A DNA stretch of 64,000 nucleotides from an uncultured Nitrospiraceae bacterium (GTDB lineage: Bacteria > Nitrospirota > Thermodesulfovibrionia > Thermodesulfovibrionales > UBA6898): the NCBI GenBank assembly GCA_963811165.1, contig CAWEQH010000008.1, positions 96,001 to 160,000 of the forward strand. The letters are read 5' to 3'. Positions 1 to 64,000 of this stretch are shown here, one piece after another. The first letter of the stretch is position 1; every line of letters begins with the position of its first letter. The notes beneath the pieces were generated by a model that saw nothing but the letters and a program-made list of their open reading frames with translations, did no database searches and was not told the origin of the DNA. The position numbers and the translations under genes are program-made.

Positions 1-17
1 TACCATTTTTCAGCCAT
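1..17 (-). CDS. 5' end of a gene running off the left edge (MAEKM...)
   Basis: ATG at 17 on the minus strand preceded by AAGGAG RBS; divergent from icd; product unknown. Confidence 0.45.
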
Positions 18-123
18 GGGTACTCCTTCACATTAATCCGACTTTAAAAAATATCGTATCATAAAACACGGGGTTATTTGAACTGCGGGCGGATAATCCG
101 GGTGCCGTAAGAGACCGCATGCG

Positions 124-153
124 TTGACATCGGGACTGAATAGACCCTAAAAT
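124..153 (+). promoter_or_regulatory. sigma70-type promoter for icd
   Basis: TTGACA-N18-TAAAAT. Confidence 0.5.
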
Positions 154-188
154 TATCAACTCTAACCTTATTAATACGGGGGAATACA

Positions 189-1397
189 GTGGCAATTAAA
201 GTTAAAAATCCTATTGTAGAGATGGACGGCGATGAAATGGCCAGGATAATCTGGCATATGATAAAAGAGAAGCTCTTGTCCCCTTTTCTGGATATGGAGA
301 TCCGCTATTTTGACCTGGGGATCAAACAAAGAGACGCGACAGACGACAAGGTGACCGTTGACGCTGCGGAGGCGATCAAGGAGACCGGAATCGGGGTGAA
401 GTGCGCCACGATCACCCCAAATGCCGCAAGGGTGAAGGAATATAACCTCAAGCAGCAGTGGAAAAGTCCAAACGGCACGATCCGCTCGATCCTGGACGGA
501 ACCGTTTTCAGGAAACCGATTATTCTTAAGAACATACCCCCTGCAGTGCGTACATGGAAGAAGCCTATTATGATCGGCCGTCACGCCTACGGCGACATAT
601 ATAAATGCACGGAACTTGTTGTTGATGCTCCGGGCACGGCGGAGCTTGTGTTTGCTCCGGCCAACGGAGGGGAAAAGAAAGTCCTGAAGATCCATGACTT
701 TAAGGGCAGGGGAGTTGTCATGGGGATGCATAATACGGAGTCCTCCATCAGGAGTTTTGCGAAGGCCTGCATTAATTACGCGCTCGGCGAGCGCGTCAAC
801 CTCTGGTTTGGTGCGAAGGACACGATCTCCAAACAGTACCATGGTTTTTTCAGGGACATCTTTGCGGAGGAGATAGCTAAAGTAAAGGGGCGCTTTGATG
901 CCGCGGGCATATGCTACCGGTATCTGCTTATTGATGATGCGGTGGCACAGATAATGAAGTCGGAAGGCGGAATGCTCTGGGCCTGTATGAACTACGATGG
1001 CGACGTCATGTCTGATATGGTGGCTACAGGATTTGGCAGCCTGGGCCTTATGACCTCAGTCTTGGTTTCTCCTGACGGCAAATACGAATTCGAGGCAGCC
1101 CACGGGACGGTGGTAAGACATTACTACGAGCATCTCAAAGGTAATCCCACTTCAACTAATTCAATCGCCTCTATCTTTGCATGGACCGGCGCCCTTGCGA
1201 AGCGTGGGGAGATGGACAATACTCCGGAAGTGGTCAATTTCGCCCGCACTCTCGAAAGGGTGGTCATCGAAACAGCCGAAAGCGGGATCATGACGAAAGA
1301 CCTGATGCTTATTGCGGAACCCAGGGCTTCAAAATATGCGCATACCGAAGAGTTTATCGATGCCGTGGCGGAGAGGCTGAAAAAAAATATTTTGTAG
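189..1397 (+). CDS. icd: NADP-dependent isocitrate dehydrogenase
   Basis: MDGDEMx[33 protein letters not shown] motifs. Confidence 0.96.
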
Positions 1398-1420
1398 GGG
1401 CGGGGTAACCTGCCCTTACA
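1393..1420. repeat. GTAG-type REP-like palindrome / terminator between convergent genes
   Basis: TGTAGGGGCGGG-GTAA-CCTGCCCTTACA imperfect hairpin. Confidence 0.55.
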
Positions 1421-1427
1421 TTGTTCC

Positions 1428-2000
1428 TTACTCTTTTCCTGTCACCCACCAGTCGCTCTTGTCTGAAAACCACCAAAGGGAAGAATCTGTTTCGAGGATC
1501 GTCTGGGCCAAATTACGTGCGGTATCCGTCTTTAAACGCTTTAACGCATATTCGAGCCATTCATCGGCGTATTTGTTACCAACATCTTTATATTCTTTTA
1601 GCGCCAGTATCAACTCCAGCTGGTCGGCGTCATGGGCCAACAGCGCCTCAAGACTCTCGCCTTTTTCGAATTCTTCGATAAGTTCTTTGATCTCATTGCC
1701 GAAAGGCACGGTCGCGGCAAGGTCCCGCACAGCCTTTCCTATGTCGGCCTTTACATATTTTTTGTTTACGTAATTCAGATCTCCGGTACGTGCTTCGGGA
1801 AGGTCATGGAACAGGCACATCTTGATAAGCCTGTCTGTATCAGCGTCCTTCACAAGTCGGCCAAGGGTATAGCCGATATAGACGGCCCTGAATATGTGTT
1901 CGGCAACCGATTCGGCCCCGGATCCGAGGAACTGAAACCCTGTCCTCGGCGTGCGTTTGAGCATGCCTGCTTCGAACAAAAAATTAGCAATGTTATTCAT
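1428..2000 (-). CDS. HD-domain phosphohydrolase (YfbR/HDDC2-like)
   Basis: LKRTPRTG, ESVAEH, HDLPEARTGD, DADQLE motifs. Confidence 0.88.
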   Translation of the reverse strand: MNNIANFLFEAGMLKRTPRTGFQFLGSGAESVAEHIFRAVYIGYTLGRLVKDADTDRLIKMCLFHDLPEARTGDLNYVNKKYVKADIGKAVRDLAATVPFGNEIKELIEEFEKGESLEALLAHDADQLELILALKEYKDVGNKYADEWLEYALKRLKTDTARNLAQTILETDSSLWWFSDKSDWWVTGKE

Positions 2001-2010
2001 GGAATATACC

Positions 2011-3507
2011 TCAATCTATCTTTTCTTTCTCGATAAACGCATCTTTTAAAAGCCTGGACTGCCTCTCGAATGCCTGCCTCGGATTTTTAGAGTCCTTCAT
2101 TAAAGCGATTTCCTGGGTGATGAGTCTCGCGAGGTTGAGGATATGCGTGTCGGCCTTTCCTGATTCTCTCCTGTAAAGCGGATGGTCCCTGTTGATGTAA
2201 ATAGTCGTCTCCTCCGTAAAGACCTCAGATCCCTCTTCTCCGAAGCTGTCCACGACACAGGAAACACCATATTGCCCGAACTTCATTTTTTTGATGACCG
2301 CATTTGGGGTAAGCCGCTTTACTTGGGGCCTCTTCTTTCTCTTCTTTATTTCAGGCGTTTTTACCTTTTCTTTACCTATCGGCGAGGCGTTACCTGCAAT
2401 GCCCGTCTCCTCAGCCTTCTTTTCCGATAAAAGCCCTGCTCCTCCGATACCTTTGGTCTCATCATCCGCAACCGGAAGTGCGCCGAAGGGCGAAAGTTCG
2501 GGGTTATGAGACAATGCCCTATAGACTCGGTGTAATGCCTCGTTCAAGGCACGGCTGACAATCCTGCCTTCCTTTTTTGCCGTGAGCCTGTGAAGTGCTT
2601 TCTTTATCTCCTCGATAACCTTCTCCATAACAGCCAGAAACGCTCTGTATTCCGGCGAATCTTTTATAAAGCCCGTCCTGTCGCTCGTTACGGGAAGAAA
2701 GTCGGCATTCACTTCTCCTCTGACCCGCGCCATGACCTTCCCCCATGTCTCCATGCCGAAGAGCTCCCGCCTAACAGTAACCTGTTTGACTTTGATCTCT
2801 ACCCCAAGAGCCTCCGTAGAGGCCATTGTCTGTGGAAGGATTATTATTTCTCCATGCACCGGCCCGAATTCAGTTCCCTCAAGGAATGGGATTTTATGGC
2901 CGGCGAGACTTCTTGGGGTAATTGTGTGGCTATTTAGCCTGACTCTGAAATTCGGCGCTTTGAGTGGTGTCCCTTCGATTATTCGCGCTTCGATGTCATT
3001 TAGTTCAAACCGCCTGTTCAAGCCTGTCAGCATGACTGTTGTTCCATCTGTTTTCCTGAAGTCGGTCGGCAAAAGATCGAGGGGGAGATTCCACGTGCCG
3101 CCGGCCTTTTCCCACTCGGCTTTATCAAAGATGACCCGTGCGACAAACTCACCCTTTCTTGTCAAGACCTCAAAACGCTCACAGGCGGACAGGCTTGCGA
3201 ATTTTCCTATGCCGAACTGTCCTATCCGGTCTCGGTGATATAGCGGAGATTTCGATGAATGGAGTTTGAGCTGGGAGCCGATGCTGAAATACTGTCTGAG
3301 CCCTTCCCTGTCCATCCCTGAGCCGTTATCCTTGATCTCGATACTGTCTTCTGAAACTGTGATATCGACAAGAGTGGCATCGGCATCGTAGGCGTTGTTC
3401 ACGATCTCCCTGACAAACTCGATGCTCTCGGTATAAAGCCTTTCACCAATGGTGATGATATGACTTTTATCGACAGTGACGGGGATATATTCTTTTTCAG
3501 GGTCCAT
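2011..3507 (-). CDS. GHKL (HATPase_c_3 / MORC-like) ATPase
   Basis: REIVNNAYDADA, DNGSGM, GQFGIGK, GTTV boxes; C-terminal INRDHPLY. Confidence 0.82.
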   Translation of the reverse strand: MDPEKEYIPVTVDKSHIITIGERLYTESIEFVREIVNNAYDADATLVDITVSEDSIEIKDNGSGMDREGLRQYFSIGSQLKLHSSKSPLYHRDRIGQFGIGKFASLSACERFEVLTRKGEFVARVIFDKAEWEKAGGTWNLPLDLLPTDFRKTDGTTVMLTGLNRRFELNDIEARIIEGTPLKAPNFRVRLNSHTITPRSLAGHKIPFLEGTEFGPVHGEIIILPQTMASTEALGVEIKVKQVTVRRELFGMETWGKVMARVRGEVNADFLPVTSDRTGFIKDSPEYRAFLAVMEKVIEEIKKALHRLTAKKEGRIVSRALNEALHRVYRALSHNPELSPFGALPVADDETKGIGGAGLLSEKKAEETGIAGNASPIGKEKVKTPEIKKRKKRPQVKRLTPNAVIKKMKFGQYGVSCVVDSFGEEGSEVFTEETTIYINRDHPLYRRESGKADTHILNLARLITQEIALMKDSKNPRQAFERQSRLLKDAFIEKEKID

Positions 3508-3644
3508 AGCCGGTGAATGCTATTTTAGCATAGGTGAGGCGCCTCTTCCCTCAAATACCCTTTTCTGGTATTATTGTCTTAGTTTATTGGAGTAGAGACC
3601 TGCAACTTACAAGCTTGCATAATATATTTCTTAAGGAGAATGCC

Positions 3645-4937
3645 ATGGCTGACCTTAAAAAGATGTACAGGACTATTATGGACGATAATTTCCCTGATGA
3701 GATGACGATAAAGTTCGGCGACCAGACTCTTCTCTACAGAAAGAGGGCATGGAGGATACCTGATGAAAAAACAGGTGAACTCATCGAAAAAGGGCTTCGC
3801 TACGGCGAAAACCCCGACCAGCAGGCGGCGCTTTTCGAACTCGTAAACGGGAACCTGGTGCTGGGAGACTGCAAATTTATCGAGGCGGGCAATGGCCTGG
3901 TGAGCAGCATTACCGAAGAAGACATGATCCAGGCCGGAAAGCATCCCGGCAAGACGAACCTCACCGACCTCGACAACGCCCTTAATATCCTCAAATTTCT
4001 CTCTTCCGGCCCGGCGGCGACGATTATGAAGCATAACAACCCCTGCGGTGTGGCCTACGGTAAGAACGTTGCAGAGGCTTATGACAGGGCGAACATGGCC
4101 GACAGGATCGCCGCCTTCGGTGGTTGTCTTGTTGTCAACCGGGCCATGGATAAGGCCTGTGCGGAAATGGTGAGCGGCAACTACCTGGAGGTCGTCGGCG
4201 CGCCCGACTTTGAAGAGGGCGTGGTGGACATCCTTGCGAAGAGGAAAAACCTGAGAATAGTCAGGATACATAAAATCGGCGCTCTGGAAAAATACAGGTC
4301 TACTCGTTTCGTGGATTTCAAGTCGCTTATTGACGGAGGGATTATCGTCCAGCAATCGCCTTTGAACAGGATAAAGACGAAAGAGGATTTTCTCCCGGCG
4401 AAAACGCTCTATAAGGGCAAAGAATATGCGATTGAGCGTCGGCCTACCGACAAAGAGTATGACGACATGCTTTTCGGCTGGAGTGTCGAACAAGGGGTCA
4501 CTTCAAATTCCGTCCTGTTTGTGAAGGACGGGGTGACCGTGGGCATTGGCACCGGCGAACAGGACAGGGTGGGAGTCGCCGAGATAGCTGTCTTCAAGGC
4601 TCACACAAAATATGCCGATGCCCTCTGCTTCAGGAAATACGGCGTGCCCTACAAGACCTTCGAGCTTGAGGCGTCACAGGGCAAAAGGGATGCCGCGGCT
4701 CTCAAAGAGATAGATGAAGAGACAAAGAAAAAGAAGGGCGGCCTTATCGGCTCGACTATGGTTTCCGACGCTTTTTTCCCCTTTAGAGACGGGGTGGATG
4801 TCGGAATCAAGGAAGGGATCGCGGCGATTGTACATCCGGGCGGCTCCGACAGGGATTTTGAATCCATCGAGGCATGCAATCAGGCCGATCCGAAAGTCAC
4901 AATGGTCTTTACCGGGCAGAGGGCCTTCAAACACTGA
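3645..4937 (+). CDS. PurH-like AICAR transformylase domain protein (no N-terminal MGS-like cyclohydrolase domain)
   Basis: LRYGENPDQ, MKHNNPCG, SDAFFPFRDG, PGGS motifs; AAGGAG RBS before ATG 3645. Confidence 0.85.
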   Translation: MADLKKMYRTIMDDNFPDEMTIKFGDQTLLYRKRAWRIPDEKTGELIEKGLRYGENPDQQAALFELVNGNLVLGDCKFIEAGNGLVSSITEEDMIQAGKHPGKTNLTDLDNALNILKFLSSGPAATIMKHNNPCGVAYGKNVAEAYDRANMADRIAAFGGCLVVNRAMDKACAEMVSGNYLEVVGAPDFEEGVVDILAKRKNLRIVRIHKIGALEKYRSTRFVDFKSLIDGGIIVQQSPLNRIKTKEDFLPAKTLYKGKEYAIERRPTDKEYDDMLFGWSVEQGVTSNSVLFVKDGVTVGIGTGEQDRVGVAEIAVFKAHTKYADALCFRKYGVPYKTFELEASQGKRDAAALKEIDEETKKKKGGLIGSTMVSDAFFPFRDGVDVGIKEGIAAIVHPGGSDRDFESIEACNQADPKVTMVFTGQRAFKH

Positions 4938-5098
4938 CATTTATACTGATAGGGAGTACTTATAAAAAGAATGAGAAATAGTATGTCTTGGGGCCTTTAC
5001 TTTACTTAATAATGTTGTGGTATAATATCTCTTCCAAGCCGTAGACCAACGCAGGTTTTTTTGTGGCGGTGATTTTTTTCCCGGATAGCCCAAAAAAC

Positions 5099-5127
5099 TT
5101 GACAAATATATTTTTCTCTGGTAAAGT
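5099..5127 (+). promoter_or_regulatory. promoter of str operon
   Basis: TTGACA-N17-TAAAGT upstream of rpsL. Confidence 0.6.
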
Positions 5128-5186
5128 TGTAAGGTTTTTCCCAGAGCATCAAGAATTATTTGACTCGTTAATTTTATGGAGGAAAA

Positions 5187-5558
5187 GTGCCCACAATAGC
5201 ACAATTAGTCAGGCAGGGACGTAAAAGTTTGGTGGTCAAAACGAAGAGTCCTGCGTTAAAGTCCTGTCCCCAGAAAAGGGGGGTATGCGTGAGGGTCTAT
5301 ACGACTACGCCGAAGAAGCCGAACTCGGCATTGAGGAAGGTCGCAAGAGTAAGGCTGACGAACGCGATGGAAGTCACCGCGTATATCCCGGGTGTGGGAC
5401 ATAACCTGCAGGAGCATTCTATAGTCATGATAAGAGGCGGAAGGGTTAAGGACTTGCCCGGCGTCAGATACCATATTATAAGAGGCACGCTCGACTCTAC
5501 CGGTGTGAACGACAGGAGACGCAGCAGATCGAAGTACGGGACAAAGAAGCCTAAGTAA
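5187..5558 (+). CDS. rpsL: 30S ribosomal protein S12
   Basis: [30 protein letters not shown]. Confidence 0.99.
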
Positions 5559-5582
5559 TACGGAGCATAAACGGAGTAAATA

Positions 5583-6058
<476 letters not shown>

Positions 6059-6079
6059 AGAGAGTAGAGGAGAGAGATT

Positions 6080-8160
6080 TTGTCAAAGGTCCCGCTGGAA
6101 ACAACACGCAATATTGGAATCATGGCCCACATCGATGCCGGGAAAACCACGACCACGGAAAGGATTCTCTACTATACGGGTGTTACCTATAAGATAGGCG
6201 AGGTCCATGAGGGGACCGCTGTTATGGACTGGATGGTCCAGGAACAGGAAAGAGGCATTACCATAACATCCGCAGCAACGACTTGCTTTTGGAGAGACCA
6301 CAAAATAAATATCATAGATACCCCGGGGCATGTTGATTTTACGATCGAGGTGGAAAGGTCATTGAGGGTGCTGGACGGGGCGGTGGCGGTATTTGATTCG
6401 GTGGCAGGGGTCGAACCTCAGTCCGAGACGGTCTGGCGGCAGGCGAACAAGTATAATGTGCCCAGGATCGCTTTTATGAATAAAATGGACAGGATGGGAG
6501 CAGATTTTTACATGGCGGTAAACAGTATGGTCGACAGATTAGGCGCTAACCCCGTCGCGGTCCAGCTTCCGATAGGCGCGGAAGATAATTTCAGGGGACC
6601 GATCGACCTTGTGACGATGAAGGCCCTCTATTATGACGACGAGACTCTCGGCGCAAAATTCGTAGAAGGGGACATCCCTGACGAGCTTATGCCGCAGGCG
6701 AAGGAATACAGGGAAAAGATGATCGAGGCGATCTCCGATGTCGATGAGAAAATCATGGAGAAGTATCTCGGCGGCGGTGAGATCAGCGAAGATGAGATAA
6801 GGGCGGCCCTAAGGAAAGGTACGGTGGAGATGAAGTTTACTCCCGTCCTCTGCGGGACCGCATTCAAGAATAAAGGGGTCCAGCAGCTTCTTGATGGTAT
6901 CGTCGACTACCTGCCCTCCCCGCACGATATCCCTCCGGTTATTGGTAAGGACCCGGACAGTGGAGCCGACGTATTGAGAAAGGCCGATGACAAAGAACCC
7001 TTTTCTGCATTTGCCTTTAAGGTGATGACAGACCCGTTCGTGGGCCAGCTTACCTTCCTTAGGGTATATTCAGGTGTAATGGCTGCAGGCTCATATGTAT
7101 ATAATTCGACAAAGGGCACGAAGGAGAGAGTCGGCAGGCTGCTTAAGATGCACGCCAATAAGAGGGAAGATATAAAGGAAGTTTCTGCCGGTGATATTGC
7201 TGCGGCCGTCGGGTTGAAAAGCACGCTTACCGGGGATACCCTCTGCGACGAAAAGAAGCCGGTAATACTGGAAGCGATGGAATTCCCGGAACCGGTTATT
7301 CGGTGGCGATAGAGCCCAAGACAAAGGCCGACCAGGAGAAGCTCGGCGCAGTCACTCGGGAAGCTGATGCAGGAGGACCCTTCTTTTAGGGTAATACCAA
7401 TGAAGAGACAGGCCAGACGATTATCTCGCGGTATGGGCGAACTGCATCTGGAGATTATAGTAGACAGGCTTTTAAGAGAGTTTAAGGTAGGAGCGAATGT
7501 CGGCAAGCCCCAGGTTGCATACAGAGAGACGATAAAGATACCTTCGAAGGCGGAAGGGAAGTTTGTCAGGCAGATCCGGCGGCCGCGGCCAGTACGGACA
7601 TGTGTATATTGAGCTTGAACCCCATGAGCCCGGAAAAGGCTATGAGTTTGTGAGCAAGGTTGTAGGCGGCACCGTACCGAGGGAGTACTGGTCGGCTGTC
7701 GATAAAGGCATAAAAGAGGCGCTGGACGAGGGAATACTTGCCGGGTATCCTGTTGTTGACATCAAGGCGATCCTCTATGACGGCTCCTATCACGAAGTAG
7801 ACTCATCTGAGATGGCCTTTAAGATCGCCGGCTCGATGGGATTTAAAGAGGCGGCGAAGAAGGCGAAGCCGGTCATCCTCGAGCCGATCATGAATGTCGA
7901 AGTGGTGACGCCCGAGGAATATATGGGCGACGTTATCGGAGATCTTAATTCCCGCAGGGGCAAGATACAGCAGATGGAAAAACGCGGCAAGGCGCAGGTG
8001 ATCAAGGTCTCAGGTCCCTCTCTCCGAGATGTTTGGATATGCCACTGACCTCAGGTCCAAGACCCAGGGCAGGGCAACGTACACGATGCAGTTTGCAAAT
8101 TACGATGAAGTGCCCAAGAGTATCGCTGAAACGATTATCGCGAAGGTTAAAGGCGAATAG
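6080..8160 (+). CDS. fusA: elongation factor G (indels near 7300-7570 and 8010)
   Basis: [39 protein letters not shown] across frames. Confidence 0.96.
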
Positions 8161-8226
8161 AGAGTAACCAGGTATGACGCCGGATTATCCCGGCCGCACT
8201 GCAAGAAGATATAGGAAGGAGGCAAG

Positions 8227-9426
8227 ATGGCAAAGGCAAAATTTGAGAGGACGAAACCTCATTGCAACGTAGGGACGATAGGGCACGTAGACCACGGCAA
8301 GACGACATTGACGGCTGCGATAACGAAGGTGCTGGCGTTTACCGGTCAGGCGACGTACCGGGCGTATGATTCGATAGATAACGCACCTGAGGAGAAGGCC
8401 AGGGGTATAACGATTGCTACGGCGCACGTTGAGTACGAGACGGCCAACAGGCATTATGCGCATGTAGATTGTCCTGGACATGCGGACTATGTGAAGAACA
8501 TGATCACCGGGGCGGCGCAGATGGACGGGGCGATACTGGTGGTGAGTGCAGCAGACGGGCCGATGCCGCAGACGAGGGAGCATATACTGCTTGCAAGACA
8601 GGTAGGGGTACCGTACATAGTGGTGTACATGAACAAGACGGACATGGTGGACGACCCTGAACTATTGGAGTTGGTGGAGCTTGAGGTGAGGGAGCTATTG
8701 TCAAGTACCAGTTTCCTGGGGACAAGATACCGATCATAAAGGGCAGTGCGCTTAAGGCGATAGAGAGCACGTCTACGGACCCCAAGGCTGAGGAGTACAA
8801 GAGCATACATGAGCTGATGGAGGCGGTGGACAGCTATGTACCGACGCCTGAGAGGCCTATAGACAAGCCGTTTTTGATGCCGATAGAGGACGTATTTTCG
8901 ATCTCCGGCCGTGGGACGGTGGTGACGGGCAGGGTAGAGAGAGGCATAGTGAAGGTAGGCGAGGAAATGGAGATAGTGGGGTTAGGGGAGACGAGGAAGA
9001 CGGTAGTGACGGGGGTAGAGATGTTCCGGAAGCTGCTGGATGAAGGCAGGGCAGGGGACAACATCGGAGCGCTGCTTAAGAGGAATAGGGAAGGACGACG
9101 TGGAGCGTGGACAAGTATTGGCGAAACCTGGTAGTATAACGCCTCATACGAAGTTCAAGTGCGAAGTATATATATTGACGAAGGAAGAGGGTGGCAGGCA
9201 TACGCCGTTTTTCAAGGGGTACCGGCCGCAGTTTTATTTCAGGACGACGGACGTTACAGGAGTGGCGCAGTTGCCCGATGGAGTTGAGATGGTGATGCCG
9301 GGGGACAACGTGAGCCTCTCGGTTGAGCTGATCTCTCCGATCGCGATGGAGAAGGAACTGAGGTTTGCGATAAGAGAAGGCGGCCGCACCGTCGGAGCCG
9401 GAGTCGTTACCGAGGTATTGGAGTAA
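8227..9426 (+). CDS. tuf: elongation factor Tu (indels near 8700-8730 and 9080)
   Basis: [31 protein letters not shown]. Confidence 0.97.
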
Positions 9427-9428
9427 AC

Positions 9429-9734
9429 GTGAATCAAAAGATAAGGATAAAACTAAGAGCATACGATCACAGGGTCCTCGACCAATCTCTAAAAGAGATC
9501 GTCGATACGGCGCAGAGGACCGGGGCGAGGGTTGCCGGACCGGTTCCGCTGCCTACCCATATCAGCAAGATAACGGTCCTCAGGTCTCCCCATGTGGACA
9601 AGAAGTCGAGGGAGCAGTTTGAGATCAGGACCCATAAAAGGCTCATCGACATTCACGACGCAACGCCTCAGACAGTAGACGCCCTGATGAAGCTGGAACT
9701 GGCGGCAGGGGTGGACGTGGAGATAAAACTATGA
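9429..9734 (+). CDS. rpsJ: 30S ribosomal protein S10
   Basis: [21 protein letters not shown]. Confidence 0.99.
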
Positions 9735-10345
9735 TCGGGATTTTGGGAAGAAAGCTCGGGATGACCCAGGTCTTTGACGAAAGCGGCAGGATGTTTCCTG
9801 TCACCGTAGTCGAGGCGGGGCCATGCTGCGTTATTCAGGTGAAGACCAGGGAAAAAGACGGCTATGAAGCGGTCAAGATCGGGTTTTCCGAGATCAAGAA
9901 GGAAAAGAATGTCAATAAACCCATGGGCGGCATTTTCAAGAAAATCGGGGTCAAACCCTATAAAATGCTCAAGGAGTTCCCGATGGGTAACCTCAAGGTC
10001 GGCGAACTCGTGACGGTCGAGAAGTTTACTAAAGGCGATACGATTTCGGTGTCGGGAGTCACGAAGGGTAAGGGGTTCCAGGGTGTGGTAAAGAGACACC
10101 ATTACGCGGGGGGCCCCGCGTCGCACGGATCAATGTTTTATCGAGCACCGGGTTCGATAGGCGCGAGTTCATACCCTTCGAGGGTCTGGAAGAACAAAGG
10201 CATGCCGGGCCATATGGGTTCCGAAAGGACGACGGTGAAAAACCTGAAGGTGGTCGATATAAAGGCCGAGCAGAATCTTCTTCTCATTTTGGGGGCGGTT
10301 CCGGGTTCCAAGGGAACGTATCTCGAAATAAGAAAGGAAAATTAG
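9731..10345 (+). CDS. rplC: 50S ribosomal protein L3
   Basis: [21 protein letters not shown]. Confidence 0.98.
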
Positions 10346-10346
10346 A

Positions 10347-10982
10347 ATGCCAGAATTCGAAGTGAAAGATAAGAATAACAAGGCGGTCGGCAAGATCAGC
10401 CTTTCAGACAACGTATTCGGGGTGAAGGCGAAGGACGGAGTCCTTCATAATGCCGTGGTAAATTTCCTTGCCAACCAGAGGCAGGGCACCCACGCAACGA
10501 AGACGAAGGGGCTGGTAAGCGGCGGCGGCAAGAAACCGTGGAAGCAAAAACATACGGGCCGTGCGAGATCGGGCAGCAGCCGCTCCCCGCTCTGGAGGGG
10601 CGGAGGCATAGTATTCGGTCCTCAACCGAGGGATTATTCCTATGCGATACCCAAGAAGGCCAGAAGACTGGCGCTCAAGGTTGCTCTTTCCGGGAAGCTT
10701 TCCGACGGGGAGATTGTTGTGATTGAGGCGCTCCCTCTTGAAAAACCAAAGACGAAGGAGATGATTTCCGTCCTGAAACGCCTGGAACTTGACGGTAAGA
10801 GCACCCTTATTATCGTTCCCGAACATAACGAAGCCATCGTACTTTCTACCCGGAACATCCCCGGCGTTACGGTGACCAGGGTGTCGGACCTTAATTGCTA
10901 CGATGTTGCGGCCCATAGCAGGCTGCTGATGACGAAACAGGCTGCTCAGATGCTGTCGGAGGCTGGTGCCAAAAATGAATAA
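10347..10982 (+). CDS. rplD: 50S ribosomal protein L4
   Basis: RQGTHATKT, KKPWKQKHTGRAR. Confidence 0.98.
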   Translation: MPEFEVKDKNNKAVGKISLSDNVFGVKAKDGVLHNAVVNFLANQRQGTHATKTKGLVSGGGKKPWKQKHTGRARSGSSRSPLWRGGGIVFGPQPRDYSYAIPKKARRLALKVALSGKLSDGEIVVIEALPLEKPKTKEMISVLKRLELDGKSTLIIVPEHNEAIVLSTRNIPGVTVTRVSDLNCYDVAAHSRLLMTKQAAQMLSEAGAKNE

Positions 10983-11265
10983 CGTATATACCGTAATAAA
11001 GAAGCCGCTTTTTACAGAAAAGGGGAGCGCCCTCAAAGAGTCAGAAAACAAGCTTCTTGTCGAAGTCGGCAAGGATGCCAACAAGCTTGAGATAAAGAAG
11101 GCTATTGAAGAGATATTTAAGGTGAAGGTCGAAAAGGTGGCTACGATCAAGACCCATGGCAAATGGAAGAGATACGGCAAGTCGATCGGGAAAAGGTCCG
11201 ACAGAAAAAAGGCTCTGATTACCCTTAAAAAGGGAGAAAAACTTGATTTCATCGAAGGTGCATAA
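10975..11265 (+). CDS. rplW: 50S ribosomal protein L23
   Basis: [18 protein letters not shown], operon position. Confidence 0.96.
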
Positions 11266-12083
11266 TGGGAATTAAAAAATATAATCCGACATCCCCCGGC
11301 AGAAGGTTTCGTACGGTAGTGGACTATGCGGATGTCACGGCGACAGAGCCGTTGAAATCCCTTGTAAGGCCGTTGAGGAAGACGGGCGGTCGTAACAACA
11401 GCGGATGCGTAACGGCGTGGCAGAGAGGCGGCGGCAACAGGAGAAAATACAGGGTCATCGATTTCAAGAGGGAAAAGTTCGGGGTCCCCGCGGTGATCGA
11501 TACCATAGAATACGATCCGAACCGTTCGGCCAGAATCGCCCTTCTGAAATACAAAGACGGCGAGAAGAGGTATATCATCCTGCCGGCTGGTATGAGTGTA
11601 GGTGATGAGGTCCTTTCAGGCAAGGGTGCAGAGATAAAGACCGGCAATGCCCTTCCTCTTAGCGATATCCCCCTCGGCACTTTTATCCATAACGTGGAAC
11701 TTCGGCCGGGACAGGGCGCAAAAATGGTGAGAAGCGCCGGCTCCCAGGCCCAGCTCATCGCAAAGGAAGAAAACTATGTGCAGGTCAAGATGGCCTCCGG
11801 AGAGGTCAGGCTGGTGCCTGCCAAGTGCATGGCCACGATCGGGCAGGTGAGCAATCCCGACCATGAGAATATTTCTTTGGGCAAGGCGGGAAGAAGCAGA
11901 TGGGTGGGGAAGAGACCGCATGTAAGAGGCGTCGCCATGAACCCCATAGACCACCCTCTAGGTGGTGGTGAGGGAAGGAGTTCCGGAGGAAGGCCGCCGT
12001 GCACACCTTGGGGCGTACCCGAGGGCATAAAGACACGCAACAGTAAAAGGACAGACATGTATATCGTGAAGAGGAGGAAGTAA
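11265..12083 (+). CDS. rplB: 50S ribosomal protein L2
   Basis: [26 protein letters not shown]. Confidence 0.99.
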
Positions 12084-12084
12084 A

Positions 12085-12369
12085 TTGCCACGGTCATTAA
12101 AAAAGGGCCCGTTTGTCGATGAGAAGCTTATGAAAAAAGTGAAAGATATGGTTTCGTCAGGCGAGAAGAAACTGATAAAGACATGGTCTAGACGCTCTGT
12201 GATCCTTCCTGACTTCATAGGGTATACCTTCGCCGTCCATAACGGGAGAAAGTTTATCCCGGTCTATGTTACGGAAAATATGGTTGGGCATAAGCTTGGA
12301 GAATTCTCCCCCACGAGGACATTCAAGGGCCATTCAGGCTCGGGAAAGACTACTACGGTAAAGGGTTGA
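12085..12369 (+). CDS. rpsS: 30S ribosomal protein S19
   Basis: [21 protein letters not shown]. Confidence 0.99.
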
Positions 12370-12373
12370 TAAT

Positions 12374-12706
12374 ATGGATGCAAAAGCGACATTAAAATAT
12401 GCAAGGATCACCCCGAGAAAGGCGCGGAGGATAGTCGACCTCATCAGGGGCAAAAAGGCCGGCGATGCTTTGCTGGCCCTCAGATTTATGCCGTATCGCG
12501 GAGCGAAACATATAGAAAAGATGCTCAAATCGGCCATGGCCAACGCAGAACAGAAGAATGCCAGTGCCGATTCGGAAGCGATGATAGTCAGCGGGGCCGT
12601 GGATCAGGGCTCCATCATGAAACGAGTGGAACAGAGATCGATGGGCAGGGCGAATGTCATAAAAAAGAAGTCCTGTCATATCACATTGAAAATAACAGAG
12701 AAATAA
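12374..12706 (+). CDS. rplV: 50S ribosomal protein L22
   Basis: [19 protein letters not shown]. Confidence 0.96.
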
Positions 12707-12719
12707 TCAGGAGGAGATT

Positions 12720-13379
12720 TTGGGCCAGAAGACGCATCCCATAGGGATTAGATTAGGCATCACAAGAACGTGGGACTCCCGGTGGTATCTGAAGAAGGGA
12801 TACGCCGACCAATTACTCGAGGATTTAGCGATCAAGAAAGAGATCAAGACAAAGCTATTTCATGCGGGGGTTTCGAAGATTGAGATAGAGCGTGCTGGCC
12901 AGAAGATCAGGGTTATTATCCACACGGCGAGGCCGGGAATTATTATCGGGAAAAAGGGTTCGGAGGTCGAAAAACTCCGCAAGGACCTGGAACTGATGAG
13001 CGGCAAACAGGCGATGGTCGATATCAAGGAGATAAGGAAGCCTGAGGTGGACGCCCAGCTCGTTGCCGAAAATATCGCGCTTCAACTCGAAAAGAGGGTT
13101 GCCTTCAGAAGGGCCATGAAAAAAGCCGTCGCATCGGCGCTGCGGTTCGGTGCCCAGGGAATCAAGATTACATGCTCGGGAAGGCTTGCGGGAGCTGAAA
13201 TCGCCAGGACCGAGTGGTACAGAGAGGGGAGGGTGCCTCTCCATACGTTCAGGGCCGATATACATTACGGATTCGCCCAGGCGAAGACGACATACGGAAT
13301 AATAGGTGTGAAAGTCTGGGTCTATACGGGCGACGTATTGCCTGAAGTGAGACCCAGTACGGAAGCAGCGGCTATATAA
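12720..13379 (+). CDS. rpsC: 30S ribosomal protein S3
   Basis: [22 protein letters not shown]. Confidence 0.99.
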
Positions 13380-13391
13380 GGGGACTTTGTT

Positions 13392-13811
13392 ATGTTGATG
13401 CCCAAGAAAGTTAAATTCAGAAAGATGCAGAAAGGCAACATGAACGGCAAGGCCTATGCCGGTTCGGACGTATCCTTCGGCGAGTTCGGTCTTAAGGCCA
13501 TGGAGCCGGGATGGGTAACGTCAAGACAGATCGAAGCTGCCAGGATTGCAATTACAGACACGTAAAAAGAGGTTGTAAGGTATGGATCAGGATATTCCCG
13601 GACAAGCCGATCACAAAAAAGCCGGCTGAAACGAGGATGGGAAAAGGAAAGGGCGCGCCTGAATACTGGGTTGCAGTTGTGAAACCGGGAAGGGTTCTTT
13701 ATGAGATATCCGGTGTAACCGAGTCCCTCGCAAAAGAGGCGCTGCGGCTTGCCTCCCATAAACTTCCTATCTCAACGAAGTTCGTGAGAACGGGAGGAGG
13801 CAGTGATATGA
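13392..13811 (+). CDS. rplP: 50S ribosomal protein L16 (indels near 13550 and 13790)
   Basis: [11 protein letters not shown] start; [22 protein letters not shown]. Confidence 0.93.
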
Positions 13812-14005
13812 AGGTCTCAGAACTGAAAGAGCTGGCAGTTGACGAGTTGCAAAGGAAAGAGCAGGATCTGAGAAGGGAGCTCTTTAATCTCAGGTTCCAG
13901 CAGGCCACCGGTGAAATCGAAAACCCTATGCGTATTAGAGCGATCCGGAAGAACATCGCCAGGGTGTTGACGCTGATAACCGAGAGGAACGAGACGAACA
14001 AGTGA
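13808..14005 (+). CDS. rpmC: 50S ribosomal protein L29
   Basis: [29 protein letters not shown]. Confidence 0.95.
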
Positions 14006-14042
14006 AATTGCTGGTTATAAAAATTGGGTTGGAAGGTTAAAG

Positions 14043-14303
14043 ATGACTGATAAAACTTATACCGGAAAAGTAGTGAGCAATAAGATGGACAAGACCGTCG
14101 TGGTGGCAATCACGAGACAGTTTCAGCACCCGGTTTACAAGAAGACCGTGAGGAAAGTGGCGAAATTTAAGGCCCACGATGAAAAGAACGAATGCCTGGT
14201 CGGCGATAACGTCAAGATCATTGAGACGAGGCCGATCAGCAAGGACAAGAGATGGCTTGTTCTTGAGATACTGAAGAAGCCGGCAAGGAGCAACGAAAAA
14301 TGA
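14043..14303 (+). CDS. rpsQ: 30S ribosomal protein S17
   Basis: [22 protein letters not shown]. Confidence 0.98.
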
Positions 14304-14668
14304 TCCAGCTCAGGAGCATGCTCGAGGTAGCAGACAATTCCGGCGCTAAGAGAGTTCAGTGCGTGAAGGTCCTCGGTGGATCGAAGAGAAAGTATGCGGG
14401 GCTGGGCGACGTTGTTGTGGTAAGCGTGAAGGAGGCCCTTCCTGACAGCAGTATCAAGAAGGGTTCGGTGACAAAGGCGGTTGTGGTGCGCACCAAGAGA
14501 GAGGCGAGAAGACCGGATGGTTCCTATATACGTTTTGATCAGAACGCGGTAGTCCTGATCAATCCGCAGGGCGAGCCCGTGGGGACGAGAATATTCGGAC
14601 CGGTTGCCAGAGAGCTGAGGTGGAGGGAATACATGAAGATAATCTCTCTTGCCCCAGAGGTTCTGTAG
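14300..14668 (+). CDS. rplN: 50S ribosomal protein L14
   Basis: [27 protein letters not shown]. Confidence 0.99.
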
Positions 14669-14676
14669 GAGGATAT

Positions 14677-14994
14677 ATGGCTTTAGGAATAAGGAAAGAA
14701 GATACGGTTCACGTCACAACAGGCAAGTACAGAGGTAGAACTGGGCGTGTGCTTAAAGTCGACAAAGGAAAAGGCGCGATATTGATAGAGAAGATCAACA
14801 TCATCAAGAAACATATGAAACCGAATAAGACATACACACAAGGGGGCATCATCGAAAAAGAGGCCCCGATACAGCTGTCCAATGTCATGCTTGTCTGTCC
14901 GAAATGCGGCAAACCGACCCGCGTAGGCGCATCGGTATTCGAAGGCAGCAACAAACACAGGATGTGCAAAAAATGCAAGGAGGTCATTGACTGA
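14677..14994 (+). CDS. rplX: 50S ribosomal protein L24
   Basis: [23 protein letters not shown]. Confidence 0.96.
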
Positions 14995-14996
14995 TA

Positions 14997-15539
14997 ATGA
15001 CTCCAAGGCTGAAGGAAAAATACAAGAAGGACATCATCCCGGCGATGATGAAGGAGTTTTCTTATAAGAACATCATGCAGGCACCGAAGGTGCTGAAAGT
15101 GGTTCTGAACGTCGGGCTGGGCGAGGCGATATCGAACATCAAACTCCTCGATGCCGCGCAGAAGGAGCTTGCGATGATCACGGGGCAGAAGGCGGTCGTA
15201 ACAAAGGCCAAGAAATCGATAGCGACATTCAAATTGAGACAGGGAATGCCGATAGGCTGCAAGGTCACGCTGAGGGGAAACACCATGTACGAATTTCTCG
15301 ATAGGCTGATCAGTACCGCACTCCCGAGGATCAGGGACTTCAGAGGGGTTTCCGGAAAGTCCTTTGACGGCAGGGGCAATTATGCCCTTGGGTTAAAGGA
15401 GCAGTTCATTTTCCCGGAAGTAGATTACGATAAGGTCGAGATGGTTCACGGGATGGACGTCATCATCTGTACGTCCGCGAAGACAGATAAAGAGAGCAAG
15501 GCGCTTTTGCGGCATCTAGGCGTTCCGTTTAGAAACTAG
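14997..15539 (+). CDS. rplE: 50S ribosomal protein L5
   Basis: [16 protein letters not shown]. Confidence 0.99.
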
Positions 15540-15555
15540 AGAGAGGTATTATTCA

Positions 15556-15741
15556 ATGGCGAAAACATGCATGATAGAAAAATCGAAGCGGCCGCCGAAG
15601 TTCCAGGTGAGGGCATATAACCGGTGCAAGGTCTGCGGCCGGCCGAGAGCCTACCTGAGACAGTTTGGCATGTGCCGTATCTGTTTTAGAACGCATGCGC
15701 TCCGGGGGGAGATACCCGGGGTGACGAAATCAAGCTGGTAG
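15556..15741 (+). CDS. rpsN: 30S ribosomal protein S14, Zn-binding type Z
   Basis: CKVCGRPR...CRIC, 61 aa. Confidence 0.97.
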
Positions 15742-15751
15742 GGGTGAACTG

Positions 15752-16147
15752 ATGATGACAGATCCGATTGCAGATATGCTTACAAGGGTAAGAAATGCCG
15801 TCATGATAAAGTCCGAGAAGGTCGATGTTCCTGCATCGAGGATGAAGCTCGAGATAGCAAAGATCATGAAGGAAGAAGGATTCATACGGGCTTACAAAAT
15901 ACTGAAGGACAAAAAGCAGGGCATACTGCGAATCACCCTTAAGTATAATGTCGACGATGCGGCAGTTATTTCGGGTATTAAGAGGATCAGCAAACCAGGC
16001 AGAAGGGTCTATGCCGATAAAGATTCAATACCCACCGTGATGGGCGGTGTCGGCATCTCAGTGCTCACTACGTCAAGGGGAGTGCTCGGGGACAAGGCAT
16101 GCCGCCGGGAAAAGGTCGGCGGAGAAGTTCTCTGCCATATCTGGTAA
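15752..16147 (+). CDS. rpsH: 30S ribosomal protein S8
   Basis: DPIADMLTRVRN, SKPGRRVY. Confidence 0.98.
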   Translation: MMTDPIADMLTRVRNAVMIKSEKVDVPASRMKLEIAKIMKEEGFIRAYKILKDKKQGILRITLKYNVDDAAVISGIKRISKPGRRVYADKDSIPTVMGGVGISVLTTSRGVLGDKACRREKVGGEVLCHIW

Positions 16148-16159
16148 AGGAGAATCGAG

Positions 16160-16703
16160 ATGTCGAGAATCGGTAAGAAACCAGTGGAGATCCCTTCCGG
16201 GGTCGATGTAAAACTGCTGGATAGTACGATAAAGATAAAAGGACCCAAGGGCGAACTTCAGTGGAGTTTCCCGGAGGGCACTACAGTTTCGGTCAAAGGT
16301 AAGGATATCGTAGTTGAGCGTGCCGACGACCAGAAAAAGAACAGGGCCCTTCACGGACTCACGAGGAGTTTGATATCGAACATGGTCTTGGGGGTAGCCA
16401 CAGGGATATCAAAGGGTCCTCGATATTACGGGTGTCGGCTATAGGGCCCAAGTCCAAGGGAGAAAGATCATCCTTACGCTCGGATATTCCCATGCCGTAG
16501 AGTATAATCTGCCCGAAGGGATAAGCGCCGCAATGGACCAGAAGCAGACGCAGATTACCCTTACCGGCGTGGATAAACAGAAGATCGGCCAGGTCGCAGC
16601 GAACCTGAGGGCCTTGAGAAGTCCTGATGCGTACAAGGGCAAAGGAGTCAGATATGGCGGCGAAAGGTTGAAGCTGAAGGTAGGCAAGACAGGCAAGAAA
16701 TAG
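16160..16703 (+). CDS. rplF: 50S ribosomal protein L6 (indel near 16405)
   Basis: [19 protein letters not shown] in second frame. Confidence 0.94.
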
Positions 16704-16754
16704 TGCCGGCGATATGTTGGTCGCCGCAGATATAAACGGTCGTAGGAGGCTATT

Positions 16755-17117
16755 TTGGCTAAGAGTAAAGAAGAAGGCAGGCAAAGACGCCATGAACGGG
16801 CCAGGAAAAAAGTGGTCGGTACAGACGAGAGATTGCGCCTGTCCGTGTACCGCAGTTTAAACCATATATATGCCCAGATTATCAATGATGCGGAAGGAAA
16901 GACGTTGGTTTCGGCTTCGAGCCTCGACACTTCCCTAAAAGAGTTGAAGCAGCACAAGGGCAACTGCAAGACCGCAAAAGAAGTAGGTGCGCTGGTGGCC
17001 AAGAAGGCGATCGAAAAAGGCATAAAGAAAGTCGTTTTCGATAAAAGCGGGTATCTCTACCATGGCAGGATAAAGGCGCTGGCGGACGCGGCGAGAGAAG
17101 CCGGATTGGAATTTTAA
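16755..17117 (+). CDS. rplR: 50S ribosomal protein L18
   Basis: [26 protein letters not shown]. Confidence 0.98.
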
Positions 17118-17146
17118 CATGACTGAGAATTGTTCAAGGAGGCAAG

Positions 17147-17656
17147 GTGGCAAGGATTGACCCGGAAGGTTTGAACTTAAAGGACAAGGTCGTATATATA
17201 AATAGGGTTGCCAAGGTTGTGAAGGGCGGCAGACGGTTTTCCTTCAGCGCCCTTGTTGTGGTAGGCGACGGGGAAGGAACCGTCGGCACCGGAAAGGGCA
17301 AGGCCTCCGAGGTACCTGAAGCGATACGAAAGGCTGTGGAACAGGCAAAAAAATCCCTCCTGAAATTTCCGCTGAAAGACGGGACGATACCCCACAGGAT
17401 TGTCGGCCAATTCGGATCCGGGTCGGTTGTGATGAATCCTGCCAAGAAAGGGACAGGGCTTATCGCCGGTGGAGCGGTGAGGGCTGTACTCGAAGTGGCA
17501 GGCATTCAGGACATCGTCGCGAAATCCCTCGGCAACCATAACCCTTTCAACACGGTCCAGGCGACTATCAATGGCCTTGTGAACCTGAAGGACCCGGACT
17601 CGGTCATAAAGCTCAGGGGCAGGGGTGAGGAAGAGGTACAGGAGGTCGCTGGTTAG
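17147..17656 (+). CDS. rpsE: 30S ribosomal protein S5
   Basis: [14 protein letters not shown]. Confidence 0.99.
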
Positions 17657-17658
17657 AA

Positions 17659-17841
17659 ATGCTGAAGATCACTTTGAAGAGGGGCTATGTCGGCATACCG
17701 GACAAACAGAAAAGGGTTCTGCAGTCGTTTGGTCTGAAAAAAATAGGAAGTACTGTTATGAAAAATGACGACAAAGCTATGAAGGGAATGATACGCAAGG
17801 TTTCCCACCTTATAGAAGTCGAAAAGGTAGACAACAAATAG
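17659..17841 (+). CDS. rpmD: 50S ribosomal protein L30
   Basis: LKITL, GMIRKVSHL, operon position. Confidence 0.93.
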   Translation: MLKITLKRGYVGIPDKQKRVLQSFGLKKIGSTVMKNDDKAMKGMIRKVSHLIEVEKVDNK

Positions 17842-17862
17842 TCTGGAGGATTGACTGTTACC

Positions 17863-18304
17863 ATGAGGATAGAAGATATAAGGCCTGCTGAAGGCAGCCG
17901 GAAGCGAAATAAGAGAGTCGGAAGGGGCGTAGGTTCAGGCCACGGAAAGACGTCCTGCAAAGGGCACAAAGGGCAGAAGGCCAGGTCCGGGGGCACAACC
18001 GGCCTCGGGTTTGAGGGCGGCCAGATGCCGCTGCAAAGAAGGCTCCCCAAAATAGGGTTCAAAAACAGGTCGAAAATCGAATACGCCGTGATTAATCTCG
18101 ATAGGATAAACGACCTTAAGGGAATGGACTGTGATTACGCCTGAAATGCTAATGGAAAAGAGAATTATAAGGGACATTAAGGACGGCCTTAAGATACTTG
18201 GCGACGGCAAGATCGAAAGGCCCGTTACCGTAAAGGCCACTGCATTTAGCGCTTCGGCAAGCGAGAAGATTGCGGCTGCGGGCGGCAAGGCAGAGGTAAT
18301 ATAA
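17863..18304 (+). CDS. rplO: 50S ribosomal protein L15 (indel near 18130)
   Basis: [28 protein letters not shown] and KIAAAGG in second frame. Confidence 0.94.
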
Positions 18305-18305
18305 G

Positions 18306-19615
18306 TTGGGGCTCCTTGCAAACTTCCAAAACATATTTAAAATCACGGAGCTGAAGAACAGGATATTTTTCACGTCTTGCCCTTTTGACGGTCTATAGGG
18401 TCGGCTGCCATGTCCCTACCCCCGGCATAAACGGCGAGGAGCTGAGTAAGTTTCTGACCCAACAGGCGAGGCTCTTTTATGGGGTTTTTCGACATGTTCT
18501 CAGGAGGGGCCCTGTCAAGGGTCACGATCTTCGCGCTCGGCATCATGCCATACATCAGCGCCTCGATCATTATGCAGTTGCTTACCGTGGTTATCCCTTC
18601 AATCGGGAAGCTTGCGAAAGAGGGCGAGGCAGGCAGAAAGAAGATCACGAGATATACGAGATACGGCACGGTCGTCATCAGTGCAATACAATCTTTCGGG
18701 ATCGCGGCCGGACTGGAGAGTATGTCTCAGGGCGCTTTCGTACAAAACCCGGGCTGGTCGTTCAGGCTGGTCACCATGATAACACTTACCTCGGGGACGG
18801 CCTTTATTATGTGGCTCGGCGAGCAGATCACCGAGCGCGGCATAGGTAACGGCATATCCCTGATCATATTTGCGGGTATCGTCGCGAGGTTCCCCAATGC
18901 AATAATCAGCACCGTAAGGCTGGTGCAGGCCGGTGAACTTTCGATCTTTTTAGTACTTTTTTTGATAGTGATGATGGTCGGCGTCGTGGCTGGTATCATT
19001 ATGATGGAGAGAGGACAAAGGAAGATACCGGTGCAGTATGCAAAGAGAGTAGTTGGAAGAAAGGTGTACGGGGGACAGTCTACTCATCTGCCGCTGAAGA
19101 TCAACACTGCCGGTGTTATCCCTCCGATCTTTGCGTCGTCTATCATCATGTTTCCCGCAACAGTGGCCGGCTTTATATCGATCCCATGGGTCCAGTCGAT
19201 TGCGAAACAGCTGTCACCGGGGACGATAGTCCATACGCTACTGTACGTAAGCATGATCTTTTTCTTCGCCTATTTTTATACGGCCATCGTCTTTAACCCC
19301 GTCGACATTGCCGACAATCTGAAGAAATATGGCGGATATGTGCCGGGCATAAGGCCGGGACAGAAGACATCAGAATACCTTTACCGCGTGCTCACGAGGC
19401 TGACATTTGTGGGCGCGATATATCTTGCGATTATCTGCGTTATCCCTGAGATCCTGATTACGAGGTTCAGGGTGCCTTTTTATTTCGGAGGTACCTCTCT
19501 GCTTATCGCAGTGGGTGTTGCCCTGGATACGGTTTCTCAGATAGAATCGCATCTGGTGACCCGTTCCTATGAGGGTTTTCTCAAGAAGGGCAGACTCAAG
19601 GGCAGAAAGGGATGA
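18306..19615 (+). CDS. secY: preprotein translocase SecY (indels near 18375 and 18475)
   Basis: FALGIMPYISASII, WLGEQITERGIGNG, FGGTSLLI. Confidence 0.96.
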
Positions 19616-19735
19616 AGCGTGCGGGGGCCCTCAGGGTCGATACCCGCATTCTGCAACAGACCGATGCCGCGGTCGGCTCCAAGCGTTAAAGCGTGATGGG
19701 AATTACTTCATATAAATTGTTATTTGAGAATTGAT

Positions 19736-20485
19736 GTGATCTTCCTGAAATCTCCCGGGGAGATCGAGAAAATGGCCCGGTCGGGCCGAATTGTGGCGAA
19801 AGTCCTCGATGAATTGAAAGAGGTGGCGGCGATCGGTGTTACGACCAAGGAGATTGAGGATTTCGCGGATGAGCGGATAAAGGCACTCGGGGGCGTCCCG
19901 GCTTTTAAGGGATATAGGGGTTATCCGGCGAGTGTCTGCACTTCTGTTAATGAACAGGTCGTGCATGGAATTCCTTCGCAGCGAGTGCTTAAGGACGGAG
20001 ACATCGTCAGTATAGACATCGGTGTCTACCTGGACGGCTTCTACGGTGACGGTGCGATAACCGTTCCCATCGGTACGATAGACAGGGAAGCGGCCGAACT
20101 CATAAGAGTGACCGAAGAGGCTCTGTATTTGGGAATACGGAATGCGGTTGAGGGCAATCGTCTCTATGATATTTCCAGCGCGATCCAGAGATACGTGGAG
20201 GAAAACGGTTTTTCCGTAGTCAGACTGTTTGTCGGCCACGGAATAGGAAGGGAACTTCACGAAGAGCCTCAGGTGCCCAATTACGGGGTGCCTGGTCAAG
20301 GTCCGAGACTGAAAAGGGGAATGACGCTGGCGATAGAGCCAATGGTCAATGCCGGAGGTCATGAGGTGATCATACTGGACGACGGCTGGACTGCGGTGAC
20401 AAAGGATGGGAAAAAGTCGGCCCACTTTGAGCATACGGTGCTGGTGACCTCGGATAAGCCGAGAATATTGACTAAATACGGTTAA
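19736..20485 (+). CDS. map: type I methionine aminopeptidase
   Basis: [28 protein letters not shown]; start uncertain (19724 or 19736). Confidence 0.96.
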
Positions 20486-20505
20486 GAAAGTTATACTTCT
20501 CACTT

Positions 20506-20724
20506 ATGGCAAAAGAAGAAAATATTGAAGTTCAGGGCACGATCCTTGAGACCTTGCCAAACGCAATGTTTAGGGTTGAGCTTGAAAACGGCCAGGTTAT
20601 CCTTGCGTACGTTTCCGGCAAGATGCGAATGCACTTTATAAAGATCCTCCCCGGGGACAAGGTGACGATCGAATTGTCGCCCTATGACCTTACAAAGGGA
20701 AGAATTACTTATAGATTCAAATAG
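20506..20724 (+). CDS. infA: translation initiation factor IF-1
   Basis: [20 protein letters not shown]. Confidence 0.99.
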
Positions 20725-20756
20725 TTGCGCAATTACGCTATAGTGAAGGAGTTATC

Positions 20757-20870
20757 ATGAAGGTTCGTTCATCGGTAAAACCGATATGTGCAAAGTGTAA
20801 GATCATAAAGAGAAAAGGTGTTATCCGCGTTATCTGCGATAACCCCAAGCATAAACAGAGACAGGGATAA
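20757..20870 (+). CDS. rpmJ: 50S ribosomal protein L36 (not in ORF track)
   Basis: hand translation [37 protein letters not shown]. Confidence 0.98.
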
Positions 20871-20955
20871 AACGGTGATACGTGACGGTAAACGGTGTCG
20901 CCCTGAAGGCGTTAACGGCACTGGTGCTAAACACTGACACTGAAAAGGAGAGCAT

Positions 20956-21332
20956 ATGGCGAGAATCGCTGGAGTTGATCTACCCAAAAATGAACGCATC
21001 GAAATAGCGCTTACGCGCATCTTCGGGATCGGGAGGCCGCTTTCCCGGAAGGTCCTCGGTGAGGCCCGGGTAAGTCCGGACATAAGGGTGAAAGATCTTA
21101 AGGATGACGACGCGGTAAAGATCAGGGCCATTATCGAAAGAGACTTTAGGGTCGAGGGTGATCTCAGGCGTGACATATCGATGAATATCAAGAGGCTTAC
21201 CGATATCGGCTGCTACAGAGGGACAAGACACAGGACTGGGGTTGCCGTTACGGGGGCAGAGGACGAAGACGAACGCCAGAACGACGAAAAGGCCCGAGAA
21301 AAGCGGTCGTCGGCAAGAAGAAGGAGGCGTAG
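20956..21332 (+). CDS. rpsM: 30S ribosomal protein S13 (indels near 21235 and 21280)
   Basis: [23 protein letters not shown] in shifted frame. Confidence 0.94.
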
Positions 21333-21335
21333 GGA

Positions 21336-21722
21336 ATGGCTCAGAGAAAAAAAGGAGTCAAGAAGGACAAACGGAATATCACGAGCGGCGCGGCCTATAT
21401 TCAGGCAACCTTTAACAATACGATCGTGACGATAACAGACCCGGCCGGCGGCGTGGTCACCTGGTCAAGTGCAGGGAACCTGGGATTCAAGGGTTCGCGT
21501 AAGGGAACGCCCTATGCGGCCCAGATTGCGGCCGAGTCAGCTGCAAAAAAGGCAATAGACGTCGGGATGAAACAGGTCGATGTATATGTTAAAGGACCGG
21601 GAGCGGGGAGGGAATCGGCGATTAGGGCGCTTCAGGCAGCCGGCCTCGACATCAATCTGATCAAAGACGTGACCCCGGTACCGCATAACGGGTGCAGACC
21701 GCCTAAGAGGAGGAGGGTGTAA
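21336..21722 (+). CDS. rpsK: 30S ribosomal protein S11
   Basis: [18 protein letters not shown]. Confidence 0.99.
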
Positions 21723-21723
21723 A

Positions 21724-22351
21724 TTGGCTAGATATACTGGACCTCAGTGCAGGCTTTGCCGCAGGGAAACGGAGAAACTTTTTCTCAAGGGCGACAGATG
21801 TTTTACCGAAAAGTGCGCGGTAGAAAGGAGGCAATATCCCCCCGGACAGCACGGTCAGAGAAGGGGAAAGTTGTCTGACTACGGCGTTCAGCTCAGAGAA
21901 AAGCAGAAGGTGAGGAATACCTACGGCGTTCTCGAAAAACAATTCAGAAAGTATTTTCATAGAGGCTGAGACGAAAAAGGGCGTTACGGGCGAGGTGCTT
22001 CTGCAGTTTCTTGAGACGCGCATGGACAACGTCGTTTATCGTATGGGGTTCGCCCCTAACAGAAACGGCGCCAGGCAGCTCGTAAGACACGGCCATTTTC
22101 TGGTCAACGGCAAATATGTCGATGTGCCGTCCTTCAGTGTCCGTATTGGAGATGTGGTCGAGGTGAAGACGTCGAGCCGTGATCTTGATGCGATAAAGGA
22201 CAGCATAACCAGGGTAGAACAGAGGGGAATCCCTTCCTGGGTAGAGATGGATTTCCAGAACTTTAAAGGAAAAGTTCTCCAGATACCATCAAGAGAAGAT
22301 ATCCAGTTGACGGCCCAGGAACAGCTGATAGTCGAGCTTTACTCCAAGTAA
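21724..22351 (+). CDS. rpsD: 30S ribosomal protein S4 (indel near 21960)
   Basis: [31 protein letters not shown]. Confidence 0.96.
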
Positions 22352-22436
22352 GGTGGAGCGGTCGCGTGATGGGGATTTTCTTAGTTAAGATTACATTAAA
22401 GAATAAAATATAAATTCGACGCAGATGGGAGGCCTT

Positions 22437-23476
22437 ATGAATCTGAAGAAAAAAGGCTTTCAACTACCTGACAAAATCAGGTTTGATGAAGAGACGCTGA
22501 GCAGTACTTATGGAAAGCTTGTCGTGGAGCCGTTGGAGCGCGGCTTCGGTACCACTATGGGAAATTCACTCAGGAGAGTGCTGCTCTCATCGCTTGAAGG
22601 CGCCGCGATCACAGCCGTAAAGATCGCGGGTGCGCTTCATGAGTTTTCGTACGATTAACGGGGTTAAGGAAGATGTCATAAACATAATCCTGAATCTTAA
22701 GAAGCTGAGGATTAAATTTCACGGAGAAGGCAACAAGATCGGGACCTTTAATGTGAAAGGGCCGGGACATGTAACCGGCGCGGACCTTCAGGTTGATTCG
22801 ACGATCGAGGTCCTGAATCCCGAAACACCGATTGCGACACTCGATAAGGGCGGCCAATTTCGACGCCGAGGTCTATATCAGGAAAGGCAAGGGATATATC
22901 TCCTCTGAACTGAACAAGGAAGACCTGCCTGTCGGGATGATCGCCGTCGACGCGGCCTTCACCCCTCTTAGAAAGGTGAATTTCTGGGTCGAAAAGACGA
23001 GGGTCGGCAGGGAGACGGACTATGACAGGCTGATCATGGAGATCTGGACGGATGGGAGCATCTCTCCCGAGAAGGCGGTATCTCAGGCGGCCTCGATAGT
23101 CATCGAGCATATGGACCTGTTTATATTCGAGGAGGAAGACGAAGACATGCCGGTGTCCGATGAAGTCGGGGTCGGCCATTCCGACAGTGTCGGGTTCTCT
23201 TCGTCAAACGATAACCTCCTAAAGAACGTGGACGAACTCGAACTTTCTGTCAGGTCCTTCAACTGCCTGAAAAACGCCAATATAAAGACGATCATTGAGC
23301 TTGTTCAGAAGACCGAGCCCGAGATGCTTAAAACCAAGAATTTCGGCAGAAAGTCACTGAACGAGATAAAGGAGATACTCGGCAGGATGGGGCTCCACCT
23401 CGGCATGAAGATAGACGTGGACAACCTCGACAAAGAAGCCATGCAAAGCGGAGGTATCAAGCAAAATGCGTCATAA
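22437..23476 (+). CDS. rpoA: RNA polymerase alpha subunit (indels near 22650 and 22850)
   Basis: [39 protein letters not shown]. Confidence 0.96.
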
Positions 23477-23963
23477 AGTAGATGGAAGATTATTCGGCAG
23501 GCCGGCCAATCAGAGGAAGGCGCTTTTGCGGGGTATCGTTACCGCCCTGTTCGAACAGCAGAGGATAGAGACGACCGTGGCGAAGGCGAAGGAGGCCAAG
23601 AGGATTGCGGAGAGGATGATCACCTTCGGGATAAAGGGAGACCTCCATTCGAAGCGCCAGGTGCTTGCATATGTCACCTGCAGGGATATAGCCTCAAAAC
23701 TCTTCAGTGAGATTGCCCCTCGTTTTCAGGGCAGAAATGGCGGCTACCTGAGGATAGTGCATACCAGGCAGCGGTTAAAAGACTCCGCGCCGATGGCGAT
23801 ACTCGAGTTTATCGATTATGAGAACATAAAGCAGGCCAAAGGGAAAGCGAAGAAAGAAGAGAAGCCCGAAAAGGCCGAAAAGAAGACCGAGAAGAAGACT
23901 GAGAAAAAACCCGAAAAAGCCCAAAAGAAGGCTGAGAAAAAGGCTGAGAAGGCATCGGCATAA
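23466..23963 (+). CDS. rplQ: 50S ribosomal protein L17 with K/E/A-rich tail
   Basis: [21 protein letters not shown]. Confidence 0.97.
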
Positions 23964-24103
23964 TGAGCGATTTTCTGATATTACTCGCCGTTGTCGCAGC
24001 GTGGATAATACTGCAGACGGTAGTGCTGCCAAGGATCGGCGTGCCGACCTGAGCAGTGCCTACGGTCCCGGGTAAGACCGACAAAAAATGTAAACGCCAT
24101 TAG
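23963..24103 (+). CDS. candidate 46-aa single-TM selenoprotein (UGA at 24050-24052); 29 aa if UGA is a stop
   Basis: TAATG overlap with rplQ stop; [51 protein letters not shown]-like hairpin after the UGA. Confidence 0.65.
24050..24082 (+). promoter_or_regulatory. putative bacterial SECIS element
   Basis: TGA + 10 nt + CGGTC-CCGGGTAA-GACCG; CGGT at positions 14-17 and GGT at 22-24 as in E. coli fdhF SECIS. Confidence 0.6.
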
Positions 24104-24130
24104 AGGTTCATCTTAGGCGGTGTAATAATC

Positions 24131-24157
24131 AAAGGGCTCTGTGAGGAGCCTTTTTTT
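24131..24157 (+). terminator. intrinsic terminator of ribosomal superoperon
   Basis: AAAGGGCTC-TGTGAG-GAGCC followed by T7. Confidence 0.8.
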
Positions 24158-24270
24158 GTTTTAATTTTTTATCCCGAACTTCTGTTGAATTACACCCCCT
24201 GTAACATGTTTCTTCCCGTTCATATCATTCACTTCTTTTTTTCTTGCAAGGGTTCGTCACTTTCCTTACT

Positions 24271-24311
24271 AAAAAAAGGCCGAACTGCGGAGGTATTACC
24301 GCAGTTCGGCC
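24271..24311 (-). terminator. intrinsic terminator
   Basis: perfect 13-bp stem GGCCGAACTGCGG/CCGCAGTTCGGCC, 8-nt loop, T7 on the minus strand. Confidence 0.85.
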
Positions 24312-24465
24312 CATAGATCAAGCAGTATCCGGCTGGTTCCATTCCCTCCCCTCCTAAGGAGGTCTTTCCTTGCCGGTCCACTGCCCTCGGGTGAGAATTG
24401 CCGCTTACCTTCACCCTGATTTACGTCAAGAACCCTAAAATATCCGGGCCCGCCTTATGCTCTTA
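24271..24465 (-). ncRNA. putative ~195-nt small RNA of unknown class
   Basis: own TTGACA-N17-TATCGT promoter (24499-24471) and terminator, no contained gene, 8 GGA motifs, end-to-end pairing possible. Confidence 0.55.
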
Positions 24466-24613
24466 CCCTAACGATACTCCCCAGCCGGAGGGATGTCAAT
24501 TAGGTAATTTCGGTTAATAGGAAGGCTAAAGCAGGTGATTTATGAAGAGGTTCAGCCACCGTTGTTGCCCTCAGTACTTCCGCATTGAGCTTCGTTTCGA
24601 CGAGCAAGGAAAG

Positions 24614-25195
24614 TTAACGAGCCTTTCTTTCGAAGCGTTCCAGGGAATAAAACATCGCCCCCGCCACGAGTACCGCAACGGCTATCACGATCCAGTGGTT
24701 TACCCCCAGGAGCCCGGGTAAGGTCGCAGTTCCCATACCCGATGACATGTAAAAATTTCCCAGGGCAGGATAGACAACCGCAAATAGCAGGGAACCTGCA
24801 ATCAGACCCAACATTGTGACCAAGGCGTCAATTCTGCCGCTTCCGAGGGCCGCGACAGCTGTGCCCGGACAATATCCCGCCACAAGATAGCCCAGCCCAA
24901 AGAGGGCCCCACCGGTAAGCTGCGGCCAGAAATAGGTGGGGACTATCCATACCTTGCTCATATCGAGAAATTTCTGGTCCCCCAGCAGATAAAGACCACT
25001 GGATGCTACGAGTATGGCCGTAAACATCGCCTTCGGCACGGCAAAATCCCTGAGATAAAAGACGCCCGTGAGCTTGTGGGGGTTGCCGAGCCCTCCTCTT
25101 TCCAGAAACAGACCAAAGAAGAACCCTACGATAAGTGCCACGATGAGGCCGGCACCTTCACCGAACAAACCATATTCATAAAGAGGAGCGGTCAT
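24614..25195 (-). CDS. YeeE/YedE (sulfur/thiosulfate transport family) membrane protein
   Basis: FGLFLERGG, GGALFGLG..VAGYCPGT. Confidence 0.85.
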   Translation of the reverse strand: MTAPLYEYGLFGEGAGLIVALIVGFFFGLFLERGGLGNPHKLTGVFYLRDFAVPKAMFTAILVASSGLYLLGDQKFLDMSKVWIVPTYFWPQLTGGALFGLGYLVAGYCPGTAVAALGSGRIDALVTMLGLIAGSLLFAVVYPALGNFYMSSGMGTATLPGLLGVNHWIVIAVAVLVAGAMFYSLERFERKAR

Positions 25196-25701
25196 GACCA
25201 AAGCCTCCTGAAGATCGCGGCAAATAGAAAGCCGCTTATGAACATTGATGTCACAAATACCCATCCCCCTACCGCTAACTGTGCGCCTCCGGTAAGGGCG
25301 ACTCCGCTTGTGCATCCCCGCGCAAGCCTGCTGGCAAAACCCATCAGAATCCCGCCCCCAAAGGCTGTCAATAGCCTTGTAGTGCTGCTCATGCCGGCTG
25401 CCTTATCGAATGTAAGCCGAAAATTCCGGCTGAGAAGAGCGCCTGTGAGGGCCCCGACCAAAAGGCCGAGGAGCTCGAAAACAATCCAGTCCTTTAGGGG
25501 AGAGCCGGCGCCCAGATAGCGTGAAAAGTATGTAAGGCTTCCCGCATACTCCGGATTTATATTTTTCGTGGCTATCGCAGAGACTATTGAAAAAGCGCTC
25601 GATGCGCCGAGACCTTTTCCCATAATGTAAAACGAGGCGAGAAGGGTCAATCCAAGTCCGATGCCGGCAACGTAGGGAGACCAGAAACTATTTTTTCCCA
25701 T
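25192..25701 (-). CDS. YeeE/YedE family membrane protein
   Basis: WSPYVAG, GLGAS, GFASRLARGCTSG. Confidence 0.85.
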   Translation of the reverse strand: MGKNSFWSPYVAGIGLGLTLLASFYIMGKGLGASSAFSIVSAIATKNINPEYAGSLTYFSRYLGAGSPLKDWIVFELLGLLVGALTGALLSRNFRLTFDKAAGMSSTTRLLTAFGGGILMGFASRLARGCTSGVALTGGAQLAVGGWVFVTSMFISGFLFAAIFRRLWS

Positions 25702-25917
25702 ACAGCAACTCCTTGCTTACCATGATAATTATAACATATCATGTCTAAACCAGTTCAGCAACTCCGCAACTTTCTGTGCCTAATCAGGACAAGTGGATCT
25801 GACAAGAAGGAGCTTTTTTGTCCAGGGTTGGACACCTGAAAACGCTTGTCAGCATTTTTGCGGTTAGGGTATACTAAAGCACTCTTAAAAACTGGTAACT
25901 CATCTCTTTATTAAATA

Positions 25918-28900
25918 ATGCGCATCGAAAAAATCGAACTAATAGGTTTCAAGTCATTTGCCGACAAGACTACTTTTGCCCTCCATCCGGGCATCACCGG
26001 TATTGTCGGCCCTAACGGCTGCGGCAAAAGCAATATCGTAGATGCGTTCAGGTGGGTCCTGGGCGAACAGTCTGCCAAGAGCCTCAGGGGCGAGAAGATG
26101 GAGGAGGTGATCTTCAACGGCTCCACCTTAAAAAAACCGAAGGGCATGGCAGAAGTGTCAATGGTCATATCCGGCCTTAACGGTGCCGGCGCGTCGGACA
26201 ACGGCAGACAAGGCGATCTGCTGACCATATCGAGACGGCTGTACAGGTCGGGCGAAAGCGAATATATGATCAACAAGGCCAGCTGCAGACTGAAGGACAT
26301 TAAGGACATATTCCTCGATACGGGACTGGACTTCAGGAGCTATTCAATCCTCGAACAGGGCAGGATAGGAGAGATACTCAACTCGAAACCTCTTGAAAGG
26401 AGGTTCATCATCGAGGAAGTCGCTGGTGTCATGAAGTATAAGATAAGGAAGGCCGAGGCCCTCGCCAAACTCGAATCCTCCCGGGCTAACCTCCTCAGAA
26501 TAACGGACATTATAGCCGAGGTAAAAAAGCAGATAAATATCCTCGACAGGCTGGCCAAGAAGGCCGAAAGATACAAGAAACTGTCGGCTGAGATGCACGC
26601 CATTGAACTGAAGATCGCCCGAAACGAGTTCCAGCAGATCAAAGAGGGGCTGGCCGCCATACTTCAGGAATATAACGAGCTCAGGGAAAAAGAGGCGGTC
26701 ATGAACGCCGAGATCTCCGAGGCAGAGACAAAGACCGAATCCAGAAGGCTCACCCTGCTCGAAAAAGAGAAGGGCCTTGAGCTTGTCCAGGGTAAATTCC
26801 AGATTATGGAGCGCGAGATATCCGAGATAGAACGGGCGGTCGCGGTCTGCAAAAACGATATAAGCAACCTCGGAGAATACCAGACAAAGCTGGCCGGCCA
26901 GGAAGAAGAGGTCGAGACGAGGAGCGTCGAGATATCCGCAAAATGCGAGGAGCTGCGGTTGAACGCAGAGAAGCTCTCTGACGAAATCGAGGGCCATACC
27001 GGAACGCTGAGGGAAAAATCTGAGGCGTTCAGGGCGATAGAGGAAGTGCTTGCGGAAAAGGAAGAGCAGATCGAGGACAAGAGACGGGAGATCTTCAGGG
27101 TCTCAGAACAGCTAAGCGGCCTGAGAAACGAACTCGGCAGACAGCAGACCTCCTGTGAGTCGCTTGAACGGCGCGAGGCAGCCACCATGAGAGAGGCCGA
27201 GGATTCAAGAAAAATTCTCGCCGGGATCGAGTCGTCGATCAGTGAGGTGGAGTCCGGGATCCACGGCAGCAATAACGAGGCGCTTCTCCTTAGGGAAAAG
27301 AAAGATGTGCTGATTCATGAATTATCGGGCGCCAGGGAGAGGGTAGAACTCCTTCTAAAGTCCCTGGCCGCTACCCGCGAGGAGTTTGCATCCCTTAACT
27401 CCAGACTCGATTCGCTCAAGGAGATCGTCTTTGACACACCGACCAGGGAGTTGCTTGCATCGACTTCGGAGGTGAACATCCTTGCCTCGATGTCGGACAT
27501 CCTCGAGGTAGATGCCGACTACGAAAGGGCGATAGAAAGCGCCCTCGCGGAGAAGTCAGATTCTCTTATTACCGGCTCGCTCGATGATATCCTCAGGGCG
27601 ATATCTTCGCTTAAGGGGAAAGACGTGGGTAAGAGTGCCTTTATTACCGCTTCTCCGCCGCAGACCATCAGCTATGGCGATGTACCGGAGGGCATCATCG
27701 GCAGGGCATTGGACTTTGTGAAGGTTAAAGAGGGATATGCAAAGGTCGCCGAAAACCTTCTCGGGGGTGTGCTGATTACCAGGGACATCGATACCGCATT
27801 TGGCCTGAGGGCTTCCGATATGACCCACACCCTTGTCACGGTCGACGGTGTGGTTGTGGAACCTTCGGGAGCGGTCGTCTTAGGCGGAGACAAAGGCGTA
27901 TTCCGGAGGAAGCGCGAGATACGAGAGCTCCAGGGAATGGTAGAGGCCAAGAAGGTCCTGATAGAAGATATGAATAACGAGGTGCAGTCTGCGCAGGGGG
28001 ATATCCTTGAGAGGGAAGCGGCGGTGAAAGACGTCGAGACCTCGCTCCATAACCTCGAAAAAGAGATCTCCCTTTCGAGGCTTACCGTTGACAACTATAC
28101 GGAGGAAAAGGAACGTACGAGCAGGAAGCTCTCTTACCTCACACTCGAGACCGAGGAGATAGTGCGCGAGAAGGAAACGCTCCGTGTGGCCATTTCAGCC
28201 GGCGAAGATCGGATCAGGTCGGTCGAGGCTAAGAAGACCGGAGTCGAACAAGAGAGCCTGGTGATCCAGGAAGGCATCTCTCACAGGAAGTCGGAGATGG
28301 AGGAGCACCGCTCGGAGGTCACCGATCTTCGGCTCCTGATCGCATCGAGCAAAGAGAGGCTGGAGGCAGTCAGGAACGAGATCGAGTCGTCTCTGAAGAC
28401 CTTAGAGGACCTAAAACAGAAAAAGATTGAACTTCAGTCCGAGAAAGAGTCTGTTCGGGGACGCATGTCCCAGCGGGAGGAGGAGATACTGGAGCAGGAA
28501 AGCAGACTGAGGAAACTCGTTGCAGACGCCGACGCGGTCAGGACGGACATCTCCGGAAGAAGGGAAGAGATCGAGCGGGAGAACCAGGACCTGTTTGCGG
28601 TCGAGCAGGGCCTTAAGGCGCTGAGGCAGCAGTCTTCCTCTGTGGGGCACAGAATTTCGGAACTTGATGTGGCAAGGGCAGAGCACAAGCTCCGACTGGA
28701 AAACCTCGCGGAGAACGTGAGGAACAACTACGGCTGTGAGATAGAGGGGGTCGAGATCGCCGAGGTCAGCAGCGAAGAACAGGGGAGGCTTGCCGAACTG
28801 AGGAACAAGATACAGGAGATGGGTGCAGTGAACCTGGGCACGCTCGAAGAATACGAGGAACTCAGCACGAGATATGAGTTCATGACAAAGCAGCACGAGG

Positions 28901-29424
28901 ACCTTACCAGGTCGATTGCAGAACTCGAAGAGGCGATTACCAAGATCAACAGCACTACGAGAAAGAAGTTGAGGGATGCCTATGAGGAGTTGAACGCGAA
29001 ATTCGGCGAGGTCTTCAGGACATTGTTTGGCGGCGGGCGGGCCGAACTTGTGCTGACCGATGAAAACAATATTCTCGAATCTGGCATCGATATTATTGCA
29101 CAGCCGCCCGGGAAGAAACTCCAGAACATACATCTCCTTTCGGGGGGAGAAAAAGCCCTGACCGCGCTCTCTATTCAGTTTGCGAGCTTCCTTATCAAAC
29201 CGACGCCCCTCTGTATTCTCGATGAGGCCGATGCCCCGCTCGATGAATCGAATACGGAAAGATATTCGAAGATGCTCGATGACCTTGCCTCTCATACACA
29301 GTTCATCGTAGTAACACATAACAGGACGACGATGGGCGTAGCGCGGCACCTCTACGGCATCACGATGGAGGAGGCGGGGGTCTCGAAGGTGATCTCCATG
29401 CAACTGGCTGAGGTGACGGCATAG
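25918..29424 (+). CDS. smc: chromosome segregation protein SMC
   Basis: GFKSF, GPNGCGKSN, coiled coils, hinge, LSGGEK, LDEADAPLD. Confidence 0.97.
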   Translation: MRIEKIELIGFKSFADKTTFALHPGITGIVGPNGCGKSNIVDAFRWVLGEQSAKSLRGEKMEEVIFNGSTLKKPKGMAEVSMVISGLNGAGASDNGRQGDLLTISRRLYRSGESEYMINKASCRLKDIKDIFLDTGLDFRSYSILEQGRIGEILNSKPLERRFIIEEVAGVMKYKIRKAEALAKLESSRANLLRITDIIAEVKKQINILDRLAKKAERYKKLSAEMHAIELKIARNEFQQIKEGLAAILQEYNELREKEAVMNAEISEAETKTESRRLTLLEKEKGLELVQGKFQIMEREISEIERAVAVCKNDISNLGEYQTKLAGQEEEVETRSVEISAKCEELRLNAEKLSDEIEGHTGTLREKSEAFRAIEEVLAEKEEQIEDKRREIFRVSEQLSGLRNELGRQQTSCESLERREAATMREAEDSRKILAGIESSISEVESGIHGSNNEALLLREKKDVLIHELSGARERVELLLKSLAATREEFASLNSRLDSLKEIVFDTPTRELLASTSEVNILASMSDILEVDADYERAIESALAEKSDSLITGSLDDILRAISSLKGKDVGKSAFITASPPQTISYGDVPEGIIGRALDFVKVKEGYAKVAENLLGGVLITRDIDTAFGLRASDMTHTLVTVDGVVVEPSGAVVLGGDKGVFRRKREIRELQGMVEAKKVLIEDMNNEVQSAQGDILEREAAVKDVETSLHNLEKEISLSRLTVDNYTEEKERTSRKLSYLTLETEEIVREKETLRVAISAGEDRIRSVEAKKTGVEQESLVIQEGISHRKSEMEEHRSEVTDLRLLIASSKERLEAVRNEIESSLKTLEDLKQKKIELQSEKESVRGRMSQREEEILEQESRLRKLVADADAVRTDISGRREEIERENQDLFAVEQGLKALRQQSSSVGHRISELDVARAEHKLRLENLAENVRNNYGCEIEGVEIAEVSSEEQGRLAELRNKIQEMGAVNLGTLEEYEELSTRYEFMTKQHEDLTRSIAELEEAITKINSTTRKKLRDAYEELNAKFGEVFRTLFGGGRAELVLTDENNILESGIDIIAQPPGKKLQNIHLLSGGEKALTALSIQFASFLIKPTPLCILDEADAPLDESNTERYSKMLDDLASHTQFIVVTHNRTTMGVARHLYGITMEEAGVSKVISMQLAEVTA

Positions 29425-29445
29425 GTGGCCTTATATTGGGCGGCC

Positions 29446-29476
29446 TGTAAAGGCACGTCGCGACGTGCCCCCGACA
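29446..29476. repeat. REP-like palindrome
   Basis: perfect 18-nt palindrome GGCACGTCGCGACGTGCC with TGTA...GACA flanks. Confidence 0.45.
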
Positions 29477-29492
29477 TCAACAACCTGCCTGA

Positions 29493-30845
29493 ATGAAAAA
29501 GTTAGCGGAACTACTGCCCGGCAAGATCTCAACTGCTCCGGAAGATCTTCTTTGCTACGGCTTCGACGCCTCGGGCCTCGATGTCGCCCCGGCGGCGGTC
29601 GCCTGGCCGAGAAGTACGGAAGATGTCGTCAAGATACTCGGTTTCGCGCACGCCAATGACGTCCCCGTAATCCCCCGCGGCGCAGGCAGCGGTATGACTG
29701 GCGGGTCCGTCCCCTCCAAGGGAGCGATTGTCCTTAGCCTAGAGAGGATGAACAAGATACTCGATATCGACAGGGAAAACATGAGCGTCGTTGTCGAGCC
29801 GGGTGTCATTAACGGCAGACTCCAGCGCGAACTTGAACGGCACAAACTCTTTTATCCCCCTGACCCTGCAAGCATGAATTTCTGTACGATCGGCGGCAAT
29901 GTGGCGGAAAATGCGGGGGGGCCGAGGGCGATCAAATACGGCGTAACGAGAGATTATGTGATGGGAATCGAGGCGGTGCTGCCTGATGGCCGGGTCATCA
30001 ATACCGGTGTGAAAACAGCGAAGGGCGTTGTGGGATATGATCTTACGCGGCTCATCGTGGGTTCCGAGGGCACCCTTGCAGTGGTAACGAAGGTCAGGCT
30101 CAGGGTCTTGCCCCTTCCCGAAGGCGTGGTAACGCTCCTTGTTTTTTTTAACGATGCCGGCGGTGCGGGAGAAGCGGTGAGGCAGATACTTGCCCAAGGG
30201 ATAATTCTTAGGACCCTCGAATTTCTCGATCAGGGGGCGATAGAGGCGGTCGAAAATTACAGACCCACCGGCATCCCCAAGGATGCGGAGGCCCTGTTTC
30301 TCATAGAGCTTGACGGACATCCCCTGACCATTACCAAAGAGGCGGAGAGAATATCCGAGGTCATAAGGAGACTCCACGGAGAAGTGACAGTGGCCGAAGA
30401 CGAAGACGCCAGGGAGAAGATATGGGAGGCCAGGCGGGCCGTTTCCCCGGCACTATATCACCTGAAGCCTACGAAGATAAACGAGGACATTGTGGTACCG
30501 AGGAGCAAGATACCGGAGATGCTCAACATTTTGAGAAGGCTTTCCAGGGAGACCGGTATAACTCTGGTGAATTTCGGTCACGCAGGGGACGGCAATATTC
30601 ACGTTAACATCATGGTCGACAAAAACAACAAGGAAGAATATGACAAGGGCCTGAGGCTGGTAAAAGATATCTTTAGGGCCACGCTTGAGCTCGGGGGGAC
30701 AATCTCGGGGGAACATGGAGTGGGGCTTACGAAGGCCAATTATATTTCGATGGAGATACCGCCTGCGGAACTGGATATCATGAAAAAGATCAAGGGCGTT
30801 TTTGATCCGAAGAATATCCTGAATCCGGGGAAGATATTCCCTTGA
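29493..30845 (+). CDS. FAD-linked oxidase, GlcD/D-lactate dehydrogenase family
   Basis: PRGAGSG, PDPAS, GHAGDGNIH, SGEHGVG, LNPGKIF. Confidence 0.92.
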   Translation: MKKLAELLPGKISTAPEDLLCYGFDASGLDVAPAAVAWPRSTEDVVKILGFAHANDVPVIPRGAGSGMTGGSVPSKGAIVLSLERMNKILDIDRENMSVVVEPGVINGRLQRELERHKLFYPPDPASMNFCTIGGNVAENAGGPRAIKYGVTRDYVMGIEAVLPDGRVINTGVKTAKGVVGYDLTRLIVGSEGTLAVVTKVRLRVLPLPEGVVTLLVFFNDAGGAGEAVRQILAQGIILRTLEFLDQGAIEAVENYRPTGIPKDAEALFLIELDGHPLTITKEAERISEVIRRLHGEVTVAEDEDAREKIWEARRAVSPALYHLKPTKINEDIVVPRSKIPEMLNILRRLSRETGITLVNFGHAGDGNIHVNIMVDKNNKEEYDKGLRLVKDIFRATLELGGTISGEHGVGLTKANYISMEIPPAELDIMKKIKGVFDPKNILNPGKIFP

Positions 30846-30924
30846 CGGGCGGCGCCGCTTACTATTGTGCAATTCGGGACGTTATCGTAAAATAGAAGAA
30901 CAAAAAAACGAGGTGCCTGGTGAT

Positions 30925-31464
30925 ATGGCTGGTGTGAAGAAACTTTTTTTTTGTATCTCCTGTTTCATATTTATGACCGCTATGGGCATGTCTGTGTCCG
31001 CAGGCAATGAAAAGAGACCCGTTTCGCCTTCTGAGATCGACAAGCTCGAAAAGAACAAGGCCCCGGACTTCTCATTAAAGGACCTCAGCGGCAGGCCTGT
31101 AACGCTTTCGTCCCTGAAAGGGAAGGTAGTCCTTCTGAATTTCTGGGCGACCTGGTGTCCTCCCTGCATCTCGGAGATGCCCGTATTCAACAGACTCTAC
31201 AAACAGATGAGAGCGCGTGGACTCGAGATTGTTGCGATTTCAGCGGACCGGTCAGAGGACTATGTAAGGGACTTTACAAGCAAGCACAGCCTTGATTTCA
31301 AAGTAATCTACGATGAAAGCCGCGACGTAGTCAAAAGGTACAAGGTCTTTTCGATGCCGACCACTTTCCTGATAGATAAAAACGGCATTATTGTTGAGAA
31401 GTTTTTCGGCGAATACGACTGGACCGACCAGGAGATAAAGAAGAAGATTGAGAAGCTGTTTTAG
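30925..31464 (+). CDS. TlpA/ResA-like thiol-disulfide oxidoreductase
   Basis: APDFSL, LNFWATWCPPC, PTTFLID; N-terminal signal; start uncertain. Confidence 0.9.
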   Translation: MAGVKKLFFCISCFIFMTAMGMSVSAGNEKRPVSPSEIDKLEKNKAPDFSLKDLSGRPVTLSSLKGKVVLLNFWATWCPPCISEMPVFNRLYKQMRARGLEIVAISADRSEDYVRDFTSKHSLDFKVIYDESRDVVKRYKVFSMPTTFLIDKNGIIVEKFFGEYDWTDQEIKKKIEKLF

Positions 31465-31750
31465 CGCATGTGGCGACGTAAGGGGCTGTGAATAAGGCGA
31501 TCTTACGCTTTGGCATTCACCGACTACATTACACTCTCACAGCTCTGGCGATATAACAGTTACTAGTAAAAACAGCCATCCATGGCTGCCTTCCAGAACT
31601 CTTTGTATATCCAGAAGGTCACCGATAGGGAGCTCAAATTACGGAGACTTTCGCACGTTACAAGTTCGCCCTAAAAACTTGACATTGTCTTTTCTTGTTA
31701 TAAGATTAGAGGAAGATGATATAAATGGATAATACGAATCGGAGACTACG

Positions 31751-32734
31751 ATGCATTTAAAACAAGGCTCAAATCTGATTGAACTAATGACACCAAATCA
31801 AATCAGTCCGCAAAGGATGCAGCCCGATAGAGTCGGACATCTTCTTAGGCAAGGGTTGCTTACCGTATTTTTCGGCATCGTATGTGCTGTGCCAGTCATG
31901 GCCGCACCGATCCAGCTGCCGGCAATCGTTGAGCCCGCCAGCCAAGAGCATCACGTTGGGAAAGTTATATTTGTTGAATTGGTGACGCCGGACCTTGCCG
32001 CCGCTAAAAAGTTCTATGCGGGACTGTTTGGCTGGACATTCCGCGACATTCAAGCCGGCGGGATAGAGTACGCCGAGGCATTTCTCGATGGGCGTCCGGT
32101 CGCAGGACTGATTCACAAGAATTTGCCGGCGAGTGAGCATCGACAGCCAGCGTGGCTGAGCTTCTTCGCCTCAGGCGATGTCGACGCTGCAAAAAAGGTT
32201 GCTTTGCAAAATGCCGCGAAGGTGCTGTTTGAGCCGCATAGCATCCCTGACCGCGGCCGGGAAGCAGTATTCGCGGATCCGCAGGGAGCCGTTTTTGCTG
32301 TCCTATCCTCCAGTAGCGGTGATACGCCCGATGTTCTGGCCGCACCCGGAGAATGGATTTGGACCTCGTTAATCACGAGCGATCCGGACGCCGATGCTGC
32401 TTTCTACCAGACGCTATTTGGCTATGAAGTTTTCGAGTTACCCGGGAGCGAAGGTACCCGACATCTCTTGCTCGCGTCCGACAACTATGCTCGTGCGAGC
32501 GTAAATAGTCTTCCTGCGAATAAGCCCAATGTCCATCCCCACTGGCTCAATTACGTACGCGTGGAAGATGCGGTCAAGATGACTGCAAAGGTCGTGGAAC
32601 TCGGTGGCCGCGTGGTGGTTGCGCCGCGGATTGATCGCCACGGCGGCAAGGTTGCGGTGGTCGCCGACCCCTTGGGAGCACTTTTGGGATTGCTTGAATG
32701 GCCGGACACTGAGAGTAAAGAGGTGCCCAAGTGA
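31751..32734 (+). CDS. VOC/glyoxalase family protein, two domains, likely exported
   Basis: ELVTPDLAAAKKFYAGLFGW and FYQTLFG repeats, DPQGA/DPLGA. Confidence 0.85.
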   Translation: MHLKQGSNLIELMTPNQISPQRMQPDRVGHLLRQGLLTVFFGIVCAVPVMAAPIQLPAIVEPASQEHHVGKVIFVELVTPDLAAAKKFYAGLFGWTFRDIQAGGIEYAEAFLDGRPVAGLIHKNLPASEHRQPAWLSFFASGDVDAAKKVALQNAAKVLFEPHSIPDRGREAVFADPQGAVFAVLSSSSGDTPDVLAAPGEWIWTSLITSDPDADAAFYQTLFGYEVFELPGSEGTRHLLLASDNYARASVNSLPANKPNVHPHWLNYVRVEDAVKMTAKVVELGGRVVVAPRIDRHGGKVAVVADPLGALLGLLEWPDTESKEVPK

Positions 32735-33075
32735 ATATCGTACTCCTACGCCGGTTAGGGCTCGTATTAGCGATCTCGACGTTGACGGTCCTGTTGCCCG
32801 GCTGCGTCGCAACTGTTGGCGAAAACGGATACTACGACGGAGGGGACTACTATGAACCCCCTGTTGTCGAATACGGTGGCTGGGGACCTAACTACTATGT
32901 GGCTCCGTTTCGCGGCGGTGACCATCGTCATGGCGGTGAACGCCATACAACCAGTGAAGGTGGCCACGCCGTGCGAGCCTACAGACCTGCGCCTGCTACC
33001 CACTCGATTCCATCTATTCCGTCGAGGTCTCGTCCTAGTGGCTCGCGATCACATTCAAGCCCGACAAGGAGATAA
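32731..33075 (+). CDS. hypothetical lipoprotein
   Basis: signal peptide with LPGC lipobox; Y/G-rich then R/S-rich tail; GTGA overlap with upstream gene. Confidence 0.6.
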   Translation: MNIVLLRRLGLVLAISTLTVLLPGCVATVGENGYYDGGDYYEPPVVEYGGWGPNYYVAPFRGGDHRHGGERHTTSEGGHAVRAYRPAPATHSIPSIPSRSRPSGSRSHSSPTRR

Positions 33076-33348
33076 TTTCCGCAAGAACGTCACACCTTTT
33101 TGCGAAAACGGGCAGTGTCAGATACAAGAAGAAGCCGAATAACTGATCGAACTCTTGCGGAGCAAGCATCAAGTCTTCTTGCCAGATGAGTACGCACTTA
33201 ACACTACAACTGGCCAGTTCCTCTGTCCGGCGACAACATCTTAAAACCTCTCAGCGGGTTCCTCGAAAACAGGTTTCTACCCGCGGTCGCTACAAGCACC
33301 GACCGTTCGACGCTAGGGAATATATCCGAATTTCACAGATGATTTTTC

Positions 33349-33948
33349 CTATTTTGGTGCCGTTTCTTTCTCTTTAGGGGATTTCTTTCCCTTGCCAAAT
33401 ATTTCTCCAGCTTTATCTTTCTGCTTCTCGATCCAATATTTCTTCATCTCCTCGCTTTTCCCGGTGAACTTTTCTTTGATCTCACTGGGGATAGAGCGGT
33501 TGACTGTTTGCGTCACCGAGATTATGTAGGGAAGGGTTACGGAATTCCTCAGTAGGGCACTATCAGATGGGAGAAAGGCTATCAAAACCGTCGTGACTAT
33601 TATAATAATCAACAGCGCTTTCACAAATCCCAGGAAGCCGCCTCCCAGACGGTTGAGCCAGCTCAAACCGCCAAGCTTCAGTATTTTTCCCAAAAAATGC
33701 CCTGCAATGGACGTCAGCAGAATACACAAAATAAATATACCCAGATAACTCGCAACCTTCACCACATTGCTACCCGTTTGAGAGAAGGCCGCAGAAACAG
33801 GGACATAGAATTTCCCCGCAGCGATATACCCAATTATGATGCCTCCAAGATAGAAGATCTGTTTTACAAGCCCCTTCCACAGCCCCATTCCGATACCAAG
33901 GCCGACCAACGCCAGAACAAAAATATCAAATCCGTTCAATGAATCCAC
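33349..33948 (-). CDS. CvpA (colicin V production) family membrane protein
   Basis: DIFVL..GLWKGLVK, LNRLGGGFLG. Confidence 0.85.
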   Translation of the reverse strand: MDSLNGFDIFVLALVGLGIGMGLWKGLVKQIFYLGGIIIGYIAAGKFYVPVSAAFSQTGSNVVKVASYLGIFILCILLTSIAGHFLGKILKLGGLSWLNRLGGGFLGFVKALLIIIIVTTVLIAFLPSDSALLRNSVTLPYIISVTQTVNRSIPSEIKEKFTGKSEEMKKYWIEKQKDKAGEIFGKGKKSPKEKETAPK

Positions 33949-34309
33949 AGTGTTCCCATTCTCCCTTTTGAGTCTCTCTATTGTCCGTTAGCTCACGAAT
34001 AGATCTTGTTACTATTTTAGCTCATAAGAAACCCTATAGAAAGAATAACTTATCCATAGTGGATCACTGCCTATCCGCAACTTTCCTCCCTGGATTCTGC
34101 GAGAGTTTCATGTTTTGATGGCTGTTTGATACACCAAATAAACTTGTTTCAAAAAGATAAAACTGTGAGAGATGCCGGGAGAAATGAGCAATGGTTCACA
34201 TGAAGGGCAGGACAAAAGCGTCAGCTTTTGACTAGCCCCTCGATGGAAGGGTTAGTTTACTTTGTGGCGATGACAGGAGTTGCGCTTGAGGTATGGGCAC
34301 GGGGGCAGT

Positions 34310-34951
34310 TCAGAGCTTTGGAAACCGTATGCGGCTAACCATTAGTGAGCCGGAAACCGCGAAAAGCAGTACTATCGGATGGAGCGTGAAGCCTGCAATC
34401 GCGACCTGTCCGAACCAGAGGGACTCGCCCACTGCTCCCTGTGAGGCAGCCCAGGACATCAACACTACCAGCAGCAGTGACGTTGGGATAGGCGTACCTT
34501 CGAAATACTTTACTTTGCCTCCGGCCTCAGACAGCGCCTCGGTCGTAACGTTGTATCGTGCCAAGCGGGATACTCCGCATGCAACAAAATAGGTCAGGAT
34601 AATACGGTCGTATAAGCCCTGCATGCCGCAACCGTACCCGATAATGGCTGGGGCTACACCGAAGGATATGACGTCTGCGAGAGAGTCGAGCTCACGCCCC
34701 ATTCCAGAGGTCTTCTGTCGCCACCGAGCAATCCGTCCATCCAAGATATCGAAGACTAAAGCGGCAAAGAGCATCCCGCACGCAAAGTAAATGTGACGGA
34801 CGTCGGTCGTTTGCAGGTACGTCAGCATGGAAAACATTGCCCCTGTGCCGCAGACCGCGTTTGCCAGCGTGACCCAGTCGGAAAGATGGAATTCACGAAT
34901 CATAGAGAAGGGCTTATGCAGTTTATGTATCTTCATGACAGAATCTCCCAT
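34310..34951 (-). CDS. pssA: CDP-diacylglycerol-serine O-phosphatidyltransferase
   Basis: DILDGRIAR..GRELDSLADVISFGVAP, RLARYN, FEGTP. Confidence 0.85.
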   Translation of the reverse strand: MGDSVMKIHKLHKPFSMIREFHLSDWVTLANAVCGTGAMFSMLTYLQTTDVRHIYFACGMLFAALVFDILDGRIARWRQKTSGMGRELDSLADVISFGVAPAIIGYGCGMQGLYDRIILTYFVACGVSRLARYNVTTEALSEAGGKVKYFEGTPIPTSLLLVVLMSWAASQGAVGESLWFGQVAIAGFTLHPIVLLFAVSGSLMVSRIRFPKL

Positions 34952-35067
34952 TATGTCAAATAGTTCAGGATAAAGGCTACCTCTAACGGAATAGATGATT
35001 CCCTAATTACAACACACCTTGTTTTGAAACAATTACACCTGTGACTTCTTGTCGCTGTTGATTATTA

Positions 35068-35793
35068 CTAGAACCTATATTCTGAATTTTTCGGATCAAA
35101 GTCTGCTTCGGTGAGTCCGGCATCAAGCTTTACCGCCTCATATCCATAACTCTCCAGAAGGGCGTCATCCCAATCATAGATGTGCACTCTGACAGGCAGT
35201 TTTGTCTCCACATCAAGGTTGATCAAGGCCCGATAACAGTAATAACTTCTCGCCTTATTTTTGGGAAAGATTATCTCAAGTCTTTTGGTGGTCCTTCCAT
35301 ATACTCTTTCTTCCCCCTGCTCTCTGAGGTCAATTTCGTGGGCCTTTACGCCTTTTTCCCAGTTTTCCCTTAGGAGTCTCACAAGGTGTTCAAGCCCGGA
35401 ATCCGTGACAGGATGGCGGTTGCCCTTCATAGCTAAAGCGCCTTTCGGATCAATGTTCACTGCCACTATCCCTGCAAGACCGGAATCGCGTACCTTGAGC
35501 AGATTGCCATTATATCCCTCAATATAGAGCGATTCTCGCCCTTTATGAGGCTCTTTCACCCATTTCAAATAGACCTCAAAAGGCTTCTTGAACTTAATGA
35601 AAATCGTTTCCTCGTCAGTTAGTTTCCCTTGGACCCGCTCCTGCTTATGGAAAAGTGCAGTGTAGCTCTCTGTTCTTGCCAGCGTCGACTCAGCATGTCT
35701 CAGCCAGTTTTCAATATCTGTCTTATCATAGGCTCCGGCCGCCGCAAAAGAAAATTCCAGAACGAGCACTAATAAGATGATGCGCTTCGTCAT
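35068..35793 (-). CDS. exported DUF1571-like protein
   Basis: signal peptide; YTALFHKQER, KPFEVYLKW, DFDPKNSEY. Confidence 0.7.
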   Translation of the reverse strand: MTKRIILLVLVLEFSFAAAGAYDKTDIENWLRHAESTLARTESYTALFHKQERVQGKLTDEETIFIKFKKPFEVYLKWVKEPHKGRESLYIEGYNGNLLKVRDSGLAGIVAVNIDPKGALAMKGNRHPVTDSGLEHLVRLLRENWEKGVKAHEIDLREQGEERVYGRTTKRLEIIFPKNKARSYYCYRALINLDVETKLPVRVHIYDWDDALLESYGYEAVKLDAGLTEADFDPKNSEYRF

Positions 35794-36122
35794 GACTTCC
35801 TAATTATATGCCATAAGCTCCCTATTATCCAGGGCATCTCTACTCACCGGGACGATTATGGCTAACTTACAGGACATGTCTTGATTGCAATAATTTCTGG
35901 GGTCACGCATAGTCGCTTCCGGTCAATTCAGCTCTTCGAGCGCGGATGATGATCCGCGGAACACTTCCTTCCTTCGCATCTTCCGGCTATGCTATATTGA
36001 TGTAAAGCCGAAAAACGGTCAATACTATCATTGATATCATGACGGATCCGGCAAAGCAGCCGCTCTTTCTACATTATGCTTCCATGATATCTGGCAAGAG
36101 TTAAACGAATTCATTAGGGACC

Positions 36123-37268
36123 ATGCGAAAAGTCCGGGAAAGTGAGGCGGCTATGATTGCAGATAAGGTGATGGTCCTTTCCGCAGCATCTGGAGCAGGC
36201 CACATTCGCGCTGCCGATGCTCTCGTTTCGGCCTTCGAAGTGAGGGGTGTCAGGGCGCATCACATCGAGGTCCTCAAATATACGAACGGCGTATTCAGGA
36301 GAATATATTCGGATCTTTATAAAGAGCTGGTTAATAAGCGCCCGGGGATACTCGGGTGGGTATACGACTCGATGGACCACCCCTGGAAATACCAAAAAAG
36401 ACGACTTGCCCTCGATATGCTGAGTTCCGGGCGACTTGTGAAACTCCTTCTTAAGAATAAACCCGAAATTGCTCTCTGTACCCATTTCCTTCCTGCCGAA
36501 ATCCTTGTCTATCTCAGGAAAAAAAAGATGATAGACGTCCCGATTGGGGTTGTTGTGACCGATATCGATGCCCACGCAATGTGGTTATACAAGGATATCA
36601 ACTGGTATTTTGTCGCATCCGAGGAAACAAAGGTATATATGTCTGCATTGGGCATCCCGGAAGAGACTATACATGTGACGGGCATTCCAATAGATCCGAC
36701 ATTCGGCGAAGAAAGGCAAAAGAGCGACGCGCGCCTTCAACTCGGAATCGATCCAAGTCTCACTACTCTACTTGTGTCGGCGGGAGGATTCGGAGTGGGG
36801 CCTATCGAAGCGCTCCTCCAAGCCCTTTTGAAAATTCAGCATCCCGTGCAGATCGCAGTCATATGCGGACGCAACCCGCAGCTTGAGCAGAGGTTGAAAA
36901 AGTTCGGACAGACTTCGCACCCCTTGAAGATCATCGGGTTCACTAATGAAATGGAAAAGTGGATGGCTGCCGCCGATCTCCTTGTCGGAAAGGCGGGAGG
37001 ACTGACAAGCGCTGAAGCATTGTCGCGCGGACTCGTCCTTGTAATAGTAAACCCAATACCCGGCCAGGAGGAACGAAACACCGATCACTTCCTGGAGGAA
37101 GGGGTCGCGATCAGGTGCAATAATATCCCTGCGCTCGCCTTTAAGATCGATAGCCTCCTTTCGAATAAAGAGCGCTTTTCGAGGATGCAGCAGTCAGTGA
37201 AGCGCCTTGCAAGACCGCACGCGGCACGTGATATCGCCTCCATCGTTCTTGAGGGAAAGTCGACGTGA
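36123..37268 (+). CDS. MGDG synthase / diacylglycerol glycosyltransferase (GT28)
   Basis: GAGHIRAA, THFLP, TGIPI, KAGGLT, PGQEERN. Confidence 0.88.
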   Translation: MRKVRESEAAMIADKVMVLSAASGAGHIRAADALVSAFEVRGVRAHHIEVLKYTNGVFRRIYSDLYKELVNKRPGILGWVYDSMDHPWKYQKRRLALDMLSSGRLVKLLLKNKPEIALCTHFLPAEILVYLRKKKMIDVPIGVVVTDIDAHAMWLYKDINWYFVASEETKVYMSALGIPEETIHVTGIPIDPTFGEERQKSDARLQLGIDPSLTTLLVSAGGFGVGPIEALLQALLKIQHPVQIAVICGRNPQLEQRLKKFGQTSHPLKIIGFTNEMEKWMAAADLLVGKAGGLTSAEALSRGLVLVIVNPIPGQEERNTDHFLEEGVAIRCNNIPALAFKIDSLLSNKERFSRMQQSVKRLARPHAARDIASIVLEGKST

Positions 37269-37453
37269 AGAGAAGAGAACATTCAAAAGGTGGGCTTCGC
37301 GATCCCCGTTGTTGTGCAAGATTATGATTATTCAGGACAGAAGGGAGGCAGCGGGCTTTTTCAATATCATAGCAAGATGAATTGCTGGAAGGAGGAACGA
37401 TAAACAACCCTCCCTACTGGCTATTTTTTGTAGAAAACAAATATGATAAGAAT

Positions 37454-38915
37454 ATGGATTATAGTGTTTGCGGAAGGAAGACCCCGATTCTGTGCTGCCT
37501 GGAAAGAATCGTCTGCACTGCGGAATTGCAAAAGAGGCCCCGGACTGCGCTGCTGGTTCTGGTGATCCTGCTTTTGCCGGCCATTGTTTCGGCCCACGAC
37601 AATATCGAGGTCCATCCCTACATTGTCGAACAGGCCTTTTTTCTATGGCCGAACGATGACGGATCACGAAATATACAGGTACTTGGGTTACGGATACAGG
37701 GATAAGTCGGGGCAGGATTTCTGGACGGTCATTCCTGCCTGCCAAAACGCAATGAGCGGCAGCAGCATTACCGAGGGCGCAAAGGAGGAGGACGACTATG
37801 ACCCGATCGACAACGTCTGCAATGTAGATATCAAGCATCTTGATCAGATCGGCAAAGGCTATTATCATCATTTCTACGACCCTGATATCCCAGGTACATA
37901 TAACGGGCTCATGAATGACCCCGGGGCTGTTTATTTCGCCCGCCAATATTGGGAGACGGCCAAAGCCCTCTATCAGAACGAGGGTACAAGGCCCACCGCG
38001 TATTGGTACCTGGGGAGGATAGCCCATCTTCTGGGTGATTCATCGGTTCCGGCTCATGTACACAGAGATATCCATATACCGCTTATCGATCCCGATTCGT
38101 TTGAAACATACGTGCTGTCACACTATACATTATGGGGGAGTGCAAACGCCCAATCGCTCGACGAGATCGACCCTGTGCCGTCGGACTGGAAACTGGAAGA
38201 CCTCTTCTTTAATCTGGCCGAGCGCACGCAGTTCTTCCCGAGCGACCATATAAGTGGCAATGTTTCAAATGCCGACCCTGAATGGTTCCTCGGATGGCCG
38301 GATCCGGCCGGATGGAATATTATATCGACAAAGAGCTATATCCCCGATGATAAGCTTAAGGTCATGGGCGATAAACTTATGCCGCTCGTGATTCAATATA
38401 CCGCAGCCCTTTACCGCCTTTTTTGGTACGAAGTACATCCCGAAGACAGGCCCTTGATGCCTGCCCCGGCCGGACAGGAGATATTCAGCTATGCTCCGAC
38501 GGTTTCTCCGGTTGTAGACGGGACAGCTTCACATGCGAAGCCAGTAGGACTTGGATCCATAGCCAAGGGGGGCGATACCCTTACGCTCAAGATTTCCCTT
38601 CCTGAGTTCGCGACGCCGGTTGACATATATTTTGGATACTATGCACCTTCGACAGACCGCAACAATATTTATGTGTTGACATCGAGTAATTCCTTTGTCC
38701 GCATCTCAGTTTTGGATCCGCTCAATGAACGACTGTTGTCATGGAAAAGCAATATCTCCAGCCCAGTTAATGAGTCACCACTTGGGAATATATCAATCTC
38801 CTCTCTTCCTCCTGGCACATATACGGCTTATCTACTAGTGGCTCCTGCTGGCAGCCTTGATAGTTATTATCTGTGGAGCACAAGTTTAGAAGTGACATCG
38901 CCAATGAAACCCTGA
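37454..38915 (+). CDS. secreted Zn-dependent phospholipase C / P1 nuclease-fold protein (frameshift near 37655)
   Basis: signal peptide ...AIVSA/HDNIEVH in one frame; HHFYDP, LGRIAHLLGDSSVPAH, DSFE in the next; start uncertain. Confidence 0.7.
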
Positions 38916-39192
38916 CAGGCAAAAAGATGAGAAGAAGTGCTCGTTTTTTTACCTTCATATTTTTTCGATGGACTTTTATTCAGGTTATAATCTTGATGGA
39001 GGTTCAGTTTTCTGAAAGTAAGGACTTGTCGGCGTTAACAGCACCGATCCATAAAAATGGCTGTCTGCTTCTTTTTGATAGGCTGTCGCTGAAGGTCCCT
39101 ATGAGAAGTCGTTTCGCAGACAACTCATCACTGAAAGTGCAGGCTTCGGCACGTTCTCACTCACGTAATATGGTTGGCAGATTAATAGAATT

Positions 39193-39225
39193 AAAAGGCG
39201 GGGTCGGAAGACAGACCCGCCTTTT
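39193..39225. terminator. bidirectional intrinsic terminator
   Basis: AAAAGGCGGGGTC...GACCCGCCTTTT. Confidence 0.8.
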
Positions 39226-39257
39226 CGAGTCCACAAATCGACACATTACTTGAATGG

Positions 39258-40319
39258 CTAGAATAGACTGAACTTAAAATACTTCCGCGGGTGCTCCTTA
39301 ATGGTTATCATCAAATTTTTGAGTTCAGCTACGGTCTCTTTTACCTCTTTGGCCAGTTCCTTGTCCCCGACAAGTGCCCCGGCAGCTCCTTCGCCCTTAT
39401 CGATCTTCTCAAGAATCGAGGAGATGTGCAGGGAGGTCGTGTTGAGGTTATCATAGAGCGCAGGGTCTTCTATAAGTTTGCTTACTGTACCCGAAGAGTT
39501 GCTCAGCTTATTGGTGAACGTTTCAAGCGATGACGTCGCCCCTACAAGTCGGTTATAGAGGAGGTCATCTTCTACCAGTTTATTCAGCGTTCCGGACCCG
39601 TTCTCAAGTTTTTTGCTGAAGACTTCAAGAGACTTCGAAGTACTTGAAAGCCTCTCATAAAGCGAAGGGTCCTTCACGAGCATACCGATGGTCCCCCGCC
39701 CTTCCCCGATGTCCTTTGCAATGAGGGCGAGATACTTCGATGATTCCCTAAGGTTGTCGTAAAGGGAAGGGTCTTCAAGAAATTTGGAGAGGGTCCCCCT
39801 GCTTTTTTCAAGCCTTTCCGCGAGTCTTCCCATTTTTTCTATGAAGTCGTTAATCTTTTGCACCGACTCGCCGCTTGCCGCCATGACGTCCTTGAGGTCT
39901 ATCTGAGAGGTCCCGCGGATCATCTCCCCCGCCTCAAGAGGCGGAGACTTCGATGTCCCCGGATTCAGCTCGACGTATTTGTCACCCAGCATACCCATTG
40001 TTAAAACGCTCGCCGTTGCATCCTTCTTCAGAAAACCGAGTACTCTTTTGTATACGGAAATAGTCACGACCGTCCCGTACTTCGCATCGAGACTGATGTC
40101 TTCCACGGACCCTTCCTCAATACCGTAGACCCAGACCGGGGCGCCTTTTTTCAGTCCCTTCACGTCTGATACGGCGGCCTTTATTGCGACCTTTGGGTAG
40201 ATAACCCGTTCGATGCTCCCGGCAAAAAATACACTGAGGAAAAGGATCCCAAGGGCAAGGGTTATTATTATTCCGGTCTTTATCTGAGCCCACTGTACCT
40301 GTTTTTTTAAATCAAACAT
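39258..40319 (-). CDS. mlaD: MCE/MlaD family protein with helical repeats
   Basis: N-terminal TM, GLKKGAPV, GMLGDKYVEL, terminal HPRKY. Confidence 0.85.
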   Translation of the reverse strand: MFDLKKQVQWAQIKTGIIITLALGILFLSVFFAGSIERVIYPKVAIKAAVSDVKGLKKGAPVWVYGIEEGSVEDISLDAKYGTVVTISVYKRVLGFLKKDATASVLTMGMLGDKYVELNPGTSKSPPLEAGEMIRGTSQIDLKDVMAASGESVQKINDFIEKMGRLAERLEKSRGTLSKFLEDPSLYDNLRESSKYLALIAKDIGEGRGTIGMLVKDPSLYERLSSTSKSLEVFSKKLENGSGTLNKLVEDDLLYNRLVGATSSLETFTNKLSNSSGTVSKLIEDPALYDNLNTTSLHISSILEKIDKGEGAAGALVGDKELAKEVKETVAELKNLMITIKEHPRKYFKFSLF

Positions 40320-40340
40320 ACCTTCCTCCTCTGGTCTGTG

Positions 40341-41081
40341 TCATTTTGCACCCCGATGAGACATGTCACTGATAAAGAACTTTATGTCAGGGGTATCCGC
40401 ATTAAAGAGCCCATCCCGGTCGCCGTCAAACAGCAGCTCGCCGTTTTTCAAAAACATGAACCTGTCCGCTACCTTAATTGCGTCGCTGACCTTATGGGTC
40501 ACCATGATGAACCCTTTCCCGTCTTTTGACAGGTCCGCGATCAATCTGCATATGTTGTCGGCATTCACCGGATCGAGCCCCGTGGTAGGTTCGTCGTAAA
40601 GAAACATCTTGGGTGTGGTCAGGGCGAGCGACCTGGCGAGGGAGACCCTCCGGTGCATGCCGCCGCTCAGTTCCTCAGGCATGAGTTCCAACGCGTACTC
40701 CACGCCCACAGTACCCAGGATGAGCCTCACCTTCGCATCGATCTCTTCCTCTGACATCTTGGTATACTCCCGAAGACAGTATGCGACATTTTCCTTTACG
40801 TTTAAGGAATCGAAAAGGGCGCCCTCCTGGAACACGATATTGAACTTCATCCTTACATTACGGAGTTCGCTTTCCCGCTTGATGGTGATGTCCTCGCCGT
40901 CGACGAATATCTTTCCCGCATCGGGCCTTATGAGTCCCAGGATGAGTCTGAGTATCGTCGTCTTCCCTTCCCCGCTTCCCCCCAAGATAGCAACACGCTC
41001 CTGAAAACCTACCGAAAAATTGGTCCCCCTAAGGATCTCCCTGGAATTATATGAAAAATGGACCTTGTCGAATATGATCAT
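40341..41081 (-). CDS. mlaF: MlaF-type ABC ATPase
   Basis: GGSGEGKTT, FQEGALFDSL, LSGGM, YDEPTTGLDP. Confidence 0.85.
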   Translation of the reverse strand: MIIFDKVHFSYNSREILRGTNFSVGFQERVAILGGSGEGKTTILRLILGLIRPDAGKIFVDGEDITIKRESELRNVRMKFNIVFQEGALFDSLNVKENVAYCLREYTKMSEEEIDAKVRLILGTVGVEYALELMPEELSGGMHRRVSLARSLALTTPKMFLYDEPTTGLDPVNADNICRLIADLSKDGKGFIMVTHKVSDAIKVADRFMFLKNGELLFDGDRDGLFNADTPDIKFFISDMSHRGAK

Positions 41082-41842
41082 ACCGAAAACCCCAATAGGT
41101 AGAGCAACAGCCTCGTAAGCAGGAAGTCTGAGACGATGATCATCACGATCGACATCACCACGGCCTTGGTCGTCGACTGTCTCAGTCCAATCGCGCCTCC
41201 CTTTGTGGAAAGCCCTGTGTAGCAGCAGATGCATGAAATGAGGTATCCAAAGACAAAGGGTTTGATTGCACCGGCAAGCACGTTTTCGACAGTCAGAATA
41301 TTACGTATCGAACTCCAGTAGAACGAGCCGCTCTGATGGCTTACAAACACGGCAATGTAATAACCGCCGAGCAAGGAGACGGCCACGCCGATAATCGTCA
41401 GCGCCGGCAGCATGATCAGGGAGCTTATGATCCTTGGGGTCACCAATTTTTTTATCGGATCGAATCCGAAGACGCGTATCATGTCGACCTGGTGCCCCAG
41501 GACCATGGATCCCAGCTCCGAGGCCATTCCTGCCCCAACGCGGCCGGTGAACACAAGGGCGGTCACTACCGGACCAAGTTCCCTCACTACGGAAATACCG
41601 ACGATCATGCCTATGTACATCTTAAGCCCCAGACTCGATAGTTCCGCGGAAAGCTGAAGAGAAAGTGCCATGCCCACAAAGAGGTCGACGATAAAGACGA
41701 TTACCAGAGAGCCCGCACCCGCATAGTCCATCTGCAAGACCGTGTCTTTGAAATATAAGGGCCTGCGGAAGATTCCCAAAAGTCCCCGTAAGGACAGGGA
41801 ATAGAAATCCTGGAGGTCTCGTATCGTTTCTTTTATATTCAT
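41078..41842 (-). CDS. mlaE: MlaE-type ABC permease
   Basis: RELGPVVTAL..GRVGAGMASELG, STTKAVV. Confidence 0.88.
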   Translation of the reverse strand: MNIKETIRDLQDFYSLSLRGLLGIFRRPLYFKDTVLQMDYAGAGSLVIVFIVDLFVGMALSLQLSAELSSLGLKMYIGMIVGISVVRELGPVVTALVFTGRVGAGMASELGSMVLGHQVDMIRVFGFDPIKKLVTPRIISSLIMLPALTIIGVAVSLLGGYYIAVFVSHQSGSFYWSSIRNILTVENVLAGAIKPFVFGYLISCICCYTGLSTKGGAIGLRQSTTKAVVMSIVMIIVSDFLLTRLLLYLLGFSV

Positions 41843-41851
41843 TGTGTCATT

Positions 41852-42820
41852 TTAATAGGGGTTCCACAGATGGCAGGAAACAAGCCGTCCGTGGCTCTCC
41901 TCAAACGCAGGAACGATCCTGCCGCAGGGCTCGAATCTCTTGGGGCATCTGGGATGGAAAGGGCATCCCGGGGGTATATGTATCGGACTCGGCACCTCGC
42001 CTTGGAGCGTTACCCGTTCAGTTTTTCCTGCGTCTTTCGGCCTTATCTTTGGGGCCGAGGCAAGAAGTACTTCGCTGTACGGATGGAACGGTTTATCGAA
42101 GAGCTCTTCTGTGTTCGCCTGTTCCACTATCTTTCCGAGGTACATAACGCCGACCTCATCGCTGAAATACTGAACTACCCTGAGATCATGGCTGATGAAA
42201 AGGAAAGATATTTTTGTCTTCTTTTTGAGCTCGGTAAGGAGGTTGATTATCTGCGCCTGTATGGAGACGTCCAGGGCCGAAAGCGGCTCATCCGCCACGA
42301 TTATCTCGGGAGACACGGCAAGTGCCCGCGCGATGCATATCCTCTGCCGCTGTCCGCCGCTGAACTCATGGGGGTATCGGTCAAGGGTCTCCGGTCCGAG
42401 TCCGACCTGCCCGATGATCTCGACGACTGCATCCCTCATCTTCGGCCGGGCGACAAGCCGATGTATTATGAGCGGCTCCGATATCGTATCGTATACCGTT
42501 CTTCTTGGATTCAAAGAAGCGAAAGGGTCCTGGAAAATGATCTGGACCGATTTTCTAAAGACCCTCATTTCAGGCCCTTTCAAGGTGAAGATGTTTTGCC
42601 CTTTGAACAGGACAGAGCCGGATGACGGTTCCAAAAGCCTCAGCACCAGCCTTGCGACGGTGGATTTTCCGCATCCGCTCTCCCCAACGAGGGCGAAAAT
42701 ACCGTCTTTGCGGATCGAAAAATCTACCCCGTCCACGGCCTTCAGAATGCCTCGGTCCGATGCGAACGCCTTCCTGACCTCGAAATACTTCGTTAGAGAT
42801 TCGGTCCTGAGAAGTTCCAT
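41852..42820 (-). CDS. oligopeptide ABC ATPase (OppF/AppF type)
   Basis: [34 protein letters not shown]. Confidence 0.92.
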   Translation of the reverse strand: MELLRTESLTKYFEVRKAFASDRGILKAVDGVDFSIRKDGIFALVGESGCGKSTVARLVLRLLEPSSGSVLFKGQNIFTLKGPEMRVFRKSVQIIFQDPFASLNPRRTVYDTISEPLIIHRLVARPKMRDAVVEIIGQVGLGPETLDRYPHEFSGGQRQRICIARALAVSPEIIVADEPLSALDVSIQAQIINLLTELKKKTKISFLFISHDLRVVQYFSDEVGVMYLGKIVEQANTEELFDKPFHPYSEVLLASAPKIRPKDAGKTERVTLQGEVPSPIHIPPGCPFHPRCPKRFEPCGRIVPAFEESHGRLVSCHLWNPY

Positions 42821-42845
42821 GCTTTTCCTGTGAGAGTAGTATTTT

Positions 42846-43793
42846 TCATGTCAGACCGCACCGCACAAAATGTCCCGCTGAAATCTCGACAAAAGGGGGT
42901 TCCCCCTTTTCGCAGGGGCCGGCGGCCTTCGGACATCTGGCCGCGTATCTGCAACCCTCGGGAAAATCCTCCGGGACCGGGACATTCCCGGAGATGGGCT
43001 TTAGCGGTATCCCCTTGCCCTTTGGTACGGACTCCAAGAGGCCTATGGTATAGGGGTGACGGGGATTGCCGAATATCTCGACGGTGTCGGCGAACTCCAC
43101 GAGTTTGCCCGCGTACATGATGGCGACCCGCGATGCGTTTTCCGCGATGACGCCGAGGTCGTGCGTGATGAAAAGGATCGACATCTTGTGTTCTTCCCTG
43201 AGCCTCTGTATGAGTTCCAGTATCTGTGCCTGGATGGTCACATCGAGTGCGGTCGTGGGCTCGTCCGCGATAAGAAGCGAGGGGTTGCATGCGATCGCCA
43301 TGGCGATCATGACACGCTGCCTCATTCCTCCGGACATCTGATGCGGGTATTCCTTTATCCTGACCTCCGCAGAAGGGATCTTTACCGAGCGGAGAAGTTC
43401 CACCGCCCTGTCGAGCGCATCTCTCATCGACATGCCGCGATGGGTGACGAGGACTTCTGCGATCTGATACCCTATGGTCAGGACCGGGTTTAGGGACGTC
43501 ATCGGCTCCTGAAATACCATGGACATCTCATTTCCCCTCAGGCGTCTCTTGGATTCCTCATCGAGCATAAGAAGGTCTTTCCCTTTGAAAAATATCTGCC
43601 CCTTTGCAAAGGCGTTCCGCGGGAGTATCCCCATGATCGAAAGCGCGGTGATGCTCTTGCCGCACCCGCTTTCACCGGCGAGACCGAATATTTCCGATTC
43701 TCCGATGGAGAAATTCAGACCCGATACGACCTCTACAGGGGTGGATGCAGACCTGAAATAAATATGGAGATCCCTCAGCTCAAGAAGGGACAC
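42846..43793 (-). CDS. oligopeptide ABC ATPase (OppD/AppD type)
   Basis: [39 protein letters not shown]. Confidence 0.92.
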
Positions 43794-43796
43794 TTT

Positions 43797-44504
43797 TTAC
43801 TGTTTATCCTCTTTTTTGAGGAGCCTCAGGTAGTTTTCCGCTTCTTTGAGTCCGGGGTTGTCCTGGAGGGCCTTTTCCCATTCTTCGAAGGCCGATCCCG
43901 TGAGTCCCTGCATATAGTAAGTCAGGCCCAGCTGGACCCACGCAGGGCCGTACTTCGGGTTGATCCTCTTTGCATCTGAGAAATGGACGATCGCCTCTTC
44001 AATGAGCCCTTTGTTTCTGAGCGCGATCCCCATCTTGGTATGTACGTCGGCAAGTTTCGGATGCAGCTTCACCGCCTTTTTGTATTCTTCAATCGCCTCG
44101 TCGTTCATGTTGAACTCGAGGTAAGTATTGCCCAGTTTATAATGCTCGTTGGCAAGTTTCCCCGCGATGTAAGGATCAAGGGCGTTGGGGTCAGGGGAGG
44201 CTATCTGGGCCGCCATCGTGAAGACCTCCTGCGCCTTTTTGAATTCGCCGAGGTCATTATACGTAATGGCGAGGTTTAGCGATGCCTCGGTGTAGCGGGG
44301 ATTGATCTCAAGGGCCTTCTCGAAATGTGCGGAGGCCTTTCTGAGTTCCCCCTTCATGCTGCATATTATCCCCATCTTGTTATGGACATCCGCATATCCG
44401 GGGTTAAGGACGATCACCTCCCGCAAAAGCGGCTCAGCCTCATTGAGGTTGCCCTCATCGAAAAGTTTCGTGCCGAGTTCGTAAAGCTCCTGTACCGTTG
44501 ACAT
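43797..44504 (-). CDS. tetratricopeptide repeat protein
   Basis: repeated A..NP.YADxH..LG TPR pattern. Confidence 0.88.
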   Translation of the reverse strand: MSTVQELYELGTKLFDEGNLNEAEPLLREVIVLNPGYADVHNKMGIICSMKGELRKASAHFEKALEINPRYTEASLNLAITYNDLGEFKKAQEVFTMAAQIASPDPNALDPYIAGKLANEHYKLGNTYLEFNMNDEAIEEYKKAVKLHPKLADVHTKMGIALRNKGLIEEAIVHFSDAKRINPKYGPAWVQLGLTYYMQGLTGSAFEEWEKALQDNPGLKEAENYLRLLKKEDKQ

Positions 44505-44558
44505 ACGTATTTACTATAGGGATTTAAAGGAAAAATTGTCAAGAAATGAAGTGGCCAG

Positions 44559-44975
44559 CTAAGGCTTAACGGTCTTAAGACGAAAATTTCTGTCTGTGAA
44601 TTCGTCGGTTTTCTTGATAAGGAGCCAGTCCTTGTCTTTGCCGGACATCCTGGCGAGGACGAAGATGCCCTTAAGTTTTTTCCCCCTGAAGAGTACTTCC
44701 AGTTTTCCCGATGCGATGCTTCCTCCCAATAGGTCGTACCCGCCCTTGTCCCATATGAACACCTCCCCGGCGCCGTAATTACCCTCCGGGATCGTACCTT
44801 CGAAGCCTGCATAGTCGAGTGGATGGTCGTCGACCATTACGGCCAGCCTCTTGTCGGCGGGATTCATCGAAGGGCCCTTGGGGACGGCCCATGATTTCAG
44901 TACGCCGGCCATCTCGAGTCTCAGGTCGAAGTGGAGCCTCTTTGCATGGTGCTCGTGTACGACGAAGACAGACAT
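44559..44975 (-). CDS. stand-alone LigD 3'-phosphoesterase domain protein
   Basis: FVVHEHHAKRLHFDLRLE, LKSWAVPKGPS, DDHPLDY. Confidence 0.88.
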   Translation of the reverse strand: MSVFVVHEHHAKRLHFDLRLEMAGVLKSWAVPKGPSMNPADKRLAVMVDDHPLDYAGFEGTIPEGNYGAGEVFIWDKGGYDLLGGSIASGKLEVLFRGKKLKGIFVLARMSGKDKDWLLIKKTDEFTDRNFRLKTVKP

Positions 44976-45008
44976 ATTCACCTCATGCGCCTATCACGTG
45001 ATCGCCTC

Positions 45009-45734
45009 TCAGTCTTCTCTCTTTATCTTTACGGCGAGAAGCGTCGTCATTCCCGCTAAGAAAAGTATACCACCTACAAGCGCCCATAAAGCGCCTGGGT
45101 CCCTGCTTACTTCTATAAGCGCTACCGGATAAGGTTGAAACCTCACGGTTTTTATATAAATGCCGAATCCACCTTGGAAAGAGGGGCTGTTTGGCCTTAT
45201 GATATCACGTTTGAATCTGGTCCCTTCCCTCAAATAACTTATCCCGGCGGACCAGTCGATGATATCTCCAGAGGAATCGGCATCCGCTTTTATCTCCTCA
45301 AAGAGTACGGATATGCCGTTTGCAAGCGGGACGACGGTCCCGTTGGCTACGAAGCCGGTCTCCCTGGAACTTCCGTAGGAACTCAGGAGGTGGGCGAGCA
45401 AGACGAAGAGGAACCCGATATGGATTACCTGCGGAGAGAGAACGAGCAGCAGGTTTTTCGCCCCCCTCTTTTTAAAAACGGATTCAATGCTGCAAAGAAG
45501 CGTGTTGGCCGTAAGAAGCGAGAGTGCCACTACCGAAGCCCACAACCACCATACGACGCCCAAAGAGTTTTCCGTCATCCATTTAAAAAGCGGCATTACG
45601 TGCAATGTCTGAAATTCCTCCTTCAAAGGCATCATAAACGAACCATAAAGAAGGATACACAAAAGCGTAAGAAGCAGCCATAGGCCGGTCCTTAAGGAGA
45701 GGAAAAAGTCGAGAGTTTTCTTTGCTATGTTCAT
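45009..45734 (-). CDS. ResB/Ccs1-like cytochrome c biogenesis protein
   Basis: FFLSLR, NTLLCS, IHIGF, SRDPG; adjacent to ccsA. Confidence 0.72.
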   Translation of the reverse strand: MNIAKKTLDFFLSLRTGLWLLLTLLCILLYGSFMMPLKEEFQTLHVMPLFKWMTENSLGVVWWLWASVVALSLLTANTLLCSIESVFKKRGAKNLLLVLSPQVIHIGFLFVLLAHLLSSYGSSRETGFVANGTVVPLANGISVLFEEIKADADSSGDIIDWSAGISYLREGTRFKRDIIRPNSPSFQGGFGIYIKTVRFQPYPVALIEVSRDPGALWALVGGILFLAGMTTLLAVKIKRED

Positions 45735-45746
45735 TGTTGTCCGCCT

Positions 45747-46502
45747 CTAAAATGTATGTGAACTCTTCATAAAAAGGCTCACCCCGAGATAGGTAAACAT
45801 CACGATGACAAATCCGATTATTGCGAGCACTGCAGAAGGCTTCCCCGACCACCATTTTCTCAATCGCGCATGAAGATAGAGACTATAGAATAGCCAAAGG
45901 ATCACCGTCCATAACTCCTTGGGCGTCCAGAGCCAGTATGTGCCCCAGGCCAGGTAAGCCCATATACCCCCGAAGACCATGGCGGAAGAGAAGAGACAGT
46001 AGCCTACGAGAATAGCCTTGTACTGAAGTACTTCTACGTTGTCCATGGATGTATTGACCGCACCGGGACTGTTATCCCCCTTACCTTTGGAAATAATAAA
46101 GGGTATGCCGAATGCCGCAGCAATTCCGAAAAGCGCATAAGAGAAAAAAGAGAGGGTCACATGCGATTCGAACCAGAAGGTCTTCAGCACAGGGGGCAAA
46201 GGAGCATTGTGCGGAGGATAAAAAGACGAGATGACGGCAAAAAAGACGGCCAGGCCCACTATGGGGTACAAATATCTTTGCCTGTTTTTCAACCCCAACG
46301 TCATCGGCAGGCCGAAAAGTACAGTCGACATCGAAAGGAAGTAAAGCGTATCGTGCGGTCCTATTATCGGGAGTCTTCCCAGTTGTGTTCCCCGGTAGAG
46401 CATATACCCGGCCTGAAGTATGAAACCGGCGTAGATAAAGACGCTCCTGTAAAATCCTAATAGATAGAGACCGGCAGGAAGAAGAGGGAGGAGATTTGTC
46501 AT
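45747..46502 (-). CDS. ccsA: cytochrome c assembly protein CcsA/ResC
   Basis: WWD-domain GIWAYLAWGTYWLWTPKE, YLHAR, terminal His. Confidence 0.88.
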   Translation of the reverse strand: MTNLLPLLPAGLYLLGFYRSVFIYAGFILQAGYMLYRGTQLGRLPIIGPHDTLYFLSMSTVLFGLPMTLGLKNRQRYLYPIVGLAVFFAVISSFYPPHNAPLPPVLKTFWFESHVTLSFFSYALFGIAAAFGIPFIISKGKGDNSPGAVNTSMDNVEVLQYKAILVGYCLFSSAMVFGGIWAYLAWGTYWLWTPKELWTVILWLFYSLYLHARLRKWWSGKPSAVLAIIGFVIVMFTYLGVSLFMKSSHTF

Positions 46503-46531
46503 GCGGGGGTCAAGCTACGCCGCCTCAGAAA

Positions 46532-47005
46532 TCATCTCTTGAACGTGCCGCTTTTCCCGCCGCGTTTTTCAAGGAGGAGGATGTCGGAGATTATCATCTC
46601 CCTGTCGACTGATTTGCACATGTCATAGATAGTCAGGGCGGCAGCGGCTACAGCGGTGAGGGCCTCCATCTCGACCCCTGTCCGGCCCTTGATTTTGACC
46701 CTCGATTCTATATGTATACGATCGCCTTTTTTGTCATATTCGAATGCGATCTCTATGGAGGTGATATTCAGGGGATGACACATCGGGATGATCTCCGGGG
46801 TCTTCTTGGCCGCCATGATCCCGGCGACACGCGCGACTCCCAGCACGTCGCCCTTTGACACTTTCCCGTCCTGTATCAGCTTTAATGTGGTCTTCCTCAT
46901 TGATACGAAGCCCCTGGCAACGGCCTCTCTCACAGTCTCCGGTTTTTCCGAGACATCGACCATCCGGGCCCTTCCGCGGGTATCAAAGTGGGTGAGCATG
47001 CTCAT
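46532..47005 (-). CDS. moaC: cyclic pyranopterin monophosphate synthase
   Basis: [26 protein letters not shown]. Confidence 0.97.
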
Positions 47006-48012
47006 CCACCGATTTTCGACATCGGCCTTCTTCTGGGAGTGTCGAGGACCGCGGGCCCTTTTAGGGCGATTATATCGCTTATGTTATGGCCTTCAGGTTT
47101 TATCCGGATCGACAGCCTAAGAAGACGCTCTATCTCAGAATCCGGCTCGCCGCTTCTGAGGGCGGCCCTCAGGTCGATCTCGGTTTCAGAGAAGAGACAG
47201 GGCCTCAGTTTCCCGTCGGACGTCAACCTCAGACGGTTACAGTCGCTGCAGAAATGATGGGTGAGGGCACTGATGAATCCGATGACACCTTTGGCCCCCT
47301 TCAGCCTGAAATATCGGGAAGGCCCGTCTTTTCTCATGCGGACCGGCGTAAGGGGTGAGATGGTCTCTATCGTCTTTTTCAGTTCATCGGTCGTAATATA
47401 CTTATCTGAGCTCCAGTAATCATTATTGCCGGAAGGCATGAACTCTATGAACCTCACGTGATAATCCGAGTCGAGTGTAAGGCGGGCGAAGTCGATCAAC
47501 TCGGCGTCGTTTACTCCCCGGATAGGCACCATATTGATTTTGATTGGGCGGAGACCGGCCTTTTCAGCGCTGGAAAGGCCCCGTAACACAGCGTCAAGAG
47601 AGCCTCCCCTCGTAATCTCTTTGTATCGCGCGGGGTCGAAGGAATCAATGCTTATGTTCACCCTGTCCAAGCCGGCTTCAGCTATCTCCATCGCATATTT
47701 TTCGAGGAGGATGCCGTTTGTCGTCAAACTCAGGTCTTCGATGCCCGGGATCTTTTTAATCGACGCGATAAGAAACGGAATATTTTTTCTCGTCAGAGGT
47801 TCTCCGCCGGTGAGCCGGACCTTTCTTACTCCAAGTCCGGCCCCGATCTGTACTATTCTGACTATCTCTTCATAGGTGAGAATGTCTTTGTGTTCAGAAG
47901 GGACGACCCCCTCGACAGGCATGCAATAGAGACACCGAAGGTTGCAGCGGTCCGTGACGGACACCCTGAGGTAATCTATCACCCTGAAGAAATTGTCCTT
48001 CAGGCCGGTCAT
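47002..48012 (-). CDS. moaA: GTP 3',8-cyclase (radical SAM)
   Basis: [23 protein letters not shown], terminal IGG. Confidence 0.97.
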
Positions 48013-48896
48013 CTCTTTTTTCCGGTCGGCTTCTTATCAAGTTCGGCGATCTTCTTCTTGGCCAGAGCTGCATCTTTTGAGTGTGGGTATTTTTCCAGGA
48101 GCCTTCCCAAGATCGTCTTACCCGTCTTTTTGTCCCCTATCTCGATGAAGGAGAGCCCTTGCTTTAAAAGTGCGCCGCTTGTCTTGTCGCTCTCAGGATA
48201 TTTTTTGAGCAGCGTTTCGTAAGCCAGGATGGCGCTCTCGTAATCCTTCTCTGAGTAATAGGTCTCAGCGATCCAGAACTGGGCGTTTCCCGAAAGCTTG
48301 TCCTTAGGAAAGTCCTTCAGAAATGCCTCGAACTTTTCCCTCGCCTCCCTGTACTTCTTCTCCTTGAACGCCTGATACGCCGTTTCATACGACTTGGTCC
48401 TGTCATCCGGAGCTTCCTTCTCATGTTCTTCGCCCGTCGGCTCGGTCTTTGCCTGCTCGGGCTCCGTCTTTTGACTTTCAGCCGGCTTCTGCGCAGCCGC
48501 GCCCTCGATAGACGCCAGTTTGTCCTTGAGGGACTTTATCTGGGTCTCGATGGCGGCTATCTGTGCCCGGGCGATGTCCTTTTCGGCAACAACGTCCTTC
48601 AGTGTCTTTTCCATGTTAAACTTGTATTCTTCGAACCTTCCCTGCAATTCACGGAGGTTTGAAGAGACTTCGGAAAGTCTGGAGTTGATCTCCACCTGGC
48701 TTTCGCGCACCGCAGAGAATGAGTCCTCTTTCACCACTCCGGTCGTTTTTTCCTTCAGAAGATTGACCTCTTTTTTTGTCTCAATGGTGTCCCGCCTTAC
48801 GTCGTTGATGTCCCGACTGAGCGAATCAAAGTCACTTGAAGAAGCGCACGCAGAGACAAAAAGAAACAGCAGTAAAACGGCCGGCACGCGTGCCAC
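48009..48896 (-). CDS. cpoB: tol-pal system protein CpoB/YbgF
   Basis: lipobox SAC, coiled coil, C-terminal TPRs (NAQFWIAE), position after pal. Confidence 0.88.
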   Translation of the reverse strand: MARVPAVLLLFLFVSACASSSDFDSLSRDINDVRRDTIETKKEVNLLKEKTTGVVKEDSFSAVRESQVEINSRLSEVSSNLRELQGRFEEYKFNMEKTLKDVVAEKDIARAQIAAIETQIKSLKDKLASIEGAAAQKPAESQKTEPEQAKTEPTGEEHEKEAPDDRTKSYETAYQAFKEKKYREAREKFEAFLKDFPKDKLSGNAQFWIAETYYSEKDYESAILAYETLLKKYPESDKTSGALLKQGLSFIEIGDKKTGKTILGRLLEKYPHSKDAALAKKKIAELDKKPTGKKR

Positions 48897-49453
48897 TACT
48901 GGCTTACCTTCCCGAGCACGACAAAGTGGGCGCGACGATTTTTTGCCCAGCACTCTTCAGTATGTTCGGTACAGAGAGGCTTCTCTTCACCGTAACTGAT
49001 CTTCTCGATCTTTGACGACGGCACGCCCAGAGATACTAAATAGTCCTTCACCGCCTTTGCCCGTCTGTCGCCCAGCGCCAGGTTGTATTCGTTTGTCCCG
49101 CGTTCGTCACAATGTCCTTCCACAGAGAGCTTCGCACCGGAGTTCTTCGTCATCCATGTGGCGATGGACTTCAGTTCAGACTTGTATTCGTCTTTTATAT
49201 CGTATTTGTCGAAATCGAACTGGAGGTCTTTAAACATGCCTTCTTTTCCCTCTTCGGCCCCAATTCCCTTCCCCTCTGATTCAACTGATTCTTTTCCGGA
49301 GGCGATCTTCTGTTCCGTGACCTTCTCCGGGGTCTTCTGCTCACCCTCCTTCTGCTGCTTGGCGGGCTGCTCGGCCTCCGGCTTAACGGCCGCCTTATGA
49401 CAGCCGAACGAGATAAAAGCTACTAATGCACACAACACCCAAAACCGTTTCAT
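48896..49453 (-). CDS. pal: peptidoglycan-associated lipoprotein
   Basis: FDFDKY, EGHCDERGTNEYNLALG, SYGEEKP. Confidence 0.96.
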   Translation of the reverse strand: MKRFWVLCALVAFISFGCHKAAVKPEAEQPAKQQKEGEQKTPEKVTEQKIASGKESVESEGKGIGAEEGKEGMFKDLQFDFDKYDIKDEYKSELKSIATWMTKNSGAKLSVEGHCDERGTNEYNLALGDRRAKAVKDYLVSLGVPSSKIEKISYGEEKPLCTEHTEECWAKNRRAHFVVLGKVSQ

Positions 49454-49485
49454 GATATTCCTCCTCTTCGTATAAAAAAATAATA

Positions 49486-50910
49486 TTAGTTAGGAGACCA
49501 TCTCGGGCCAAAGGCCCTCAGGTCCTTCGGGGTTATCCTTTGCTGTGATTCGCCGTTTGCCCTCATGATATAAATACTCTTAGTGCGGTCCCTGTCGGAG
49601 GTGAAGGCGATATACCTTCCGTCGGGCGAAAAAGAAGGGTCCTCGTTATTGCCCGCTTCGGTAAGCTGGGTCAGCCCCGAGCCGTCGGGCTTTACTATGA
49701 AAATCTGGTTCTTCCCGCGTCTTCCTGAAAAGGCGATCCTGTCGCCGGTTGGGGACCAACAGGGAGAGGTGTTATAGTTGCCTTCAAACGACACCCTCCT
49801 TACCTCGCTGCCGTCTGAGCGCATGACGTAAATCTGGGGGGTCCCTCCCCTGTCCGAAACAAACGCGATGGACTTGCCGTCCGGCGAGACCGAGGGAGAT
49901 ACTTCAATCCCGAAGGTCGAAGTCAGTTTCCTCAGGGTACCCGTACCGATGGTATAGGTAAAGAGGGAGGGGGTGCCGTCCTTGGTGGAAGAGAAGACAA
50001 AGGCGTTTTCTTTCGGGAAAAAATCACCGGCCATATTTGTCCCCTTCGAAACGAATATCCTCTTTTCGGTCATTTTCAGAAAGTCTAACAAATATATGCC
50101 CCATTGTCTACCTCGCTCGGAGGAATACACCGCCTTCGTCCCATCCGAAGACCAATGGGGTGAAAGCAGGAGCGAGCTCTTCAGCCCGAGCTTTCTGGTC
50201 CTTTGCCCGTCCCAGTCCGTCAGGAAAAGGTCTTTCTCTCCGCCGCGCTGGCCCACGAACAGGATCCTGGTCCTGAAAACGCCCGGACTTCCCGTCAGCA
50301 AGGTGTAGATGTCGTTTGAGATCGTATGCCCGAGCTGTCTGACAAGAGATTTCTCCGCCTGATACTCTTTGCTGAGCACGGCCTTTCCTTCCGAAGTATC
50401 ATAAAGGGTTATGGATACTGTAAGGTTCGTGCCTTCCCTGACCGCCCCTTTGACTACCGCCTCGACACCGAGCGGGGTCCAGTTTCCCGGATTGAAAGGC
50501 TGGGAGATCGGTTCTATGTATGCGGAGCTATCGACATAGGTGAAGAGCCCGGTGAAAACGAGGTCGTCCCTGATCACGGCGGAGATTTCTTTGCCTGCGG
50601 CGCCGGGCAGCTCATAGATTGCGATCGGGACTTTTTTCGCCGATGGGGAGGTGATGTCGATGTAGATTTTTGCCTCGGCAGATGTGAATAGTGAAACGTG
50701 AACAGTGAATAGTAAAAGGAAAAAACACATGCGACGAATGCTAAGAGGAAAGCCATATCCCATCGTAACTCTGTCATTCCGGCTTGTCCGGAATCTTTCT
50801 TCGCCTTCAGAAGGATTCCCGATGCGCTTCGCTTGCGGGAATGACAATCGTACAGCCTCACTCTTGATGACACGCGGGTTTGATATGTGCGTTTGGGAAT
50901 TTCTTTTCAT
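49486..50910 (-). CDS. tolB: TolB beta-propeller protein (start uncertain)
   Basis: PD40 repeats SPDG, FVSDRGGTPQIY. Confidence 0.93.
   Translation of the reverse strand: MKRNSQTHISNPRVIKSEAVRLSFPQAKRIGNPSEGEERFRTSRNDRVTMGYGFPLSIRRMCFFLLLFTVHVSLFTSAEAKIYIDITSPSAKKVPIAIYELPGAAGKEISAVIRDDLVFTGLFTYVDSSAYIEPISQPFNPGNWTPLGVEAVVKGAVREGTNLTVSITLYDTSEGKAVLSKEYQAEKSLVRQLGHTISNDIYTLLTGSPGVFRTRILFVGQRGGEKDLFLTDWDGQRTRKLGLKSSLLLSPHWSSDGTKAVYSSERGRQWGIYLLDFLKMTEKRIFVSKGTNMAGDFFPKENAFVFSSTKDGTPSLFTYTIGTGTLRKLTSTFGIEVSPSVSPDGKSIAFVSDRGGTPQIYVMRSDGSEVRRVSFEGNYNTSPCWSPTGDRIAFSGRRGKNQIFIVKPDGSGLTQLTEAGNNEDPSFSPDGRYIAFTSDRDRTKSIYIMRANGESQQRITPKDLRAFGPRWSPN
50772..50846. repeat. 75-bp palindromic miniature repeat element
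   Basis: TGTCATTCC...GGAATGACA terminal inverted repeat enclosing two ATTCC...GGAAT hairpins. Confidence 0.75.
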
Positions 50911-50915
50911 TATAA

Positions 50916-51587
50916 CTAGTCTTTTGGGGAAAACCTGATCCCTATCTCCATTTCGTTCTGCGGTCGGGTGACAGGACTCGCTTTCTGGATCGTCTCCATA
51001 GCATATCTATCGAAAAACCTGTTGCCGGATTTTTTTTCAAAGCCTTCAATGGAGAGTGTTCCGTCCCTGCCTATCTTTACAGATACAATAGCTTCAAGAT
51101 CTTTATCCCTAAGAAAATCGGGAACCTCCCAGTGGGACTGAATCTGCCCGGTGATTTTATCTATATAGCTTGCTTCCCCCGCTCCCATGGCAGGCCCAGC
51201 GCCTTGCACCGGGGCCTTAGCTGCGGGTGAACCACCCTTGCCCTGGATGGAGACAAGTGCCCTCCTAAGAGAAAGAATCTTTTCCAGCTGTTTTTCCTTC
51301 TTTCTCTTTGCCTTTAGCGCAGCGATACTCTCTTCGATCGACTTGAGCTCTTTCTTTTCGTCAATATGGGTCATTGTCTGTTTTTTTTCAACGGGGGATG
51401 GGGTACCCGGTTCAACAGCCGCCCCTTTGTGTTTAGTTGCGCCCGAGGGACCAACAAGGCTTACCGTGTATGGGGAGGGCATAATCATTTCATGGGATTG
51501 TCTCAGGATAAGGAAAGACAGAAGAAAGAACATCATATGAAGGCCGGCGGACAGGACCGCTGTCTTCTTGAGAGAAGGGCCTTTCAT
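50916..51587 (-). CDS. tolA: TolA/TonB-like energy transducer
   Basis: SxxxH TM motif (SAGLH), C-terminal W..P and SGNRFFD. Confidence 0.8.
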   Translation of the reverse strand: MKGPSLKKTAVLSAGLHMMFFLLSFLILRQSHEMIMPSPYTVSLVGPSGATKHKGAAVEPGTPSPVEKKQTMTHIDEKKELKSIEESIAALKAKRKKEKQLEKILSLRRALVSIQGKGGSPAAKAPVQGAGPAMGAGEASYIDKITGQIQSHWEVPDFLRDKDLEAIVSVKIGRDGTLSIEGFEKKSGNRFFDRYAMETIQKASPVTRPQNEMEIGIRFSPKD

Positions 51588-51985
51588 TTCATGTCAAGCT
51601 TCGGCTCTGTAATCATCCCGAGTTTTTCTATCCCGGCCTCCTTGATCTCTCCCATGACCTCCACGACAAGCCCGTAGGGAACGTCTTTGTCCGCCTTGAG
51701 GAAGATATTTGGGTTTAGTTTGCTGATCGCCTCCAATTTCTGGCGCATCTGCGGGATCGTTACGGGCGTGTCGTTCATGTAAATAGTGCGGTCTTTTTTT
51801 ATTACAAGTGAGATCCTCTCTTCGGGAGGCAACTCCTTGCCCTTCGCCTGCGGAAGGTTTACGTCTACTCCCTGCTGCAAAAGGGGGGCTGTCACCATAA
51901 AGATGACCAGGAGCACGAGCATTACGTCAACCAAAGGAGTGACGTTTATCTCAGAGAGGACCGTCCTGTCTCTGTTGGCTTTCAT
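51584..51985 (-). CDS. tolR: TolR/ExbD
   Basis: EINVTPLVDVMLVLLVIFMVTAP. Confidence 0.93.
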   Translation of the reverse strand: MKANRDRTVLSEINVTPLVDVMLVLLVIFMVTAPLLQQGVDVNLPQAKGKELPPEERISLVIKKDRTIYMNDTPVTIPQMRQKLEAISKLNPNIFLKADKDVPYGLVVEVMGEIKEAGIEKLGMITEPKLDMK

Positions 51986-52611
51986 TCGCCCGTCGTGGTG
52001 AAGAGCTCGAGGAGGTCCTCAGAGAAATCCTCCATCTCGACAATCATCTTCCTCGCCATGCTGAGGTAATAGTTGTAGGCGATGACCGCCGGTATTGCGG
52101 CCGCAAGTCCCACAGCGGTTGCGATCAGGGCCTCCGCGATACCCGGGGCGACAACCGCAAGCGATGCGGAGCCCGCAGTCCCTATCCCATGGAAGGAATT
52201 CATAATGCCCCAGACAGTACCGAAAAGGCCTATAAAGGGTGAAGTCGATCCCGTCGTGGCGAGGAAATTCAGGTATTTCTCGAGTTTTACCGATTCAAGG
52301 GTCTCGTATCTTCTGAGGAGGCGCTTTACCTCGCTTTTGTCTCGGCTAGCCCCGTCTGAGTATACGGATTTAAAGACGTTGGCGATTGGGCTTAAGGAGA
52401 GGTTCTTTGTAGACTTGAAAAGATTTTTGGGATCACGGTTTGCCCGATATGCCCTCAAAAACTGCTCCGACTCGTTGTTCGCCTTCGAAAAATACCTTTG
52501 TTTGAAAAAGATGATAGCCCACGACATGACCGAGAAAAAAAGGAGTATCAGCAGAACAATTTTGACGACAACACCTGCGTGAATTATTACAGAGAAAACC
52601 GATTCTTTCAT
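51982..52611 (-). CDS. tolQ: TolQ
   Basis: SPFIGLFGTVWGIM, VAPGIAEALIATA. Confidence 0.94.
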   Translation of the reverse strand: MKESVFSVIIHAGVVVKIVLLILLFFSVMSWAIIFFKQRYFSKANNESEQFLRAYRANRDPKNLFKSTKNLSLSPIANVFKSVYSDGASRDKSEVKRLLRRYETLESVKLEKYLNFLATTGSTSPFIGLFGTVWGIMNSFHGIGTAGSASLAVVAPGIAEALIATAVGLAAAIPAVIAYNYYLSMARKMIVEMEDFSEDLLELFTTTGE

Positions 52612-52809
52612 TCACTACCCCTTAATGGTTTTGTTAGAATTTAAAAAATTCGCCCGATAAAAGTCAAATTAAGATTTATTCACAATTTCTATAATACATT
52701 ATATTGCATATCGCAATCACGGATTAATTAAAATGAATGTTTTGCATGATACAAGAGGCGCTCCTTCAGAGAGTAGTTTTGGGGCCGATCAAATAAGATA
52801 TTTAAAAAA

Positions 52810-52941
52810 TGGCGGAGAGGGTGAGATTTCCGCCTCGGGCGGACCCGCTGGGGCGGGCGAACCAACATCTTCACGGTAGAGTTGCCCTACAACGATTTTT
52901 CCGCCACAGGCGGATTCGCCGGGGCGAACAAGACCATCACC
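52810..52941 (-). pseudogene. partial duplicate of tRNA-Ser with two 29-nt hairpin insertions and an 8-nt insertion
   Basis: blocks nearly identical to 52967-53033 interrupted at 52829-52857, 52863-52870 and 52900-52928; 5' acceptor strand and D-loop missing. Confidence 0.85.
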
Positions 52942-52966
52942 AATAAATTTAAGTCAATAAAAAAAA

Positions 52967-53056
52967 TGGCGGAGAGGGTGAGATTCGAACTCACGGTAGA
53001 GTTGCCCCTACAACGATTTTCAAGACCGTCGCCTTCAACCGCTCGGCCACCTCTCC
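52967..53056 (-). tRNA. tRNA-Ser(TGA)
   Basis: GGAGAGG acceptor, ACGGT-CTTGAAA-ATCGT anticodon arm, long variable arm, GTTCGAATC, encoded CCA; 90 nt. Confidence 0.96.
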
Positions 53057-53112
53057 GAAGCACTTATTATAGCAAACATATCATTATAAAACCGCCAACT
53101 CATTAGTAGCAT

Positions 53113-53174
53113 CTCATGCCTCTACTTCACAATTCTTCCATCATATTTTCAAAACTTCTTCAAAAAGCCTCTGC
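53113..53174 (+). repeat. copy 1 of ~62-bp direct repeat
   Basis: aligns with 61197-61258. Confidence 0.85.
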
Positions 53175-53279
53175 GCAGAAAACATAATTTCACCTCGGCA
53201 TACAACGCCTGACTCAGAAGAGTCGTGGATAATAAAGCAGAGGACACGGCAAAAAAAATACTCTATCCTTTAGAGAAGT

Positions 53280-53540
53280 CTACGCCGCAATAATCTCTAT
53301 GCTCGATATCTGCGGCTTTGGCATTTTCATAGTAACTACGAAAACCGGAATGCCCTTCCTCTTATGCTGCTCCAAGATTTTGTAATTTTCCGCATAAAGT
53401 TCCTTGTTATCCTCCGGCAGAATCACGAGAACAGCGCCCTTTGGAATTTTGTCAAGAACATCCGGATTTTCAAAGGTGTATTTCATCCACTCTGAGTGAA
53501 GGTCGAGATTCTTTTTTATCATTTCTTCTTTAGTCATCAT
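53280..53540 (-). CDS. DUF5647-like small protein (often TA-associated)
   Basis: KNLDL..EWMKY.FENPDVLDKIPKGAVLVILPED; AGGAG RBS. Confidence 0.65.
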   Translation of the reverse strand: MMTKEEMIKKNLDLHSEWMKYTFENPDVLDKIPKGAVLVILPEDNKELYAENYKILEQHKRKGIPVFVVTMKMPKPQISSIEIIAA

Positions 53541-53611
53541 CTTAACTCCTTTTCGACGTATCTCATGGAGGGATCACGCATGATACACCTCATAAGATTT
53601 GAGCAGTCAGG

Positions 53612-53881
53612 TCAGTAGACTTCGTCATGGGTCCCGATATCGAGGAGACGAACTGTGTAGTCACGTAATGTGAAGACGATCCTCAGTTCATACGTCAGAG
53701 AGCAGGCATATTTGTCTTTCAGTTCTCCTGTCAGGGGATGCGTATGAAGGGGAGGGTCAAATCGATTGGGGGCAAGTTTACCGAGCGTTTCCGAATACTG
53801 CGTTCTCAAACGCGGATATTTCCGCGCCAGCTTTCTGGCTTTCTTCAGATATGCCGGAGCATATTCAATCGCCCACTTCAT
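53612..53881 (-). CDS. RelE/YafQ-superfamily type II toxin
   Basis: LHTHPLTGEL, SLTYELRIVF, LLDIGTHDEVY. Confidence 0.85.
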   Translation of the reverse strand: MKWAIEYAPAYLKKARKLARKYPRLRTQYSETLGKLAPNRFDPPLHTHPLTGELKDKYACSLTYELRIVFTLRDYTVRLLDIGTHDEVY

Positions 53882-54080
53882 CAAAGACAGCCTTTACCGC
53901 GTCATCCACAGATTTATAGCGGACAGGCGTTTCTTTTTCAGCCTTCAGGACGCGGTCAACAAAGGCCTTGCGCTTTTTCTGTTTTTCAAGGAGATATTGG
54001 ATGAAGTCCCTCGTTTCCTGAAGCGCGGGCTCGGTGAGCATTGAGAGCATATCCCTGATCTGTTCTATTTCACTCGCCAT
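53865..54080 (-). CDS. putative antitoxin
   Basis: 71-aa ORF (MASEIEQ...) overlapping toxin start; ETRDFIQYL and YKSVDDAV segments. Confidence 0.65.
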   Translation of the reverse strand: MASEIEQIRDMLSMLTEPALQETRDFIQYLLEKQKKRKAFVDRVLKAEKETPVRYKSVDDAVKAVFDEVGD

Positions 54081-54231
54081 TTTTTGATTAAGTTCGATTA
54101 TACTCACAGAAGCTGATTTCCCATCATATGCCTGTTGAGGCAAACCACCTTGACCCTCCTTAACCAAGGTAACGCCCCCGGCCTTTCTTGACAAGAACAG
54201 GAATTTTCTGCTAATTTCCTCACGGTATCTT

Positions 54232-54519
54232 ATGGAGGGATATCGGATGACGCGGGGTACAATTATTGCTGAGTCAGTTCCGTCCTTGTCAGCTAAAGTA
54301 AATAACATAACCTCTCTTTCGTTTCCCCTTAATTCCGAACGCTTTCGGGAAAGGAGAGGTTGGGTAGAGATACTGCTTCTGTTGATTCTCACTGCTTTTA
54401 TTTTTTCCACCTCTACTACATTTGCCTTCAAGCTTCCCGACACCGGCCAGACTAAGTGTTACGACAAGGCTGGCTCCGACACAAGCTGCATGACAGCAGG
54501 ACGAGGAGTGGAAAAATGA
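54232..54519 (+). pseudogene. truncated N-terminus of a DUF1566/Lcl-type secreted protein
   Basis: signal peptide then KLPDTGQTKCYD..G...SC, ends at start of next gene. Confidence 0.6.
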
Positions 54520-57500
54520 AGAATGAACTTAGGCAAAAGATTGTATTATTAGTGTGTTTTGTACTATTACCTGTCTCAGCATCCGCCTACACGCTCAAAT
54601 GGGCACACTTTAATCCTGCTGTGGTACTGCAAAACGCCACTGGCACCGCCGATCTTTTGTGCTATGCGGAAGGCACTTTTACATCAATTATGTTTAAGCC
54701 CAGTTGGAGCGCAAATGAATTGCAGCTTGAAAACAGAGGAGCTGGTATTTATGGAATTACTTTAAATATATCTGACCTTATAAACGGCTTGGCCAGCGAT
54801 GACGTAAATCGCAAATTCGTCGGCTATCTTCAGGTATATAACAATGCGACTTTAGTAGATGGTTCATTTAATATTTTCATCGATGTTTTAACTCCGGATA
54901 TACCTGAAGCGAGTTCTATATTATTAGGTGGTGATGTGCAGGTATCTTTGCACCTTTTTAACATGCTCGGTGCTTATGACACTCCCCTTGATTTGATCAC
55001 TAAGAAATTTTATAGCTATTTCAACGACGATTACGACTTTATTGCAATAATCTATGATGAGAGCAGATTCCTTAACAGAACTTACATGGGTGTTAAAAAT
55101 GATGTGCAAAATATAGGGCCTTACATTTTTGACAACTCGAGTTATTATGGAAGCAGTGGAAAATTGCAGGGTATAATCCAGTTTCCTATTCCAGAATATT
55201 TTGACCTCGCGGAAGAAGGTGCAATACACGAAATCGGACACAGGTGGATAAATTATCTGAACATCACCCCTCTTAGTCTTGGTATCCCTCATTGGCCAGT
55301 ATCAACGCTTGCAAATGATATTATGGGATTCACCATCCCGGGCAGTGGAGGTGTAGGTGGCTCTTTTCCTTATACTATCACTCAAGTTGGTGAGGACCAG
55401 TGGCAATTAGCGTTTGATCTTTCGCTCTATAATAGTCCGGGTACTTTCTCCGATCTTTCTCTATATCTCATGGGACTGATTCCTTCCAATGAGGTAGGTA
55501 ATCATATTGTATTTTTAAATCAGAACCAATCTATCAGCGACGGGGCCATATGGTCCGGTCCGGTAGCAAACATAAATGGAGCTTACATAGTCGGCCAGCT
55601 TGGTGAGCGGGTACCAAATTACTTGAACTCGCAAAAAGGATTCAGGATTGCGACAATACTTCTAACAAAGGACCAACTCGCACCCACTGAAACAATGCGT
55701 CTTTACGACTGGTTCGCAGCTCGATCGGCTTTAACTACTCGAACACCTGTTCATGAAGGTTTGTGGAAAACTACTTCTAATCCCTTTTATCTCGCCACAG
55801 GGGGCCGTGCAACACTGGCGTCAACTTTAATAGCCGGATCCTTTGGTTACTTGGACCATTTTGAAGTTTCGGCTATTTCCTCACCGCAGGCGGTCGGCGT
55901 ACCTTTCAGCGTAACTATCACCAAAAAGGATGCGTTCGGGAACACCCAGACAAGCTGGAATGGCGAAGTCGTTTTGAACTCATACATAGGCAATGTTTCC
56001 CCTATAAGGACTTATCTAACTAACGGCACTGCAACCATTAATGTGACGCTTGACAGCCCTGGATGCAATGTGACACTTCAAGCTTCAGGTGGCGGAAAAT
56101 CTGGCGTCTCTAATTATTTTACCGTCTCTGGTGGAAGCTCCAATGCTTCAATTGGCGGCACGGTAAGAGACGGGTCCGGGGTTAGAAGATCAGGGGCGAA
56201 TGTGAAGCTTACCGGGGACTGCTTGTCAACTGCCCAAACAGTTGTTACAGACAGCAAGGGGGAATACCGGTTTAGCAGTCTTAATCCGGGCGAATATTCT
56301 ATACAGGCTTTTGACGGTCCGGCAGATTGCTCAAGTTGCGGCAAGAGTTCCGTCGTAGTAAAGCCAATATCCGGGAACGTAACACAAGATCTCATTGTTC
56401 CCGGCAGCAGTTGCAACCCGCAGGCGCTGACGCCGATTTTATTGGTGCCAGGCATTATGGGGTCATCCATTGGTGGCGGCTCAGTGTATCCTGTGCTTCC
56501 TAAAACAGCTCCAAAATGGAATGAATTTATTTATTACACGGATTCATGGGGACTTCATGACCCCATGCGATTGGCAGGATGGCGCAATTTGGTCGATGAA
56601 CTCGGTAGTGCCGATTCCGACTATAAGGTGGGATGCACAATCTTCCCTGTCCCTTATGATTGGAGAATGGATCTGGATGATGCAGCCATGGATTATCTGA
56701 AGCCGTGGATTGATGAAGCGAAAAGGCAGGCGGGTACCGCCAAGGTAAACGTAATCGCCCACAGCATGGGAGGGCTCGTAACACGGGCATATATTCAGGT
56801 AATAATTCCGGAGATGCATTTGGCTGTTTGCATGCTCTGCCTTTACACCGTCCATGGAACAGCTCCTCTTTATTATATTGGGAGGGAGGCGACCCTGAGA
56901 CATCTGATACCGTTTCTTTCCTACACTCTACACCTGGCGATGCAATTGCCTCTGCTTTCGCTCATTTCTATCAGAGAACCTCTGAGTTGCTGTACGCGAA
57001 GATGTATAAACTACCGCTGGCCCCGATATTTTCTCTTTACAAAATACAGATGTACGACCTCCTTCATGGTCATGTTCCTTCAGCGAAACAACTCTTGCCT
57101 ACATTTAGTTTCCTTGTACCAAACGGTAAATTGAGCTGCGAAAACAATGACTGGCTGGATAAGCTCAACAGCGCTGGCGGCATAAATAGAATGGGCAAAG
57201 AAAGTGACACCGGAAAGGTCAGAACCAAGATTTTTGCCGGAACAGGCAAGCCGACATTGAATAATATTGCGGTGGGCCTCAAGTGGTGCGGCAGTCCCAT
57301 GTTCTACAAAGACGGCGAGCCGTTGTCCATATTCCTGACAGGGGAAACAAGTTCCAGCGACGGGACGGTACTGACCTCAAGCGCGTCTCTTGGAAGTCTT
57401 GTTGATTCTGCTAGCCCCCAAACCGGTTCACATGCCTCCTTAATCGATATTTACAAACTTGACCTCGTCGAGTACGTAACAGGCATTAGGCCGTTATCCA

Positions 57501-58651
57501 GTTCAGAGACAGCTAAAGTCAGCGCTCAAGCCGCAATTAGCGGGAATGAATTGACTATTGCAGTTAACGGGAGAGCCCAGCTCTATGTTATTGATCCTTC
57601 GAGTAGTAAAAGCGGTATAGACGCGGCAACCAGTCTGCGTGTTGATGAAATACCCGATTCAAAAATAACCGTTGATGTAGAATCCAGCAATATTGCTGTG
57701 CATAATGCAGCAGATGGGACTTACACTGTTTATCTCAAGGGCACGCGTGAGGAAGATTTTGGACTTGTAGTCGGCTATGTAGATAGCGAAAAAACAGTCA
57801 CCAAAGATTATGCTGGCTTTAATCATGCAGACACAACATCCTTCACTTTCACTGTGAACTCTGCCTCAACCGATAAGATCATTATAAACCACAATCCATT
57901 ACCGCCTGCCAACCTTCAGGCCGATGCCTTTAATTCCGCGGGACTCAAGACGAGGCTCACTTGGACTGCGAATACTGAGCCGGACGTGACAGGTTATAAC
58001 ATATATGCGAAGTATACCGACGAACCCTCTCTGGCACAAATAGGCACGGCAACAACAGCAATGTTTGACACGACAGATGAATGGGCGGTGGATTCCTCAG
58101 TCAAAACGAGAATCTATGCCATCTCCGCGGTCAAAGCGGACAACGCTGAGAGCTTCTTTTCAAATATGGCCCAGAACGACGACCGCGATCATGACGGCTT
58201 GACTGATGCACAGGAGACGGCCCTGGGCACGAACCCAGACAATCCGGACTCTGATGGCGATGGCCTGACCGATGGAGAGGAATATATCAGAGGTACGAAC
58301 CCGTTGCTGGCTGATAGCGACGGAGACGGCTATTCGGACCTCTTTGAGATCCAGATGAACGCCGACCCGAATGATCCGAATTCTGTGCCGTCTATAAGAA
58401 TAGCGGGAACGCCACCCGTGTATTACCCTACTCTGCAAGGGGCGGCAGATGCGGTGACAGAGACAAAGAATACCATTGAAATGGTAGGTACAACCTTATT
58501 CGGTGATGTGAACTACGTAAATACCTTTCTGACCAATTTCAATGGCGGCTTCAACACGCAGTATGGCAGCGGGACAGCACTGACGACCATTTACGGGACC
58601 CTGATAATTAGCAATGGTGCGGTGGTAATTGACGGCATTGTGATACAATGA
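54516..58651 (+). CDS. large secreted multidomain protein: HExxH metallopeptidase-like + Ig-like + alpha/beta-hydrolase lipase + FN3 + Ca-binding repeats (frameshift near 56800)
   Basis: signal peptide; HEIGH; LVPGIMGS, YDWR, AHSMGG; DGTV; DxDxDGLTD repeats; two overlapping ORFs 54456-57134 and 56828-58651. Confidence 0.72.
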
Positions 58652-58735
58652 CCCCGACTTTTGGCGATATGTACATTGACAGAAACTCTGTTGGCAATTT
58701 TTGCCGGAGGAGAAACGCTCATCAATTATCTATGC

Positions 58736-59527
58736 CTAGAGGGCGCTCTTTATCACTCCTCCGTCGGCACGCAAGGGTGCGCCCGTAGTCGCAGATGAGA
58801 GCGGGCTGGCGATATAGGTTACCAAAGTAGCGACTTCTTCGGGCAAGGCAAACCGTTTGATGAGCGACGTTGGCCGGACCGTCTGAAAAAATTCCTTTTC
58901 GAACTCCTCGAAAGACCTACCTTCCTTTTTCGAAAATGCCTCGATAAAATCACCCACCCCTCGAGACTTGGTGGGCCCCGGAAGAACGCTATTTACTGTG
59001 ATGCCGGTACCGGCCACCGCCTCGGCCAACCCACGAGCGAGCCCAAGCACTGCCGTCTTCGTTACGCCGTAATGAATCATTTCTGCCGGGATTTGAACTC
59101 CGCTTTCACTCGACACGAAGATGACGCGACCCCAGTTGCGTTGTTTCATGCCAGGAAGGAAAAGCCGCGAGAGGCGCACCCCGCTCAACACATTGACCTC
59201 AAAGAAACGCCGCCAGTCGGCGTCCGAGATGTCCTCAAAGGGCATTAGCTCGTAAATGCCAAGATTGTTGACAAGGATTTCAACGTCGGGATACTCCTGG
59301 GCAACTTTCTCGGCCGCTTCGGCGGTACTCAGATCACCGGCGAACCCATACACGGTGACGGGGAGGGTTTCCCGAAGTTTCTTCAGGGCGGCCTCTACCG
59401 ATGCCTGTGAACGGCCGTTGACTATAACGCGAGCGCCTTCACGGGCCAGTGATTCTGCTATGGCGTAACCAATCCCTGCGGTGCTGCCGGAGACGAGAGC
59501 AAGTTTGCCGTTTAGTTTGAGATCCAT
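58736..59527 (-). CDS. short-chain dehydrogenase/reductase
   Basis: GSTAGIG, NNLG, YGVTK, PGPT. Confidence 0.93.
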   Translation of the reverse strand: MDLKLNGKLALVSGSTAGIGYAIAESLAREGARVIVNGRSQASVEAALKKLRETLPVTVYGFAGDLSTAEAAEKVAQEYPDVEILVNNLGIYELMPFEDISDADWRRFFEVNVLSGVRLSRLFLPGMKQRNWGRVIFVSSESGVQIPAEMIHYGVTKTAVLGLARGLAEAVAGTGITVNSVLPGPTKSRGVGDFIEAFSKKEGRSFEEFEKEFFQTVRPTSLIKRFALPEEVATLVTYIASPLSSATTGAPLRADGGVIKSAL

Positions 59528-59685
59528 CGTCTTCTCCCATAGCTGCCTATATCAGACATTAACGCATACCCGCCTATGCTCCCCTTGGTACGATTATATC
59601 GCTCTCTCGGGTATGAGGCAACTCGTTGATAGTGGTATTATCCCACCGCTCAGCCCTGCATAAAAAGACCTGTGGCACTAGAAGG

Positions 59686-60345
59686 TCACCTCGTACTGAT
59701 GGGCAGACGCTCCTTGAAGACGTTCCCGACCGTCATTCCGATTGCAGTTCCTATGATGGCTCCGGCAATAAAATCTGAAAACCAGTGGATCGTCATTGAA
59801 ACGCCTATGCCTATGTAAAGAGCATAGAGCAGAGCACCGCACCGCACCACTTTGTTTGTCGGATATAGCGTCCATATAGCTGCCGACATCGCGAATGCGA
59901 CGGTGGTATGAGAAGACGGCCAGCCGAAAAAGACCCCTCCTTTTAAAAATCCGAAATGAAACTCCCGGCTGGTATCAATCAGCGTGAGGACGGAGTGTCT
60001 CAGCCCTGGCCTTCCTGTGAATGCTTTGTAGGACGAAGATATGAGAAGGCCGATGACGGCTGCCTGCGCTGTCGAATAGGCGCTGCAGATTGCGCGCAGA
60101 TCTTTACGGACGGAACCGAATATATACGAGGCGATCGGAAATACTACCGGTACGCGCCAACCCAATATGACAGCCGGGAAGAGATAGGCGGCAAAAGGCC
60201 TGGTCGCTTTGAAATACATCCAATCAAAGCCGGAACCGACGATTAACAACGTGGCGACGATCGCCAAAAGATGCCATAGCAGGTTACGCCCCCAAAAGGA
60301 CCGGACAATATTGCCCGGCAGTGTGTAGAAGAAATCTCGCATCAT
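59686..60345 (-). CDS. PAP2 family membrane phosphatase
   Basis: KAFTGRP, PSSH, HWFSD; start uncertain. Confidence 0.85.
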   Translation of the reverse strand: MMRDFFYTLPGNIVRSFWGRNLLWHLLAIVATLLIVGSGFDWMYFKATRPFAAYLFPAVILGWRVPVVFPIASYIFGSVRKDLRAICSAYSTAQAAVIGLLISSSYKAFTGRPGLRHSVLTLIDTSREFHFGFLKGGVFFGWPSSHTTVAFAMSAAIWTLYPTNKVVRCGALLYALYIGIGVSMTIHWFSDFIAGAIIGTAIGMTVGNVFKERLPISTR

Positions 60346-60692
60346 AGCGGTATAGGACAGGCCTATTCCCGATCCCCCAGGGCATGCCCGCTTTATTTTC
60401 TTCTCTTTGCGATAAGATTTATTATCATCATAAATATTCTTCTGCAAAAACCTTTTTCTCGTGGTGCATACAAAGAAGGGTATATGGTAAGCTTTCCGTC
60501 TTTGTCACGTTCATAATTTCTGTATGTCATGACTAAATTATATCAGATGGCAAAGGCAGAATTATTTGTGATCAGTGTGACAGATGCCACTGCCCCCCTT
60601 TTGTATTCACTCGGGAGGGTCAGCAGTGAATACTCTTTATGTGTAAGCGTGATGCGGGGTCTGATATACTATGAGAAATTGAAGCGTGCGAC

Positions 60693-61133
60693 ATGAATTC
60701 TGATGATCCATATGATCTGAATCGGTTTCTGAGCGCTCAGGAAGGGGTATATGAAAGAGCGCTCGCAGAGCTTAAGGGTGGGCAGAAGCGGACTCACTGG
60801 ATGTGGTATATATTTCCTCAGATCGAAGGACTGGGGTACAGTCCGGCGGCGAAGCGCTACTCCATCAAGAGCATAGAAGAGGCCCGGCAGTACCTTGACC
60901 ATCCTGTTCTCGGAAAAAGGCTGTGGGAATGCACGGAAGCGGTGATTGCGCTTAAGGGCGGATCGCTTTCGGAAATCTTTGGTTATCCTGACGATCTGAA
61001 GTTTAAGTCATCGATGACGCTGTTTGAGAAGATAGCAGGCCCGGGTTCTGTGTTCTCGTCCGCCCTTGATAGGTACTGCCATGGAGAACGGGATGCCGCG
61101 ACGCTCAGACTGTTAACAGTCCTCCGACCGTGA
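60693..61133 (+). CDS. DUF1810 family protein
   Basis: DLNRFLSAQ, KRTHWMWYIFPQ, PDDLKFKSSMTLF. Confidence 0.88.
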   Translation: MNSDDPYDLNRFLSAQEGVYERALAELKGGQKRTHWMWYIFPQIEGLGYSPAAKRYSIKSIEEARQYLDHPVLGKRLWECTEAVIALKGGSLSEIFGYPDDLKFKSSMTLFEKIAGPGSVFSSALDRYCHGERDAATLRLLTVLRP

Positions 61134-61196
61134 CTTAAGCTCTTTATTGAGAGGTATTCCAAGGAACTGGACAACCGCCAGCCCAATGGGGAGTGC

Positions 61197-61258
61197 CTCA
61201 TGCCTTCTCCTTCACAATTCTTTCATAATATTTTCAAAACTTCTTCAAAAGTCTTTGC
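61197..61258 (+). repeat. copy 2 of ~62-bp direct repeat, with 11-bp periodic TTCAnAA boxes
   Basis: TTCACAAttct-TTCATAAtatt-TTCAAAActtc-TTCAAAAgtct. Confidence 0.85.
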
Positions 61259-61305
61259 TAATTTTGTAATGATCTTGAACGAAAGTCTTAATAAAGGAGA
61301 AAATC

Positions 61306-61566
61306 ATGAGCTGCCCATATTTCAAAGAAAGCTGCTTTGGTATCTGCATTGCTCCGGACGCTATTCACGTTCCCAGTATCGATGAGATGGAGAGATTTTG
61401 CTTCAGGTCATGGTACAGTAACTGTCCGAATATCGCATTCCCCAAGGACGCTAAGGACAGAGAAGAATCCTGCACTAATAATGGTCCCTACAAATTGACC
61501 CCTGAACAACCCACCGGGCCTATGTGTGCAGCCGGAAGAGATAGAGACACCAGCCGATCTCATTAG
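61306..61566 (+). CDS. small Cys-rich hypothetical protein
   Basis: AAGGAG RBS; MSCPYF...C...C...VPS..E...FC....Y..CP. Confidence 0.65.
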   Translation: MSCPYFKESCFGICIAPDAIHVPSIDEMERFCFRSWYSNCPNIAFPKDAKDREESCTNNGPYKLTPEQPTGPMCAAGRDRDTSRSH

Positions 61567-61686
61567 TAGGAGAGAAATTATTCCGTTGCTCGCACAAGCA
61601 AGGAAGCCGCTTTCATCATCGTATTCATCACGTAGGCCCCGCATCTTGGGGAAGCGACTTTGGCCCTGTACCTGTGCGATTGTTTT

Positions 61687-61731
61687 TTGACATCGGCCGC
61701 AATTATCAGTATAATCAGCATAGTCTGATAA
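61687..61731 (+). promoter_or_regulatory. consensus sigma70 promoter with overlapping operator-like repeats for hgcCAB
   Basis: TTGACA(61687)-N17-TATAAT(61710); TTATCAG-N15-CTGATAA. Confidence 0.8.
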
Positions 61732-61761
61732 GTAAGTGCCCGGCCAGGGCAGGGAGATTGG

Positions 61762-62040
61762 ATGAGGAAGAAAAAAGAAGTGGACCTGACCTGCGGCGTC
61801 GCCGCCGGTGAAAAAAATGCCCGCTGTAAGGTTGAATCCATAATAAGTGTCGACGAGAGGGGACAGATGGTGCTGCCGAAGGAACTGCGCGACAAGGCGA
61901 AGATCGGCGCGGGGGACAAGCTGGCGGTCACCAGCTGGGAGAAAGGCGGGGAGGTCTGCTGCATCACCCTCATAAAGGTTGAAGACCTTGTGGAACTGGT
62001 GAAGGGCCAGCTGGGGCCTATCATGAAAGAAATATTATGA
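61762..62040 (+). CDS. hgcC: HgcAB-associated AbrB/MazE-fold protein
   Basis: CKVESIISVDERGQMVLPKELR..GDKLA..EVCC; overlaps hgcA start. Confidence 0.8.
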   Translation: MRKKKEVDLTCGVAAGEKNARCKVESIISVDERGQMVLPKELRDKAKIGAGDKLAVTSWEKGGEVCCITLIKVEDLVELVKGQLGPIMKEIL

Positions 62041-63170
62041 GCTTATCTCAACTGAAATTTATCGATAAGACCTCCGGCAACAAGGGTAGCTTCATCCCAG
62101 TGGGAGCGGGGCCTCAGATCCGGCCGGCATGGGTCACGGGCATTATCAAGGCCGGTCCCGGCGTGGCCTACCGGGTGTCCACTGATATTACAGGGACGGA
62201 TCTTTGGGGGCATTTTAAGTGCAGGGTTAGTGCCTTCAGGAATAACTATACGGTCAGGCCCGGCCTGTATGCTGCCGGAAATCCTGACAGCAACTCGGAT
62301 GTCCTCATAAGCGCCAATTATAAGCTCAGTTTCGATCACCTGAGACGTGAACTAAAGGGTCTTCATGTCTGGATCATCGTCCTTGATACCAGGGGTATAA
62401 ACGTCTGGTGCGCGGCCGGTAAGGGGACCTTCGGGACGGACGAACTCATAAAACAGATCAATGCGGCAAAATTGGATGGGGTGGTAGATCACAAGAGGAT
62501 CATCGTTCCCCAGCTTGGGGCGCCTGGGGTCAGTGCCCATAAAGTGAGAAAGGCGACGGGATTCAGGGTCCATTACGGCCCCGTGTATGCCCGGGATGTA
62601 CGGGAGTTCATTGATGCCGGATATGAGGCTACCCCGGCGATGAGGACGGTAACGTTCAACGTTTTCGACAGGTTCGTGCTGACACCGATGGAAATAAATC
62701 CTGCCATGAAGAAGTATTATCCCTGGTACGCGCTTCTTATCCTTGGTATCTTCGGTCTTCGGCCCGCGGGGATCATTTTTGGGGACGCGTGGTCCGGCGG
62801 CTTGCCGTTTCTGATTCTGGGGCTCATCTCTCTTCTTGCCGGGGCATTTTTGACGCCGCTGGCGCTCCCCCTCATACCGTTTAGGTCTTTTGCGGTCAAA
62901 GGCTGGATCGCCGGCATGGTGTCCGTGATCCTCTCATCGCGGTACTCCTTCTTCGGTCACTCCAGCGTCCCACTTCGCTTCTTTACTTATCTTTTTTTCC
63001 CGCTGGCGAGCTCTTACGTAGCTCTGCAGTTTACGGGTTCCACCACGTTTACCGGCATGTCGGGCGTCAAGAAGGAACTAAGGATATCCATTCCCATTTA
63101 TATCGCTGGCGTTCTTATTTCACTGGCGCTCCTTGCGGTATATAAACTCGGAACGTGGAGGACTGTATGA
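62037..63170 (+). CDS. hgcA: mercury methylation corrinoid protein HgcA
   Basis: cap-helix NVWCAAGKG, ANYKLSFD, PQLGAPGV, C-terminal TM helices with FTGSTTFT. Confidence 0.96.
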   Translation: MSLSQLKFIDKTSGNKGSFIPVGAGPQIRPAWVTGIIKAGPGVAYRVSTDITGTDLWGHFKCRVSAFRNNYTVRPGLYAAGNPDSNSDVLISANYKLSFDHLRRELKGLHVWIIVLDTRGINVWCAAGKGTFGTDELIKQINAAKLDGVVDHKRIIVPQLGAPGVSAHKVRKATGFRVHYGPVYARDVREFIDAGYEATPAMRTVTFNVFDRFVLTPMEINPAMKKYYPWYALLILGIFGLRPAGIIFGDAWSGGLPFLILGLISLLAGAFLTPLALPLIPFRSFAVKGWIAGMVSVILSSRYSFFGHSSVPLRFFTYLFFPLASSYVALQFTGSTTFTGMSGVKKELRISIPIYIAGVLISLALLAVYKLGTWRTV

Positions 63171-63460
63171 AATATCTCGCCGACGCGGTAACACTTGAAC
63201 TGATCTCGGAGAGGTGTACGGGCTGTGGCACATGCCTCGACGTCTGTCCGCACAGGGTATTTACACTCGAAAATAGGAAGGCGGTCATTGCCGACAGGGA
63301 CAGATGCATGGAGTGCGGGGCCTGTGTGATGAACTGCCCGTTCGGGGCGCTATCGGTGGATAAGGGCGTCGGCTGTGCCGCCGCACTGATCAACAGCATG
63401 ATTACCGGAGGCGAGCCGACCTGCGGCTGCAGCGACAACAAAGACGGCGGATGCTGCTAA
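63167..63460 (+). CDS. hgcB: mercury methylation ferredoxin HgcB
   Basis: two CxxCxxCxxxCP motifs incl. CMECGAC, GVGCA, terminal CC. Confidence 0.96.
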   Translation: MKYLADAVTLELISERCTGCGTCLDVCPHRVFTLENRKAVIADRDRCMECGACVMNCPFGALSVDKGVGCAAALINSMITGGEPTCGCSDNKDGGCC

Positions 63461-63469
63461 GGGAACCAT

Positions 63470-64000
63470 ATGAGCCCCGGAAATAATCAAATGGAAATTA
63501 TATTTTCCCGGACTTTCAAGAACAGCGCGACATTTTATAAATGGGCATCTGCCCTTGCGCTCATAACCATTTTCTATAATTTGCTGGAAGGCTCTGTTTC
63601 AGTCTTCTTCGGGCTTGAGGATGGAACCATAGCCCTGTTCGGTTTTGGTCTTGATTCATTCGTCGAGGTCATATCGGGCATAGGGATTTGGCATATGATA
63701 AAACGCATGAAGCAGCACGACGTCGGCAATCACGACCAGTTCGAACGGCGGGCACTCCGGATTACCGGAGGGGCCTTCTATCTTCTTACGGCCGGCCTGA
63801 TAATCACTTCTGCGATGAACGTTATGAAAGGTACCAAGCCGGAAACGACCTTCTGGGGAATTGTGGTATCGGTTGTTTCGATCTTATCCATGTGGTCGCT
63901 TATTCATTATAAGGTCAAGATAGGCAGACAGTACAATTCTCAGGCCCTGCTGGCCGATGCTCAATGCTCAAAGGCATGCATGTATCTTTCCGTAGTGCTT
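63470..64000 (+). CDS. cation diffusion facilitator-type transporter, runs off right edge (not in ORF track)
   Basis: hand translation open to window end: YNLLEG, ALFGFGLDSFVE, ALLADAQCSKAC. Confidence 0.8.
   Translation, partial: MSPGNNQMEIIFSRTFKNSATFYKWASALALITIFYNLLEGSVSVFFGLEDGTIALFGFGLDSFVEVISGIGIWHMIKRMKQHDVGNHDQFERRALRITGGAFYLLTAGLIITSAMNVMKGTKPETTFWGIVVSVVSILSMWSLIHYKVKIGRQYNSQALLADAQCSKACMYLSVVL

Follow-up and report, generated by a model that had tools for sequence, protein, structure and literature searches.

The question raised by this locus is whether the TGA that interrupts a small open reading frame at the end of a ribosomal protein operon is a stop codon or a codon for selenocysteine (Sec). 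The locus lies in a window of 64,000 nucleotides (the whole stretch of DNA analysed) from an uncultured Nitrospiraceae bacterium, and a sequence-only reading of that window had proposed that a single-pass membrane selenoprotein of 46 amino acids, missed by ORF callers, is encoded directly behind rplQ. The locus has the following features.

23466 to 23963, forward strand: rplQ (ribosomal protein L17), the last annotated gene of the alpha operon (Pfam PF01196 Ribosomal_L17, E 5e-34).
23963 to 24103, forward strand: predicted selenoprotein gene of 46 codons including the TGA (Sec30), followed by TAG (open reading frame; order-wide conservation; alignment A1).
23966 to 24037, forward strand: predicted transmembrane (TM) helix, residues 2-25 (AlphaFold2 on alignment A2; insertion and topology putative).
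24050 to 24052, forward strand: in-frame TGA, predicted selenocysteine codon U30 (aligns with the Cys of homologues from other phyla, A2).
24053 to 24100, forward strand: predicted Lys-rich C-terminal tail AVPTVPGKTDKKCKRH with a conserved Cys43, codon 24089-24091 (conservation in relatives).
24063 to 24080, forward strand: SECIS-like hairpin CGGUC / CCGGGUAA / GACCG (relatives have a covarying hairpin, of which this is a weak version).
About 24131 to 24162, forward strand: intrinsic-terminator-like hairpin and T-run, the operon end 3' of the small gene (terminator search).
24614 to 25701, reverse strand: two Sulf_transp (YeeE/YedE) ORFs (Pfam).

The ATG at 23963 shares a base with the rplQ stop codon TAA at 23961-23963 (TAATG). 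It opens a run of 29 codons that leads to the TGA at 24050-24052, which is followed by 16 sense codons (AVPTVPGKTDKKCKRH) and by TAG at 24101-24103. The hairpin CGGTC-CCGGGTAA-GACCG at 24063-24080 starts 10 nt past the TGA. Pfam confirmed rpoA as well as rplQ in this window, and the sole terminator-like site found on the forward strand at the locus is the hairpin and T-run placed at 24131-24154 by the terminator search; a similar GC hairpin and T-run also lie 3' of the final stop in relatives. The arrangement originally described, with an ATG on the rplQ stop, a TGA at 24050, 16 open codons to a TAG and a terminator only after the small gene, is thus borne out by the reading frame and the terminator search.

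The peptide was found in 55 of 61 related genomes by a six-frame search, the strong matches having one in-frame TGA at the same place with the alignment passing through it. The clade of these relatives was named as the order Thermodesulfovibrionales (Nitrospirota) by exact RplQ matches. A profile built from 30 sequences (A1) was then searched over 401 genomes of the phylum Nitrospirota, and the gene was found in 89 of the 118 sampled genomes of the order, the window's own genome counted, and in 4 of 17 genomes from other parts of the class. Three of the 266 genomes from the rest of the phylum gave weak, partial matches that lack a TGA and were taken as spurious. All 93 true profile matches have the TGA, including three rows marked 'none' in which it stands right after the aligned part. 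The recurrence of the same ORF with its in-frame TGA in that many genomes of the order (89/118) indicates that the small ORF is more than a chance occurrence. Apart from its small size, nothing favours a chance ORF or a TGA introduced by assembly error, and such an explanation is hardly credible given a protein identity of 45-93% across the order, HMM matches down to E 1e-23 and the presence of the TGA in independent contigs. The latter come from two other studies and span the gene with identities of roughly 95-99% and 90-95%. They retain the TGA, supporting the base call on which the original proposal depended; one contig difference, C>T at 24040, turns GGC into GGT and leaves the amino acid unchanged.

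Sixty-five distinct sequences from the order were read directly, 64 of them being used for counts that need N-free sequence. The internal codon is TGA in all 65, and the terminal stop is TAG in 22, TAA in 22 and TGA in 20, with one tail running off its locus. Downstream of the TGA, none of the 64 sequences has a frame-0 stop among the first 12 codons; the frame is open for at least 13 codons in all of them, with the next stop at codons 13-16 in 57. A stop falls within 12 codons in frame +2 in 41 of the 64. Indels in the tail are whole codons and the KKC is retained (A1). A Cys is present in 62 of the 65 tails, usually as KKC, and absent from the other three (3/65), and the mean net charge of the tails is +3.1. 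W14, L17, Q18, P23, G26 and C/U30 are invariant within the order (A1), where no Cys orthologue was found.

Since the internal TGA never drifts to TAA or TAG and the frame beyond it is maintained, it does not behave as a stop. An alternative would be that it is an ordinary stop after all, that only a 29-residue membrane peptide is made, and that the conservation downstream belongs to an RNA element, such as a stabilising or regulatory hairpin before the terminator. This is judged improbable. A plain stop should drift as the terminal stop has done, instead of being TGA throughout, and it would leave the open frame, the in-frame indels and the conserved Cys of the tail to be accounted for; moreover, the codon aligns with a Cys in homologues that continue beyond the site. 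Some observations do accord with a plain stop, namely that the window's hairpin is a poor SECIS, that gene callers already report 29-residue proteins (8 of the best 150 of 2072 matches, see below), and that a truncated peptide is probably made anyway, given inefficient Sec insertion.

The homologues with Cys were recovered by scanning genomes with the pattern [VI][FL]P[RK][LI]G[VI][PS]TC, which gave 13 loci from Planctomycetota, Myxococcota-type MAGs, Desulfobacteraceae, Bacteroidota and Chloroflexota. Twelve of the 13 encode proteins of 46-65 residues of the form M.D..(TM helix)W..LQ.W.LPKLGIPT-C-MSGAC..., with the Cys exactly at the position of the window's TGA. P23, G26 and C30 are invariant across phyla, and W14, L17 and T29 nearly so (A2). 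The forms with TGA were sought in metagenome contigs with the pattern P-K-x-G-[IV]-x-T-TGA-ATG-N9-TGY, which returned at least 120 stretches. Of 80 loci analysed, 79 have a TM helix, the motif ...T-U-M[SR]xxC (UMSxxC forms) and a polar tail, giving at least 79 true TGA members. Two spurious pattern matches, L105 (Sphaerisporangium) and L187, were dropped.

A profile search over 1.84 billion representatives gave 2072 matches at E<=1e-3 and 62 at E<=1e-10. Among the best 150 of the 2072, 102 are Cx4C proteins and seven have the Cys at the site but no second Cys, including P0069 and P0084, whose ...GVPTCAVP... corresponds to the sub-motif of the window's protein. A further 19 of these 150 have Trp at the site and eight end at residue 29; both kinds of entry are gene-caller products of a TGA. 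Standard gene callers overlook the selenoprotein, as had been claimed, either by cutting it at 29 residues, by reading the TGA as Trp or by passing over it altogether. One match, P0027 (986 residues with 11 repeats), was judged to be a translated tandem repeat.

These searches describe a family of membrane proteins of about 50 residues with the motif ...W..LQ...LP[KR][LMF]G[IV]xT-[C/U]-MSxxC..., hundreds of which have Cys and many of which have a TGA with a canonical SECIS. Sec and Cys thus alternate at a single position across a large family, the pattern by which selenoproteins are usually recognised. The homologues also bear out the original proposal in the further respects that none ends in TAA or TAG at position 30, that the downstream frame and the Cys-bearing, Lys-rich tail are kept, and that Cys homologues exist. 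The predicted N-terminal TM helix with W..LQ, followed by LPxxGxxT before the Cys/Sec, is present in the window's protein. The second Cys at Cx4C spacing is absent from its branch, which has U-x12-C (UAVPTVPGKTDKKC), and the Sec-to-Cys spacing within the order is 8-15 residues. On its sequence, the window's protein is a divergent sub-branch of this unnamed family, and it has the ...TCAVP... motif in common with the Cys forms P0069 and P0084. A homologue search with one Cys form returned 24 close relatives, all four named ones being 'hypothetical'. No informative names were found among cluster members of the truncated and W forms, and the nearest ESM Atlas cluster is a 'hypothetical protein' with no Pfam family.

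Whether the UGA is followed by a signal for Sec insertion was considered for the window and for its relatives. The hairpin had been likened to that of E. coli fdhF, and the fdhF sequence (UGA CAC GGC CCA UCG GUU GCA GGU) agrees with the earlier quotation. The positional match stands, CGGU at 14-17 and GGU at 22-24 being common to fdhF and the window; the published consensus, on the other hand, is narrowly failed by the window's element. As given in the legend to Fig. 2 of PMC13188914, that consensus consists of criteria i-iii (a loop of 3-9 nt, a stem of at least 4 bp, a G in the first two loop positions and a distance of 16-37 nt from the UGA) and a further criterion iv (MFE <= -7.5 kcal/mol). 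The window's copy fails ii and iii, the first G of its loop CCGGGUAA being at position 3 and its spacing being 15 nt. Its 71-nt fold is no better than shuffles (z +1.41), and the hairpin alone has about -5.8 kcal/mol. The nearest relatives (L002 and L004-L008) likewise fail the strict criteria. Three others (L003, L009 and L010) pass, having a G for the window's A, such that a C-G pair closes the loop where the window has a C.A mismatch. Across the order, 53 of 64 sequences agree with criteria i-iii and 44 of 64 also with iv.

The failure of the window's element and of those of L002 and L004-L008 is what speaks for another alternative, in which the UGA is read through but not as Sec, a near-cognate tRNA inserting Trp or Cys and the degenerate hairpin merely aiding read-through. 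Canonical elements elsewhere in the same order argue against it, as in L017, with a 7-bp stem, a GGG loop 17 nt past the UGA and -10.7 kcal/mol, as do the homologues, which have Cys and not Trp at the site, and the distribution of selA described below. Read-through of this kind is accordingly considered very improbable.

The hairpin is also supported as a conserved structure of the order. Between +7 and +45 past the UGA, 59 of 64 sequences fold more strongly than their 200 synonymous recodings do on average (mean z -1.28, with 38 sequences below -1). Of the 64, 61 form a hairpin with 4 bp or more and 52 one with 5 bp or more. In 49 of the 61 hairpins the loop starts 15-20 nt past the UGA, in 52 it carries GG or GU, and there are 47 distinct 5' stems. 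In the covariance-model alignment, 72.4% of the cells of the 5-bp helix are paired, compared with 52.8 +/- 1.8% when shuffled, none of 500 shuffles reaching the observed value. Compensatory changes are likewise in excess, 83 cells being altered on both sides against 33 +/- 4.8 in shuffles. The register of the helix is ambiguous, as the 3' strand slid by +1 is still 69.8% paired. RNAalifold found no structure on the MAFFT alignment (A3), which is attributed to the 3' strand being aligned there in two registers. Because two rounds of covariance-model realignment left the counts unchanged, the per-sequence hairpin calls and the synonymous-recoding controls were used as well. An Rfam search of 23000-25000 (evalue mode) returned only three chance-level matches, none of them SECIS-related.

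In the wider family, 75 of the 76 UMSxxC forms analysed agree with the SECIS criteria, typically with stems of 5-10 bp and loops of (A)GGU, GGUC or GGA. A hairpin of -5 kcal/mol or lower was found in 63 of these 76, as against one of the 12 Cys forms, eight of which (8/12) still agree with the looser criteria i-iii. Within the window's own genome, the SECIS elements of selD, fdhA and a second fdh-like gene have -19 to -22 kcal/mol over 57 nt. As the selD and fdhA elements are far stronger, the SECIS-like element of the window is likely a weak one.

The genome is equipped for Sec incorporation, as the proposal required: selA (612 bits), selB (375 bits), selD (350 bits) and a tRNA-Sec with anticodon TCA are all present. 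selA and selB lie side by side, and selD carries its own TGA, as does fdhA. selA was found in 91 of the 93 genomes that carry the small gene, the exceptions (G282 and G353) each being 98% complete. The only genome of family f1 that misses the gene in both samples, G015, is the sole one of that family without selA, and non-coding sequence stands right after its rplQ. In family f10, selA occurs in 14 of 14 genomes and the gene in none of the 14. The co-occurrence with selA is a necessary-condition check only.

With a TGA and downstream frame that are conserved, Cys/Sec pairing at the site, a covarying hairpin and the Sec machinery in the genome, the core of the sequence-only reading is upheld, and positions 23963-24103 most likely represent a genuine selenoprotein gene.

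The position behind rplQ is common in the order. In 64 of 74 locus records of relatives rplQ is directly upstream of the small gene, which agrees with the coupling to the ribosomal genes suggested at the outset. The rplQ stop either overlaps the start of the small gene or is separated from it by a few bases; TAATG or TAGTG is seen at 16 of 30 junctions, and an ATGA overlap is found in L030. The gene follows tpiA-secG instead in family f11, and still other locations are seen in part of the f12 genomes and in a single genome from outside the order (L081). The matches obtained in two RNA runs stem from other organisms and were confined to the Lys-rich repeat of rplQ, and they are uninformative on transcription of the small gene.

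Two other associations put forward earlier did not hold. The YeeE/YedE pair adjoins the small gene in the window's genus alone, in four of the 74 records, two of which are the window itself. As for a role connected with mercury, hgcA is present in the window, yet nothing ties it to the small gene.

The neighbours of the wider family are more varied. At the 12 Cys-form loci, a metallo-beta-lactamase-rhodanese fusion is upstream in three (L095, L096 and L107), two of which have TauE and a pyridine-nucleotide disulfide oxidoreductase downstream. A DsbD_TM-thioredoxin fusion is downstream in five related MAGs (L098-L102), with a thioredoxin upstream in four of them; upstream in L100 no family was found. 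DUF6132 adjoins the gene in three of the 12. For the Sec forms, a neighbour connected with sulfur or thiol redox lies no more than 1.5 kb away at 11 of 39 metagenome loci, these neighbours being rhodanese (2), a CoA-disulfide-reductase-like-rhodanese fusion (3), thioredoxin-like proteins (2) and single cases of Redoxin, DsbD_TM, metallo-beta-lactamase and OsmC; at the remaining 28 loci the neighbours are unrelated. These neighbours provide a hint of function and not a functional assignment, the function being weakly grounded because the gene context of family members is heterogeneous.

The earlier remark that no characterised family is known is borne out by database searches and by a published inventory. 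Searched at E<=10 with the window's peptide, 15 UMSxxC forms and 10 Cys forms, Pfam-A and NCBIfam release 20 gave no relevant match. Weak HMM matches lay far under the model cut-offs, the best at E 0.027, most of them aligning the hydrophobic N-terminal portion with ATP synthase subunit B/B'. A 2026 inventory lists 119 prokaryotic selenoprotein families (PMC13188914, Table 1), none of which combines a TM helix with T-U-x4-C. BSepDB is described as built from those known selenoprotein families, and the NCBIfam models of the deep-Sep 'hypothetical DG/DW/DF' proteins gave no match to the window's family. The family was not described in the literature searched; Haft & Tolstoy 2025 or Deng et al. 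2026 (Cell Rep) might list it, the latter being reported to present unvalidated new selenoprotein candidates.

The recoding mechanism is most likely the ordinary bacterial one; the protein family is undescribed in the sources checked. With fdhF/fdhA and selD the small gene shares the in-frame UGA, a stem-loop with a G-rich apical loop within 15-25 nt, Cys homologues and a presumed dependence on selA/selB/selC/selD. Unlike those soluble enzymes, it would encode a 46-residue membrane microprotein, with the SECIS filling most of the remaining coding sequence, and its SECIS-like element falls well short in strength of the fdhA and selD elements in the same genome. Among the small families of the inventory, KCU-star, UXX-star, TsoA (LULAxC) and the dual-CXXC proteins resemble the window's family in being short, in having Sec with a nearby Cys and in usually being truncated in databases.

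Expression of the gene could proceed as follows. Ribosomes ending rplQ would re-initiate at the overlapping ATG. With SelB bound to the hairpin at 24063-24080, Sec-tRNA(Sec) would be brought to the UGA, probably with low efficiency. Low efficiency is usual for Sec insertion, and the 29-residue truncated peptide may for that reason be released as a by-product. AlphaFold2 (on A2) predicted a helix over residues 2-25, with pLDDT of 92 and 88 in the first two ten-residue blocks, and a disordered tail. By the positive-inside rule, basic segments stay on the cytoplasmic side of the membrane, so that the strongly basic tail would favour insertion of the helix in an N-out/C-in orientation. This would bring Sec30 to the face of the membrane on the cytoplasmic side, where Cys43, carried by the flexible tail, would be its likely partner, and the Sec30/Cys43 pair might form a selenenylsulfide or serve as a metal or chalcogen ligand pair.

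Membrane-tethered thiol/selenol chemistry, whether as a redox relay or in the handling of persulfide, selenide or metal, is tentatively put forward as the likeliest role of the protein, in view of the [C/U]x4C motif and of the fact that a minority of the family has rhodanese, thioredoxin and DsbD genes as neighbours.

Eukaryotic SELENOK and SELENOS are small single-pass membrane proteins with a disordered, charged cytosolic tail and Sec near the C-terminus, and the eukaryotic SECIS is located in the 3' UTR. Their likeness to the window's protein is architectural only, the predicted Sec of the latter being at the membrane interface, 16 residues from the end, and homology to them found no backing in Pfam at E<=10. 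DUF6132 proteins and FeoB-associated Cys-rich membrane proteins, both small bacterial proteins whose tails are rich in Cys, are similar in their length of about 50-70 residues, in crossing the membrane with one or two TM helices, in having their cysteines in pairs and in occurring in thiol/sulfur clusters; their motifs differ from those of the window's family and no HMM match was obtained.

A more speculative proposal, rather doubtful as a whole, is that the window's protein belongs to a Sec-only, rplQ-coupled branch of a widespread family that acts as a bacterial analogue of SELENOK/S, a membrane-bound selenol/thiol relay for persulfide, selenide or metal with partners such as rhodanese fusions, thioredoxins and CcdA/DsbD, and that in Thermodesulfovibrionales its synthesis, perhaps together with the fate of the 3' end of the rplQ transcript, is made selenium-dependent by a deliberately weak SECIS.

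If confirmed, this would be a new and apparently common selenoprotein family, and the first single-pass membrane microprotein in the 119-family inventory. It would also mean that selenoproteomes are under-counted among small ORFs. A Sec/Cys switch at the membrane interface, encoded in part of the family beside rhodanese, thioredoxin or DsbD genes, would point to an unstudied step in sulfur, selenium or thiol metabolism. For annotation, a TM helix followed by T-TGA-ATG-N9-TGY may be of use as a simple pattern, as may the position behind rplQ in Thermodesulfovibrionales. The relatives also offer a cultured organism for testing, as the RplQ of genome G041 is an exact match to a protein named for the cultured Dissulfurispira thermophila.

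Among the 2072 protein representatives recovered by the profile search (E ≤ 1e-3), tryptophan occupied the selenocysteine (Sec) position in 19 of the best 150, and arginine, glycine or serine was also seen there in public family members, these latter forms being classified from protein sequences. The representatives from public protein sets with a non-Cys residue at this position included:

P0044, P0054, P0057, P0063, P0103, P0159 and others

Each of the four amino acids has a codon that differs from TGA by a single base. Gene callers probably produced the Trp forms by translating TGA under another code. The second-best profile match, P0027 (986 aa), was rejected as a family member; its 11 matched stretches are each a repeat containing KLGVPSCAVGP, and judged from its sequence it resembles a translated tandem DNA repeat.

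A Cys-form family member was found on a Chloroflexota MAG contig (L107:1501-1686). It carries, 17 nt 3' of its Cys codon, the hairpin CUGCUC-GGUU-GAGCAG, almost identical to the SECIS found in the Sec forms at loci L168 and L178 (CUGCUC-GGUC-GAGCAG). The L107 hairpin looks like a fossil SECIS that would have remained after a recent Sec-to-Cys change.

In the source genome (G000), the following genes each contain one in-frame TGA and a strong downstream hairpin:

G000:C8:482523-483443, minus strand, selD
G000:C10:104863-108021, plus strand, fdhA
G000:C8:341068-341802, plus strand, second fdh-like gene

These features indicate at least three selenoprotein genes in this genome besides the small gene that follows rplQ.

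The gene setting differs in family f11 of the order, where the selenoprotein gene lies after tpiA-secG, not rplQ, and is followed by a GAF/sigma-54 activator gene (loci L017, L066 and L072). Whether it follows rplQ or tpiA-secG, it comes as the final small gene in a housekeeping operon. It was also observed that both types of host operon contain Sec-translocon genes.

The C-terminal tail of rplQ in the window is long, repetitive and Lys/Glu-rich (23830-23960; [30 protein letters not shown]). Twelve bases of this tail, at 23898, are absent from contigs of two other studies, and unrelated RNA contigs were drawn to the tail repeat.

Two half-size Sulf_transp (YeeE/YedE) ORFs, recognized by family model match, are convergent with the ribosomal operon:

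24614-25315, minus strand, Sulf_transp ORF
25192-25701, minus strand, Sulf_transp ORF

A strong 14-bp terminator hairpin (24277-24312) lies at their 3' end. According to the locus records of relatives, these ORFs adjoin the small gene only within the window's genus.

The window also encodes HgcA, with a match to the HgcA_corrinoid model over the cut-off (386.9 bits):

62172-63140 (G000:C8:158172-159140), plus strand, hgcA

Because hgcA is present, the source genome is likely that of a mercury methylator. According to Haft & Gwadz, a CU motif precedes the called start in most HgcA proteins.

Follow-up and report, generated by a model that had tools for sequence, protein, structure and literature searches.

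What kind of sequence interrupts a tRNA copy twice, each time by exactly 29 nucleotides, and what puts it there? The question is raised by one locus in the stretch of DNA analysed here (64,000 nt, hereafter the window), in which an intact tRNA-Ser gene is followed, 25 nt downstream, by a copy of its own 3' part that carries two inserts, each made of two abutting hairpins. A reading of the sequence alone had proposed an ultra-short, structure-conserved element that is moved in trans, and this core of the proposal has held, with the twin hairpin found at many independent sites and empty sites present in the same genome. On balance, we lean towards the view that the 29-mers are a blunt-inserting, non-coding mini-element, lodged in a 3' tRNA copy that is left over from a likely selfish cassette built around a GIY-YIG nuclease gene.

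The interrupted tRNA copy

The features of the locus are collected in Table 1. The tRNA, which is the sole Ser(TGA) gene of the genome and the sole tRNA of the window, and the interrupted copy beside it agree in coordinates and alignment with the sequence-only reading, as do the sequences and limits of both inserts. Freed of its inserts, the copy comprises 66 nt; against the final 67 nt of the tRNA it shows 64 identities, two substitutions and one deleted base, and the first 23 nt of the tRNA are absent from it. The copy and its two 29-nt inserts had thus been described correctly, and what had been missed is the single-base deletion and a third, smaller insert of 8 nt. The latter looks like an inverted copy of the opposite strand of the T-arm, and is possibly a fold-back product.

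Table 1. Features of the tRNA-Ser locus, numbered from the first nucleotide of the window
Feature	Position	Strand	Remarks
Intact tRNA-Ser(UGA), anticodon TGA; source of the empty sites and working copy	52967..53056	-	ARAGORN; Rfam RF00005, 58.7 bits
Non-functional duplicate of the 3' part of the tRNA (about position 24 to CCA); putative right-hand remnant of the cassette	52810..52941	-	Also in G003 and G017; collapsed in G004
Twin-hairpin element 1 (15-nt and 14-nt hairpins), in the T-loop of the copy, without target duplication	52829..52857	.	
Twin-hairpin element 2, in the anticodon loop of the copy, without target duplication	52900..52928	.	
Extra 8-nt insert, 5' side of the T-stem	52863..52870	.	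Matching 7-8-nt insert in G003 and G017
AT-rich spacer of 25 nt between tRNA and duplicate	52942..52966	.	
First 21 nt of the tRNA	53036..53056	-	Repeated upstream, as a stub before the GIY-YIG gene, in G002, G003 and G017

Each 29-nt insert consists of a 15-nt hairpin, TCCGCC-N3-GGCGGA, followed by a 14-nt hairpin, YYCGC-N4-GCGRR, and the two inserts are identical to each other at 22 of 29 positions. On the plus strand they occupy the sites ATT^CGA (T-loop) and TTT^CAA (anticodon loop), where neither of them duplicates or deletes target bases, just as had been reported. When folded as single-stranded DNA, three of the four insert strands gave exactly the two hairpins; for the plus strand of insert 2 an alternative long stem of similar energy was preferred. 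The anticodon-loop site that element 2 occupies is also filled in many tRNA-Ser stubs. A search of Rfam over positions 52000-54500 returned nothing beyond the tRNA and one sub-threshold plastid motif, with no intron match. An assembly artefact seems unlikely at this locus, since two related genomes (G003 and G017) carry the same duplicate, both hairpins and the matching 7-8-nt insert.

Spread and covariation of the 29-mer family

The search for further copies in related genomes, which the sequence-only reading had suggested, was productive. A relaxed form of the pattern was found in 40 of 251 genomes of the window's order, compared with one for the reversed control, with 1 to 27 copies per positive genome and a concentration in four families. 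The strict pattern was found in 4 of 301 genomes sampled from the phylum, with none for its reversed control. Since the strict and the relaxed pattern both exceed their reversed controls, the 29-mer is not a product of chance; it is a real and widespread family. Scans of GTDB and of metagenomes each matched at least 121 loci. Most of the GTDB matches are unpaired chance matches in high-GC DNA, the first pattern used there having been too loose, and the paired loci alone were kept for analysis. According to their record titles, the paired GTDB loci among the matches listed come from Nitrospirae, Microgenomates, Nomurabacteria, Melainabacteria, Planctomycetota, Lentisphaerae, Bacteroidota, and Chloroflexota, and the metagenome copies among the matches listed form 58 target-site clusters from 122 rows.

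Covariation of the second stem, first noticed between the two inserts of the window, extends to the family as a whole. The unconstrained outer two pairs are complementary in 104 of 115 de-duplicated rows, against a mean of 42 and a maximum of 66 in shuffled sets; with one row per site cluster (58), about 49 are paired, against 27 after shuffling (maximum 38). The first stem covaries too, between TC/GA and CC/GG. Compensatory changes in palindromes can also arise through template-switch correction, in the absence of selection, and because this process gives the same changes, the covariation shows that the palindrome is maintained and not why.

The genome of the window (G000) contains the two exact copies of the 29-mer and decayed ones at C4:404155 and C7:35469, and in it the single hairpins CCGCC-N3-GGCGG and TTCGC-N4-GCGAA are barely above background. 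In IMG/VR the strict pattern gave no matches, and four matches of the relaxed pattern, imperfectly paired and in high-GC DNA, were rejected as chance; one relative of the cassette nuclease described below was found there, beside tRNA-Ser-like fragments. Given this single relative and no true copy of the 29-mer in IMG/VR, carriage by phages is not supported.

Target sites and evidence of mobility

Target duplication is lacking in 44 of 50 paired site clusters and in 127 of 137 copies. Tabulation of the insertion sites yielded the consensus that had been sought, a blunt and symmetric target, T(-2)N^NA(+2), with T at -2 in 38 of the 50 clusters and A at +2 likewise in 38. Pairing between the flanks across the element, as in a three-way junction, was also considered and rejected, as covariation at distances 1-4 did not rise above shuffles.

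The proposed mobility gained support from two further observations. At one bond of tRNA-Ala-type stubs the element occurs in both orientations (L162, L179, and L220 in one, L216 and L230 in the other), a case weakened by the nearly symmetric overall shape of the TC/GA form; and in G003 a further twin hairpin is nested within the copy in the anticodon loop. In G004 the two copies of the duplicate have merged into one by recombination. The decayed copy on contig C4 of the window's genome sits in a repeat family of which empty members are also present in this genome.

Targeting is not limited to tRNA loops. Sorting of 142 distinct copies by script into rough classes, in which a few of the rows called other are tRNA stubs by eye, gave only about 30 of tRNA type, 21 in a CTCATTC repeat family, 25 in short tandem repeats, three in another repeat, one in an NTS-like repeat, and 62 others. 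At tRNAs, the positions struck are the anticodon loop, the T-loop, the D-loop, the D-stem, and the T-stem. At exact tRNA sites, 19 of 20 asymmetric copies share one orientation, a strand bias that may be due to common descent.

Other hairpin-bearing repeats occur in the genome of the window. One family of miniature repeats, characterised by CGCTCATTCTCG, a variable hairpin module and inverted ends, is present in about 23 dispersed copies (e.g., C8:433721, C9:44944, C10:1123072, and C4:404134); in other genomes the 29-mer is often lodged in it, and no coding partner was identified for it. A perfect palindrome of 20 nt lies within other repeats of this genome, one of them NTS-like (C4:11791, C4:586328, C8:600012, C10:451911, and others), and is probably a second mobile hairpin of the same kind.

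A GIY-YIG cassette riding on tRNA genes

In G003 (L002) and G017 (L003), the same tRNA has upstream a 5' tRNA stub and a gene for a GIY-YIG protein of about 85 aa, the end of which overlaps the start of the tRNA; the tRNA is then followed by the 3' duplicate with both hairpins and the 7-8-nt insert. In G002 (L314), whose contig ends at the tRNA, a stub, half a hairpin and the GIY-YIG gene occupy the very place at which the window is empty; on either side of this gap the window and G002 match, the DNA upstream of the tRNA being closely alike. The order of the cassette is promoter, 5' tRNA stub with hairpin, GIY-YIG gene, intact tRNA, and 3' hairpin-bearing duplicate. Because the stub and the GIY-YIG gene of G002, G003, and G017 are absent from the window, its locus is, as judged by comparison with these relatives, the gene-less remnant of a tRNA-riding cassette. 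The duplicate had been taken for a plain copy of the tRNA; a tRNA copy it is, and its status as the remnant of a larger unit had gone unnoticed. The stub and the gene were likely lost from the window through recombination between the stub and the start of the tRNA.

The same layout was found at Ser(CGA) or Ser(TGA) genes in L066, L149, L155, L190, L194, L202, and L336. At some loci (L263 / L066, L305, and L333) the unit of stub, hairpin and GIY-YIG gene is amplified in tandem, in at least two copies, before tRNA-Ser.

In GIY-YIG-linked stubs of tRNA-Pro, Asn, Ala, Asp, and Ile (L341, L349, L324, L326, L329, L331, and L350), the anticodon arm is wholly or partly swapped for a foreign short hairpin, which differs from one nuclease group to another; at L341, by eye, the 15-nt first hairpin takes the place of the 17-nt tRNA-Pro arm. 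This replacement of the anticodon arm by a foreign hairpin suggests cutting at the hairpin bases. A related GIY-YIG subgroup (L319, L322, L323, L325, and L345) has an IS-like look, being flanked by short inverted repeats, CCCCGTTAGA ... TCTAACGGGG, and located between or inside protein genes, not tRNAs.

Strain variation and neighbouring genes

Contigs of five runs (X1, X3, X4, X5, and X7) agree almost perfectly with the window as far as about position 52736, past which they enter the upstream side of the tRNA, oriented the other way; what follows the 3' end of the tRNA in X1 and X5 is unrelated to the duplicate. Near-identical strains thus appear to lack the duplicate, and the locus would therefore be polymorphic. 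Among the public contigs of eight runs none spans 52747-52935; they speak neither for nor against the duplicate, which has its support in G003 and G017. The segment 52737-53076, which holds the tRNA and the duplicate, is inverted in the window with respect to the same five runs and to G001, G003, and G004; in these three genomes and in the near-identical strains the tRNA and tolQ are divergent. Because the tRNA promoter of the window is closer to that of G002 than to that of the near-identical strains, the segment is possibly an import.

Upstream of the tRNA, the region 53113-53884 contains a DUF5647 gene, a gene for a toxin resembling YafQ (below cut-off) and the likely antitoxin, and a 54-nt stretch at 53113-53165 recurs at about 61197-61250 of the window. 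These genes and the repeat suggest an island adjoining the tRNA. Two long ORFs of 892 aa and 607 aa, which overlap in different frames at 54456-58651, have the look of a single secreted multi-domain protein split by a frameshift, in which SdrD_B, carboxypeptidase-regulatory, and lipase-like domains occur.

The nuclease and its association with the hairpin

A transposase or nuclease gene near the copies had been suggested as the thing to look for. This was borne out in part, as a small GIY-YIG nuclease does recur there and neither a Y1 transposase nor a reverse transcriptase was found. The ORFs neighbouring copies of the 29-mer were scanned in 137 of 208 candidate cases, most overlapping frames and short-flank loci having been dropped. 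Among these 137 ORFs, five matched PF01541 (GIY-YIG), which is the only nuclease or transposase family that recurs; the others are mostly unrelated housekeeping genes, with one IS110 transposase. Four-helix-bundle or GxxExxY genes are to be expected beside tandem-repeat sites, and neither kind was present among the 137 ORFs.

The residues Y19, R29, H33, and E65 of the cassette protein, which we take to be the GIY-YIG active site, are invariant in 11 aligned rows. Its predicted fold (pLDDT 89) matches UPF0213 proteins and Slx1, and NCBIfam gave no named family above cut-off. Minimal stand-alone domains of the Slx1 type are a described branch of GIY-YIG proteins (PMC1564403, in the part consulted).

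A profile was built on 11 cassette proteins, the seeds having been found through the hairpin, and it matched 47 of the 251 genomes of the order. By eye, 12 of the 13 best profile loci of the order have a twin hairpin (some decayed, or of 14+14 or 15+15 nt) and the other has one half; among the nine best loci that were neither seeds nor near-copies, eight have the twin hairpin and one the half. When 60 proteins were placed in a tree, 25 of the 26 rows of the tRNA-Ser group and 4 of the 34 others had a loosely matched twin hairpin nearby. The tRNA-Ser group has a support of 92/62 in this tree of few columns, and includes two starred subgroups and one long-branch Tyr row. The nucleases of Ala, Asp, and Val loci form groups of their own by tRNA type in the same tree, and have different hairpins.

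Within the order, the close nuclease (E < 1e-27) is present in 11 of 40 element-positive genomes versus 2 of 211 negative ones, and the broad nuclease clade in 19 of 40 versus 28 of 211, a co-occurrence that is confounded by kinship and, since hairpins are part of the cassette, to some degree circular. The families differ: in f12 the close nuclease occurs in 5 of 6 element-positive genomes and in none of 31 negative ones, in the window's own family (f1) it occurs in 3 of 14 versus 2 of 25 (p=0.33), with 5 of 14 versus 9 of 25 for the broad clade, and f11 shows no association between nuclease and element. Across many phyla, the nuclease was found in 15 of 21 genomes with the element and in 4 of 26 controls, in a hand-picked comparison (23 paired loci from the 21 genomes, 26 unpaired controls, with high-GC chance matches and duplicates left out) of two sets that differ in taxonomy. 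The window's genome, which is 95% complete, has no cassette-type nuclease and no match to PF01797 or PF00078; it possesses a separate SRM-flanked GIY-YIG gene on C7 and a UPF0213-like GIY-YIG gene on C4. From the company that the hairpin keeps in relatives, we infer that the cassette nuclease moves it. GIY-YIG enzymes are hydrolases, and we know of no joining step in their activity.

Proposed mechanism and alternative explanations

SsnA, a GIY-YIG enzyme of similar size, cuts single-stranded DNA beside a hairpin (PMC11893778, in the sections consulted), and it serves here as a model by analogy. Together with the Slx1-like fold of the cassette protein, this points to a putative nicking of folded tRNA-gene DNA. 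The Slx1-like nuclease would nick the DNA of the tRNA gene at stem-loops that fold while it is single-stranded, and host repair, by fold-back or template-switch synthesis and then ligation, would put the hairpin in place and give rise to the partial tRNA duplicate. The survivors would be those outcomes that retain one intact tRNA. The hairpins could act as the recognition signal of the cassette or destroy the cut site in the spare copies; they would be dropped into other repeats of the genome as well, and the window copy would by now be an orphan. A more ambitious version, which we put forward only tentatively, is a new class of bacterial mobile DNA in which a Slx1-like nuclease drives hairpin-swap transposition: stem-loops of single-stranded DNA would be cut and hairpin modules of 15-30 nt precisely inserted or swapped, without a covalent transposase and without duplication of the target, and every nuclease clade would keep to one tRNA type and to a hairpin of its own. 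If this were true, few known mobile elements would be as small as the 29-mer.

The twin hairpin might instead be an independent passenger, inserted at TN^NA by another enzyme or host process and surviving in dispensable DNA, while the GIY-YIG cassette makes the tRNA stubs and then carries the hairpin along. We consider this, the main rival, less likely, although it accounts better than a role of the nuclease for the copies outside tRNA stubs, which are the majority and lie in several unrelated repeat families. The lack of association within f1 or f11 and the presence of other hairpins, such as the 20-nt palindrome, in the same kinds of repeats of this genome also agree with a passenger, and, as a 29-nt insert frameshifts genes, selection alone could confine it to dispensable DNA. 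It is harder to reconcile with the near-universal presence of the hairpin beside the tRNA-Ser nuclease group and its rarity beside sister groups with different hairpins, with the several separate positions of the same tRNA that were struck (anticodon, T, and D loops), and with a neighbourhood in which no other mobiliser recurs. Removable tRNA intervening sequences, with the copy spliced to a working tRNA, had been offered by the sequence-only reading as a lesser alternative, and are now scarcely credible. Precise inserts in tRNA loops, one of them in the anticodon loop, a known intron site, would be as expected of introns; the explanation fails because the copy is truncated and damaged (no first 23 nt, an 8-nt insert, a deletion, and two substitutions) and because all 14 tRNA-type sites with full flanks have an uninterrupted counterpart no more than 700 nt away (with short flanks, 6 of 14). 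The element also occurs in repeats that do not look transcribed.

Hardly any weight can be given to a local artefact or replication error with no mobile family behind it. None of the public contigs of the eight runs spans the duplicate and near-identical strains seem to be without it, as an artefact would predict, but the same duplicate and inserts are found in the independently assembled G003 and G017, and the same 29-mer at 58 site clusters in several phyla, by which this explanation is largely refuted. Mobilisation by HUH enzymes (peel-and-paste of the IS200/IS605 or RAYT kind) or by a reverse transcriptase, the route that the sequence-only reading had preferred, has become improbable as well. 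IS200/IS605 elements have hairpin structures and cause no target duplication, in which the 29-mer resembles them, and the strand bias at exact tRNA sites would suit such a route. Against it stand the absence of PF01797 and PF00078 matches from a 95%-complete genome and of Y1 or reverse transcriptase genes from the 137 neighbour ORFs, the two orientations at one bond and, judging by the ends of IS608, the lack of room outside the hairpins for guide and cleavage sequences. An RNA route was proposed for the double hairpins of Allomyces (PMC2800124, in the part consulted). The preferred reading is still that of a mini-element left in the remnant of a GIY-YIG cassette.

Comparison with known systems

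Ssn nucleases and their NTS/SRM repeats resemble the cassette in the stand-alone GIY-YIG gene of about 90 aa, the short hairpin repeats, and the IS-like layout, and the idea of a mobile unit was raised for Ssn and its repeats (Chenal et al., 2025; PMC11893778, in the sections consulted). The flanks of the cassette, in contrast, are tRNA fragments, and the word tRNA occurs 0 times in the main text of PMC11893778; precise insertion of a hairpin, as seen here for the 29-mer, is unreported in the consulted sections of that paper. A single-domain GIY-YIG gene of about 90 aa beside repeats, as in Ssn, was found in the relatives and is absent at the window locus. Membership in Ssn/NTS was rejected, the degenerate SRM motif giving no match in positions 52701-53100 of the window and in eight cassette loci; the same pattern finds both flanks of the genome's own C7 unit. 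This unit (L274; G000:C7:6323-6541) is a GIY-YIG gene flanked on both sides by SRM-matching repeats, and is likely a genuine Ssn unit of this genome. The cassette nuclease is 32% identical to the L274 protein over 77 aa, a distant relationship with a long tree branch, which suggests that the two belong to different clades.

Double-hairpin elements were reportedly described from the mitochondria of fungi by Paquin et al. in 2000. Two adjacent GC-rich hairpins inserted without duplication, by which such elements are recognised, are also what the 29-mer consists of. Those of Allomyces lack flanking duplications, and for the fungal mitochondrial hairpin elements in general the mobiliser is an open question, with intron endonucleases proposed (PMC2800124 and PMC4478555, in the parts consulted). 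In these same parts, the likeness of double hairpins and GC clusters to the 29-mer lies in short, GC-rich, non-coding hairpins, patchy insertion, and units that merge or nest; the mitochondrial elements are organellar and the yeast GC clusters have AG/ACT duplications, whereas the 29-mer is chromosomal, crosses phyla, and has its own sequence. It is also tied to a tRNA-riding nuclease, unlike the mitochondrial elements, and the likeness is functional, with no homology implied.

REP/RAYT sequences, the MITEs of IS200/IS605, and Rickettsia palindromic elements (RPEs) are non-autonomous palindromes without target duplication, of which the RPEs enter RNA genes. The 29-mer, which consists of two abutting hairpins and nothing else, falls far short of the RPEs in length. 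REP/RAYT is also mentioned in the consulted sections of PMC11893778. Assignment to IS200/IS605 or REP-RAYT, with which the lack of duplication agrees, was rejected, as no cognate Y1 HUH transposase was found in the genome or among the neighbours. A classical DDE MITE was rejected for lack of target-site duplication.

SegB is a phage enzyme, larger and cutting double-stranded DNA, in contrast with the cassette protein, which is a minimal domain of the Slx1/UPF0213 type with a single relative in IMG/VR. The two are alike in that SegB of T4/T6 is a GIY-YIG gene associated with tRNA genes that drives a segmental duplication including a tRNA gene (PMC13096335 and PMC2988022, in the parts consulted). 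A hairpin insert was not found in the published account of SegB, as far as it was consulted (PMC13096335). A search of the literature, chiefly of papers outside subscription journals, returned no description of the element or the cassette, and the 29-mer is a real mobile mini-element, apparently undescribed hitherto.

Significance

Very short non-coding palindromes include the double hairpins and GC clusters of mitochondria, and the manner of their spread is an open question (PMC4478555 and PMC2800124, in the parts consulted). A bacterial example whose target is defined, whose alleles occur both filled and empty, and which comes with a candidate enzyme of 85 residues makes this question testable in vitro. 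If the explanation proposed here is true, a function would be provided for a group of unannotated stand-alone GIY-YIG genes, and the recurrent tRNA pseudogenes of groundwater and sediment bacteria would be accounted for. The family may also yield new hairpin-directed nickases related to Ssn.
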